Assembly (NCBI GenBank): GCA_030390025.1
Contig: CM059432.1
Location: 25,050,001 to 25,114,000 of the forward strand
Source of the DNA: Squalus acanthias
Taxonomy: Eukaryota
DNA length: 64,000 nucleotides
Direction of reading: 5' to 3'
Position 1 is the stretch's first letter, and the number at the start of each line of letters is the position of its first letter. Positions 1 to 64,000 of the stretch are shown piece after piece. The translations under genes were made by a program, and so were the position numbers. Below the pieces are notes generated by a model. The model saw only the letters and a program-made list of their open reading frames with translations. It was not told the DNA's origin and ran no database searches.

Positions 1-225
1 TGAAGGGGGATTCCCTTCTCCCATTGGCTCGCCTGGCCCACGTGATCCCAGGGACGCTTGTGAACTGCCTGCGCGCCTGGGATACCTGGGCCTCTGCGTG
101 CGCGCACCAGGAGAGGCCCAGGATCGGAAGAGTCCAGACCTCGGGAGCCCTCAGGTAAGGGCGTAGATTTTTTACCAACAGGAGGCATCCGCACGCAGGA
201 TGCCTCCTATCGGAAATTACGACCC
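1..225. mobile_element. Partial non-autonomous Harbinger-type MITE (left part outside window), related to the 608-1370 element
   Basis: 22-85 is an inverted match to ~748-812 (GGCCCACGTGATCCCAGGG...CCTGGGATAC). Ends in the TIR-like GGAAATTACGACCC. Hairpin AGGAGGCATCC/GGATGCCTCCT at ~180-208. Confidence 0.6.
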
Positions 226-607
226 ATTTCACAGGCATAGAAAGGTAAGATTTAAAAGGATCTTATTATATTGAAAAGTAGCTAACTAAACTTTTTATAA
301 AGCAGATTCGAAGTGTATGACGCAGTGATATAATTCACACAAGGATGGTGTGATATCGATCAGACATTACAAGGTCACCCGTGACTGAAATCAGCTTTGT
401 ATTCTCCTAATGTATTATTATGGTTCCTAATAACCCACCATCAAATGATAAAAGATTTACAACTCATTTTATTATAGTAAAACAACTTTATTAATTAAAA
501 ACTCAATCTTGCAGACTGTCTAATTACATGTTTACTTAAATGCAGCATTGATGCTGTACTTAATGGCGCTAAGGGACTTTTTCCAAGTTCTTACTTAAAT
601 TGATATA

Positions 608-1370
608 GGGCCAGAAGTTCGGCTCTCCGGCTTCCTGCGGGTGCAAGCATCGCGCGCGTACTTACCTATCGCGCCTGCCATTGTGCTTCGGGCCCACGAG
701 GAATTCAGGTCCTGGGCCTCCTGCGGCTGCCGGCGCTCAGTGCTTGCGTATCCCAGGGGCGCAGTTAGTTCGAAGCGTCCCCTGGGATCACGTGGGCCAT
801 GGAGAGCCAATCGTAGCAGGGAATTTTCATTCATAGATTTGACAGGAAGACCTGTCAAATCTATGAATAGAGACCGGCCCCAAAACCACACTAAAACTTC
901 AAATAAATTTTTAAAAAACAATCACATTTTTAAAATAACTATAAATTACATAAATTAACTACTTTAAACAAAAATTAAAATTTTTGAAAAAATTAATTAA
1001 ACTTTTTGACGGTGCTAAAAATAAACTTACCTTTCTTTAAAGTATGTAAAAAAGATAAACCTGTTGAAAACATGCTTAAATTGTACTTAATTAACCACTT
1101 ACCTTGTTAAAAACAGGCCTTGCGCCTCCTTTTTAAATGTGCAGCTTCTCCATACTTACCCTCACGGAGAAACCTGAAAAAAAAAGAAGTTCGCTACGTG
1201 CGCGCTGCCTCTCCCGCGAACGCGTTCGACTTCTGAACCCCTTCCTTCAGGGGAACGGAAGTTCCGGTTTCCCGCGCATGCGCAGTGCATGTGTGAAACC
1301 GGCACTTCAGGTGGCCTTACGGGTGAGTACACATTGCGTACTCACCCGACAAGAGCCGAATTTCTGGCCC
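608..1370. mobile_element. Non-autonomous PIF/Harbinger-type MITE
   Basis: 19-bp TIR GGGCCAGAAGTTCGGCTCT / AGAGCCGAATTTCTGGCCC (1 mismatch), 3-bp TSD ATA (605-607, 1371-1373), GC-rich arms and an AT-rich core. Confidence 0.85.
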
Positions 1371-2109
1371 ATAATTACAATCAGGACGCTTGCAACGTGT
1401 GGTTACTCTATCATCGTCCGTAACATGTAAACTATTCATTCTTTAAAATTCACATGGTAGCATGACAAAATGCGCTATGTTACAGAGCAGCATTGGCTGA
1501 TAACTGGAACTGAGTTGCCAACATCCATGACTCCTGCATCTTGCAGATGTTCTTGCATGCAGTTTAAGCAGGAAGATCAAATACAGATTTCTACTTGTTT
1601 AAATTTCCTGCATGAATCGCAAGCATAGAATAATATAATTTCCACTAGTCCCATGAGCGAATCTCAAATATCGACAAGACAATGTAGGAGAGCGTGTATG
1701 TAATAGGTTAGCAGCCTGGTATAGTTAAAGAGCATCATGGGTTAATTAGTCTAGGGAGCTACAGTGAGAGCTGAGAGAGTGAGAGAGAGGATATGCAGTA
1801 CAGCGTGTATGCTGGCAGGGAGATTCAGGCCGACCTTCAAGTCGGAGACATCTCTGTGCAAAGCAGACAGCTTGAGCAAGCTAAGGTATGGAAGCAAAAC
1901 CGAAGGCAACTAGCCACAATACTGGCTAAACCTAGTTATAGATAAGTAGGGTGCTTAACTTAGATGGAACTTATAGATCACATAACTTTGATAGTGAAAG
2001 GGTGAAAAGTACTGTCTTGGGCAAATAATTAGAGCACTGCCATGGACACAAAGTTCAGGCCTAGTGGAAAAGTGCTGGGAGTAGCTCGAGCAAACAGTTC
2101 GGGCCGAGC

Positions 2110-2308
2110 TTTATCCACCCTCTGACTAGAACCCCAAACATTACGTTGATTTTCATGGAGAAAGAACTGTAATCGTGGAAGGGGTTGGAGAGTTTATAGA
2201 TAAGTATATTGCTCACCATTGCGGCAGCACCCTGCAGCCAGTGGATTACAATTCCTTCCCCATTAAAATCAACGCATTGTTTGGGGTTCTAGTCTGAGGG
2301 TGCATAAA
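2110..2308. repeat. 65-bp inverted repeat with ~70-bp spacer; probable decayed palindromic DNA transposon
   Basis: 2110-2174 vs reverse complement of 2244-2308: about 8 mismatches by manual count. Confidence 0.7.
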
Positions 2309-2849
2309 TCACGATGCGAACGATTACCTTGCTTCTGCCATGGTTGACATTTAGATTGGACCGATACCGTGTAGGATATCCAGTCCAGTCCTAAGAAAGT
2401 CAACTCTAGAGACAAGCAAGCTTTCAAGATTTATTGAACAATTAGTTAAGTAAATTACGTGAACATTCTTTGGTTCACAACACGGATTTATCACGTAACA
2501 ATTGGCACTTCTAAATTCATCACCCATAACAGGGAATCAATAATTTTAGCTGTATCAGCGTAAATAAGGAGTAACTGTTCAGTATAATTAAGGTAACTGG
2601 AGTTGTTATGTTAAATATTGAAGAATGTGAATATAGTTGGTGTCTAAGAAAACCTAGATAAAGTACAATGCATGAACAAAAATTATGCATTAGGAGGATT
2701 CATTTCAAATTAATACAGTGCCCCAAAATCTTGGGAGATTTAAGGACTCATACCCTTGTATGTGCATGAGACAGTGTTGGAAAACACAATTTTTCATTTT
2801 AAACTACATTAACAAAAGTTTTGTCTTCCACAACAGGATTGTATTTATT

Positions 2850-3075
2850 CCTCACTGTATTTATTAACGACTTAGATGATGGGATAGAGAGCCACATCTC
2901 CAAGTTTGCTGATGACACAAAGATAGGAGGCATTGTAAGCAGTGAAGATGGAAGCATAAAATTACAAAGAGATATTAATAGATTAATGAATGGGCAAAAC
3001 TGTGGCAAATAGATTTCAATATAGGCAAGTGTGAAGTCATCCACTTTGGACAAAAAGGTAAATCAGCGTACTTTC
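2850..3075 (+). mobile_element. CR1 LINE RT fragment
   Basis: Translation [24 protein letters not shown] (CR1 RT FADD motif). Confidence 0.85.
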
Positions 3076-3084
3076 TTTATAAAA

Positions 3085-4941
3085 AGAAATATAAAAACAG
3101 ATTGTAAGAGCTTCTACGAGTACAAAAAGGAAGAAAGTAGCAAAAGTAAGTGTCGGTCCCTTAAAGGCTGAGACAGAGAAATTACAATGGGGAATAAGGA
3201 AACGGCAGAGACCTTAAAGAAATATTTTGTGTCTGTCTTCACAGTAGAAGACACAAAAAGCATACCAAAAATAGTGGGGAACCAGGGAACTAATGAGAGT
3301 GAGGAACTTAAAGTAATTAATATCAGTAGAGAAACAGTACTTGAGAAACTAATGGGACTAAAAGCTGACAAATCCCCTGGACCTGATGACCTACATCCTA
3401 GGGTTCTAAAAGAGGTTCCTGCGAGATATTGGATGCATTGGTTGTGATCTTCCAAAATACCCTAGATTCTAGAATGGTCCCAGCAGATTGGAAGGTAGCA
3501 AATGTAACCCCACTATTCGAGAAAAATCAGGGAACTACAGGCCAGTTAACCTGACATCAGTCATTGGGATATGCTGCAATCCATTATTAAGGAAGTGGTA
3601 ACAGGGCACATAGAAAATCATAATATGATTAGGCAGAGTCAATATGGTTTTATGAAAGTGAAGTCATGCTTAACAAATTTATTAGAGTTTTTTGAGGATG
3701 TGACTAGCAGGGTAGGTAAAGGGGAACCAGTGGATGTAGTATATTTGGATTTCCAAAAGGCATTCGATAAGGTGCCACATAAGAGGTTGCTATGCAAGGT
3801 AAGGGCTCATGGGGTTCAAGATAACATATTAGCATGGATAGAGGATTGGTTAACAGACAGATAACAGAGAGTAGGGATAAACGGGTCATTTTCTGGTTGG
3901 GAGCCTATAACTAGTGGGGTACCGCAAGGATTGGTGCTTGGGCCCCGGCTATTCACAATCTATATCAATGATTTGGATGAGAGGACTAAATGTAACATTT
4001 CCAAATTTGCTGATGATACAAAGCTAGGTGGCAGTGTCAGTTGTGAAGAGGATGTGAAGAGGCTTCAGGGGGATCTCTACAGGCTCAGTGAGTGGGCGAG
4101 AACATGGCAGATGGAATATAATGTGGATAAATGTGAAGTTATCCACTTTGGTAGAAAAAACAGAAAGGCAGAGTATTTCCGAAATGGTGAAAGATTGGGG
4201 AATGCAGATGCTCAAAGGGACCTGGGTGTCCTTGTACATGAGTCATTGAAAGTGAATGTGCAGGTGCAGCAAGCCATTAGGAAGGCAAATGGTATGCTGG
4301 CCTTCATTACAAGAGGATTTGAATACAGGAGTAAAGATGTCTTACTCCAATTATATAGGGCCTTGGTGAGACCATACCTGGAGTACTGTGTACAATTTTG
4401 GTCTCCTTACCTAAGGAAGGATATACTTGCCATAGAGGAAGTGCAACAAAGGTTCACGAGATTGATTCCTGGGATGGCGGGACTGTCGTATGAGAAGGGA
4501 TTGAGTAAACTAGGCCTGTATTCTCTTGAATTCAGAAGAATGAGAGGGGATCTCATTGAAGCATACAAAATTATTACAGGGCTTGATAGGGTGGATGCTG
4601 GGAGAATGTTTCCCTTGGTTGGGGAGTCTAGAACCAGGGGCCACAGTCTCAGGATAAAGGGTAGGCCATTCAGGACTGAGATGAGAAGACATTTCTTCAC
4701 ACAGAGGGTGGTGAATCTTTAGAATTCTCTACCCCAGAGGGCTGTGGAGGCTCAGTCATTGGGTATATTCAAAACAGAAGTCGATAGATTTCCGACTAGT
4801 AAGGGCATCAAGGGATATGGTGATAGAGCCGGTGAATGGAGTTGAGGCAGAAGATCAGCCATGATCTCATTGAATGGCGGAGCAGGCTCGAAGGGCCGAA
4901 TGGCCTACTCCTGCTCCTATTTCTTATGTTATGTTCTTATG
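3085..4941 (+). mobile_element. 5'-truncated CR1 LINE (ORF2 RT, several stops/frameshifts) with 3' UTR
   Basis: ORFs 3187-3447, 3571-3864 and 3931-4722 carry [27 protein letters not shown] and LYSLEFRRMRGDLIE. Ends in a TTCTTATG tail. Confidence 0.95.
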
Positions 4942-5889
4942 ACCGAGTGTAATGCATCCAAGTTTGCTGACGATATAAAGCTAGGTGGGAAAGTAAGATG
5001 TGAGGAGGACACCAAGAGCCTGCAAAGGGATATAGATAGGTTAAGTGAGTGGGCAAAAAAGTTGGCAGATGGAGTATAATGTGGGGAAATGTGAGGTTAT
5101 TCACTTTGGTAGGAAGAATAGAAAAACGGAATATTTTTTAAATTGTGAGAAACTATTAAGTGTTGGTGTTCAGAGAGATTTGGGTGTCCTTGTACAGGAA
5201 ACACAGAATGTTAGCATACAGGTACAGCAAGCAATTAGGAAGGCAAATGACATATTGGCCTTTATTGCAAGGGTGTTGGAGTACAAGAGTAAGGAAGTCT
5301 TACTACAATTGTACAGGGCTTTCGTGAGACCACACCTGAAGTACTGTGCACAGTTTTGGTCTCCTTATCTGAGGAAGGACATACTTGCCTTAGAGGTGGT
5401 GCAACAAAGGTTCTTTAGATTGATCCCTGGGATGAGAGGGTTGTCCTATGAGGAGAGAATGAGTAGAGTGGGCCTATACTCTCTGGAGTTTAGAAGAATG
5501 AGAGGTGATCGCATTGAAACATACAAGATTCTGAGGGAGAATGGCAGGGTGGATGCTGAGAGGTTGTTTCCCCTGGTTAGAGAGTCTAGAACTGGGGGGC
5601 ATAAGGGGTCGGCCATTTAAGACTGAGATGAGGAAGAATTTCTTCAGTCAGAGGGTTGTGAATGTTTAGAATTCTCTACCCCAAAGGGCAGTGGATGCTG
5701 AATCGTTGAGTATATTCAAGGCTGAGATAGATAGATTTTTGGACTCTAGGGGAAATCAAGGGATATGGAGATTGAGTGGGAAAGTGGAGTTGAGGTCGAT
5801 GATCAGCCATGATCTTATTGAATGGCGGAGCAGGTTCGAGGGGCTATCTGGCCTACTCTTGATCCTAATTCTTATGTTCTTATGTTCTA
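4942..5889 (+). mobile_element. 5'-truncated CR1 LINE
   Basis: KFADDIKLGG and ORF 5045-5620 (RT C-terminus); 3' UTR with (TTCTTATG)n tail. Confidence 0.93.
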
Positions 5890-6411
5890 AATAGTGAAAA
5901 GCTAAAAACAATGGAGGTCCAAAGAGACTTAGTGATCCTAAGTCATAGATCATTAAAATGTCATGGACAGGTACAGAAAATAATTAAAAAGACTATTGGA
6001 ATGCTGGCCTTTATATCAAGAGTACTAGAATACAAGGGTTTGGAAGTCATGCTACTGCTATGCAAAGCCCAGTTCTGGGCACCACTGCTTAGAAAGGTTC
6101 AGTTCTGTGTACCACACCTTAGGAAGGATATATTGGCCTTGAAGGGAGTGCAGCATAGGTTTACCAGAATGATACCCGGACTCCAAGGGTTAAACTACAA
6201 GGAGAGATTACACAAACTAGGTTAGTATTCCCTGAAATTTAGAAGTTTAAGGGGTAATTTGATCAAATTTTTCAAGATATTAAGGGGAACTGATGGGTAA
6301 ATAGAGAGAAACTATTTCTGCTGGTTGGAGAATCTAGGACTAGGGGACATAGCCTAAAAATTAGAGCCAGGCCTTTCAGGAGTGAAGTTAGGAAACACTT
6401 CTACACACAAA

Positions 6412-7305
6412 GGGGGAAAAATTCAGTTGGTTGCGCCTCCCGTTAGCGCCTTAAGAGGGCGCTAATGGGGCGCAAAGCATCTAGCGCCCAGGCGCGGCGA
6501 AGTTTGCGCCGCTCGCGAAATTAACTAGACATTTTGCGGCGGCGCTAAACGCTACTGCCACGATCTCCTGCGCCGGCAGATCGTGACGTCAGTCGAGTGC
6601 GCAACGCCCCGGTATCGCCCCGGAGAGGATATTGAGTGGCGCCCCCTGCCTTACCGCCTGACGCAAGCAACGACAGGTTGAGGGGAGCATTCTGCAGTCA
6701 TGAAGGGAAAGGGGGAGCCGCTATTTAAAGGTGACCGCTTCCTGCCTTTTATTGTTGGTGCCATTTTTGAACTACGCATTCTGAGAGAGAGAGGGAGAGA
6801 CTTCTGGAGAGATTCAACGCTGTGTGAAGGAGTTTTGGGTACTGAGCAGCACTTTGCAGGTTCATTTTGATTTGCCATTCCTTGTATCGATTTAGAAGAG
6901 ACTGTGGGGGCTGCACTCTGAGCTCTTTGCCTGGTACTCTCCATTGTTCTTTCCAGCAGATTTGATGTGCAGGTCTCACCAGGCAGAGATTCAAGGCTGC
7001 AATGAGCAGGATGTGGATGGAAAGCAAGGTTAACCAGCCCCTTTAGGAACTGGCCCGCGCCATTGTGTATGTGTTCCATTGCTGACTGACATTACATGAG
7101 CTTCGCCAGCGCTCTGAGGTAGCGCCTCGCTCCTCGGCCTTTGCGCCTTAAGACAGGTGTGAAGCGCCTGATTTAACGCTCCAATCACCTCCAGGGGCGA
7201 TGAAAGTCAAGTTTGCAGTCGGTGGCGATAATCAGCGCCAGGCGCTAATCTTTGCGCCCGGCCGATAATTGCGCCCCAAATGGGGCGATACTGATTTTCT
7301 CCCCC
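6412..7305 (-). mobile_element. Harbinger-derived MITE, unit 1
   Basis: TIR GGGGGAAAAATTCAG / CTGATTTTCTCCCCC, TSD AAA (6409-6411, 7306-7308). One arm is homologous to the terminal region 21185-21466 of the transposase-coding Harbinger. Confidence 0.92.
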
Positions 7306-7325
7306 AAAGGGTGGTAAAAGTTTTG

Positions 7326-8218
7326 GGGAGAAAAATTCAGTTGGTTGCGCCTCCCGTTAGCGCCTTAAGAGGGCGCTAATGGGGCGCAAAGCAGCTAGCA
7401 CCCAGGCGCAGCGAAGTTTGCGCCGCTCGCAAAATTAACTAGACATTTTGCGGCGGCTCTAAACACGACCGCCACGATCTCCTGCGCCGGCAGATCGTGA
7501 CGTCAGTCGAGTGCGCAACGCCCCGGTATCGCCCCGGAGCGGATATTGAGTGGCGCCCCCTGCCTTACCGCCTGACGCTAGCAACGACAGGTTGAGGGGA
7601 GCGTTCTGTAGTCATGAAGGGAAAGGGGGAGCGCTATTTAAAGGTGACTGCTTCCTGCCTTTTATTGTTGGTGCCATTTTTTAACTATGCATTCTGAGAG
7701 AGAGAGAGAGAGACTTCTGGAGAGATTCAATGTTGTGTGAAGGAGTTTTGGGTACTGAGCAGCACTTTGCAGGTTCATTTTGATTTGCCATTCCTTGTAT
7801 CGATTTAGAAGAGACTGTGGGGGCTGCACTCTGAGCTCTTTGCCTGGTACTCTCCATTGTTCTTTCCAGCACATTTGATGTGCAGGTCTCTTCAGGCCGA
7901 GATTCAAGGCTGCAATGAGCAGGATGTGGATGGAAAACAAGATTAACCATCCCCTTTAAGAACTGGCCCGTGCCATTGTGTGTGTGTTCCATTGCTGACT
8001 GACATTACATGAGCTTCGCCAGCGCTCTGAGGTAGCACCTCGCTCCTCGGCCTTTGCGCCTTAAGACAGGTGTGAAGCGCCTGATTTAGCGCTCCAATCA
8101 CCTCCAGGGGCGATAAAAGTCAAGTTTGCAGTCGGTGGCAATAATTAGCGCCAGGCGCTAATCTTTGCACCCGACCGATAATTGCACCCCAAATGGGGCG
8201 ATACTGAATTTCTCCCCC
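7326..8218 (-). mobile_element. Harbinger-derived MITE, unit 2
   Basis: TIR GGGAGAAAAATTCAG / CTGAATTTCTCCCCC, TSD TTG (7323-7325, 8219-8221). Direct repeat of unit 1. Confidence 0.92.
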
Positions 8219-8583
8219 TTGAACTCTCTCCCACAAATGGCAGTTGATGCTAGGTCAATTGTTAATTTTAACTCTGAGATTGATAGATTTCTGTTAACCA
8301 AAGGTATTAAGGGATATGGGGCAAAGGAATTAGGTCACAGATCTGCCATGATCTCATTGAATGGCGGAACATGATCGAGGGGCAACATGGCCTTCTCCTG
8401 TTCCTATATTCCTGTTGTGCTACACGGGTTTACCAAAATATGAAGGGTAACAATAGTGATAATGTAATTAATCAACTGTTCGTTTTAACAGATTTGCATT
8501 TCCTAACGATGCAAGTTCTTCAATTGTGGAACCCTTCTACTTGTATAGCTATACAGACAACCTATGGTGCTGTCATTTAATGT

Positions 8584-8784
8584 GATGATGTGGAGATGCC
8601 GGTGTTGGGCTGGGGTGGACAAATGTGAGAAGTCGCACAACACCAGGTTATAGTCCAACAGTTTTATTTGAAATCACAAGCTTTCGGAGCGCTGCTCCTT
8701 CATCACCTGACGAAGGAACAGCGCTCCGAAAACTTGTGATTTCAAATAAAACTGTTGGACTATAACCTGGTGTTGTGCGACTTC
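8584..8784. mobile_element. Minimal Penelope-like insertion made only of the 3' terminus plus its inverted copy
   Basis: Same terminus as 26240-26365. Inverted repeat of ~77 bp (8628-8705 / 8708-8784). TSD TGTCATTTAATGT (8571-8583, 8785-8797). Confidence 0.88.
8702..8741 (+). ncRNA. Minimal type-I hammerhead ribozyme motif (PLE type), mutated
   Basis: ATCAC-CTGACGA-AGGAACAGCGCTCC-GAAA-ACTT-GTGAT: CUGANGA and GAAA boxes, stem I ATCAC/GTGAT. Stem II and the AAGCTT palindrome each carry one substitution. Confidence 0.65.
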
Positions 8785-9362
8785 TGTCATTTAATGTAGC
8801 AATGTTAGAAATTGGGAAAGCTTTAGTGCCTTCACTAACAGTGTTTGTAATTAAAGATGAGTAACCTAGATCCATTTAGGCCAAAATGTATTTGGCAGAA
8901 TTCATATGCACTTGATTAGGCAAATCATACCTGTGACTTCAGGGTATTGGGATCTTTGTGCAAAGTTATTTTACATTAAATTGATTGCAGTAATTTTTAT
9001 AAATCCACAGGAAGCATTCCTAGACAATCACCATGAGTACCTCACGCATTTGAGCGCTCGTGGAGGAGGAGGGAGATTGGGAATCATCTCAGTTATCTCC
9101 ATGGCTAAGGTCCTCGTCAAGCAGGTATTCTGAAGGTGAAGAATGCCCCAGGTCACAATGGATCATCTTTTGTGACCTTTATTACAGATAATTGTGATTC
9201 TCAGGACTGCTTTAATGGCAGTGCTGGAGGACAACCAAGGGTATTTCTTTTACATGAAGGCAGTTCCAGAGATTTACAGAGTAGCCTTTATCTGAAAGGT
9301 GATGGTGCGAGATGGGGATCCAGCCGTATTAATATGAGCGATTCATATAAATATGACTGATA

Positions 9363-11168
9363 GGGGTAGAAATTAGGTCGCGCCCCATTTGGGGCGCAAA
9401 TATCGTCCGGACGCAAATATTAGCGCCTGGCGCTAATTATCGGCACTGATGGGAAACTTCACTTTTACCGCCCCGGGAGGTGAGTGGAGCGCTAAAGCAG
9501 GCGCTGCACACCTCTCTTAAGGCGCAAAGGCCGAGCAGTGAGGCGCTAACTCGGAGCGCTGGCGAAGCTCATGTAATGTCAGTCAGCAATGGAACACACA
9601 CACAATGGCACGGGCCAGTTCTTAAAGGGGATGGTTAATCTTGTTTTCCATCCACATCCTGCTCATTGCAGCCTTGAATCTCGGCCTGAAGAGACCTGCA
9701 CATCAAATGTGCTGGAAAGAACAATGGAGAGTACCAGGCAAAGAGCTCAGAGTGCAGCCCCCACAGTCTCTTCTAAATCGATACAAGGAATGGCAAATCA
9801 AAATGAACCTGCAAAGTGCTGCTCAGTACCCAAAACTCCTTCACACAACATTGAATCTCTCCAGAAGTCTCTCTCTCTCTCTCTCAGAATGCATAGTTAA
9901 AAAATGGCACCAACAATAAAAGGCAGGAAGCAGTCACCTTTAAATAGCGCTCCCCCTTTCCCTTCATGACTACAGAATGCTCCCCTCAACCTGTCGTTGC
10001 TAGCGTCAGGCGGTAAGGCAGGGGGCGCCACTCAATATCCGCTCCGGGGCGATACCGGGGCGTTGCGCACTCGACTGACGTCACGATCTGCCGGCGCAGG
10101 AGATCGTGGCGGTAGTGTTTAGAGCCGCCGCAAAATGTCCAGTTAATTTTGCGAGCGGCGCAAACTTCGCCGCGCCTGGGCGCTAGCTGCTTTGCGCCCC
10201 ATTAGCGCCCTCTTAAGGCGCTAACGGGAGGCGCAACCAACTGAATTTTTCTCCCCAAAACTTTTACCACCCTTTGGGGGAGAAAATCAGTATCGCCCCA
10301 TTTGGGGCGCAATTATCGGCCGGGCGCAAAGATTAGCGCCTGGCGCTGATTATCGCCACCGACTGCAAACTTGACTTTCATCGCCCCTGGAGGTGATTGG
10401 AGCGTTAAATCAGGCGCTTCACACCTGTCTTAAGGCGCAAAGGCCGAGGAGCGAGGCGCTACCTCAGAGCGCTGGCGAAGCTCATGTAATGTCAGTCAGC
10501 AATGGAACACACACACAATGGCACGGGCCAGTTCTTAAAGGGGATGGTTAATCTTGCTTTCCATCCACATCCTGTTCATTGCTGCCTTGAATCTCGGCCT
10601 GGAGAGACTTGCACATCAAATGTGCTGGAAAGAACAATGGAGAGCACCGGGCAAAGAGCTCAGAGTGCAGCTCCCACGGTCTCTGCTAAATCGATACAAG
10701 GAATGGCAAATCAAAATGAACCTGCAAAGTGCTGCTCAGTACCCAAAACTCCTTCACACAACGTTGAATCTCTCCAGAAGTCTCTCCCTCTCTCTCTCAG
10801 AATGCGTAGTTCAAAAATGCCACCAACAATAAAAGACAGGAAGAGGCCCCTTTTAAATAGCGCCCCCCCCAGCCCCACAGCGATTGATAGCGTTCCAGTC
10901 TTCTGGTCGTTGGAAGCGCCAGGCGGTAAGGCAGGGGGCGCCACTCAATTTCCGCTACGGGGCGCCCCAAGGGCGTTGCACCATGGAATGACGTCACAAT
11001 CTGCGCGCGCAGGTGGTCGCAGCGGTAAGTTTTAGCGCCGCCGCACAATCTCAAGTTAAGTTCTCGAGCGGCGCAAACATCGCTGCGCCCGGGCGTTAGC
11101 GGCTTTGCGCCCCATTAGCGCCCTCTTAAGGCGCTAACGGGTGGCGCAACCAAGTGAATTTTTACCCC
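9363..11168 (+). mobile_element. Composite Harbinger-MITE dimer (units 9363-10255 and 10276-11168) carrying a captured 20-bp CR1 spacer
   Basis: Outer TIR GGGGTAGAAATT / AATTTTTACCCC and a single TSD ATA (9360-9362, 11169-11171). Interior ~9555-10511 is an almost exact inverted copy of ~7070-8026. Confidence 0.92.
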
Positions 11169-11284
11169 ATAGTCTGGAGAATCAGAAAATAAAATTTTGG
11201 AAAATTAAGAAGGGCAAGTGAAAGGTAAAACTGTGAATTCATGGGAGATGGTTCCCCACCACGGCATGTATAAGTGAGCCACAA

Positions 11285-11625
11285 TGCGCACAGTAAGATC
11301 TCACAAACAGCAATCTGATAATGACCAGATAATCTGTTATTTAGTGATGTTGGTTGAGGGATAAATATTGGCCAGGTCACTGTTAAGAACTCCTCTGCTC
11401 TTCTTTGAAATACTGCCGTGGGTTTTTTTTCATCCACTTGAGAGGTTCAGACAGGTTCTCAGTTTAACAATTCATCTGAAGGACCGCACCTCTGGCATTG
11501 CAGCACTCCCTCAGTACTGCAGTTAAGTGTCAGTCTGATTTTATATTCAAGTTGGCTGAGCATGGGTCCTGAACCCTCAACCTTCTGACTCAGAGTTGAG
11601 AGTGCTACCACTAAGCCACGGCTGA
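11285..11625 (-). mobile_element. tRNA-derived Deu-domain SINE (SacSINE1-like)
   Basis: Minus strand has a tRNA-like head with A/B boxes (GTGGCTTAGTGG...GGTTCAGGACC) followed by a CTGACAC..GCAGTACTGAGGGAGTGCTGCA Deu-type core. Confidence 0.8.
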
Positions 11626-11659
11626 GACCAAGAATTGTGCAATGATGTGCGTTACGAGA

Positions 11660-12986
11660 TTGTACCAGTGGGTTTTAATCTATCAGCTGTAACCATGACA
11701 AAAGGCCATGTAACCCATGTAACTGTATGAACATTTTTATATTGATATGATTCCGGAAATTGTGCCTTAGTTTAACCAGGGAAACGGAGGTGGAGACTTA
11801 GATGAACCATGACCTACAATTTTGAATGCAAAACAAAATAAGAGAGATATTGGGAGAATGGTTAGCTATAGAAGCAATGGCAGGAACTGGAACCTGCAAC
11901 CAAGTGGACATTGAATTATTATGGGAGCATGATGAGGCAATGCAGAAACAGCTGAAAGGTCTACTGAAGGGGATGAACACTCAAAGTGGGGACCTTATAA
12001 GTGAAAGACCAAAAACAGTGTTATCAGTGAGGGAAATAGTCGTTGCCATGTACAAGGTGAAGGATTAAGATCAATGAAATGATTAATCAATGCAGAATAT
12101 CAGTACACCGGCATACCGTGGCTGCAGTGTGTGCCATCTACAAGATGCACTGCAGCAACTCGCCAAGGCTTCTTCGGCAGCACCTCCCAAACCCGCGACC
12201 TCTTCCACCTAGAAGGACAAGGGCAGCAGGCGCATGGGAACACCACCACCTCCAAGGTCCCCTCCAAGCCACACACCATCCTGACTTAGAAGTATATCGC
12301 CAATCCTTCATCGTCGCTGGGTCGAAATCCTGGAACTCCCTCCCTAACAGCACTGTGGGAGTACCTTCACCACACGGACTGCAGCGGTTCAAGAAGGTGG
12401 CTCACCACCACCTTCTCAAGGGCAACTAGGGATGGGCAATAAATGCTGGCGTTGCCAGTGACGCCCACATCCCATATACGAATAAAAAAAAAATCAGGAC
12501 TAGAAGGTGTCAAAAGCAATTATGTGTGCCATGTATGGAGGGTTTATATTGAATGAGATCCAAATGGAATTAAATTATATAGAAATAATAAACTGCGTAA
12601 TTTTGTGAAGGAAAGCCATTTAATCAATCGACGTCCAGGCAGTAAACTTCAAGATTGGTGTAAAGCGAGACACTAAAAACCCATGCAGCCTATCTGAGAA
12701 TACATGGGGGGCAATACCTGTTGTGGTGGCGGTACCGCAGTTGGAGGGATATAAATCTATGGAAGCTTTTAAAGTCGAGTCAATAGGAGTGATTGAGTCT
12801 TGTAACTATTCGAATGTGATGAAGGAATATGTGAGTTATCCAAGCACTCTAATAAGGGGAGAGGAGTCTGGAAAGCCCTTGTAAGTATAATAGATGTATT
12901 TTCTTGCTTGTAATCACACATATGTTCAATAAATCTTGAACATTAACTTGTCTCTAGAGTCAGTCCTACTTAGTATCAATCCAACA
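11660..12986 (+). mobile_element. Possible old LTR remnant interrupted by a LINE tail
   Basis: AATAAA at ~12928, ends ...CCAACA, TGTA candidates near 11661-11690. No TSD found. Confidence 0.25.
12106..12493 (+). mobile_element. 3' end of a non-LTR retrotransposon (Jockey/CR1 superclade, distinct from the main CR1)
   Basis: Near-identical to 23490-23875; A-rich tail. Confidence 0.85.
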
Positions 12987-13844
12987 GACAGCGTTGCTAG
13001 AGCAGATCCATTTAGGAGAATCTGTGGACAGACTCAGTTCTGGAGTAGCAAAGGAAAAGAAAAACTATTTCAAAATTATACCTTGACCCTCTGGAAAAGC
13101 TGATGTTGCAGTAGATGCTACAGCAGTGTAAATAACAACTATATATTTACTTGCTTTAATTTTAGATTATATAAAGTTCAAATTGTAAAAACGCTCGCTG
13201 ATGCGAATGCTGTGTGATTGCACCAAAACATCATTACTCACTTTACTATTTACGTCCCCGGTAAGGTGTCTTGCAAGTCACATTTTACCAAAGAGTAATG
13301 CCGCCTTAATCATCTGGAAATTGTTCGAGAGTCACTGCTGCGTATAATCACTAGTATGTGTCCTTCAAATGATCATCTTCTTTATTCTGTGTCTACCCTC
13401 AGGAATGTACTTAGGTTGCATGCTCACAATACAATCCAAATGATCCACATTTATGTGTTCATCTTGTGTATTTGATCTATCATTGCATTGAGTGCAGCGA
13501 TTTATTCTGCCCATTCTGTAAGCCCTGCTTCTTCTACTGTCTAAATTATTCCTGTGGTGTTCTGCTGCAACAAACCGTTTATTTAATCCTGTAATGATTT
13601 ATCGTATGTGCCTTGCTGTGTTTAATCTACAACTTCATTGTAAAATCCTGACCCTTCTGCTGTATTTACTGCCACTGCTGGTAAAAGAAGCAGAGTATTA
13701 CAATGTGACACAGTGGAACATCTGTCTGTATCAAATAAAGGAAGATCTTACATCCCCAGGATCGGCAATTTTGTATTTCTACAGCCTTGAAAGATTTCAC
13801 TTCATTCAGGGTTTGCCAGAAAAATGGAAATATCTGTTGCCATC

Positions 13845-15632
13845 TGTAGGCTTCGCAAAATCCCCCAGAAACTTGAACAGAACCCTAAAGGGGGTGATTT
13901 TTGGATTTTTCATACAAATTTGGGATGGTGGGACCTAAGTGAAGTGATTTGAGGTAAAAACCTCAGTTTTGGACATTTTAAAGATCAGGGAAGAAAAACC
14001 CTGAGGAAAAAGACTTTTGAATCTTACTGTTGGGAAAGCCACCTTTCACAGACACAAGACAGGCTGCGGAGGGGTGGGGCAAGGCAGTGGACAGCTTTGG
14101 GTATTGGGGCCCAGTCAAGCTGTCTGGGAATTGTTTACACTGCAATCCAACCAAGGAGGAAGAGACAAACCCAAAACCTCACACACATATCCAAATATGA
14201 ATAATCCAAGACCCCTTTTGAAATTCCCAGGCCCAAACAGGATACCAGAAGCCTGAAAACAATAAAGCATCTAGTACCCCCATTACTTCATCAAAAACCA
14301 ATCAACCAAGTATCTACAGGGACAGATTTACAAGCCCACCAAAAACCTAAGACAATAGGGACAAGATTTGGCGCGTAGATAAAGGCCCTGCCTAAATGGG
14401 AGACATCGGAAGCCATCAGGACAATTTAACACCAAGTTAAAGTCATCAAAACTTAACAAGCCCGCCAAAACCTAAGACAATGGAATGAACAGGCCTCAAC
14501 TGAAACCTAAATCACTCCAACACGAAACCGATTTAGTAAAGGGGTTTTGGGCGCGAAAAAGACAAAGGGCCTGAACAGTATAATTGGGGGCCTAATCCCC
14601 CAAGAAAGACACAGTTCGAGTTGCAGCAGGTTCCAGCAAGACACTACAAGCCACACGACACGAGCAGGAGGAGGAAAGAAGCAGCAAGGCCACGAGGCAG
14701 ACCCGAGGCGAGATCGGAGGCAGGGACAGACAAGGCCAGCCAAGGGCTAGAACTGAGACCACGAGCTGGGAGCGAGTCGGCATCGCTCAACATACGGTCC
14801 AGCTCTAGTAAGCACTAGCCAAGGCCACTGGAAGCTGGGAGCGAGTCAGCATCGCTCAATCCACGGTCCAGCTCCAGGAGGTACCGCCCCGACAGGCCTC
14901 CAATGCAACAAACTAACAACCAGAGCCACCAAGGGCTCCACGAGGTGAACCGACACTTGAAAGTCCCGCGGAAACCAAGGCCCCGCGCAACAACCAACCA
15001 CCAGGCCACCATGACCAAGAGCCAGACCAACACCAGGGAAAAACCGAGGACACGCAAGTTTACACTGTACAAACTATTCCTGACTTACCCCTGGGTAAGA
15101 TTTTCCCTTAAAAAAACTCTAAACCCTACTTCTAAGGAAGAAAATCAGGTACTCACCTGATAGAATCCAAAACGCACCTTACCGCATCAGCGGACAGACC
15201 CAAACTGACCTGGAGTGTTCTACCACGTCCGGGGTACGGCAGGTCCCAACAATCAAAAACCTTATTGAACCCCGAAATCGCGAAATACCTTAACTGTCAA
15301 GAATTGTCATTGGTGAGCATTATCCCTGATCCTTTGAAATTGAAACCTAGCTAGACAGTGGGGTTGGGAGGGATAAGGGCTTTTTGCATATTGTCATTCT
15401 CCCTCGCATGTACCGTGTGTTCTCCAACCTGTGTTTAAGCATTAAGTGTGTTTTAAGTTTGGTACCTTTTTCTTTTAATAAAGTCAAAATTCTTTCATCA
15501 GAACCTGTTGTCTACTGCATCTTTGTTCACAACCCCTAAATAAGTCCAAAGTCTAGAACCAGGGGCGTGGGAGCGATTCGAACCGCTCACTGAGTCAGAG
15601 GTGAAGGCTGACCCCACACACCACCCCCTACA
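13845..15632 (+). mobile_element. Long solo LTR (ERV or Gypsy class, unassigned)
   Basis: TGTA...TACA termini, 4-bp TSD CATC (13841-13844, 15633-15636), TATAATT at ~14579, AATAAA at ~15477. Homologous to 54845-56523. Confidence 0.88.
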
Positions 15633-16029
15633 CATCTTCTAAATTTGTGAAAGATCATCTGATAAAAGAACTCAAATGCACATTCACTTGTTTTCTCTAC
15701 GTATCTTTCTCGGTCTAGCAAAAGAGCTGCACAAAACTAAGGAAGTAAAATGCTGAGAGGACCCTCAGAACTGTAAGTATGTCTCTGTTGGCCTCGGTTC
15801 GTAACTGTCACTGATCATTTTGGGTGATTGGAATATGTCAGGCCTGGAGCATCAAAGATGGTGCAAATCCCTCCAGCAGCAGTACTTTCTCCTTCCTTTC
15901 CAAATACGTGTCATTGACATCGGGTTCAGAGCAGCACCGCAAATGATGCAGCTGTGAGCAGCTCAGCACATCCTTTGCTTTCCAATTGTATTGTTCAATG
16001 TCAGTAGGGAACCAGAGTGGAGATGAGGA

Positions 16030-16275
16030 GAATTTTTTTTTTTTACGCAGCAAGTTCTTATGATCTGGAAAGCACTGTCTGAAAGGGTGGTGGAAGCAGA
16101 TTCAATAGTAACTTTCAAAAGGGAATTAAATATGTGCTTGAAAAGAAAAATCTTGAAGGGGTAAGGGGAAAGAGCAGGGGAGTGGGACTAATTGGATAGC
16201 TCTTTCAAAGAGCCAGCACAGGCAAGATGGGCCGAATGGCCTCCTTCCGTGCAGTAAGATTCAGTGATTCTATGA
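16030..16275 (+). mobile_element. CR1 3' end fragment (TTCTATGA-tail subfamily)
   Basis: Same 3' UTR as 18000-18238, 50540-50792 and 54010-54252. Confidence 0.8.
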
Positions 16276-16579
16276 AACTTTGGACTCTGGCTGGTTACTT
16301 TGTACATCAAGAGGGCAGCTCATAACTGCCTTGGGCAAAATGCTGGTCTTATGATAAAAGGTGACTGCTAAGACCAAATGGCTGATGGTCTCGGTTCTAC
16401 AATTGATAAGGACAAGATGTTCAGCTGCAAGAAAGATCTCACTGACCCTGAAGCCTATAAAGTCTGCAGACATTTTAAATATAGTAGTGCAGTGCACTTA
16501 GTAATAAAAAAAAAAGCTGTCAGCAATGTAGCAGGAGTAAGGCAGCTTTCATGGCCACATTAAATCACGATTCCAACAC

Positions 16580-16905
16580 GGGTATGGTAGTGTAGTGGTT
16601 ATGTTACTGGCCTGGTAATTCAGATGAAACTGAGTTCACATCCCAACACAGTAGTATTTGAATTTAATTTAAAAATAAAAATCTGGAAAGAAATGAAAAG
16701 CTTGTATCAGTAAAGGTGACCCTGAAGCTGTCTGGTTGTTGTAGAAAGTTACCAAGCAGGCCTCTCAGTTGTACCAATCGACTGCAAAAGAAGAATTGCA
16801 GCAGTTCAAGAAGAGAAACCCACCACCATCTTCTCAGGGTATCTCGGGATAGGAGATAAATGTTGGCTTTGTCAGTGATGCTCACTTCCTGAGAATGAGT
16901 AAAAG
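16580..16905 (+). mobile_element. tRNA-derived SINE sharing its tail with the LINE at 12106/23272
   Basis: Head GGTAGTGTAGTGGTTATGTTACTGG...GAGTTCACATCCC; tail CACCACCATCTTCTCAGGG...GTCAGTGATGCTCAC. Confidence 0.7.
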
Positions 16906-17514
16906 AAAATCTATGATTTCAATTTCGTCGAATTTGTTTTTAAAATTGCACTTTTGGTTACAGTTGAAATAAGTGTGTGTCTTACAAATGACCTGAAATT
17001 GTTATAATAATTCTAGAACAGAGCAATAATGGACATGCTAGGGCTTACTGGCAACAGTATGGCTTCGATAAATTGAAAGGAGAATAAATTATCGGAGGCA
17101 GAGAAGGTGATTTTCCACCCGGCCGGCATTAATAGTTAGCGTTGCCAACCTGTTCGTATTATCTGGGAGTCTCCAGGAATTGAGGAATGATCTCCCGGGC
17201 ACTGCTGTTAACAACTCGCGAGTACAGTACTTTGCGTTCGCGCTTGCGTCCGTTTGTACTTTCACTTCCCGCCCCCACCATCATACCCGCCTCCCTGGTG
17301 CTTCAGCATCTGCGGGTTCAGCTGTCTTCTGTTGATAGGATCCCAGCCATTCACTGCCTCTCATTTCAAGGAATGGCCTGGAATTTCACCATAGTTGCTT
17401 TCGCCCCACTGCCATTACTTCAATGAAGTGTCGGCAACAAAGCAGGACCAACCACGAAGAAATTCCCAGCCTACTTAATACAAATTCCAACTCTTTCTTA
17501 CTGCGACTGGTAAG

Positions 17515-17635
17515 CAAACAACAAAATACTGCAAGTGCTGAAAACTTCAAACATAAACAGAAAACACTCATCACGTTAGGCAGTGCCTGTGAAGAAAAGA
17601 AAATGTTAATGTTTCTGGCCTTCATCAGAACATGA
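17515..17635 (-). mobile_element. Decayed PLE 3' terminus
   Basis: Degenerate match to 58966-59068, with CCTTCATCAG (reverse-complement CTGATGAAGG box). Confidence 0.5.
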
Positions 17636-17999
17636 AAATATTACAGATGAATCGCTTACATGAAGAAATGGAGCAAGGGAAATGTGGTGTAGATGCGGGG
17701 GGTGGGAAAAGCCCAGATACACAAGAAAAGAAAAAAGATGAGCTGTTAAATTGATTGAATGGAGAACAGGAGATGGTTGGCTGTCAGAAGTGATAATGGT
17801 ATAAGACAAAAAGGGGCATTATGAGAAAAATTACAGATATAAAAGGCATATATGAGATACAGACAATGGGTGAATTGTTAAAGCAGATTAGCTGTTACAT
17901 CCATCCTTCATTACCAAAACCTAATGTCAGAAAGAAAATGGGAGCTGTGGTTAAGGTCTGAAGTTGTTGAAGTCAATATTAAAGCCAGATAGCTGCAAA

Positions 18000-18238
18000 C
18001 TTTTTTCACCCAGAGAGTGGTGGGGGTCTGGAACTCACTGCCTGAAAGGATGGTAGAGGCAGAAACCCTAATCACATTTAAAAAGTACTTGAATATGCAC
18101 TTGAAGTGCCATGACCCGCAAAGCTACGGACCAAGAGCTGGAAAGTGGGATTAGGCTGGATAGCTCTTTTTCGGCTGGCACAGACACGATGGGCCGCATG
18201 CCTTCCTTCTGTGCCATGAATTTGTAAGATTCTATGAA
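18000..18238 (+). mobile_element. CR1 3' end fragment
   Basis: TTTTTCACCCAGAGAGTGGTG...TGGAAC followed by 3' UTR and a TTCTATG tail. Confidence 0.8.
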
Positions 18239-18509
18239 GTGCCTAATAGAAAGGTGAGGTGCTGTTCCTTGAACTTGCACATTAATGTTTGGGATGGGGT
18301 AGCCCAGCGGTCCACCACTGGCAGGGTGGTCTTCACCCCTGGTGTTGAGCAGCCTTTTTCTTCCACCAGATGTCTGCCCCACTTTGCCAGGTTTTCATAT
18401 CTCACCCCACCAACTTAGCTAACCTGATTTAACAATTCACACATTCTCTGGATCTGGTATAAGCTTTTTCTTTCCCTAAATTCTCTCATCGTGCCTCATT
18501 TTGTCTTGC

Positions 18510-18965
18510 GTCACGTCGTGTGGGCAAATGTAGGGAAGTTACTGGAATCTATCATCAGGGACAGAATGACTAAGCACTTGGACAAGTATGAGCTGATCAA
18601 AGAGAGTCAGTATGGCGTTACGAAGGGCATCTGACTATTCTAGTTAAATTTTTTGAGGAGGTCACTAACATGGTGGATAGTGGAATGTCTATGGATGTTG
18701 TCTATATCGACTTTCAGAAGGTATTTGCAAACACAAGAGATTATTAGCAAAAATAAAAGCATACGGAATTGAAGATAACCTTGTGATAATTGTTTGGGAG
18801 TTAGGAGACAGAGAGTAGGGATAAAGGGAATGTGACAACTATGGATTATGACAAGTGTTGCTCCCCAGAGATCTGTACTGGGGCCTCAGTTTTTTACCAT
18901 ATATATCAAAGAATTGGATGAAAGAATAGAGAATTGTATATCCAAGTTTGCGGACGACACGAAGT
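18510..18965 (+). mobile_element. Decayed CR1 RT fragment (continues at 21470-22185 beyond the Harbinger)
   Basis: Degenerate FFEEVT, DVVYIDFQK and SKFADDT motifs. Confidence 0.8.
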
Positions 18966-19558
18966 GGTAGCAGCTATTGCAGCAACGCAATGGCTTAGTG
19001 CTGTAATGGAGTTAGTGGTTGCTGGCATTCAATCTCAGAGTGTTCTCCTGCAGTCTCAGATTGATGTCACGCAAGCGCTGACAGCTGCCATCGTCGCTGG
19101 GTCGACCACTGTCCACTGGGTATCTCACGGTGCCGCAGCAGGCCAGCAATCTGTGCTCGAGCAGATTGCTCCGGATGCTGAAATTCTGCCCTGGGGGAGT
19201 GGCAGTGTGTCAGTTGAGCAGGAAGGTGCTGTCCTCTCTCAGGATGACAGCATTCCTGCTCCCACCACTGCCACTCTGCCATTGCACTTGCCACAGCCTG
19301 TAACACAGCCAGCCCAGACTGCTGCCGCCCATGGTGCAGTCTGCAGTCGGGCCCTCCAGGCCCAGAGCTGATCGAGAGCATCCTGCAAGGCCATCTGCAG
19401 TCTCTGGCTCCCAGACTCAGCAGCCTTCCACCAGCCTTGCTGCAGCCACTGGGGCCACATTACGGAGGAGCAGTAGGGTTGGGAGGGGGGAGCTCAAAGG
19501 GGAGGGAGATCATTGAAGAAGGGAGAGTAAGGAATATTTTAGTAGCAAATGGAGGTAG

Positions 19559-19760
19559 TGTGTGTTAATAAATTGATGTGTTTGTAAATATATTGTTGTG
19601 TTTGTGAACAAATAGTTATGCTTGTAAATAAATATTTGTGTTTGGTAACAAATAGTTCAGTTTGATAAGAAAGAATTGTGTTTGTTGATAAAAGGTTGTG
19701 TTTGTTTATGAATAGTTGTGTTTCATAAGAGAGAGTTGTGTTCGATAATAAATTGTTAAT
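19559..19760. repeat. Degenerate 20-bp tandem repeat (~10 units, TGTTTGTAAATAAATAGTTG-like)
   Basis: TG(T/C)TT recurs with 20-bp periodicity. Confidence 0.75.
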
Positions 19761-19968
19761 TTGATGTTGCACATTTTGTGATATTTTACATTTGACCTTT
19801 GCCCGGTGATAGGGGCTGCGAGCTGGATGTAATGATGTGGTTGTGCTGCGCAAACGCCATGTGCTATATCATTGATTGGAAGCGCTGTCTAATGAGGCGC
19901 TCAGGAACATCAATTGCAGAAGCAAGATTGAGTGCCTCACTCCTCCATTGCTGCTGCTCCTCCTCCTC

Positions 19969-21026
19969 TTAATCCTCCTCCTCCTCTCCCTCTTCCTCCT
20001 CCTGAGGTGGACCTTCAATCCCTGGTGGCAATGGCTGGGCCCTCAGAATGGCCAGGTTGTGCAGCATGCAGCACACAATGATAAAAAGGGAGACTCGATC
20101 AGGGGAATACTGCAGGACTCCTCCAGAGCGGTCAAGGCAGCCGAACCATTGCTTTAGCACCCCAATAGTCTGTTCGATCAGGTTCCTGGTGGCGGTATGG
20201 CTGTCATTGTATGCATGCTGAGCAGGAGTGTTGGGGTTGCAGAGGAGTGTCATCAGCCAGGTGGCGAGTGGATAACCCTTGTCATAACCCATCAGCCAGC
20301 CGTGAGCTTCATGTGGTGGGTGGAACAGTGCTGGGACAGGATGAATGCATCGTGGCTGCTGCCAGGATAGCGGGCATTGATGGCGAGGATGAGCTGTCTG
20401 TGGTCACACACCAACTGAACATTCAAAGAGTGGTAGCGTTTGCGGTTATGGAACACCCTCTGCACTGTGATGAGGTGCCCGCAATGCCACGTGGGTGCAG
20501 TCAATGGCGCCCTGAATCATGGGGAAGCCCGCTATTGTTGCAAAGCCACATGAGCATCGTCCTGCTTCTCTCTGGTGATGGGGAATGAGATGTACTCCCT
20601 TCTCCTTCTGTAGAGCATCTGTTACCTCCTGGATGCAGCAATGGACGGCGAACTGTGAAATCTTTGCAATATCCCCTGTTGAAGCCTGGAAGGAGCCACT
20701 GGCATAGAAATTGACAGCAACTGTAACCTTAACTGCCACTGAGAGAGACATCCTGGTCCTGAGCTGAGGCTGGAGGTCTGGCTGTAGGAGGTGGCAGAGC
20801 TCTGTGACTACCTCCTTGCTGAAGCAGAGCCTTCTAAGACACTGCTCCTCTGAGAGATGAATGTAGGAGAAGTGCTCCCGGAAAACCCTGGGAGGGTCAG
20901 GCCTCCTGTTGCGAGTCTGTCGGCCCTTCTCCTACCTCTGGCCACATTTGGCAATCTCTGTCTCTGCATTCGTTGCCTCCGACGTAGTTGCCGGGGGGCA
21001 AGGTGGAGTACCAGTACAGCCCCCAT
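19969..21026 (-). pseudogene. Harbinger DDE transposase (HARBI1-like, DDE_Tnp_4), frameshifted
   Basis: Fragments [80 protein letters not shown], and an acidic tail. Confidence 0.92.
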
Positions 21027-21469
21027 AAATGAGAGAAAAGAGGACGTAGAAATGTTCAGCGCAATACAAGTGAAAAAACTGTTAGAACAGCAACAAAGCA
21101 AAAAATGGGAAAATGTGAACGCAGCCAAAACGCTATCTGACAAACCAGCAATGAATCTGATCTCCCAATGAACCAGTAAGTGATCCCTTTAAATAACGCC
21201 TGGGAGCGGCAATCCCAGGTATCAACGCCTGCTATTTCTGTCGTTCTCAGCGCCAGGCGGTAAGTCGGGGAAGCGACTGAATTTCGCATCCGGGCGCTAA
21301 CAGGGCATTGCACACTCATTGACGTCACGGTCTGAGTGGCGCTAGAGGGCCAGGTGATAAGTATTAGTGCTGGCGCTAAATGCCAACTAAATTTCACGGG
21401 CAGCGTTGAAATTGCCGCGCCTGGACGATAAGCACTTAGCGCCCTATGGTATCGAATTTCTAGCCCTAG

Positions 21470-22185
21470 GAACTGTGCAGGAGCAAAGTTAGGTGTCCAT
21501 GTACACATGTCACTAAAAGCAAGTGCACAGGAACAAAAATTAATCAAGACGTCTAATGGAATGTTGGCTATATCAAGGAGGGGGAAGTATAGAAAGAGCG
21601 AATGTTATGCTTCAGTTGTGCAGAGCTTTGATCAGACCCCATCTGGACTACTGTGTTCAGTTTTGGACACCGCATCTCAGGAAGGTCTTGGAGGGGTTAC
21701 AGTGCAGATTTACCAGAATATCAGGCTTAAAGGGTTAAATTATGAGGACAGGTTGCATAAACTTGGCTTGTATTCCATTGAGTTTAGAAGATTGTGGGTG
21801 ATCTGATCAAAGAGTTTAAAATGATAAAGGGAATCGATAAGCTTGATACAGAGGAACTATTTTCTCTGGTGGGGGAATGCAGAACAAAAGGGAATAATCT
21901 TAAAATTAGAGTTAGACCATTTAGGAGTGAACTCAGGAAGCACTTTTGCACACAAAGGGTGGTGGAAATCTGGAACTCTCTCTGCCAAAATGCTGTTGAT
22001 TCTGGGTCAATTGAAATTTTTGAGACTGAGACCGATAGATTTTTGTTAGGTAAGGGTATCAAGGGATATGGATCAAAGACAGCTAAATAGAGTTGAGGTA
22101 CAGAATCATATCATAGATATGATCTGATTAAATGGCAGAACAGGCTTGAGGGGTTAAATGGTCTACTCCTGTTCCTACGTTCCGA
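21470..22185 (+). mobile_element. CR1 3' fragment
   Basis: ORFs 21556-21738 and 21794-22090 (RT C-terminus), then 3' UTR. Confidence 0.85.
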
Positions 22186-23271
22186 GAATACATCCAACCA
22201 GAGTCTGCAATCGTAGATGCACTGCTGTGTGAAAAATTGGGAGCCACATTTGCTTACACAACAGTGACCATACTTTGATTAATTGCCTGTGAAGCACTTT
22301 GGGATCTCCTGAGGACATGAAAGAACATAAATGCAAGTTCTTTTTTTTTATATAAGATGTTACCTTGAAAGCAGGTCTGGCAAAATATGTTCATATATCC
22401 AGGGTTTAGTACCAGCTACACAGAGGCAAACATCTGCTGCTGAAACTCCAACTGGTACACATACCATTCAAAGGAGGATGGAGTTTGCCCATGCTGTGGG
22501 CAGGAGGATGGTGGCAATTCAATCAACTATTTTATGGTCAGCTGCGCTGCTGATCGTGTTGCTTGTGAGTAGTTCCCGGTATCTGCCGGTGACAATTCAA
22601 GCCCTTGCTTGCCAGTTGACCATTTGGTGACTGTCCTCTTTGCGGGAAGTAATCAAAATCTCCTTGGGGTTGAATTGGCTCTAAGGTGATGCACTTGGCC
22701 AGAGAAGATTGAAAGCAAGTCAACGCTTTGTAATCCAGCACCTGAGGCAGGCAGGTTTGTCGTACTCCAAGACACTGCCCAGCTCCTGAAGCAGGCGTGT
22801 CTGTAGTACTCCAGGGCACTGTTGATGATTGACCAGCAGGCTGGTTGATTAATAGGGCCTGGAAGGATAAACCTGTCCCTGGGACTCCAGATAACAACAG
22901 TAATCCAATGCACTGACAGATAGGATGCTCATGGCTGAACAAGTGGCAAGAAGCTTATCAATGTTCTATGTTGGTAAGCTGCACACTCCAGGGTCCCTAA
23001 GCCGTTCCTCTTGCTAATCTATGCTTAAACTATCTGGACTAAAATAAATGCAGTCTATACGTGAAGGGAGAGTGTAAAAACAGATTTCTCAGTGATGTGG
23101 TTTGGAGACTTTTAGCACAAGGATGCATTTCCGCATGTGTCAGAGTTCTACCAACTGAGCCAAGCTAGTTGTTATGTGATGGCAAGTTTGGGTTTTTAAA
23201 GTATGCAGCTCATAGGAGGAATGGAAGACTGAAAGATAAGGAGCTGCCAGATACCCTCCATTACCTTCCAC

Positions 23272-23875
23272 TAGAGGCTAGGTATTCTGTGGCGAGTGTC
23301 TCACCTCCTGACTCCCCAAAGCCTTTCCACCATCTACAAGGCACAAGTCAGGGGTGTGATGGAATACTCTCCACTTGCCTGGACGAGTGCAGCTCCAACA
23401 ACACTCAAGAAGCTCGACATCATCCAGGACAAAGCAACCCGCTTGATTGGCACCCCATCCACCCCCTTAAACATTCACTCCCTCCACCACTGGCGCACTG
23501 TGGCTGCAGTGTGTACCATCTACAAGATGCACTGCAGCAACTCGCCAAGGCTCCTTCAGCAGCACCTCCCAAACCCGCGACTTCTTCCACCTAGAAGGAC
23601 AAGGGCAGCAGACGCATCGGAACACCACCACCTCCAAGTTTCCCTCCAAGTCACACACCATCCTGACTGAGAAGTATACCGCCGTTCCTTCATCGTCGCT
23701 GAGTCAAAATCCTAGAACTCCCTCCCTAACAGCACTGTGGAAGTACCTTCACCACACGGACTGCAGCGGTTCAAGAAGGTGGACCACCACCACCTTCTCA
23801 AGGGCAATTAGGAATGGGCAATAAATGCTGGCCTTGCCAGCGACGCCCACATCCCATAAACGAATAAAAATAAAT
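23272..23875 (+). mobile_element. 3' part of a non-LTR retrotransposon (Jockey/CR1 superclade)
   Basis: IYKAQVRGVMEYSPLAWTSAAPTTLKKLDIIQDKATRLI (post-RT region); AATAAA-type tail. Confidence 0.88.
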
Positions 23876-24637
23876 ACCTAGACCAAGTGGATAGCCTTTA
23901 TTTGTGAGCCTACGTAGTGAGTGTTGTCAAACCATTTCACCTTGTAGGGTTGGTAAGATCGGTCTGATTCTATCCTCACCTATTGTCTGCAGATGAATGC
24001 TTGCCAACAGAAGTGATGGATAGCGATCAGGGGCTGGGACACTGGCTCATGTTTCTCTCCCTAATTCAGCCGTGCTAATTAATTGAAACATTTTTAATAG
24101 TTGCTCTCACCTGAGCAAATGAAGTCAGAAAGAAGCAGGCATGTGAATTATTTTAAAGTGAAAAAATAGTGGCAGTTGCAATAAGTAGGATATGCGTTTA
24201 AAAAAAGTGAAATTGAAGTTTTTTAAAAATGGAGAAGAGGGAAGAAATGAGAACTAAAGGAAAGAAGAGACAACAGACTGGACATAAGCAAAACCTTGTA
24301 AAATTCTACTTTAGGTGTTTACGTTGGTAGTTTAGGATTAATATTACAATGGCAAAGCCATTTCTGAAGTTTGAGTAGCTTTATTCCTGTAATATTAATA
24401 TTCATTTCAATGTTGTACTGAAATGAAACAAAAGCAGTTGGCCCAGGGCACAAGCGTTTCCTTGAACTGTGGGCAGTCAGAAAGTTAAAATCAGGCTTCT
24501 GATGCAGCCATTTTGAAAGCCCGGTTATCAGTGAGAAACAGATGAAACTCATTGGGAGTAATTTTGAATTTGGGTGATAGTGTAAAATAGACGATATTGG
24601 ATCAGCCGCCCGTTATACAACACTCCCGATTTTCATT

Positions 24638-24762
24638 TAGAAAATAGAAACATAGAAAAATAGGATCAGGAGTAGGCCATTCGGCCCTTCGAGCCTGCTC
24701 CGCCATTCAATATGATCATGGCAGATCCTCTATCTCAATACCATATTCCCGCTCTCTCCCCA
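24638..24762 (-). mobile_element. Short CR1 3' UTR insertion
   Basis: Reverse complement of the CR1 3' UTR and TTTCTATG tail. Confidence 0.85.
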
Positions 24763-24896
24763 TTAGATTCAAATCATTGGAACTGAAAACCGGGCGAGAT
24801 GTATAATAGAAACATAGAAGATAGGAGCAGGAGTAGGCCATTCGGCCCCTCGAGCCTGCTCCGCCATTCGATGAGATCATGGCTGATCATCCAAAC

Positions 24897-26239
24897 TCAG
24901 TACCCTGTCCCTGCCTTCTCCCCATATCCCTTGATACCTTTAGCCTTAAGAAATATATCAAACTCCTTCTTGAATATATTTACTGACTTGGCCTCAACTG
25001 CCTTCTGTGGTAGAGAATTCCACAGGTTCACCACTCTCTGGGTGAAGAAATTCCTCCTCATCTCTGTCCTAAATGGCTTACCCCTTATGTTTAGACTGTG
25101 ACCTCTTGTTCTGGACTCCCCCGCCATCGGGAACATCCTTCCTGCATCCAGTCTGTCTAGCCCTGTTAGAATTTTATAAGTTTCAATGAGATCTCCTCTC
25201 ATTCTTCTAAACTCCAGCGAGTATAAGCCTAATCGACCCAATCTCTTCTCGTACATCATTCCTGCCATCCCAGGTATCAGTCTGGTGAATCTTCGCTGCA
25301 CACCCTCCATGGCAAGAACATCCTTCCTCAGATAAAGCGACCAAAACTGCACACAATACTCAAGGTGTGGTCTCACCAAGGCCCTGTACAGCTGCAGCAA
25401 GACATCCTTGTTCCTGTACTCAAACCCTCTCACCACAAAGGCCAACATACCATTTGCCTTCTTAACCGCCTGCTGTACCTGCATGCTTACCTTCAGCGAC
25501 TGGTGCACAAGGACACCCAGGTCTCGTTGCACTTCCCCTTCTCCCAATATATTGCCGTTCAGATAATAATCTGCCTTTCTGTTTTTGCCACCAAAGTGGA
25601 TAACCTCGCATTTATCCACATTATACTGCGTCTGCCATGCTTCTGCCCAATCACCCAACCTGTCCAAATCATACTGGAGTTTCTCGGCATCCTCCTCGCA
25701 GCACACACGCCCACCCAGCTTTGTGTCATCTGCAAACTTGGAGATTTACATCTCGTTCCCTCGTCTAGATCATTAATATATATAGTGAATAGCTGGGGTC
25801 CTAGGACCGATCCCTGCGGAACCACACTAGTCACTGCCTGCCACTCGGAAAAAGACCCGTTTATTCCAACTCTTTGCTTCCTGTCTGCCAACCAGTTCTC
25901 TATCCAAGTCAGTACCTTGCCCCCAATCCCATGTGCCTTAACTTTACACGCTAATCTCTTATGCGGGACCTTATCGAAAGCCTTCTGAAAGTCCAAATAC
26001 ACCACATCCACTGGTTCTCCCTTATCTATTCTATCAGTTACATCCTCAAAAAATTCCAGTAGATTAGTCAAGCACAATTTACATTTTGTAAATCCATGTT
26101 GACTTTGTCCAATCCTGTCACTGTTTTCCAAGTGCTCTACTATTACATCTTTTATAATGGACTCTAGCATTTTCCCCAGAACCGATGTCAGGCTTTCCGG
26201 TCTATAATTCCCCGTTTTTTCTCTACCACCTTTTTTGAA
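24897..26239 (-). pseudogene. CR1 ORF2 reverse transcriptase, frameshifted
   Basis: ORFs 25559-26170 and 24897-25706. Confidence 0.93.
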
Positions 26240-26327
26240 TGATGTGGAGATGCCGGCATTGGACTGGGGTGGACAAAAATGAGAAGTCGCATAACACCAG
26301 GTTGTAGTCCAACAGATTTATTTAAAA

Positions 26328-26364
26328 TTACAAGCTTTCGGAGCTGTCGCCCCTTCCTCAGGTA
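26328..26364 (-). ncRNA. Minimal type-I hammerhead ribozyme motif in the PLE 3' UTR
   Basis: Minus strand TAC-CTGAGGA-AGGGGC-GACA-GCTCC-GAAA-GCTT-GTA: intact core boxes, 5-bp stem II, palindromic AAGCTT in place of stem III. Confidence 0.72.
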
Positions 26365-27434
26365 GAGTTACTGTGAGACAATCTACCAGAATTCACAGAA
26401 TATAAACATAGAGAAAATGCAGAGATTCAATCTATCCCTACATCAAAGACATACTAAGAGCACAGCCAAGACAATGAGATGTGTCCCAGGGGGTCCAACG
26501 TGTCAAAACACCTGCTGGCTGCATATCCTCTCCATTTGGGTTTGTTTCTTGTGTTTGTCTCTTGTGTTTGTTTTTTTAAAAAGCTGGAAAGACCGGCAAC
26601 GATGTCAAGTCACGTTCTGTAGCGTGACATGAACCCGATATCCCGATTGAGGCCGTCCTCATGAGTGCAGAACTTGGCTATCAGTTTCTGCTCGATGATT
26701 TTGCGTTGTCGTGTATCCCAAAGGCCGCCTTGGAGAACGCTAACCCGCAGATCTGAGGCTGAATGCCCTTGACAGCTGAAGTGTTCCCCGACTGGGAGGC
26801 AACCCTCCTGCCTGGCGATTGTTGCGCGGTGTCCGTACATACATTGTCTCAGTGTCTGCATGGTCTCGCCGATGTACCATGCTCTGGGGCATCCTTTACT
26901 GCAACGTATCAGGTAGACAACGTTGGCCGAGTCACATGAGTATGTACCATGTACCTGGTGGGTAGTGTCCTCACGTGTGATGACGGTATCTGTGTCCATG
27001 ATCTGGCATGTCTTGCAGAGGTTGCCGTGGCAGGGTTGTGTGGTGTCGTGGTCGCTGTTCTCCTGAAAGCTGGGTAATTTGCTGCGAACGATGGTACTTT
27101 TGAGGTTAGGCGGCTGCTTGAAGGCGAGTAGTGGAGGCGTGGGGATGGCCTTAGCAAGGTGTTCATCGTCATCGATGACATGTTGAAGGCTGCGAAGAAC
27201 ATGGCGTAGTTTCTCCGCTCCGGGGACGTACTGGACGACGTAGGGTACACTGTTGGTTGTGTCCCGTGTTCGTCTTCTGAGGAGGTCTATGCGGTTTTTC
27301 GCTGTGGCCCGTCGGAACTGTCGATCGACGAGTCGAGCGTCATATCCCGTTCTTACGAGGGCGTCTTTCAGTGTCCGTAGGTGTCCATCGCGTTCCTTCT
27401 CGTCTGAGCAGATCCTATGTATTCGCAGAGCTTG

Positions 27435-28327
27435 GCAGGAAAAATCAGAGAGCAAGTTATTATCTTAATGGCGAGAAACTGGAAAGTACTGCAGTACAAA
27501 GGGATCTGGGGGTCTTGGTGCAAGAAAATCAAAAAGTTAGTATGCAGGTGCAGCAGGTGATCAAGAAAGCCAATGGAATGTTGGCTTTTATTGCGAGGGG
27601 GATAGAATATAAAAACAGGGAGGTATTGCTGCAGTTGTATAGGGTATTGGTGAGACCGCACCTGGAGTACTGCATACAGTTTTGGTGTCCATACTTAAGA
27701 AAAGACATACTTGCTCTCGAGGCAGTACAAAGAAGGTTCACTCGGTTAATTCTGGGGATGAGGGGGTGGACATACGAGGAGAGGTTGAGTAGATTGGGAC
27801 TCTACTCATTGGAGTTCAGAAGAATGAGAGGCGATCTTATTGAAACATATAAGATTGTGAAGGGGCTTGATCGGGTGGACGCGGTGAGGATGTTCCCAAT
27901 GATGGGTGAAACTAGAACTAGGGGACACAATCTTAGAATAAGGGGCTCCTCTTTCAAAACTGAGATGAGGAGAAACTTTTTCACTCAGAGGGTAGTGGGT
28001 CTGTGGGATTTGCTACCCCAGGAAGCTGTGGAAGCTACTTCATTAAATAAATTTAAAACAGAAATAGACCGTTTCCTAGAAGTAAAGGGAATCAGGGGTT
28101 ACAGGGAGCGGGCTGGAAATTGGACATGAGTTTGAGTTCGGATCGGTCAAGGCCCTGCGGGTGGCGGAGCGGGCCCAGGGGCCGAGTGGCCTGGTCCTGC
28201 TCCTACTTCTTGTGTTCTTTAGAGTTGAGGTTGGATCAGATCAGCCATGATCTCATTGAATGGCGGAGCAGGCTCGAGGGGCCGATTGGTCTACTCCTGC
28301 TCCTATTTCTTATGTTCTTATGTTCTT
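27435..28327 (+). mobile_element. 5'-truncated CR1 inserted in the PLE, with two tandem 3' UTRs
   Basis: RT C-terminus in ORF 27371-28129; 3' UTR-like blocks at ~28130-28220 and ~28222-28327. Confidence 0.9.
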
Positions 28328-28548
28328 ATAGGGGATGGCTTCTTTAACGTGGTTAGGGTGGAAGCTGGAGAAGTGGAGCATCGTGAGGTTGTCCGTGGGC
28401 TTGCGGTAGAGTGAAGTGCTGAGGCGTCCGTCTTTGATGGAGATTCGTGTGTCCAAGAATGAAACCGATTCTGAGGAGTAGTCCATGGTGAGTTTGATGG
28501 TGGGATGGAACCTGTTGATGCTATCGTGTAGTCCTTTCAGTGATCCTT

Positions 28549-30010
28549 CACCTTTTTTGAACAGTGGGGTAACATTCGCTCCCCTCCAATCCATGGGAAC
28601 TGTTCCAGAGTTTATAGAATTTTGGAAGATGACCAACAATGCATCTACTATTTCTAGGGCCACTTCCTTAAGTACCCTAGGATGTAGATTATCAGGCCCT
28701 GGGGATTTATCGGCCTTTAATGCCGTCAATTTCCCTAACACCATTTCCCTACAAATACTGATTTCATTCAGTTCCTCCCTCTCATTAGACCCTATGTTCC
28801 CTGACATCTCTGGGAGGTTATTTGTGTTCTCCTTTGTGAAGACAGAGCCAAAGTATTTATTTAATCGGTCTGCCATTTCTTTGTTCCCCATTATAAATTC
28901 CCCTGATTCTGATTGCAGGGGACCTACATTTGACTTCAACAATCTTTTTCTCTTCACATATTTATAAAAGATTTTACAGTCAGTTTTTATGTTCCCTGCA
29001 GGCTTATGCTCGTACTCTATTTTCCCCCTCTTAATTAATCCCTTTGTCCTCCTTTGCTGAATCCTAAACTGCTTCCTATCCTCAGGTTTGCTGCTTTTTC
29101 TGGCCAATTTATATGCCCTCTCCTTGGATCTTATGCTATCCCTGATTTCCCTTGTCAGCCATGGTTGAGTCACCTTTTTTGTTTTATTTTTATGCCAGAC
29201 AGGGATGAACAAATTCTGTAGTTCATCCATGCGATCTATGAATGTTTGCCATTGCCTATCCACCATCAACCCTTTGAGTAACATTCCCCAATCTATCCTA
29301 CCCAACTCGCACCTCATACCATCGTAGTTTCCTTTATTTAAATTCAGGACCCTAGTCTCTGAGTCAACTATTTCATTCTCCATCTTAATGAAGAATTCTA
29401 TCATATTATGATCGCTCCACCCCAAGGGGCCCCGCACAACAAGATTGCTACTTAATCCTTTCTCGTTACATAATACCCAGTCTAAGATGGCCTGGTCTCT
29501 AGTTGGTTCCTCGACATATTGGTCCAGGAACCCATCCCGTATACACTCCAGGAATTCCTCCTCCACAGTATTGTTACTAATTTGGTTAGCCCAATCTATA
29601 TGTAGATTAAAGTCACCCATGATAACTGCTGTGCCCTTATTGCACGCATCTCTAATTTCCTGTTTAATGCCATCTCCAACCTCTGCATTACTGTTTGGGG
29701 GTCTGTATACCACTCCCACTAACGTTTTCTGCCCCTTGGTATTTCTCAGTTCTACCCATACGGATTCCACATCATCAGAGCTAATATCCTTCCTTACAAT
29801 TGTGTTAATCCCCTCTTTAACCAGCAATGCTACCCCACCTCCTTTTCCTTTTTGCCTGTCTTTCCTGAATATTGAATACCCCTGGATGTTGAATTACCTT
29901 GTTCACCCTGGAGCCATGTCTCCGTAATCCCAATCATATCGTATCAGTTTACTTCTATTAGCGCAGCTAATTCATCCACCTTATTACGAATGCTCCTCGC
30001 ATTAAGACAT
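28549..30010 (-). pseudogene. CR1 ORF2 APE endonuclease plus linker
   Basis: LNARSI, ITETW, GGGVA, VYRPP, MGDFN, SDH motifs; a stop and a small frameshifting deletion near 29890-29950. Confidence 0.9.
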
Positions 30011-30197
30011 AAAGCCTTCAGGCTTGTTTTCTTAACACTCTTAGACCTTTTAGAATTATTATTTACTGTGGCCATGTTTGATTTAAACCCTTGATTTCTC
30101 TGACTGTCACCTTTGCTTTTCTCCTTCCTGTCTTTTGCTTCTATCCTTGTTTCCCTTTCCTCTGTCTCCCTGCTCAGGTTCCCAACCCCCTGCCATT

Positions 30198-31148
30198 TTA
30201 GTTTAAACCCTCCCCCAGAGCACTAGCAAACACTCCCCCTAGGACATCGGTCCCAGCCTTGCCCAGGTGCAAACCGTCCAGTTTGTATTGGTCCCACCTC
30301 CCCCAGAACCGGTTCCAATGTCCCAGGAATTTGAATCCCTCCCCCTTGCACCATTCCTCTAGCCACATATTCATTTGAAATATCCTTCTATTTCTACTCT
30401 GACTAGCACGTGGCACTGGTAGCAATCCTGAGATTACTACCTTTGAGGTCCTATTTTTTAATTTACCTCCTAACTCCCTATATTCTGCTTTTAGGACCTC
30501 ATCCCATTTTTTACCTATATCGTTGGTACCTATATGCACCATGACAACTGGCTGTTCACCCTCCCCCTCCAAAATGCTCTGTAGCCGCTCCGAGACATCC
30601 TTGACCCTTGCACCAGGGAGGAAACATACCATCCTGGAGTCTCGTTTGCAGCCGCAGAAATGCCTATCTATTCCCCTTACAATAGAATCCCCTATCACTA
30701 TAGCTCTCCCACTCTTTTTCCTCCCATCCTGTGCAGCAGAACCACCCACGGTGCCAGGAAGTTGGCTGCTGCTGTCTTACCCTGATAAGCCATCTCCCTC
30801 AACAACATCCAAAGCAGTATATCTGTTTGAGAGGGGGATGGTCACAGGGGACCCCTGCACTACCTGCCTGCACCTCCTACTCTGCCTGGTGGTCACCCAT
30901 TCCCTTCCTGCCTGTACAGCCTTTACCTGTGGTGTGACCAACTCCCTAAACGTGCTATCCACGATGTCATCAGCATCGCAAATGCTCCAGTATGTATCCA
31001 TCCACAGCTCCAGTGCCACAATGCGGTCTGTCAGTAGCTGCAGCTGGATACATTTCCCGCACACATGGTCAACAGGGACGCAGGAAGTGTCCCTGATTTC
31101 CCACATAGCGCAGGAGGAGCATACCACGGGGCCGGGCTGTCCTGCCAT
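30198..31148 (-). pseudogene. CR1 ORF1p (N-terminal Cys-rich zinc finger plus SGNH esterase domain), one in-frame stop
   Basis: ORFs 30777-31148 (CSSC...CGKC) and 30198-30749 (IGDS, PGA, GTNDI, DGLH) lie in one frame, separated by a single TAA. Confidence 0.9.
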
Positions 31149-34100
31149 GACTTACCCTTTAATTAATTCAAATTAAATTAAATGAATCCCACCAATTACA
31201 CTGCAATTAAATGATATACTCAAGGGCCCTTGCTTAACAGTAGTCCCCGCTACACAACAGAGACCTTAGAAACCACAAAATTTACGTTTAGAAAAATTGA
31301 GAAAGAAATACTCACCAACCAATCACTTACCTGCTTTTTGGTGACGTCACACTTCGATTACTTTTTGCTTCCCTCTCCCGGAACCTGGATTGGTAAGCCT
31401 ACCTGCCTCAGGCTCGCCTTTTGTACCTGCCGCCGCCTCGCCGCTCCCTCGCAGGTCCGCTCGCCGCCGCTGCCGCCGCTGCTCTGGGCAGCACATTAAA
31501 TATCGGCCATTTTATACTATCGACCAAAGTTAAAATTACCCCCAATAATTTCAAAGGTGAAAGACCACAGAAGGGGACAATTCTTCAGCAACCCGGATAA
31601 GCAATTCCACCAAAATGAATTATTTGGTCATAAGCGCTTTAAGATTTAAAAGCTACAGTTCCTCCATCTAGTCTCCTAATTTCCTTAAATTTTGTTGAAT
31701 ATCTGTTATTTGTTTCCTCATTAATTTTTAACCACGACATTATATTCTGTATAAATAGCCTTGCCTAATCCTGTCCTCATGCAATGTCGACACTTATACT
31801 TTCAAACAGGATTGCTGGTTAGCAATCAGAAGTAGAAACACTGAATGACTTCCCCATCCCTAATCAAGGGAAGCTGAGCCCAGTTGCAGACCCACTTCCC
31901 ATCACCACCACCAGCTGAGATCAGCTGAGTCAGACGGACTGGAGATGTATCATTCATCCTACGTCAAAGGAGAGTAGATAGGTAAATGTCCCAGGGCTAA
32001 CTGTTATTTATTAGTCCTGTTTCCAATGCTGGTATGTAATTGTGTGCACCAAACCCCGCAAACAGCTGTTTACATATTGTAACAGAAGACTATGCTGTCT
32101 TAAGGGCTTGTCTGAAGTTGCTGGGAGGATCAGGCTCCTTTGAACAATCATCCTAGTGTTATGTGTTGAAAGCTACTAATTGTGCTATGCGGTATCTGTC
32201 AATATCTTCCCTTCTGTGCATCATGTATTTGTAAATAATTTAAATCAGTAGATTTAAGTGGATCTAGTGTATGATATTTTTCATCTTCCGGATTGACAAG
32301 AGCCATAGTAGCAATAAAATGTAAGTTCCAGTGTGCAGTATTATGGCTAAATAGGATAATTGTTAACCCTGAGCTATGATAACTCAGTATAGTAAAGAGT
32401 CAATAACACAGCCTTCAGTGATAAAGGATTCAGACTGCTAGCAGAAATGGTTATGGCCATTTGTACCAGAAAATAGTGTTAGAAAAAGCCCAAACTATAA
32501 CATAAATGTATCTCAAAATTGCCTTCCCTGCCCCAGTATCCCTTATTTATAAATATTACAGTATTTACTTTTCCCCTGTGTTATCAAGTTTTTCAACAGA
32601 TTTGTATTTCTCAATGCTATTTTACTCTCTATTTGCCTATAAAGCACTGGGTATTGATATTAATCTTCTGAATCTACAAAGTATCTATTTCATTTTTGTA
32701 AAATACTCTATTCTTATATACATATATTCGTAGGATTAGGATTTGATTTAATCTCATATGCTTAAAGGCTTTGGTTTCTTTTTTGAGTTATAAATAGCTT
32801 GTAGATTTGTGCTGTAGCTAGAAATAATGAAATGGTTAAGTTGTTCATTCCCAGGATGCTTTAGGGTTTAATGCATCAGTGCACAAGTTAGCTGATTGTG
32901 CTGTTTATTTGTTTGCTGAGGTACAGGATGCGTTAATTTGTGCCTGTTGACTAAGTTTTGTCAATATTTTGTGAAACGATAGTATTGAGATAGGAAATGG
33001 GACAATGGGACTAACATGATTATTTACATGTTTATTGATAAACAAGATTGGCCATCTGGAGTTTGTGAGGAACTACCTCATTTCTGGGGGTCTTGTTCAC
33101 AATAACACTATCATGCCATAATGAATCATCTAGGACAGTATGCATGATTAGATGGCTATAAAGATCCTGGCCTAGAAATTTGTCATGGGCGGTGGCGTAA
33201 AACAGGCGGTATCGGATCGGCCACCCGTTATATGCAGCACATGATATTCAGTTCCATCGACTGCACAATAGAATGAGCTTTATGCAGCATCTTTTATCTT
33301 AATTAACACAAAATGAACCAAAAATGGTCTAACATATTTTCATGCCTTTACTGTTATATTCTACAACAAGGAATAGGCTGCATAAGCTCGTGAACTAATA
33401 TCTCCCCTTATAGAGATCCCTTGTCTGATATCATTCAAAGTTAAGGAAATTAAAATACCAATAGTTATTGCCTCACATTTTTAGAATTCATTCTAGAATT
33501 TTTTTTCAGGTTCAGCATCGCAGAGGCTGAGACCTGACCCAATATGACTCAGTGTGTGCCTTTACCTGCCCAATATCAGGGTCATTTATAGTCAGCCTAG
33601 GGATCGAACGGGAAACCTTTGTTTTGTATTTCAGCTTAATGGTTATATTATGTGCGCTCAGCTGATTTCCTCAACTTTGGAAGGCAGTAGAATAAATAAT
33701 TCACTAAACTATACTTTAGGCTATCAAACACATTTACTAAACAGTAAATGGATAAATAAACAGGAGCAATGGCTTATTGTAGATTTACAGTAGTTACATG
33801 GCAGTTTATTGCTGACTGTCCACCAAGTCTCTGTCTCTGCCAATCTATCTCTATCTGTTGGCTTCAGATGGACTACCCAATTTGAACAAGGCAGGTTTAG
33901 AAATACTTTTCAAATAAATGACAAAGTGAATTTAAGCATGTGTTTCTGAACACAAAAAGAGCTGCCAACAAAACATACATACAAATAAAACACTCAAGAT
34001 GCTTGTATTTGAATAAAATTGTTTGGCTCCTTGCTTGGACACCTGGCCAGGCATAATTGCTGTAGACTAGACTTATGCCTGCTTGACTGTTTTGGTACTG

Positions 34101-35029
34101 ATCCAAGCAAAGTTCCCAGAGTCAGATTTATTTTACATCTTATGTTAGCATTACCTGATCCTCCATGGCATTGTTCATGGGTAGTCTGAGATTCTGAGCA
34201 TGGTTGTGATGTTTAGCTGCTAAGGTGTAGCAAGACTTTTAATATATTATGGATAAATAGATAGATACATGCTAATAGATAAATACAGTTTAGCTTGTCA
34301 ATATTATAATGATCCCTTTCAATTACTCACTTACAGATTGTTACGTCCTCTATTCTTAACACCTCAGTTCTATTATTGTGGGGGTGATTTTAATGCTACC
34401 CAGCCAGCAGACAGGGGTACAGTTAAAATCAGCCAGGTCATTTACCTGCTCTCATAACGTACAGCTCCCAAATATTGGAATTTTTATGCAGGCTTCTGGA
34501 TGAACAGCTTTGCTGCCTGCCCAAAGCTGACAGGGTCCTTCTTTAAATACACACTTCCCTGTGGATCCCCTGCAGTGATGTCCTGAAGCTATGATGATTG
34601 GCCTTCCATAATGACAACCATCTTCCTTTGTTTCAGATATGACTCCAGCCACTGGAAGGTTTTCCCTTTGGCCCCATCGACTTCAGTCTTGCTAGGACAA
34701 GACTGGTGCCTTAATCAGCTGAATGCTGTTACTGTTGAATTTCAAATGTGTGAAATGAAAGAGTTCAATGCATAGAACCCTCTATGACTTCTTGTAACCA
34801 CAATCCCAGTACCAACAAGATATTTATCCATCTCTTCTATATTTGGCTAATTAACTTAATCTCAAAAGTTCTCAGGCTGGAAGATTGCACTGGAATATTT
34901 CATTTTGGATACATTTTGATTCCAATACAGAAACTGGGATGTGAAGATGAATGAATCATAAATTACCTTTGGAGACCAGGGAATATTTATACAGAACTTT
35001 TCTCAATAGGTTAAATGGGCGATAGAGTA

Positions 35030-35195
35030 GATAGATAGATAGATGTTTTGTTAGGTAAGGGTATCAAGGGATATGGAGCAAAGGCAGAAAAATGGAGTTG
35101 AGGTACAGATCAGCCATGATCTATTTCAATGGTGGGTCAGGGCAGAGGGGCTGATTGACCTACTCCTGTTCCTAATGTTTTGTATGTTTCTAGAT
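35030..35195 (+). mobile_element. CR1 3' UTR fragment
   Basis: AAGGGTATCAAGGGATATGG...GATCAGCCATGATC...CCTACTCCTGTTCC. Confidence 0.75.
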
Positions 35196-35425
35196 TTTAC
35201 AAGGTCTGTTGAAGGAGCGAGCTTGATGGGCTAAATTATTTTTCTTCATCCATTTTTTCTTACATTCCAACCCAAGCAGCATCACATAGACTATATCTAA
35301 AATTGCTAAACAGGAGTCCAGCCTATTTCTCTAGTTAATAGATCAATTTTCACTGGTACAGGATGGAGGATACGAAACGTGGAATTGGCATTGAGTCAGA
35401 ATTGACATTGAACTCAGAAATTATT

Positions 35426-36966
35426 GGGGGGAAATTCAGTAGCTTAGCGCCTCCCATTAACACCTGCAGATGGCGGTAATGAGGCGCTGATGCAGTGGCG
35501 CAGGGGTGAGGCAAATCCAGCGCTGCAGGGCAAATCCAGCACCCACCCCCCGCCGCCCCCCATTGCACCACCGGTATGAGGTACCACCAAGGACTTCACC
35601 GCCAGGCAGATCGTGACATCAGTGAATGTGCAACACTCACTGGGCTCCCGATCTGGAAAATTCATTGTCGCCACTTATCTTAGCGCCTCGACCAGACAGC
35701 GACAGGGAAAGCTGGCGTGCAGCTGCAGGAAGCTGACTCCAGCGACGTTATTTAAAGGCATCAGCATTCATCAATTGCAGCTGTCAGGGCAGGTTAGTTT
35801 CAGTGGTTTCTTGTCAGTTTCACCCAGTGGAACAGTTTGTATGAGTAATTTCAAACTTCTTTTGTATCAGCAGTCTACTGGCAAGTGCAAAGTAGCTAAA
35901 TTTATTGTTCAAAGATTCAAATTGCTACACTTGGAAACATTAATGGGGGCTGCATTGGCATGCCACCTCGCCCTCCAGGATCTATGGTGGAGGGAGTGTA
36001 AGCAGTGAGAAATATGGGAACATGTGTGCAGAGGGATGAAGAGGGACATCAGGCTTTCACCAGGAGGCCTTACCCTCCGAGGGTATTCCGACAGCACTTC
36101 TCCTACCTTCAATTAAGCGAGGAGCAGTGTATTAGATGGCTCTGCATCACCAAGGTGGTGGTCACAGAACTCTGCCACCTCCTCCAAACAGACCTCCAGC
36201 CTCACACCAGGATGACTTAAACCCCAGATCCCTTTTGCTCACCACATGCCCACCATACAATCCCTGTGTCAAATCATATCATAGCGTCCTCCTGGGCGCA
36301 AAGGTGAAATAAGAGAGACCACAAAATATTGCAAACTCCATTAATAAATTTATGCATAAACATATCACACATATCACATTCATTCTAATAACTAATGACC
36401 CTTGTGCCTGCCATAATTGAATAGCTGTCATTGTGCGCAAGGCGTGAGGTGTGGGTGTGAGTGTTGGTAGGTAGAGATTGTTGGTGGGCGAGCGCAGCGG
36501 GTGTGGTGCTTTGGGCAGTGTGGGAAGCTTATGGTACAGATGGTGGTATGTAGCATTAGTTGAAGCATTGAATCACCCTGGCCACCCGACTGAGGTGGAT
36601 CTGCCATGAGCACTACTGCTTCAGTCCTCCGGCTCCTTTTCCTTGTTGTGCTTCTCCTTGCTGAGGCAGCTGCACAGCCAGCAATGCTGAGAATGAGGTG
36701 CTGCAGTATCAATGAACCTCCCCTTTAAGTACTGGGAAAAGCCTGTGGCAATGATGAGTTGAGATTGGACTGCACCCAATATTGGTCCACCCTTTCAGTG
36801 TAACGCCACTGAGCTAGGCGTTTAAGACTTGATTTAGGGCCCCGATCATTTCTTTGAGCAGTGAGAATTAATTTTGCATGCAATCTAAAGCATGAGCACC
36901 TGGTGTTAATTCTCAAACTTTTCTAAAGATACCGCCCATTCCTGGGCTATAATGAATTTCTAGCCC
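35426..36966 (+). mobile_element. Internally deleted Harbinger element
   Basis: TIR GGGGGGAAATTCA / TGAATTTCTAGCCC; transposase N-terminal stub RRPYPPRVFRQHFSYLQLSEEQC...ELCHLLQ (35943-36220) homologous to ~20760-20920. Confidence 0.82.
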
Positions 36967-39224
36967 AATATAAACATGTGCTACTCTGGCTTTATACAGA
37001 TTAAACTGAGGATGGTGAATGGCACAATGAAAAGAAAAGCACTGTTGGAACCCTACTTCAACTGTCTCATTCACAATTACTAAATGAATCATCCAGTCGG
37101 CTCAAACTGCAACCAGCCACAGCTCCATTAGTATGTAGTCTACTGACACTTCACAGCATTCAAATTACATTTTCCTTTTGTCAGTGGATTGATCTCAACA
37201 TTCAGAAACATCTTTTTACAAAGCGCCATTGGATAATGACACCGTAGGTGTCACTTCAGTGTGCCTATTCTCATTTCTGTTTTTTGTTCAGCCTCTACTA
37301 GACATTTTATATTATAGGTATGCTGACATCTAGGACAGTACCCAAGATGTAAAGTGATTCTGGATCATTTGCATTGTATTTTTGTCCTCCGTAGAAGGCA
37401 GGACCCTTTTATTGCCTAAAATGCTTTGGATTCAGCTCAGTTAGAGATTTGAAAAAAATAGCAATGATTGGGATGATGAAAGTGGAGATGCCAGAGATAA
37501 AAGTTAAAAGAGCCTCAGATACTAAAGTGGCAGATAATGCAAGTTGAGACTCGATGCTTATTTCTTTTGTTTAGTGGGAAACCTACTTAAAGACCTAAGT
37601 CAGGATGCCAACTAGGTTGTGAAGAATTGGAAACAAGACGCCAAGCTTGGGTTTTCAAATGCCCATACATTCTAGGAGGAAGGAAAGGCATTTCACAGTC
37701 TTGACGTCCTGGGAAAGAATGAGAGAGGAGGGATGAATTCAACAAAAGGAAGATGCAACAAAGAGGAAGCATATTTAAGATGACAAACTGGAGCTTAGAA
37801 AATGGCAGTGGAACAGGCATAGATAATTAAATACTCTATGCAACACTATGAATCCAATTGTGTTAGGATCATGAGACTGGTATGTGTGGAACACTACCAG
37901 TCTCAGTTGATTAATGGAAATTTTATGTTAAATTGGCGTCCTGGAATTTTCATGGAATTACCTTCAATGGTTAAAGAGAAATATCAGATCTTTCTCTTGA
38001 AAATGTTGCCTCTGTCTATTCACCTCTCTAAGGAAATAAATTGCATTGGCTCCATGACCGTGTAACTTCTTTATGTTGCATTGGAAGCAGCAGGGTCAAT
38101 TTGTCAAACTAACCTTTCTCATCTATCTATGTAAAGGTTTTGAGATCTTCCATTATACTTCAGGTGTCACACTCCAGAAGTCTACTTCAGATGCCACAAG
38201 TGTATAAAAAGAAGTTAGAAATTCCGATGGTGCACTTTCCCATGACCTATTCCCAAATTTCAATGACCTAACCAGAGCAGGGAAGGTAAGATGCTCACCA
38301 TGCTCTCCCATAATTCCTTGTCCACTATAAGCACCACACTCAAGTACCTGAGCTGGAACTAGTTAATCAGTGACTTTGCAGAAAAAAACCACGGAAAGAT
38401 GCAGACCAGTACAGTAGCACATTCAAACAACTGCAAGGTGGCTGCTGCACTAGGACATGCAGCAGGTCCCCCGGCAAGGCTGATGGAAGCTCAGACATCT
38501 GGCCTTAAGGCTTTAAGTGATAGACCAGAAAGTGTGATGAATCATGGCTTCCAGTCTATTGCTGAGGCATTAAGATACTTGACGACTGCCATTGTTCCAG
38601 CTATCAGGCTGCTGATTGGGACAGTAGATCAAGACCACAGTGGCATGCAGGTAGTGTGCACCTGTACATGGCTGGCTGCGTGAAGCAGCTCTGGATCTCC
38701 CTCCTATGAGGTAGACAGTAGCAGCCCTGGTCCAGGCCATCAGCATGGACCGACCACGGACACACGCCTCATCAGCTCGGCATCTTTCCACCACGCTCCA
38801 CCTTTTTGGTCTTGAGTTTCTGGGGAAGGACGCAAGGGAGCAGCTGGGTGAAGGCTCGTCTAGGTGCCGGGGCCAAGCGGCATGCTTCAAGGGCGTAATG
38901 GGAATTTAATTCCTGTCTCTAAGACTCCTCCTTCTCCACCTTGGTTGCAGCTGCCTTGCTGAAAGATTGTGACCATCACTGTCATGTCCCATTTGTTCGA
39001 TGTACAGCCACCCAGTGGTCTGGGTGGGGCAGGGGGAGGTGTTGCCTAGACCCAGCTTCTAATCCTCGCAATGCTCTAATTGGTCCCTGGAGCAAACCGG
39101 GTCCAAGCCCAAACAAGCTATGTGGAGGGCGGTATAGCTCAGCTTTCTTGGCATATAAACCTCCCATCAGGTCCCCACCTGAATTCCCATCCCCCTCTCT
39201 CTCCCTAGTTTCTCTCCCAAAGCA

Positions 39225-41360
39225 CACCATGCCTTCTCAAGTTCTTATCCATGAGAACCACCTCCTGCTTCCTTGACCCCATTCTTACTAAACTGCTGAC
39301 CATCCAAATTTCTTTCCTAGCTCCCGTGCTAACTGACGTTTCAAAGGGTGCTCTCTCCTCAGGGACTGACCCTCTTCCTTCAAAACTGCCATCATTACTA
39401 CCCTCCTACCTATATATCCTTGCAAATGTCCGCTCCATCTCCATCTATGGCCGGAATTTTACCGGCGCTCAGAGTGTGGGCTTGGAGGCGGGTCCGCTGT
39501 CAAAATCACAAAGATTGACAGCGGGTCCTTGTCAGTTTCCCAAGTGTCGGGTCTGTCATCCCTGAACAGACCCAACAGCAAGCGGCGGGTCAGCCAATTT
39601 AGGTAGTTAAAAGCTTATTAAAAGGTAGTAAAGCACCATTTTCCCATGTACTTACCATTTTACCAGGTTTTTAATGAGGTTCCCGGAGAGCGGGTGTCAC
39701 GTCAGGTAAGTAGGTCGGATGTTGTGTCAGCATGGAATGATTTACTAACCTGATAGCTGCAAATGTTCTATAAAAGCTCCCATTTCATAGGTCTTCACTT
39801 TCCAAGGTTAGAGCTGTTGCTTACTGCATTTGGAAGACAGATTGAGCTTTATGCAGGTTGCAAGTATTTGGAGCAAACTCTCTATCCAGTGTCACCTCAT
39901 TGAAACAACCTCTCTCACCATTGACACATCGCTTCTGTCATCTCATCCTCACCTGCCATCTATTCCATCAGCATCGGTGCCCTTGAAGAAATCTCAACTT
40001 GGTCCTCAGAATCCCACCACGATCAGCCCCAACACCAGCTTCACCGGGCACACCAGCAGCACTAACATCCACACCAACCTTCTCTGCAATCAACTGATGC
40101 TGCACAGGACACAGGGCATCAGCACCCGTGCACTTTGCTGCCCAGGACGCCAGTGATGGACTCACCATGTCCAGATTGACTTCACTTGACGCTGTACACC
40201 CTGGCTGCCACATGATGCACCAGGTTGGCACCACCCAACACCAGCACCATAAAGCATCCCTACAATGTCCAAGCCATTCCTTTCACACTCATCAACATTG
40301 GGAGGGGGGGGATGTTATGTCTCACCATTCACCTGAACTCATTAAGACACTTCCAAAGGTGCACACAAATCTGTCCAAGAAGGCAAAGTGTTGAAAATAA
40401 AGATTTCAATGCTTGGCAACACAGTAACAGAAACTTTACACGAACATTGGCTAAAGCACACAAGTGCCTACCCTTGTGTATTGTTAGTTTGAATGATTGG
40501 ACTAGGATGAGGGTGAGTATGAGGGGTGGTTAGTGAGATGGGGAAGTGATAATGTAGATAGAGAGGGATGAGTGGAGGTGCAAGGTAAGTTGGTGTGAGT
40601 AGGGATGTGCAGGAGTAGGGTAGGGAAGGCAGAGTGATGGGGATGTGATGAGTGGCACAGCAGGATGAGGTTGAGTCTGGCTTTGCAGTAATGTTTTGTG
40701 ATCTACTGAGATCACAGAAACGTTTGAGCCACTGCAGCCTGGTCCTCCTGACAACATCCCTGCTTGTGTCCTCCTGTGCAATGTGCAACCAGGCTGCGTT
40801 GGTCTCCTGGGGAGGTCTCTTCCACCATGGGAAGGAAAGAGAACCTCCCTGTGTGCTGTGACTCCCTCCATAAGCATATGAAGGGAGTCATGCGAAAGCC
40901 TGGGTGCAGCTGGCCACCTTTGTGCAGGGCTTGTCAATGTTTGCAGCACCTCAATGCTGCAGAACACTGACAGCACAACTGTCAAAATGAATGTGGCCGT
41001 GGTCCCTTTAAGGAAACCGGCTGATTACGCGTCATCATATGACGTCATCAGATCCGTTTCCTATTAATTGGCTGGGAACCTCGCAAGGCGGGCTTAACAA
41101 GCCCCATGAACAGAAAATCATGTTGGAGGCTGGGATTGAGACAGATGCGGGGTCCCCATACACCACGGACATTGCCCGCCACAGACCCGCCGAGGTTGGA
41201 AAAATCCAGCCCTATGTGTTTAAATCCCTTCATGGCCTTGCCTCTTCCTATCTCAGTCAACTTCTCCAGCCCTACAGCCCCATCAGTACTCTTCATTCCT
41301 CCGACACCCAGGCCCCACACTCTGGAATTCTCTCCCTAAACCTCTCCACCTCTCTCTCTC
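39225..41360 (+). mobile_element. Decayed L2 LINE pieces (39225-39447, 41213-41360, resuming ~46991-47030)
   Basis: TTSCFLDPILTKLL and FKSLHGLASSYLSQLLQPY; the 3' part matches the L2 at 61390-61838. Confidence 0.7.
39448..41212 (-). mobile_element. Harbinger deletion derivative retaining the Myb/SANT exon (copy A)
   Basis: TIR GGCCGGAATTTT / AAAATCCAGCC; frameshifted AAPRLSHDSLHMLMEGVTAHREVLFP...WLHIAQE...RRTRLQWLKRFCDL at ~40700-40930. Confidence 0.85.
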
Positions 41361-41840
41361 TAAGAGTTTAGTGTAGTGGTTATGGTACTGGAGTAGTAAT
41401 CCAGAGGCCTGGACTAATAATTCAGAGAATCTGTCCGGAATTTTGAGGGGGGTCAGCGGGTGCGATCAGTGGCAGGTCGGGTGGGAAAGTGATTTTTTTC
41501 CCCAGCGGGTCGGGACCCCGCTGGGAACCTGCCGCCGTGCGCCTTTCCCAATGTCAGGTCTGTCAGCGCTGAGCAGACCCGACACGCATCAACGGGGGAC
41601 CCAATTCAGGTAATTCATGGCTTGTTTAGAGCCACTTAAGAATGATTTTCAGCTTACCGTGTCCATTTGACAGCTCGCCCACGGGGACCACGCTGGTCAT
41701 GGACTACGTCTAGCAAGCTGAGGCGGGAGTTCAGCAGACATTTAATCAGTTGACAGCTTCAAATTTAAGTAAAAGCTCCACCATACAGAGATATCTTCCC
41801 TCAGCCACAAGTTCTTCGTCACTGCATTTCTACAACAGAA

Positions 41841-42792
41841 GATTGGGCCCCAGCTATTCACAATCTATAATCAATGATTTGAATGAGGGGACTAAATGTA
41901 ACATTTCCAAATTTGCTGATGATACAAAGCTAGGTGTCAGTGTCAGTTGTGAAGAGGCTTCAAGGGGCTCTCGACAGGTTCAGTGAGTGGGCGAGAACAT
42001 GGCAGATGGAATATAATGTGGATAAATATGAAGTTATCCACTTTGGTAGAAAAAACAGAAAGGCAGAGTATTTCCAAAATGGTGAAAGATTGGGGAATGC
42101 AGATGCTCAAAGGGACCTGGGTGTCCTGAAAGTGAATGTGCAGGTGCAGCAAGCCATTAGGAAGGCAAATGGTTTGCTGGCCTTCATTACAAGAGGATTT
42201 GAGTACAGGAGTAAAGAAGTCTTACTCCAATTATATAGGGCCTTGGTGAGACCACACCTGGAGTACTGTGTACAATTTTGGTCTCCTTACCTAAGGAAGG
42301 ATATACTTGTCATAGAGGGAGTGCAACAAAGGTTCACGAGATTGATTCGTGGGATGGCGGGACTGTCGTATGACAAGAAATTGAGTAAACTAGGCCTGTA
42401 TTCTCTAGAATTCAGAAGAATGAGAGGGGATCTCATTGAAGCATACAAAATTATTACAGGGCTTGATAGGGTGGATGCTGGGAGAATTTTTCCCTTGGCT
42501 GAGGAGTCTAGAACCAGGGGTAGGCCATTCAGGACTGAGATGAGAAGAAATTTCTACACACAGAGGGTGGTGAATCTTTGGAATTCTCTACCCCAGAGGA
42601 CTGTGGAGGCTCAGTCATTGGGTATATTCAAAACAGAAGTCAATAGATTTCTGACTAGTAAAGGCATCAAGGTATATGTTGATAGGGCCGTTGAATGGAG
42701 TTGAGGCAGAAGATCAGCCATGATCTCATTGAATGGCGGAGCAGGCTCGAAGGGCCGAATAGCCTACTCCTGCTCCTATTTCTTATGTTCTT
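41841..42792 (+). mobile_element. 5'-truncated CR1, same subfamily as 3085-4941
   Basis: ORF 41934-42704; 3' UTR and TTCTTATG tail. Confidence 0.93.
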
Positions 42793-42907
42793 ATTCACCA
42801 TGCTGCAAGTCTTTACACAAGTCTCCATCCAGTATGACCTCATTACCTCTCCCACCAGTGACAGATCACTTCTGTCATCTCTACTTCACCTGCCATCTAT
42901 TCCATCA

Positions 42908-45442
42908 TGAGTCCGGATCACGTCATGTATCGTGACATAAACCCAAGATCCCGGTTGAGACCGTCTTCATGAGTGCGGAACTTGGCTATCAGTTTCTGCT
43001 CGATGATTTTGCGTTGTCGTGTGTTTCTAAGGTTGCCTTGGAGAACGCTTACCCGCAGATCCGAGGCTGAATGTCCTTGACTGCTGAAGTGTTCCCCGAC
43101 TGGGAGGTAACAATCCTGCCTGGCGATTGTTGCGCGGTGCTCGTTCATACGTTGTCTCAGTGTCTGCATGGTGTCGCCGATGTACCATGCCGCGGTGCAT
43201 TCTTTCCTGCAACGTATGAGGTAGACAACGTTGGCCGAGTCACATGAGTATGTACCATGTACCTGGTGGGTAGTGTCCTCACGTGTGATGGTGGTATCTG
43301 TGTTGATGATCTGGCATGTCTTGCAGAGTTTGCCATGGCAGGGTTGTGTGGTGTCGTGGTCGCTGTTATCCTGAAAGCTGGGTAATTTGCTGCGAACGAT
43401 GGTACTTCTGAGGTTAGGCGGCTGTTTGAAGGCAAGTAGTGGAGGCGTGGGGATGGCCTTAGCGAGGTGTTTGTCGTCATCGATGACATGTTGAAGGATG
43501 CGAAGAACATGGCGTAGTTTCTCCGCTCCGGGGAAGTACTGGACGACGTAGGGTACCCTGTTGGTTGTGTCCCGTGTTTGCCTTCTGAGGAGGTCTATGC
43601 GATTTTTCGCTGTGGCCCGTCGGAACTGTCGATCGATGAGTCGAGCGTCATATCCCGTTCTTACGAGGGCGTTTTTCAGCGTCCGTAGGTGTCCATCGCG
43701 TTCCTCCTCGTCTGAGCAGATCCTGTGTATTCGCAGGGCTTGTCCATAGGGGATGGCTTCTTTAACATGGTTTGGGTGGAAGCTGGAGAAGTGGAGCATC
43801 GTGAGGTTGTCCGTGGGCTTGCGGTAGAGTGAAGTGCTGAGGTGTCCGTCTTTGATGGAGATTCGTGTGTCCAGGAATGAGACTGATTCTGAGGAGTAGT
43901 CCATGGTGAGTTTGATGGTGGGATGGAACTTGTTTATGTTATCGTGTAGTCTTTTCAGTGATCCTTCGCCATGGGTCCAAAGGAAGAAAATGTCGTCGAT
44001 GTATCTGGTGTACAGCGTTGGCTGGAGGTCCTGTGCAGCGAAGAAGTCTTGCTCGAACTTGTGCATGAAGATGTTGGCGTATTTGGGTGCGAATTTGGTC
44101 CCCATGGCTGTTCCGTGTGTTTGGGTAAAAAAATGGTTGTCGAAGGTGAAGACATTGTGGTCAAGGATGAAGCGGATGAGTTGTAGGATGGCGTCTGGAG
44201 ATTGGCTGTTGTTGATGTTGAGTACTGAGGCTGTTGCAGCGATGCCGTCATCGTGGGGGATACTGGTGTAGAGTGCCGATACGTCCATCGTGGCAAGGAG
44301 TGTTCCTGGTTCAACTGGTCCGTGGGTGCTGAGTTTCTGTAAGAAGTCTGTAGTGTCGCGACAGAAGCTGGGGGTTCCCTGTACGATGGGTTTCAGAATG
44401 CCCTCGACGTATCCAGAGAGGTTCTCACACAGGGTTCCATTGCCTGATACGATAGGACGTCCGGGTGTGTTGGCTTTGTGTATCTTTGGGAGGCAGTAGA
44501 AGTCTCCCACGCGGGGAGTACGTGGGATGAGAGCGCGTAGGATGTTTTGAAGGTCTGGATCGAAGGTCTTGATCAGTCTATTGAGTTGGCGGGTGTGTTC
44601 TTTGGTCGGATCTGCGGGTAGCTGTCTGTAGTGTTCCTGGTTGTCCAGTTGTCGGTATGCTTCTTTACAATAGTCCGTTCTGTTCTGTATGACGATGGCT
44701 CCTCCTTTGTCCGCTGGTTTGATGACAATGTTGCGGTTGGTCTTGAGAGCGTGGATGGCGTTGCGTTGTGCTCAGGTAACATTCTGGACTGTCTTGTGAG
44801 TGCGGCTGATGAATCTGGCGTTGATGCATCTCCTGACAGCTTGAGCATACATGTCAAGCTTGGGGCAGCGACCCTCCGGAGGGGTCCAGTTTGACTCTTT
44901 TTTCTTCGGTTGCTGCACTGCGAGTCCCTCTGTCTGCTGTTCTGGATCATTGATTGTCTCATTGGGTTTGTTGCTGACATCTTGGGATTTGTGGAAGTAT
45001 TCCCGGAGCCTCATTCTCCTGATGAATTCCTCCGTGTCTGCCGCGAGACCGATGGGGTCCATTTTGGTGGTTGGGCAGAACTTGAGCCCTAGGGCGAGAA
45101 CTTTGATTTCGTCTGGTTGAAGGGTATGGTCGGACAAGTTGACGATGGACTTCCCTGTGGTTGCAGCCGTGGTACCGGGGGAGGCTTGGTTGCTGCTGGT
45201 GGTGATGCCGAGTTTCTCAAGCTTCCTCTTCTTGATGCGCATGTAGGCAGCGTAGTTCCGTTGCCTCGTCTGTTTGGTGGTGTCTCGTAACTGGTCTGCT
45301 GTGTCCTGAGCACAGGCTGAGAGCATGGACTCTATCTTGGTTTCGAGGTTGTGGCGTTTGCTGTAGAGCTGGTGTACGAGATGGTGGAGGAGTGTGCGAG
45401 AGGTACGACGGCAGAGTCTCTCAGCGTAGCTATTCATCAAGT
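42908..45442 (-). mobile_element. Penelope-like element (long ORF, 3' UTR absent)
   Basis: TSD ATCTATTCCATCA (42895-42907, 45443-45455); the empty site is visible in Harbinger copy A at ~39958-39970. Confidence 0.95.
42918..45440 (-). pseudogene. PLE polyprotein (RT plus GIY-YIG endonuclease), ~840 codons with one in-frame stop
   Basis: KPADKG, LPKIHK, GRPIVS, DVSALYTSI, GTAMG, RYIDD, VVYLIRC..WYIG. ORFs 44772-45440 and 42918-44510 are in frame across a single TGA at 44772-44774. Confidence 0.93.
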
Positions 45443-46166
45443 ATCTATTCCATCAGCATGGGTGCCCTTTATACTGTCTCACCTTGGTCCTCAGAATCCC
45501 ACCACGATCAGCCCCAACACCAGCAGCACCAGGCACACCAGCAGCACCAACTACACCACAAACTTTCTCCGCAATCACCTGATGCTGCGCAGGACAGAGG
45601 GCATCAGCACCCGACCACATTGCTGCCCAGGACGCCAGGGATGGCCTCACCATGGCCCAATTTACTTCACCTGAAGCTGTACACCCTGGCTGCCACATGA
45701 TGCGTCAGGTTGGCACCACCCCACACCAACACCATAAAGCATCCCTACAATGCCCAAGCCATTCCTTTCACCATTGCGGGGATACCATTATGTCTCACCA
45801 TTCACTGCAACTCACTAAGCCACTTCCAAAGGTGCACACAAATCCGTTGAAGAACGCAAAGTGTTGAAAGTGAAAGGTTTCAATGTTTGACACCACATTA
45901 ACAGAATCTTGACATGAACATTGGATAAAAGACCCAAGTTGCTACCCTTGTGTGTTGTTAATTGGTATGATTGCACTAGGATGAGGGTGAGTGTGAGGGT
46001 GGCTTGTGAGATGGGGAAGTGATAATGTAGATAGAGAGAGATGGCTGGAGGTGCAAGGTAAGTTAGTGTGAGTAAGGAGGCGCTGGAGTAGGGTAGGGAA
46101 GGCAGAGTGATGGGGATGTGATGAGAGGCACATGCGGATGAGGTTGAGTGTGTCTTTGTACTAACG

Positions 46167-46402
46167 TTCTGTGATCTAATGAGCTCATTGAAAGGTTTGC
46201 GGCACTGCACCCAGGTCCTCCTGACCATATCCCTGCTTGTGCCCTCCTCTGCAATGTGCAACCAGGCTGTGTTGATCTCCTGGGGAAGTCTCTTCCGCCC
46301 ATGGGAAGGGAAGAGGACCTCCCTGCGTGCTGTGACTCCCTCCATATGCATATGGAGGGAGTCATGGGCGAGCCTAGGTTCAGTCCTGCACCTTTGTGCG
46401 GT
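46167..46402 (-). pseudogene. Harbinger Myb/SANT-like DNA-binding protein, first coding exon
   Basis: EPRLAHDSLHMHMEGVTARREVLFPSHGRKRLPQEINTAWLHIAEE...RRTWVQCRKPFNELIR, followed by the donor-like GTTAGT. Confidence 0.8.
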
Positions 46403-47944
46403 GCTTGTCAGTGTTTGCAGCAACTCAATGCTGTAGAACACTGACAGCACAGATGTCAAACTAAATTTGGCCATGGTCCCTTTAAGGAAACCGGCTGATG
46501 ACGCATGATCAAATGACATCACCAGACCCACTTCCTGTAATTGGCCGGGAAACTCGCCCAATCAACAGAAAGTCATTTCACAGAGCGGGCTGGAGCCAGC
46601 AGTGGGGCCGCAACCCGCCACTGACCCGCCGAAGTGAGCAAAATCCCGGCCTTTGAGTTTAAATCCCACCATGGCAGTTTGAAAATTTGAATTTAGTTTA
46701 AAAAATCTGGAAATAAAATCTGGCATCAGTAATAGTGACCATGAAGCTGTTGTATTGTCGTAAAAACCCAACTGGTTCAGTAATGTACTTTAGGGAAGGA
46801 AATCTGTTGCCCTTACCCAATCTGGCCTATATGTGACTCCATGACTCTCTCTAAAGTGGTCTAGCAAACCACTCAGTTGTCTCAGACCTCAAGAAGAACG
46901 CCCATCACCACCTTCTCAGGGCAACTGGGGATGGGCCACAAATGCCATCCTTGCCAGCGACAGTCACATCCCGAGAATTAATTTTAAAAAGACCCTCTTT
47001 AAAACCTACCTCTGACCAAGCTTTTGTCACTCTTGTTTTATTACTGTGGTTTCTAACAGAAAGGGAACCCAGATAGTTTTCTTCCCCTCCCTAACAGAGG
47101 ATTTGTGAGATAAATTATTCAGAGTAGCAAAAGGGTGGTATAAGATCAGCTAAATAAGCGCACAATAGGGATCAAATCTGTCCTGTATAGTTCAGTTCCA
47201 TACGATGGGCAGTGCATTTAGCAACTAAACCATCAAAGAAGCCCATCGGGTGTTCTTTAATGGATCTATCGGCAACAATGACTCCTTCTTGTCATATATT
47301 CAGGCTTTTTTGATCTTTGCCGATAAGATGATTAACAATGTGCGTGAGCGTCTGATGTTGTTAAGTCCTCTAGATTTCTTAACACCATTTCTACTTGTTT
47401 TTGAACATACCAGTGCTCACATATTCAGTCTTTCTATTTTTTTGCTCAAACACATCTTAATTACTTCTATTCTCTTACTTAAATGTGAACTGCAGATTCT
47501 GCTGTGAAATCCCGCAGAGATCATGAGCTCTATGGTTTATTTTTCAGGTTTTTTTTTCCTGTTTCAGATTCCCAGTACCTGAAACTTTCTCTTTCTCTTT
47601 CAGATGCTAATTAACTCAGTGTTTATTTCTGGCACTTCCTATTTTTAATTGCGTTTCTGCTTTCTTTTTTTACTTTGATGGTGACCTGTGCCATCCCACT
47701 TCGTGACAGGAAGTGATGCTTGTTGAGCTTGCAATGCGGCTGCAATAAGAACATAAAGCAACTCTGACCACCCTATCGAGTGAGTTACAGGAATGATTTT
47801 GCAGGTGTTGTATACTTAAAGAAAAGTTTCCCTCATTTTAATTTCTTATCTGCTGTCCTGTGTTTAAGTTGCTAATTGATGCTGGCATGTGGTTGCTCAG
47901 GTACCAGCAGCTCTCAAGTGGTCATTCTTCATATATGAACCTGG

Positions 47945-49347
47945 ATAGCCTAACATCAGTAGTAAGGAAAATGCTAGAGTCTATTATAAAGGATGTGATA
48001 ACAGGACACTTAGAAAATATCAACGGGATTAGACAAAGTCAACATGGATTTATGAAAGGGAAATCATGTTTGACAAACCTACTGGAGTTTTTTGAGGATG
48101 TAACTGGTAGAATAGATAAGGGAGAACCAGTGGATGTGGTGTATTTGGATTTTCAGAAGGCCTTTGATAAAGTCCCACATAAGAGGTTAGTGTGCAAAAT
48201 TAAAGCACATGGGATTGGGGGTAATATACTGGCATGGATTGAAAATCGGTTAACAGACAGGAAACAGAGAGTAGGAATAAATGGGTCTTTTTCGGGGTGG
48301 CAGGCGGTGACTATTGGGGTACCGCAGGGATCAGTGCTTGGGCCCCAGCTATTCACAATATATATCAATGATTTGGATGAGGGAACCAAATGTAATATTT
48401 CCAAGTTTGCTGACGACACAAAACTAGGTGGGATTGTGAGTTGTGAGGAGGATGCAAAGAGGCTTCAAGGTGATTTAGATAAGTTGAGTGAGTGGGCAAA
48501 TACATGGCAGATGCAGTATAACGTGGATAAATGTGAAGTTATCCACTTCGGTAGGAAAAACAGAAAGGCAGGGTATTATTTAAATGGTGATAGATTGGGA
48601 AATGCTGATGTACAAAGGGACCTGGGTGTCCTTGTACACCAGTCACTCAAAGCAAACATGCAGGTGCAGCAAGCAGTTAGGAAGGCAAATGGTATGTTGG
48701 CCTTCATTGCAAGAGGATTTGAGTACAGGAGCAAGGATGTCTTAATACAGTTGTACATGGCCTTGGAGAGGCCACACCTGGAGTACTGTGTGCAGTTTTG
48801 GTTGCCTTACCTAAGAAAGGATATACTTGCCATAGAGGGAGTGCAGCGTAGGTTCACCAGACTGATTCCTGGGCTGGCAGGACTGTCGTATGAGGAGAGA
48901 TTGGGTCGACTAGGCCTGTATTCACTAGAGTTTAGAAGAATGAGAGGGGATCTCATTGAAACGTATAAAATTCTGACAGGGCTAGACAGACTGGATGCAG
49001 GGAGGATGTTTCCCCTGGCTGGGGGCTCTAGAACGAGGGGTCACAGACTCAGGATACGGGGTAGGACATTTAGGACTGAGATGAGGAGAAATTTCTTCAC
49101 TCAGAGGGTGGTGAACCTGTGGAATTCTCTACCACAGAAGGCTGTGGAGGCCAAGTCACTGAATATATTTAAGAAGGAGATAGATAGATTTCTATTCACA
49201 AAAGGCATCAAGGGGTATGGGGAGAGAGCGGGAATATGGTATTGAGATAGAGGATCAGCCATGATCATATTGAATGGCGGAGCAGGCTCGAAGGGCCGAA
49301 TGGCCTACTCCTGCTCCTATTTTCTTATGTTTCTTTCTATGTTTCTA
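47945..49347 (+). mobile_element. 5'-truncated CR1 with an uninterrupted RT frame
   Basis: ORF 47860-49245 is CR1 RT from SLTSVVRKMLE onward (the first ~29 codons are flank); 3' UTR and tail. Confidence 0.95.
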
Positions 49348-49434
49348 AAGCCCTTAATCAACTTTATTAGCTGGTTTTATTTCACTGCCCTTCAAACTTA
49401 ATTTAGCATGCTTGTTAAAACATTATAAAATCTA

Positions 49435-50870
49435 GACTGACACTCCAGTGCTGTACTGAGGGAGTGCTGCACTATCGGAGGTGCCATCTTTCGAATGAGA
49501 CGTTAAACCGAGGCCCTGTCTGCTCTCGCAGGTAGACGTAAAAGATCCCATGGCACTATTTTAGAAGAAGAGCAGGAGAGGTCTCCCCGGTGTCCTGGCC
49601 AACATTTATCCCTCAACCAACATCACTAAAACAGATTATCTGGTCATTACCTCATTGTTGTTTGTGGGACATTGCTGTGCGCAAATTAGCTGCCACATTT
49701 CCTGCATTACAACAGTGACTACGCTTCAGAAAGTACTGGTGCACGGTTGTTTTTCAGACCAGAGGGAAGTATACAGTGGTGTTCCCCAGGGGTCAATGTT
49801 GGGACCACTGCTCTTTTTGATATATATTAATGACCTGGACTTGGGTATATAGGGCATAATTTCAAAGTTTGTAGCTGATACGAAACTCGGAAATGTAGTA
49901 AACAATGAGGACGATAGCAGCAGACTTCAGGAGGATATAGACAGACTGGTGAAATGGGCAGACGCATGGCAGACAAACTAACGCAGAGAAGTGTGAAGTG
50001 ATACATTTTGGCAGGAAGAATGAGGAGAGGCAAAATGAACTAAATGCTACAATTTTAAAGGGGGTGCAAAACAGAGAAATCTGGAGGTATATGTGCACAA
50101 ATCTTTGAGCGTGGCAGGACAAGTTAAGAAGGCTGTTAAAAAAGCATATGGGATCCTTAACTTTATTAATAGAGGAATAGAGTACAAAAGCAAGGAAGTT
50201 ATGCAAAACCTTTATAACACACTGGTTAGGCCTCAGCTGGAGTATTGTGTTCATTTCTGGGCACCACACTTTAGGAAGAATGTCAAGGCCTTAGAGATGG
50301 TGCAGAGGAGATTTACTAGAATGGTACCAGGGATGAGGGACTTCAGTTATGTGGAAAGACTGGAGAAGCTGGGGTTGTTGTCCTTAGAGCAGTGAATGTT
50401 ATGTAGAGATTTGATAGAGGTGTTCAAAATCATGAACGGTTTTGATAGAGTAAATAAGGAGAAACTGTTTCCAGTGGCAGAAGGGTCGCTAACCAGAGGA
50501 CACAGAATTAAGGTGATTGGCAAAAGAACCAGAGGCGACATGAGGAAACATATTTTACGCAGCGAGTTGGTGTGATCTGGAATGCACTGTCTGAACGGGT
50601 GGTGAAAGCAGATTAGAAGTAACATTTCAAAGAGAAGTGGATAAGTACTTGAAGGGAAACAATTTTACAGGCTATCAGAAAAAAGCAGGAGAGTAGGATC
50701 AATTGGATAGCTCTACCAAAGAGCCAGCATAGGCATGATGGTTCAAATGGCCTCCTTCTGTGCTGTATCATTCTATAATTCTATGATTCTACTTCATTGG
50801 TTGTAAAGCACTTTGGGACATCCTGAGGTCATAAAAGGCGCGATATAAATGCAAGTCCTTCTTTCTTTAC
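49435..50870 (+). mobile_element. Deu-domain SINE (49435-49735, 50793-50870) split by a CR1
   Basis: CTGACACTCCAGTGCTGTACTGAGGGAGTGCTGCAC core; L2-like tail AAAGGCGCGATATAAATGCAAG. Confidence 0.82.
49736..50792 (+). mobile_element. 5'-truncated decayed CR1
   Basis: [24 protein letters not shown] 50093-50395; TTCTATGA tail. Confidence 0.9.
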
Positions 50871-51055
50871 GTCTTACTACAGTAAAGGCAAGTGTCTGCC
50901 ATTGATAGGAAGTGGGCATATTAGTATAGATGTGTTGTAGACAAATGTAAAATTTTGGTAGAGGGATAAATGTTGGCTAGGACACCGAGAGAACTCCCTT
51001 GCTCTTCTTGTTGAGCCTCCTCCATTGTATAAATATTTGTTCCAATAAATTCCTA

Positions 51056-51712
51056 GGCCCTGAAATTCTGTGGGGGCTCCACCAGCCTCCTGCCATAACT
51101 CGGAGACTGGTGGATCCCCCAGGGAAACAGTGGGGACCTAGTTGCGTTAGGTCTGCAACAATTCCATGAGTTTATTCCGTGAATTATAAGGTGCAGGACA
51201 TCCCTTACAAGACTAATAATGGGCAGGCGGTGGGGCCAGGGGCTGCGAATTCCTAAGCCGGGAATTCCCGCTCTTGACTCAGTTGGTACTTAGCACTTGT
51301 GTGGTGTCTGGTATGCCTAAGTGAATGGAGGTGTACTGGCCTCTCCAAAGGTGCATGTGGGCTCCACTATTGGGATTCATGCCATACAAGTGGCCTCGAA
51401 CCATAAATAACAGCCAGGACTATTCTGGAAAATTGTTCGGAGATCGGCTCGCTATGTAAGGGTGGTAATTGGACGATTGCTAGGATCAGGGGAGGAGGTC
51501 TGGGCAACCCTTGTCCGTGGGTGGAGCAATGCCAAAGTTTCCATGTGCATGCGATAGGCGAGTGCCAGAGAAATGCCCAAAGTGGCGCTTTGCCTACCTG
51601 CGCAATGCTAATGTGGTGTCCTCCCACTGACCCCACCACTTGCAGCGGGGTCAGCACTGGAGGATGGTGTTGGGCACGATCACACTATAACTGCCAAGAA
51701 ATTTTGGGGCCC
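51056..51712. mobile_element. Decayed Harbinger-type MITE
   Basis: Degenerate TIR GGCCCTGAAATT / AATTTTGGGGCC. Confidence 0.45.
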
Positions 51713-51760
51713 TGTCATATTTTCTATTTATACTCAAGGAATACGCAGAGGTGATGAAAG

Positions 51761-52100
51761 AGAATTAATTTGATGCTTGAGAAAAGGTCAGAATCTGGGA
51801 CAGAATTACTGCAGCTGGAGGTGATTCGATCCACCACCTGAAACTATATTGACTGAGCACGGAGGCCACTTTGATTCGCTAATTTAAGTCTCCTGTTAAT
51901 TGGTGGCAGAGTGGTTGAGAAGGCGATATTTGCTCTTGAGGTTTTCTGCAGCAAGTGGATGAAGGGAAAACAGATGTTGGAATTGAAATTGTCAGCATGT
52001 TCTGTCATGCCCATATAGGGAATGAAAACCGCTCAGCGAAAATCATTCATGGTAGCTCTTATCTTTCATCTGACCTTTTCTCAAGTATCAACTTAATTCT
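51761..52100. repeat. 32-bp inverted repeat around ~275 bp; probable old non-autonomous DNA transposon
   Basis: AGAATTAATTTGATGCTTGAGAAAAGGTCAGA vs TCTGACCTTTTCTCAAGTATCAACTTAATTCT (2 mismatches). Confidence 0.65.
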
Positions 52101-53065
52101 TATCTCGGGATGAACAATGCAGACTGTGGTGTAATATATTGTCTCTCTCCTTATTGCTGCCGTTGATGGCTAGTTCAAGAGGGAATGATAATGGGAAAAC
52201 CTATTAGTGGCATTTTTTTGTGTGATTATCTGGTAAGTTTATGGAGCTTAGAAATTCGTGTCAGTGTAAAGCATTATGCTGATGGTGACTCAGTGATAGT
52301 GGCTGCAGGGTGGTACAGTGCTCACTCACCCCACGCTTCCTGATCCTAATGATGTTACTGGAGGGCGCAAAGGAAGTACAAGTTCAAATATCTTCAAATC
52401 AGGCATTCTGGCAACCAGGGGACAGGTTGGATGGTTAAGCCCCAAATTGCTGCAGGAATACACGCTGTTGTGATGTATTCATCTCGGCCAGATGAAATAT
52501 GCGTTGAGGGAAGGGCTGGACAGATAAAACTGAAGTCTTCTTTTGAAGTGGCCCGTTTGAAATATTTTTCCCAATGTATGTTTCTGGTCACCACAGCGAT
52601 GGCACACTAGCAATGTACATAGTAGAGAAGGCCCAGCGAGAGCCTAAGGATACTGATGTTTACCAGGGAGGCATTGACATTGTGCCATCTCTTTCGGGAA
52701 GATCTGTTCACAATAAATAACACCTGAACAGCACTGTCAATGCCCATCAAAATCAGCATGGCTCTCAATATTTGTACTGGACTAGCACCGGGGAGGTCTG
52801 CAGTATCAGTTAGTTTGCTGCCTATAGATATATTAAGGAGATCACTATTGCATTTTTCCACAGGTTCAATGGTTTCAACTCTTTTACCAACTCTCCTTGA
52901 CATTCAATGATATTACCATCATGGACTACCTCACCATCAATATCCTGCGGTCACCAATGCCCAGAAACTTAAATGGACCAGTCACCAGCCATGGCTACAA
53001 GAGTAGGTCAGGTGCTGGGTATTTGGTGAAAGGTGGCTCAACGAGTGTGTTGGAATAATCTCCAT

Positions 53066-53490
53066 ACATACGAACATACACATTAGGAGCAGGAGTAGGC
53101 CACTCGGCCCCTCGAGCCTGCTCCACCATTCAATAAGACCTGATTTGATTACTCCACATTCCTGCCTACCCCTGATAACCTTTCACCCCCTTGCTTATCA
53201 AGAATCTATCTACCTTTGCCTTAAAAATATTCAAAGACTCTGCTTCCTCCGCACTCTGAGGAAGAGAGTTCCAAAGACTCACGAACCTCTGCGAGAAAAA
53301 AATTCTCCTCATCTCTGTCTTAAATGGGCGACCCCTTATTTTTAAACAGTGACCCCTAGTTCTAGATTCTCCCACAAGAGGAAACATCCTCTCCACATCC
53401 ACCCTGTCAAGACCCCTCAGGATCTTATATGTTTCAATCAAGTCACCTCTTACTCTTCTAAACTCCAGCGGATCCAAGCCTAGCCTGTCC
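53066..53490 (-). mobile_element. CR1 3' fragment inserted in a decayed LINE (~52900-53620, family of 23272-23875)
   Basis: ORF 53166-53492; the flank CCACTTGCCTGGATGGATGAAGCTGCAGCAACATTCAAGAAGCTC matches ~23370-23415. Confidence 0.85.
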
Positions 53491-54009
53491 AACCACTTGC
53501 CTGGATGGATGAAGCTGCAGCAACATTCAAGAAGCTCAACACCATCTATGACAAAGTGGTCGGCCCCTAATCCACCAGCCTAAACATCCACCCTCATCCA
53601 GCTCTGGCATACCGTGTTTTACAGAAGTTCTACAGTGAGGGAAATGCAAACTGAGCTCCAGGAAAAGGGAAGGCACGGCCGCTATCTGAACTGACCAACA
53701 ACAATTGCAGGAAAGTTGAATGGAGTAGTGGGAAGGGTATCAGCTGATATGACTGGAGGCTGGGAAATATCTAGATCTGAGAGTAGAGAGAGGAATTTAA
53801 AAAAAAACTGTTGGAGCTGAAACAGAAGATTCATGAAATAGTGAAAAGTTATTAGCAGGAAAAAAGGAAGGAGGTTTTGAAGTAGTGAGAGATAAAGTCA
53901 CTTGGTATTAAAAAAAGAAAAACAAAAACAGATCAACATTCCAAAAAATTGGAGTTAGGATTGAATGTTATGTGTGTAACACTCAGTTACCAGAGGCAAG
54001 ATGAGGTAA

Positions 54010-54252
54010 TTATTTTTTTTATGTAGGGAGTTGTTGTGATCTGGAATGCACTGCCTGAAAAGAAGCAGATTCAAATGTAACTTTCAAAAGAGAATTGGAT
54101 AAATACTTGAAGGGATATTTTTATTTACTTGGGCTATGGGGAAAGAACAGTAGAGTGGGACTAATTGGATAGTTCTACCAAAGAGCCGGCATGGGCATGA
54201 TGGGCCGAATGGCCTCCTTCTGTGCTGTATCATTCTATAATTCCATGATTCT
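54010..54252 (+). mobile_element. CR1 3' end fragment
   Basis: Same 3' UTR as 50540-50792. Confidence 0.8.
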
Positions 54253-54289
54253 CAGGCATCAATTCAAATAAATTAAATGAACACTCTAA

Positions 54290-56723
54290 GGGGGAGAAAT
54301 TGGGTGCCTTTGCGCTTCTCGTTAGCGCCCCCTGGGGGTGCTAACAGGACGCAAATGACTTTGCGACTGGGCGCAGCGCTGACATCGACTCCCGCCATAC
54401 TCGGCGGGCATTTTGCGGTGGCGCTGCGGCGTTGCGCCCCAATCTCCTTCGCCCAGAGATCGTGACATCATCGCCGTGTGCATCACCCCGGTAGCACCCC
54501 GGACCCGAAATTGACTTCCGCACCCTGCAGCAGTGCCGGGCGAAAACTCCGACAGCTGCAGGAGGCGTGCATTGGGCAGCCGGCCGCTTAGGGGGTGATG
54601 ATTAAAGGCGAGGTGGCCGAGGTAAGTAAAAAAAAAATTACCTTTCCTGTTCAGGTTTTTTTCGCGGGTCCTGCCCACAATCGATCAGCCCGGCACTCTG
54701 CTTGAGTGCCGGGCTGATTGCGCAGGATCGTGGCTGCCTTGGTGGGCCAGGTAGGTAATTTTTAAATTGCAGAGCCTGCAGCGATGACCCTTCCCTTTAA
54801 GGGAAGGAAGGAGCCTTTGAATGCGGCAGCGCAGCACGGCCCAGTGTAGGGGGTGGTGGTTTGTGTAAGCTTCACCTCTGACTTCTGAGCGGTTCGAATC
54901 GCTCCCACTCCCTTGGTTCTAGACCTTGGACTTATTTGGGGGTTGTGATAAAAGGTGCAGCAGACAACTGAGTTTGATGAAAGAACTTCAATCTTTATTA
55001 AAAAGGTAAAACACAAATAATAACACTCTTAACACTCTAAAGGTGGGGAACACTTCGGTACAAGCGAGGGAAATGACAGTAGAACAATACTTCACCCCTC
55101 CCAACGCCACTTTATTAGCTAAGTTAGGTTTTGAAGGACCAGGGATAATGCTCACCAATCCTTTGACAGTTGGGCTAAATCGCGGTTTTGGGGTTCGCTG
55201 TTTATGGTGGTTAGTGTCTGCCGTACCCCATACGCGGTAGAGGACTTCACCTGGGTCTCTGGTCAGTCTTTGCGAGTCCGCTGATGTGGTAGGATGTCGA
55301 TTTGGATTTATCTGGTGAGTACCCAATTTCTTTTGGTTAGCAATAGGGTTTAGAGTCTTTGGGAAAATCTTACCCAGGGGTAAGTCAAGAGTAGATTGTA
55401 GAGTGGAAACTTTGCGGTTTTTCGGGTTTTTCCTCCCTTGAGTTGGTCTTTGTTGGTCGCGGTGGCCTGTTATTACCCGGTCAGTTGGGGGTAATATGCG
55501 GTTGTTGGTTTCTTGAGGCCTTTGGTTTCCGCGACGGTTTTAGGCCTTGTCTAGTGTGTCGGTCGACCTCGTGGAGCCGTCGGTGACTTGTTGCTGCTTG
55601 TTGCTCCGGGTGACTGTGTTGGGACCGTTGTTGGAGGTCCATCGAGGTGGTATCTTCACAAGCTGGACTCAGGTGTGTCTGAGTGGTGAGCGATGCCGAT
55701 TCGCTTCCAGCTCGACTTGGGTCTGTGATGTTGCTCCTTGTCTCCACACTCGACTGTGTGTGTGATGCTGATGACCCGCTTGTCTCGACCTGCCTTCACT
55801 CTCGAACTGCTTAATGGGCCTTTAATTATACTAAATTGAAGTGGCCTTATCTGCCCGCCAAATCTGCTCAGTCCATTGTCTGGTTTTGGCGGGTTCGTTA
55901 ACGGTAACGACTTTACTAGCGTGTTAACTGGTTTTGAACAGGCCTTCAATCTCACCCATTGAACATGGCCTTATCTGCGCGCCAAATCTGCTCGGTTCTT
56001 TGTCTGATTTTGGCGGGCTAGTTACCAGTAACCGTTCTGTAAGTGTCAAATGGCTTTTGGAATGGCTTGCATCCTGTCGATCTCCTCAGTTGATCACTGG
56101 TGATTGATTTCGTGTTTAGTTTTCTAGGCTGGACTCGGTCTTTCTATAGAATGGGTCTGAGTTGGTTTTATTATGCATGTCTCTGATGGGCCCTGTAATC
56201 GGTTTTGATGGGGCCTGTATTTTGGGTGGGACTGTCTTCTCCCAGGGTCTATTGTGCAAATGTTAATGTCTGCTGGGGCTTGAGTGAGGTCATCCCGGTT
56301 CCCCAGACAGTGTAATTAACTGCAATAGCCAAACTGCTTTTACAGAGGTCTATCCCACCTCCTTGTCCCTTTACAGGCCCAGACATGTTTTTAAAATGCC
56401 AAAACTTGGTTTTTGGTCTTAAATTCCTTAGGTTAGGCCCAAATGCATTTTTATCACTCTGAGGTAGTTCCAAAGTCCTTTTTCCTTAGGTTTTGGGGAT
56501 CTGCAAATTTTGGAAACCTTACACCAGTGTGTAGCGCTGCTGAAGTCTCTGCCCCGATATTCGGGGTTAGTGCTCCAAGAAGGAAGTGGAGCACTTGATT
56601 TAGTCCCTCTTGGGATGCTAAAACTGAATTTTGCGGTCACCAGCGCTAATTACCGTCGGGTGCTAAAGTTTGCACCCAGGCGATGTTAGCGCCCCAAAAT
56701 GGTCGATACTGAATTTTTCCCCC
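54290..56723. mobile_element. Harbinger-type MITE (54290-54844 plus 56524-56723) interrupted by a solo LTR
   Basis: TIR GGGGGAGAAATT / AATTTTTCCCCC, flanks TAA/TAC, TTAGCGCC motifs. Confidence 0.85.
54845..56523 (-). mobile_element. Long solo LTR related to 13845-15632
   Basis: TGTA...TACA termini, TSD CCAG (54841-54844, 56524-56527), minus-strand TATAATT at ~55825-55831 and AATAAA at ~54994-54999. Confidence 0.88.
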
Positions 56724-57519
56724 TACGGGTTCACAGCTCCTGTCCTGTAAACCTGGTTTCCCACTCAGTAATATATAATTTTACAGCAATTCTGTTGAGG
56801 AAACAGCTCGCTTTGCCTTATCAGTGCTATTTCAGGTGCTTAACTGTCACGGAATTGAATTTTGCATCTGATTTATAGAATTAATGCTGCTCCCTTTCAA
56901 TTGGCTGTCTCTCTGTGTGGGAGACTAAACAATCACAGTACACCCACGAATGGTTCACCAACAGCAATTTTTATACTTAAAACTCAAGATAATCATTAAA
57001 GGGGATGATTATTCCAAGGCAATTAACCATTTTCTGCAGCAAAGATATTCAAGGAAGTGTCTTCACGATAATCTAAACATCAAGAGCAGAGCCCAGTGTA
57101 TTGATGGGATGTTGGGTGCATGGCCATGGTCCCTAACTCGGCGAGTTCCTCATCTTGGCTGGGTTGTTAGAGGGAATCACTGAATGGAGGGAGATGGAAA
57201 GACAAAGGCAAAGTAATCCAGGACTGATCTTGAATGTCAAGCAGACCATCTTTGAGCACTATCTCGGCCTCGAATAATGCCCAAAATGAGATCAAGGAAG
57301 AGAAATGAGAGAAAAATACTATGAAAGGTACTCACCCTCAACAAAAATATATTGTGATAGAACATTTTCTACTGGTTCAAAAGAAGTAACAAGGCAGACA
57401 ACTCTTTATAAACTTTCTCATCCAATTAAAAAAGAACAATAGCCGGAACTGAGCCAACAAGGTCCTGGTTTGAATCTGGGTCTATGCAGAGTTTGCAGGC
57501 TTAAGGCCATGGAGGTCAT

Positions 57520-57602
57520 CGACCTGAAATGTTAACTCTGTTTCTCTCTCCACAGATGCTGCCTGGCCTGCTGAGTGTTTCCAGCATTTTCTGTTGTTAT
57601 TT
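57520..57602 (+). mobile_element. Short PLE 3' terminus inside an old SINE-like repeat
   Basis: Inverted match to 58966-59050. Confidence 0.7.
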
Positions 57603-58965
57603 GAGGTGCTATAAGTGGTCTATGTGCCACTGGACTACAGAAGGGAAATGATTGGCCATGGTTTCCACTTCTGATCACTTGTCAAATGGCCCCCATTGAA
57701 AAGTATGGTAGTGTGGGCATTGGTTGAAGTCAGGATTGGAATCTGAGGCATTCCAGGAATGAATAGCCTGCCAACACTCACTATCTAGGTTCTTATATGA
57801 AGTTTAGCAACCTGGATGTGTCGGCATTCCTCATTAGGGGGCCTGCAAGGTAATTGTTGGCTGCCAGGCCTATGGAATCTTATCCCAACACAGAGTCAAC
57901 ATCTTCAGGAGAGGAGGAGGAGAGAAATATGGTGAGGAGCAATCATTTTTGTTTCACTCTCGGGGATTTTTTTTTGTAAATAAACTAATGGTATAGAATT
58001 TAAAACCCTTAGACGGCAGCCAATATATGATTTGTGCTCTTCCCTTCTACTTCAGTGTGGGTTGCATATTAAAATGTGAAACTGGGCCACTCCCGACAGA
58101 GTGTAATAACACAATTAGCAGAGGCAGCCCCAGCGTGGTCAAACCATAGGGGTGCTGCCATGCCATCTTGGAACTTATTAAATTGGCCCCAAAATCACAT
58201 TACCGACTTTGTAAAATGATACTGCAGCTTTTAATGAGAGTTTTAAAAAATCTGTTAACCTTAATTTAAATTTCTTTTTAAAGTTCTGACTAGATTCTAT
58301 TTTAAAACTTTTTTAAATTAAAGACGTACACAATAAAGTGTTTCATCCTTAAGGGAGATTTATCTCTTTATTTAATCTATTAAATACTTTCTAAGAGATT
58401 CGGGGGGATAATTTTGGCTTTGTCCGATCGTGTAATATGGGCGATAGTGCGTTAGCAGCCCATATTACATCTTTCCTGATTTTTATTTACATTCACCATT
58501 AAATTGATGACTTTGACCAGGGCAGTCTCAATGTAGTGCAGAACCTGGACTGAAGGGATTCAAACAGGAAGTTATGGGTGAGGTGCGAATGGAGCTGGGA
58601 GATGACAATGCACTCAAGGAGCTTAGAGAGGAAGGGAAAGTTAAAATGGAGTGGTGGAGGGGGAAGACAGAAGGCCGCGATGACAACAGTTTTGAAGGGA
58701 GGAGGAATGATGCCTGAGTAAAGGGAGCAGGCAGGAAGTATTGGAGGAAGGAAAGGGAGTTAACTAATCAGGCGTAAGCTGAGCAGAAGATCAAGGGAGC
58801 AGAGGAGGGTATCATGGAAGAGATGCGGGAGGAGTGTAGGGAGGGTAGAAGAGAAGATGGTGGAGAGGATATAAAGTGATACATGTCTGGGGTAGGTGGG
58901 TGTCAGGGATCGGAGGATAGTCTCAATCTTTGAGGCATCCGTGCAAAGCAACATAGTAAGCTCAA

Positions 58966-60912
58966 ATAAAAACAGAAAATGCTGGCAATACTCAGCAGGT
59001 CAGGCAGCATCTGTGGAGAGAGAAACAGAGTTAACATTTCAGGTCGATGACCCTTCGTCAAAACTGGAAAAAGTTGGAGATGGAACAGATTTTTAAGCAA
59101 GTGTAGGGGCAGGGAAAGGGGAGAGGGGAGGAAAGAACAAAAGGGAAGGTCTGTGATAGGATGGAAGGCAGGAGAAATTAAGAGACAAAAGGGATGATGG
59201 TGCAAGACAAAAGGAGATGGTAATGGGACAAGTTAAGAAACAAAAGATGACCCTAGATGAAGTGTAAATGGCAATGGCAGAATTATCGACATCTGCCATG
59301 TGAGAGAGAAAAAAAAAATGAAAAAAAAGATAGGGGCAGAGGTTATAGTCTGAAATTGTTGAACTCGATGTTGAGTCCAGAAGGCTGTAAAGTGCCTAAT
59401 CGAAAGATGAGGTGCGGTTCCTCGAGCTTATGTTGAGCTTCGTTGGAACAGTGTAAGAGGCCGAGGACAGACAGATCAGAATGGGAGTGGTGTGGAGAAT
59501 TAAAATGACAGGCGACCGGAAGCTCGGGGTCACCCTTATGGACTGAACGGAGGTGTTCCGCAAAGCGGTCACCCAATCTGCGTTTGGTCTCCCCAATGTA
59601 GAGAAGGCCGCATTATGAGCAGCGAATACAGTATACTAAATTGCAGGAAGTACAAGTAAATCGCTGTTTCACCTGGAAGGTGTGTTTGGGGCCCTGGACA
59701 GTGGGAAGGGTGGAGGTAAAAGGGCATGTGTTGCATCTCCTGCGCTTGCACGGGAAGGTGCCGGACGAAGGGGAAGGTGTGTTGGGGTGATAGAGGAGTG
59801 GCCAGGATGTCGTGGAGGGAGCGGTCCCTTCGGAATGCTGAAAGGGGAGGGGAGGGGAAGATGTGTTTGGTGGTGGGATCACGCTGGAGGAGGCGGAAAT
59901 GGCAGAGGATGATCCGTTGAATGTGAAGGCTGGTGGGGTGAAAGGTGAGGACAAGGGGAACCCTATCGTGGTTCCGGGAGGGAATGGAAGGGGTGAGAGC
60001 AGAAGTGCGGGAAATAGAACGGACATAGTCAAGGGCCGTGTCAACCACAGTAGAGGGGAATCCTCGGTTGAGGAAAAAGGAAGACATGTCGGAAGCACGA
60101 GTATCGAAGGTGGCATCGTCAGAGCAGATGCGGCGGAGATGGAGAAATTGAGAGAATGGAATAGAGTCCTTACAGGAAGCGGGGTGGGAGGAAGTGTAGT
60201 ACAGGTAGCTGTGGGAGTCAGTGGGCTTATAGTGAATGTTTGTCAATAGCCTATCCCCAGAGATGGAGACAGAGAATTCAAGGAAGGGAAGGGAAGAGTC
60301 GGAGATGGACCATGTGAAGGTGAGGGAAGGGTGGAAATTGGAAGCAAAGTTTATAAAATTTTCTAGTTCGGGGCGAGAGCAGGAAATGGCACTGATACAG
60401 TCATCAATGTACCGGAAAAAGAGGTGAGGGAGGGGACCTGAGTAGGACTGGAACAAAGAATGCTCCACAAATCCCACGAAAAGACAGGCATAGCTAGGAC
60501 CCATGTGGGTTCCCATAGCAACACCTTTAATTTGGAGGAAGTGAGTGGAGTCAAAGAAGAAGTTGTTCAATGTGAGAACAAGTTCAGCCAGGCGAAGGAG
60601 GGTGGTGGTGGAAGGGGACTGGTTGTGCCTCTGTTCAAGGAAGAAGTGGAGTGCCCTCAGGCCTTCCTGGTGGGGGATGGAGGTGTAGAGGGATTGGAAG
60701 TCCATAGTGAAAAGGAGACGGTTGGGACCAGGAAACTGGAAACTGTTAAAGTGGCGGAGGGCGTCGGAAGAGTCGCGGATGCAGGTGGGAAGAGACTGGA
60801 CAAGGGGAGAAAAAATAGTGTTGAGATAGGAAGAGATAAGTTCTGTGGGGCAAGAACAGGCTGAAACGATGGGTCTACCAGGGCAGCCCTGTTTGTGGAT
60901 CTTGGGAAGGAG
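58966..60912 (-). mobile_element. 5'-truncated Penelope-like element, second family (RT plus GIY-YIG, frameshifted)
   Basis: DFQSLYTSI, GVAMG, RYIDD, NLVYCIRC, RFAEH motifs; TSD ATA(G/A)TAAGCTCAA (58953-58965, 60913-60925); mutated hammerhead TTGACGA-AGGGTCATCGACCT-GAAA-TGTT at ~59028-59065. Confidence 0.92.
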
Positions 60913-61091
60913 ATAATAAGCTCAATTTGGCCTCACCCAATATCGACACTCATTGAGCAGGAACACCTCACTGGTGTGCTGAATCTAATTGTGGCATCCA
61001 TACTCCAGCTGAGTTCAGCTAATTAAGGAACAGAGGAAGCTGGGCCGTCTTTGTCTGCATGTGTCACAACACATCGCTTGATGCATTCACC

Positions 61092-61329
61092 TATTAGATT
61101 ATTAGGGCGTTCTTGTTGTTATAATTTAGTGGTCCAGCTAAACCACTCCATACATGCCCTGCACTTCTCTGACACCATTTCTTGCACGCTCTCCTTCCAC
61201 CCATTAGTGGCTGCTCTATCACGTTTATGGAGCGTAGACATGGGAGGATGGCCCGGAGTGCATTGGAACAGTGAAGTCTAGCGGTAACACCTAAATTATA
61301 CCAACTAGAACTCCCTAATAGTCTTAATA
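61092..61329. repeat. ~38-bp inverted repeat; old hairpin-type element
   Basis: TATTAGGGCGTTCTTGTTGTTATAATTTAG vs CTAAATTATACCAACTAGAACTCCCTAATA. Confidence 0.6.
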
Positions 61330-61389
61330 TGTGAATGCATCAAAGGATATTTTGTGACACATGCAGACAAAGACAGCTCAGCTTCCTGT

Positions 61390-61838
61390 GCTGCCCATGT
61401 CCTAACTCGCACTGTTCACCCATCACCCCTGTGCTCGCTGACCTACATTGGCTCCTGGTTAAGCAAAGCCTAGATTTTAATATTCTCATCTTTGTGTTCA
61501 AATCCCTCCATGGCCTCGCCCGTCCCTATCTCTGTAATTCCTACAACCCTCCGAGATATCTGCGCTCCTCGAATTCTGGTCTCTTGAGCAAGCCCTATTT
61601 TAATCGCTCCACCATTGGTGACCGTGCCTTCAGTTGCCTAGGCCCTACGTTCTGAAATTCCCTCCCTAAACCTCGCCGCCTTTCTACCTCTCTTTCCTCC
61701 TTTAAGATGCTCCTTAAAACCTACCTCTTTCATCTGCCCTAATATCTCCTTTTGTGGCTCGGTGTCAAATTTTGTTTGATAACTCACCTGTGAAGCATCT
61801 TGGGATGTTTTACTATGTTAAAGGCGCTATATAAATGG
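61390..61838 (+). mobile_element. L2 LINE 3' end
   Basis: PITPVLADLHWL...FKSLHGLARPYL...LRSS...RAFS; tail AAAGGCGCTATATAAAT. Confidence 0.88.
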
Positions 61839-62649
61839 ATTTGATCAAAAAAATGTGTTTTGCTATTGTTTTGGAGAAACTGGAAAATCATTACCTTAAA
61901 AGCCAATTGAAAGGCAGAAGCGGAATCGTTACCTGTCATTTTCATTTTATGAATAGACAAAATGGAATCATAGTTTAAATGGACTAAAACCTGATCTACA
62001 ATGGTCGATAATTTTCTGGGAGCTGCTTTTGATCTGCCACCATAGCTTCACCGAAAGTGCAGGTGAAAACCCCATTTACGTGCACTTCTGAGGAAATTAC
62101 TGGCCAATGATTTGGTCATTATTACACCACACTGTGGCTGAATTTGGTAGAACCACAGCATCAACTATTTTACATTATTTGAGCTGCAAGGTTGGTTCAG
62201 TTGGTTGCATTCTTGAGCAGACAGTTGAGACTGACATTTCACTGCACAGTTGAGGGAAGGTTCGAACTTGTTGGAGAGCCTGTCCATTAGATGAGGTGTT
62301 AAATTGATATTCTGCCTGTTCAGGTGGATGTTAAATATCCCACAGTTGAAGAAAAGCAAGTTGTTATTCTGGCGTTTTGGCCAACATTCCTTTCTCATCC
62401 AGAAAGACCAAAAAAAAAATCAAATAGAGTAGTCATTTATCTCATTACTGTTTGTGGTGAAGAATGCTACCATTTTTGGTTATATGTCAATAGTCACGGC
62501 ATTGTAAAAAGTAATTCAATGCTTTGAGATATTTCAATGTGATAAGAAAAGGAACGCTTTGCAATTATATAGCACATCTCCCATATGTCTCAAAGCACTT
62601 GACATGCAATTAATTTTAGACTACAATACAATTGCATATAATCAATGTT

Positions 62650-62900
62650 AGGTAGTCGAGTGGTTCTGGTGCTGGATGAGTAATCCAGAGGTCATGAATG
62701 CAAATCCCATCATGGCAAATTGTTAAATTAAATAAATCTGGTAATTTGTGGGTTGGCCCCAGGAACATGACCATGGAAACTGCCAGATTGTTTTAAAAAT
62801 CCAACTGTTTCTCTAATGTCCTTCAGGAAGAGAACTATACCAATCTCACCTGGTTTGAGCTACATGTGACTCCAGTCTCACACTATATGGTTGACACTTA
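62650..62900 (+). mobile_element. tRNA-derived SINE (family of 16580/41368)
   Basis: CTAATGTCCTTCAGGAAG...ATGTGACTCCAG core. Confidence 0.65.
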
Positions 62901-63536
62901 GGGGTAAAAATTGGGTAGCGCCCCCTAAGTTAGCGCCCCCGCGGCCGATTTTCCCAGGTAGCGCCCCAAGAGGGAGGAGGGGCGCTATTGGAAGCGTCCC
63001 GCATCCCTGTTGGGGTGCTGCGAGCCAGCATTGCGGCGCTACGTGCCACAATACTGCAGGCCTTCCTCCCCTTATTAAAGGGGAGGGGCCTGGCGCAGCG
63101 CATCCCGGTGCCCAGCTGGGTCACCAGGGATCGGGAGTGCCGGCAAACGAGCCCGGTACTCAAGAGGAGTGCCGGGCTCATGGAGAGCAGCCGGCACCCT
63201 GCGGGGGGGCTTCACGGGAGCCGGGGACAGCAACGGAGGCAGGTGCTGGCAGGCGACCAGCAACAAAAATGGTCGCCCGCCACCTCCCCTTTAACTAGCG
63301 CCACCCCGGCCGCAGGTAGGCCCTCCTGACCCCGGCGGACATAGCGTCCGGTGGTAAGTCGGGGGACGTCATCCAATATTACAGCCAGGCCGCGAGCGGG
63401 GCGCTGCACACGGCGATGACGTCATCGCCGGCAGCGCGGCGCGGCACTATGAATTTTGTGGGAGGTGTTAGTGGCGCCACGCCCAGGCGCTAGTTGATTT
63501 GCGCCCTGTTAGCGCCCATAACCGAACTTAGCCCCC
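62901..63536. mobile_element. Harbinger-type MITE
   Basis: Canonical TTA TSD (62898-62900, 63537-63539), termini GGGGTAAAAATTGG / CCGAACTTAGCCCCC, TAGCGCC motifs. Confidence 0.85.
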
Positions 63537-63559
63537 TTAATGTCTTGCGAGTGTTGCCT

Positions 63560-63850
63560 GCATCCCAAGATAAAAATATAAGAATTACTCTGAAGTACAT
63601 TGACTGCTGTTATATAGTTAAGTGCAGAAGTCATTTTGGCATAAGACCCCACCTGCAGCAGTGAGATGTAAAACCTGTTTATCAGGGTTTTTATGGTGTT
63701 GGTTGAGGAAACAGCGTTCAGCCAGGAACCCTGGGAGAAATCAATCCGCATCTTCAAAACGTGCCATGGGATTTTAATCTTCACCGAAACAGGCAGGCAG
63801 AGCCTTGGTTTAACGTCTTATCTGAAGGATTATCCCCCTCCAACAATACA
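63560..63850 (-). mobile_element. Decayed Deu-domain SINE
   Basis: Matches 11290-11500. Confidence 0.7.
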
Positions 63851-63857
63851 GTTGCAT

Positions 63858-64000
63858 ATTAGTGAAGTTATGCTAAATTAGTGAAGTTATGCTAAACTTG
63901 TATCGAACCTTGGTTAGACCACACTTGGAGTACTGCGTACAATTCTGGTCGTCATATTACAAAAAGGATATAGAGGCACTGGAGAGGGTGCAGAGAAGAT
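63858..64000 (+). mobile_element. CR1 RT fragment running out of the window
   Basis: [14 protein letters not shown] motif; 19-bp tandem duplication ATTAGTGAAGTTATGCTAA at its 5' junction. Confidence 0.8.

Follow-up and report, generated by a model that had tools for sequence, protein, structure and literature searches.

Conversion among neighbouring elements is reported to be elevated at distances below 10 kb (PMC6598467), and in a two-copy reporter long-tract conversion mostly ended as a triplication completed by annealing (PMC5104497). Uptake of foreign DNA by TIR elements has been described for the Pack-TIRs, for which the published criteria are more than 100 bp of non-TE DNA and a source with no TE within 100 bp, and whose breakpoints typically, albeit not obligatorily, carry 1–36 bp of microhomology (PMC8277862). 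The locus described here lies in the window, i.e., the whole 64-kb stretch of DNA that was analysed, and offers a clear case, found in nature, of a repair outcome that was already known; it does not constitute a new type of element. The evidence supports the view that a resident MITE copy, B, which has an ATA target-site duplication, gained one 913-bp unit by homology-dependent recombination and not by transposition.

Layout of the locus and the MITE family

The four-unit MITE structure described in the first-pass annotation is confirmed (Table 1). Two copies of one family, U1 and U2, were inserted separately, 17 bp apart, in a single decayed CR1, and B, a member of another subfamily, was inserted in the opposite orientation at an ATA 1.14 kb away. 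The flanking triplets are AAA/AAA for U1 and TTG/TTG for U2. U3 and U4 have one common duplication, ATA/ATA, when taken jointly; singly, their triplets (U3 ATA/CAA, U4 TTT/ATA) are unpaired. The earlier label of an interrupted palindrome is a loose one, the near-identical arms being 1.5 kb apart. The spacer between U2 and the compound element is in the ancestral orientation; a present inversion of it was rejected, as CR1 resumes directly after U2 and all duplications pair.

Table 1. Positions of the features of the locus within the window.
Feature	Position	Strand	Basis
Host CR1 (LINE) 3' region, decayed ORF2, 5' of U1	5944..6411	+	tblastn and DNA alignments
AAA target-site duplication of U1, left copy	6409..6411	+	
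U1, 894-bp Harbinger-type MITE, own insertion	6412..7305	+	
Donor tract: U1 3' part, 20-mer, U2 5' part	7070..8027	+	
Host CR1 20-mer in the U1/U2 gap: AAA duplication, 14 bp, TTG duplication	7306..7325	+	
U2, 893-bp MITE, own insertion (TTG/TTG)	7326..8218	+	
1144-bp spacer: TTG, remaining CR1, hairpin, other DNA, ATA at end	8219..9362	.	
172-bp hairpin within spacer	8621-8792		
ATA duplication of resident element B, left copy	9360..9362	+	
B 3' arm, terminal repeat of B type	9363..9553	-	
U3, chimera of U2 (5' part) and B (3' arm), own duplication absent	9363..10255	-	
90-bp interval with the B/U2 switch of U3, columns 614-703	9554..9643	-	
Copied tract, 958 bp, 5 differences from donor	9554..10511	-	
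20-bp CR1 spacer, exact copy, without CR1 flanks	10256..10275	-	
U4, chimera of B (5' part) and U1 (3' part), own duplication absent	10276..11168	-	
45-bp block identical in all four units; U4-to-U1 switch in the simplest model	10467..10511	-	
45 bp with U4 identical to U2 at 5/5 U1-versus-U2 sites: native B or short U2-derived patch	10512..10556	-	
Resident B 5' part, terminal repeat of B type	10557..11168	-	
ATA duplication of B, right copy	11169..11171	+	

Without U1 and U2 the CR1 host aligns at 66–71% to eight longer CR1 stretches in the window, its part upstream of U1 shares 56% identity with the sibling CR1 ORFs of the window (tblastn), and its reading frame continues across the 20-mer. 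Perfect matches to the 20-mer number exactly two in the window, at 7306 (+) and 10275 (-), with a chance of an exact match of ~1e-7. Five further places lie within five mismatches, each with four or five, and four of these are in aligned CR1 copies. The reverse complement between U3 and U4, previously noted as lacking CR1 flanks, is an exact copy. Because the 20-mer is bounded by the duplications of both CR1 insertion sites, it originated at this locus.

The 3-bp duplications (AAA, TTG and ATA) are those of PIF/Harbinger MITEs, and the terminal bases pair at 12–14 of 16 positions in U1, U2 and B (14/16 in U1). Neither of the two longest open frames of the units had a Pfam match, while two of the eight frames searched did, both outside the four units. 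Columns 54–265 of the MITE are 69% alike to 21447–21238 of the window, which lies upstream, on the same strand, of a DDE_Tnp_4 frame at 20403–19972 (E value 1.3e-14); PF13359 is a marker of Harbinger transposases. The 5' region of the MITE is akin to a transposase-bearing element in the window, an indirect tie between family and transposase; PIF/Harbinger MITEs are mobilised by a transposase together with a Myb-like protein. Summed contig depth over the MITE is mostly 1–3 million compared with 7–25 in the unique flank (runs X1 and X3), values which are not copy numbers; the family is abundant, with a high copy number. The loose ends of the family flanks give a consensus of roughly A(A/G)AGAC, a W-rich triplet and GTCT(T), with an agreement of only 0.4–0.7; it resembles the right half of the Harbinger3_DR motif, and the three local sites match at 5–7 of 12 bases. 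Harbinger3_DR and mPing likewise have a 3-bp duplication, short terminal repeats and an extended palindromic target preference (PMC3016246, PMC2836001), the last of which may correspond here to the low-agreement consensus. A 25-base pattern of the family had no matches in metagenome contigs and none in viral contigs. On folding, U3 gave z = -4.2 (20 shuffles), and the switch site was unremarkable.

Mosaic structure of the third and fourth units

The recipient segment 9555–10511 differs from the donor segment 7070–8026 at five positions in 957 bp, a recount that agrees with the earlier manual count of about five, and the maximal copied tract, 20-mer included, is one base pair longer (Table 1). 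The difference amounts to 0.52% (95% interval 0.17–1.2%). The five differences are clustered within 204 bp (P 0.008 without weighting; 0.03 when CpG is given a weight of 20), a pattern for which plain ageing is a poor explanation. No absolute date is offered for the event because the only rate at hand, 7e-10 per base and generation, is that of the epaulette shark (PMC10587355), perhaps another species.

U3 differs from U2 at only 5/703 columns, against a family distance of 39/894 as found between U1 and U2 (P 8e-9), and U4 is identical to U1 over the 236 columns of its copied part (P 3e-5). At 12 sites U2 and U3 share a letter that U1 and U4 lack. Allele frequencies were seen for 40 of 102 rows, of which the MITE rows all have at least 96.9% of the other letter in some run; among these are five of the 12 sites, and at each of the five 91–99.9% of the family depth in run X1 carries the other letter. 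U2 and U3 share family-rare alleles, which makes U2 itself the ancestor of U3.

The outer parts of U3 and U4 derive from the older resident copy B. As had been proposed, they belong to a distinct subfamily with its own pair of terminal repeats, of B type, and one ATA duplication. The B 3' arm differs from U1 and from U2 at 29–30 of 191 columns. The divergence of the B 5' part from these units is about 20% in columns 1–333 and about 5% in columns 334–613, where U4 shows 14/280 differences from U1, 16/280 from U2 and 10 private changes; the stretch 10512–10840, left unassigned in the first-pass annotation, is mostly of this third lineage.

Both switches are internal, in register and without loss or filler, and their intervals overlap, at columns 614–703 of 894, with the donor 1.5 kb from the copy. 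They fall in perfect blocks of 45 and 90 bp within about 370 bp at 95% identity. It had been argued that both lie in one block of ~45 bp. This holds for the U4-to-U1 switch, but that of U3 may be anywhere in its 90-bp interval, where B and U2 also have their longest perfect match, and the argument is weaker than claimed. Nested or hybrid-element transposition was rejected, the switches being internal and without duplication.

The mosaic also bears on the two readings that involve insertion. Double insertion is a common source of tandem dimers (PMC5932611), but here a duplication of its own is missing from each unit, the second 20-mer is an exact copy with no CR1 beside it, and both units are chimeras of their neighbours; the flanks and the mosaic pattern thus refute the idea that U3 and U4 were inserted independently beside a similar 20-mer by chance, to which we give practically no credence. 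It is also very unlikely that the U1–U2 dimer moved locally to the ATA and had its outer parts later converted by B-type copies, or that an older genome-wide dimer family was the source. The outer ends of the dimer match at 15/16 bases, and end-to-end joints of the family with other spacers were found in organism A and in a relative. However, two later conversions would have had to stop in register at one interval, and the 20-mer arose at the CR1 site and has no third copy in the window.

Routes to the compound element

The product has the order B 5' part, U1 3' part, spacer, U2 5' part and B 3' arm. The ends and the duplication of B are retained, the donor is unchanged, the gain is exactly 913 bp, and no function is evident. 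We consider it somewhat probable that this order arose by a single out-of-register, homology-directed repair of B on the U1–U2 pair, akin to the triplication outcome. Such a repair is favoured because one duplication surrounds the U3 and U4 pair and none surrounds either unit alone, and because the donor is intact and near. The traits of long-tract conversion by synthesis-dependent strand annealing (SDSA) are found as well, i.e., donor-specific alleles in the recipient, an unchanged donor, and junctions that are both homologous and in register with the flanks unexchanged. The orthologous contig of a relative, which covers 8850–9362 in the left flank, also fits: its match ends at the ATA, and the 161 or more letters that follow do not resemble the MITE, as would be seen at an empty site. 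In the proposed sequence of steps, a break in B near columns 614–703 would have been followed by invasion of the tandem pair by a broken end, whether within one chromatid or on its sister or homolog. This end would then have been extended through a terminal repeat and the 20-bp spacer as far as the second unit, after which the extended strand would have annealed, shifted by one unit, to the opposite end of B, as in SDSA with a long tract; no transposase would be needed. The earlier interpretation stands in that a unit was gained by recombination on the inverted pair, but not in its direction, since entry into unit 2 and exit from unit 1 is indistinguishable from its mirror image.

The same segment order is, however, produced by two other routes. 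In the first, which is unlikely although it reproduces the observed order exactly, an ectopic inversion between U1 and B would have come first; in a heterozygote, the standard haplotype's B and the inverted haplotype's U2, which point the same way after the inversion, would then have undergone an unequal crossover. Oppositely oriented TIR elements are documented to have given rise to inversions and chimeric copies through ectopic recombination (PMC2775673), and the five donor–copy differences are similar in extent to what separates the window from sample S1 over the flank (2/538), as if separate haplotypes were involved. Against this, the two crossover points would be independent, yet they lie in overlapping intervals, and longer perfect blocks between U1 and B (75 and 58 bp versus 45 bp) were available. 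The comparison over 8850–10330 revealed no inverted haplotype, but this stretch could not have shown one.

The simplest form of the repair has difficulties of its own: both switches must sit in 45 bp, B must natively equal U2 at the five sites of 10512–10556 (chance 0.01–0.03 if independent), and B must have no private change in that stretch (chance 0.19). In the second route, a 913-bp circle from U1–U2 recombination would have entered B by one crossover, or a three-unit donor allele existed transiently. A single crossover accounts for the shared interval; it would also leave U4 with a patch of U2 where B meets U1, as the 5/5 U2-like sites suggest, and circular intermediates have been proposed for duplications, albeit in cases with microhomology junctions (PMC7450558). 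The U2 letter at 9599 is nevertheless common in the family (other letter 44%, X1), and those at the other four sites, which fall outside the 40 of 102 rows seen, are probably not rare, judging from the ranking, so that B may carry them natively. Moreover, two-ended repair would make an equal patch in one event: if both ends of B had invaded U2 first, the U2-like patch in U4 would also be accounted for. The circle is on balance a quite improbable source.

The last alternative is that the compound element was created by the assembly, which in a U1/B inversion heterozygote jumped between haplotypes inside the 90-bp block. Joining those haplotypes gives the identical sequence, and the donor–copy differences are of allelic size. 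Contigs from four of the 24 runs, all of which consist of contigs, were compared over 8850–10330 (17 lower-ranked runs with shares of 0.2–0.35 were left out), and among the pieces listed none spans the 20-mer or a switch, which carries no weight either way. A jump on 90 identical bases in units of 87–95% similarity is unlikely with long reads, and the window, which has no N and resolves four near-identical units, appears to derive from such reads. In addition, the U3 letter at 10140 is absent from 98% of the family depth and also from U2. The left junction of B also occurs in a sample distinct from the window, a comparison which does not extend to the compound itself. We therefore regard a chimeric assembly as improbable, too.

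Significance and comparison with known systems

Given out-of-register repair, the locus records, in unusually legible form, how a copy was gained by ectopic recombination in the germ line of a vertebrate, with donor, recipient, all duplications and a 20-bp tag lying side by side. Doubling of a TIR element together with uptake of flanking DNA is thus possible without transposase, and apparent dimers should have their duplications checked before being counted as double insertions. The locus adds no new mechanism, gene or function, and being a single one it is silent on frequency. It is doubtful that out-of-register repair or circle re-integration on MITE pairs is a regular packing route in this genome, whose compounds, with end-to-end junctions and host DNA between them inside intact terminal repeats, then transpose. 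If so, loaded TIR elements and new dimers would have a homology-driven origin, and such compounds would by design be filtered out by the published Pack-TIR pipeline. No published match to the exact natural configuration was found in titles and the beginnings of abstracts, a search in which subscription journals are thinly covered, and the available part of PMC9879454 yielded nothing on a tandem-to-single gain.

The locus had been likened to Pack-TIR capture, which stands as a resemblance only. As in the single-copy Pack-TIRs of Tan et al. 2021 (PMC8277862), the break is inside the element, the template lies in cis within a few kb, the ends and the duplication are kept and transposition is unneeded; the B 5' part, the 3' arm and the one ATA duplication enclose the insert. 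Unlike Pack-TIR cargo, the insert consists of 893 bp of the same MITE family and 20 bp of CR1, the only non-MITE DNA; its source is two MITEs inside a CR1, and the junctions run through 45–90 bp of perfect homology rather than microhomology. In multicopy Pack-TIRs the loaded element transposes later on; the window contains no further copy of the compound. In the dimers of McGurk and Barbash (PMC5932611), as in U1–U2, target DNA lies in the junction and the dimer is a recombination substrate, but here the insertions are 17 bp apart and not at one site, and the gain occurred at a neighbouring locus and not in place. Galileo-type inversions (PMC2775673) share the chimeric TIR copies in opposite orientation with internal switches; there the duplications are exchanged and a segment is inverted, whereas here every duplication has stayed where it was and the change is the gain of a unit. 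Fawcett and Innan (PMC6598467) described how homology-driven transfer gives mosaic elements among copies separated by less than 10 kb, with replacement at constant copy number, in contrast to the gain of a whole unit and 20 bp of flank. In the SDSA triplication of Hartlerode et al. (PMC5104497), a broken repeat likewise copies a two-copy array out of register and ends by annealing, with one more repeat, its intervening DNA and an intact donor; that system is an engineered direct-repeat reporter with an induced break, while the present locus is a natural, inherited product whose recipient is a third, inverted and diverged copy.

Arrangement and family assignment of the MITE units

The four Harbinger-type MITE units, U1 to U4, were found at the coordinates assigned to them by the first-pass annotation. 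U1 is flanked on both sides by AAA and U2 by TTG. Taken one by one, neither U3 nor U4 is bordered by a duplication; as a pair they have ATA on either side. The ends of this pair, referred to here as the compound, are intact, and independent insertions of U3 and U4 are scarcely credible.

MITE units and the resident copy B in the window
Feature	Coordinates	Strand	Description
U1	6412-7305	+	MITE unit, 893-894 bp
U2	7326-8218	+	MITE unit, 893-894 bp
U3	9363-10255	-	MITE unit, 893-894 bp
U4	10276-11168	-	MITE unit, 893-894 bp
B outer parts	10557-11168 and 9363-9553		Resident MITE copy

After removal of U1 and U2, the host sequence aligns at 66-71% with CR1 copies elsewhere in the window, and its CR1 reading frame runs on through the 20 bp between the units (the 20-mer). 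The 20-mer at 7306-7325, between the two duplications, is therefore native CR1. Within the 64 kb it recurs exactly just once, at 10256-10275 (chance approximately 1e-7), where a copy lacking CR1 flanks had indeed been noted. The 14 bp separating both insertion sites (7309-7322) loosely resemble the terminal repeat of the MITE family, and could have drawn the second insertion.

The MITE was placed with PIF/Harbinger, the features of which are outlined in PMC2836001, based on its 3-bp duplications, its short terminal repeats, the 69% likeness of columns 54-265 of the 894-column element alignment to sequence lying upstream of a DDE_Tnp_4 frame (20403-19972), and a consensus of the flanks that is similar to the right half of the Harbinger3_DR target. 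A Harbinger-type transposase remnant (DDE_Tnp_4) is present at 19969-21470 (-), and longer, distant relatives (58-67%) at 54290-56723 and 35426-36966 have both ends in common with the MITE. Elsewhere, a 527-aa open frame at 28310-29893 (-) leads out of CR1-like sequence and into one resembling the other retroelement frames at 42918-44771, making it an in-frame junction of two elements, which we take to be CR1-like and another retroelement, respectively.

Mosaic structure and ancestry of U3 and U4

Across columns 1-703, five differences separate U3 from U2, against 30 in the remaining 191 columns. Between U4 and U1, differences amount to 69/333, 14/280 and 5/45 columns in the first three segments, and to 0/236 from column 659 onward. 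The copied tract is 958 bp long, with five differences between donor (the U1-20-mer-U2 part) and recipient (in U3 and U4). At 12 sites U2 and U3 share a letter that U1 and U4 lack, and five of these sites are among the rows listed (40 of 102, seemingly the rows where another letter is close to fixation in at least one run); in sequencing run X1 the other letter makes up 99.8, 99.9, 94.4, 99.6 and 91.3% of family depth at these five. Because the U2/U3 letters are rare in the family, U2 itself, rather than the MITE family at large, is the ancestor of U3.

The outer parts of the compound belong to B, a resident copy whose terminal repeats are its own and pair at 12 of 16 bases. B-type sequence also occurs in loose ends of other contigs, and B thus represents a subfamily. 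Its ends are 15-20% away from U1 and U2, its middle only about 5%, and B is thus itself a mosaic, representing either a subfamily of mosaic make-up or the product of an older conversion. In run X19, from a relative (organism I), the B-type end is scarce, and at least 13 MITE sites carry a U3 letter common in organism A and nearly absent in organism I. These subfamilies seem, from such patterns, to have spread after the two organisms split.

The first-pass annotation had put both switches in one block of about 45 bp. This block ranks third among the perfect B/U1 blocks. The U3 switch is bounded by columns 613 and 704 alone (9554-9643) and so localised only to 90 bp, because columns 614-703, the longest perfect match between B and U2, show no difference among U2, U3 and U4. 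Within columns 614-658, U4 equals U2 at 5/5 sites separating U1 from U2. Either these are the native letters of B, or U4 is a three-part mosaic B/U2/U1. Native letters are favored by the frequent occurrence in the family of the U2 letter at 9599 and by the position of the four other sites outside the rows listed (40 of 102); against them, the chance of five U2-like sites is 0.01-0.03, and that of no private change 0.19.

Donor and copy diverge by 0.52% (0.17-1.2%). For comparison, U1 and U2 diverge by 4.4%, the relative by 4.5%, and sample S1 from the window by 0.37%. Because this range overlaps the last value, the differences, three of which are CpG transitions while one more touches a CpG, may be allelic and give no date for the event. 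All five lie within 204 of the 958 bp (7400-7603 / 9978-10181; P 0.008-0.03); the arms may have been homogenised later, or the donor may have been on another haplotype.

Candidate routes and other samples

The simplest route, and in our judgement, on which all weights given to routes here depend, a somewhat probable one, is a single homology-directed repair. A break in B would be followed by invasion of the tandem pair U1-U2, synthesis across its junction, and annealing of the new strand one unit out of register. Repair into the tandem pair was also the first-pass proposal; its order, entering U2 and leaving U1, is not retained, as the product gives no direction of invasion. Conversion is raised between elements less than 10 kb apart (PMC6598467). 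The spacer between U2 and B contains, at a distance of 570 bp from B, a 172-bp near-perfect hairpin (8621-8792; two arms of 85 bp with 94% complementarity and a 2-nt loop), possibly a fragile site.

In a symbolic test, two further routes yielded the same segment order. An inversion between U1 and B, then unequal crossover in a heterozygote, is unlikely; integration of a 913-bp circle released from U1-U2, or the use of a three-unit donor, is more doubtful. The only assembly error that is plausible also follows from the inversion route, namely a jump from one haplotype to another; we regard an assembly chimera as slightly more doubtful again. Elsewhere the family is also joined end to end across other spacers, and dimers as such are therefore not rare; that the compound is a transposed dimer is very improbable.

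Parts of the stretch are present in 24 runs, all as contigs, including five from organism A at 0.74-0.75. Four of the 24 were compared in detail over 8850-10330, and none of the pieces listed for them crosses the 20-mer or a switch. Run X3 has 0 differences in 315 and in 186 bases of flank and is a candidate for the source. The X1 contig (8850-9387) has 2 differences in 538, with just 25 bases inside the MITE against a bridge threshold of 31. In X19, a 954-base contig matches 8850-9362 (23 differences in 513) and its match ends at the ATA, followed by at least 161 letters without MITE placement, from which we infer an empty site in the relative. The end-to-end joints include one from 10250 to 9362 in X1 and X3 at depths of 33 and 45, exceeding the flank, and one from 10249 to 10279 in X19.

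Comparison with known systems

Judged from the sequence, the structure is real and was well read in the first-pass annotation. Its label "Pack-TIR-like" holds as a likeness only. The single-copy gap-filling Pack-TIRs of Tan et al. resemble the proposed repair of B in their cis template, internal break and lack of transposition. The compound is, however, not a member, because its non-MITE cargo is 20 bp and itself CR1, its source is TE-flanked, and its junctions have long homology. The arms, also proposed as an inversion substrate, would be capable of mediating one, but the spacer has kept its ancestral orientation and no duplications were exchanged, in contrast to the Galileo inversions (PMC2775673). 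U1-U2 comes close to a double-insertion dimer (PMC5932611), and the repair proposed for B matches long-tract conversion in mammalian reporters where it ends as a triplication (PMC5104497). At the level of titles and abstracts, no report of the same exact natural configuration was found. The locus serves well for teaching and demonstrates neither a new mechanism nor a new function. It is best filed as a natural instance in which neighbouring transposon copies underwent long-tract non-allelic recombination and one unit was gained.
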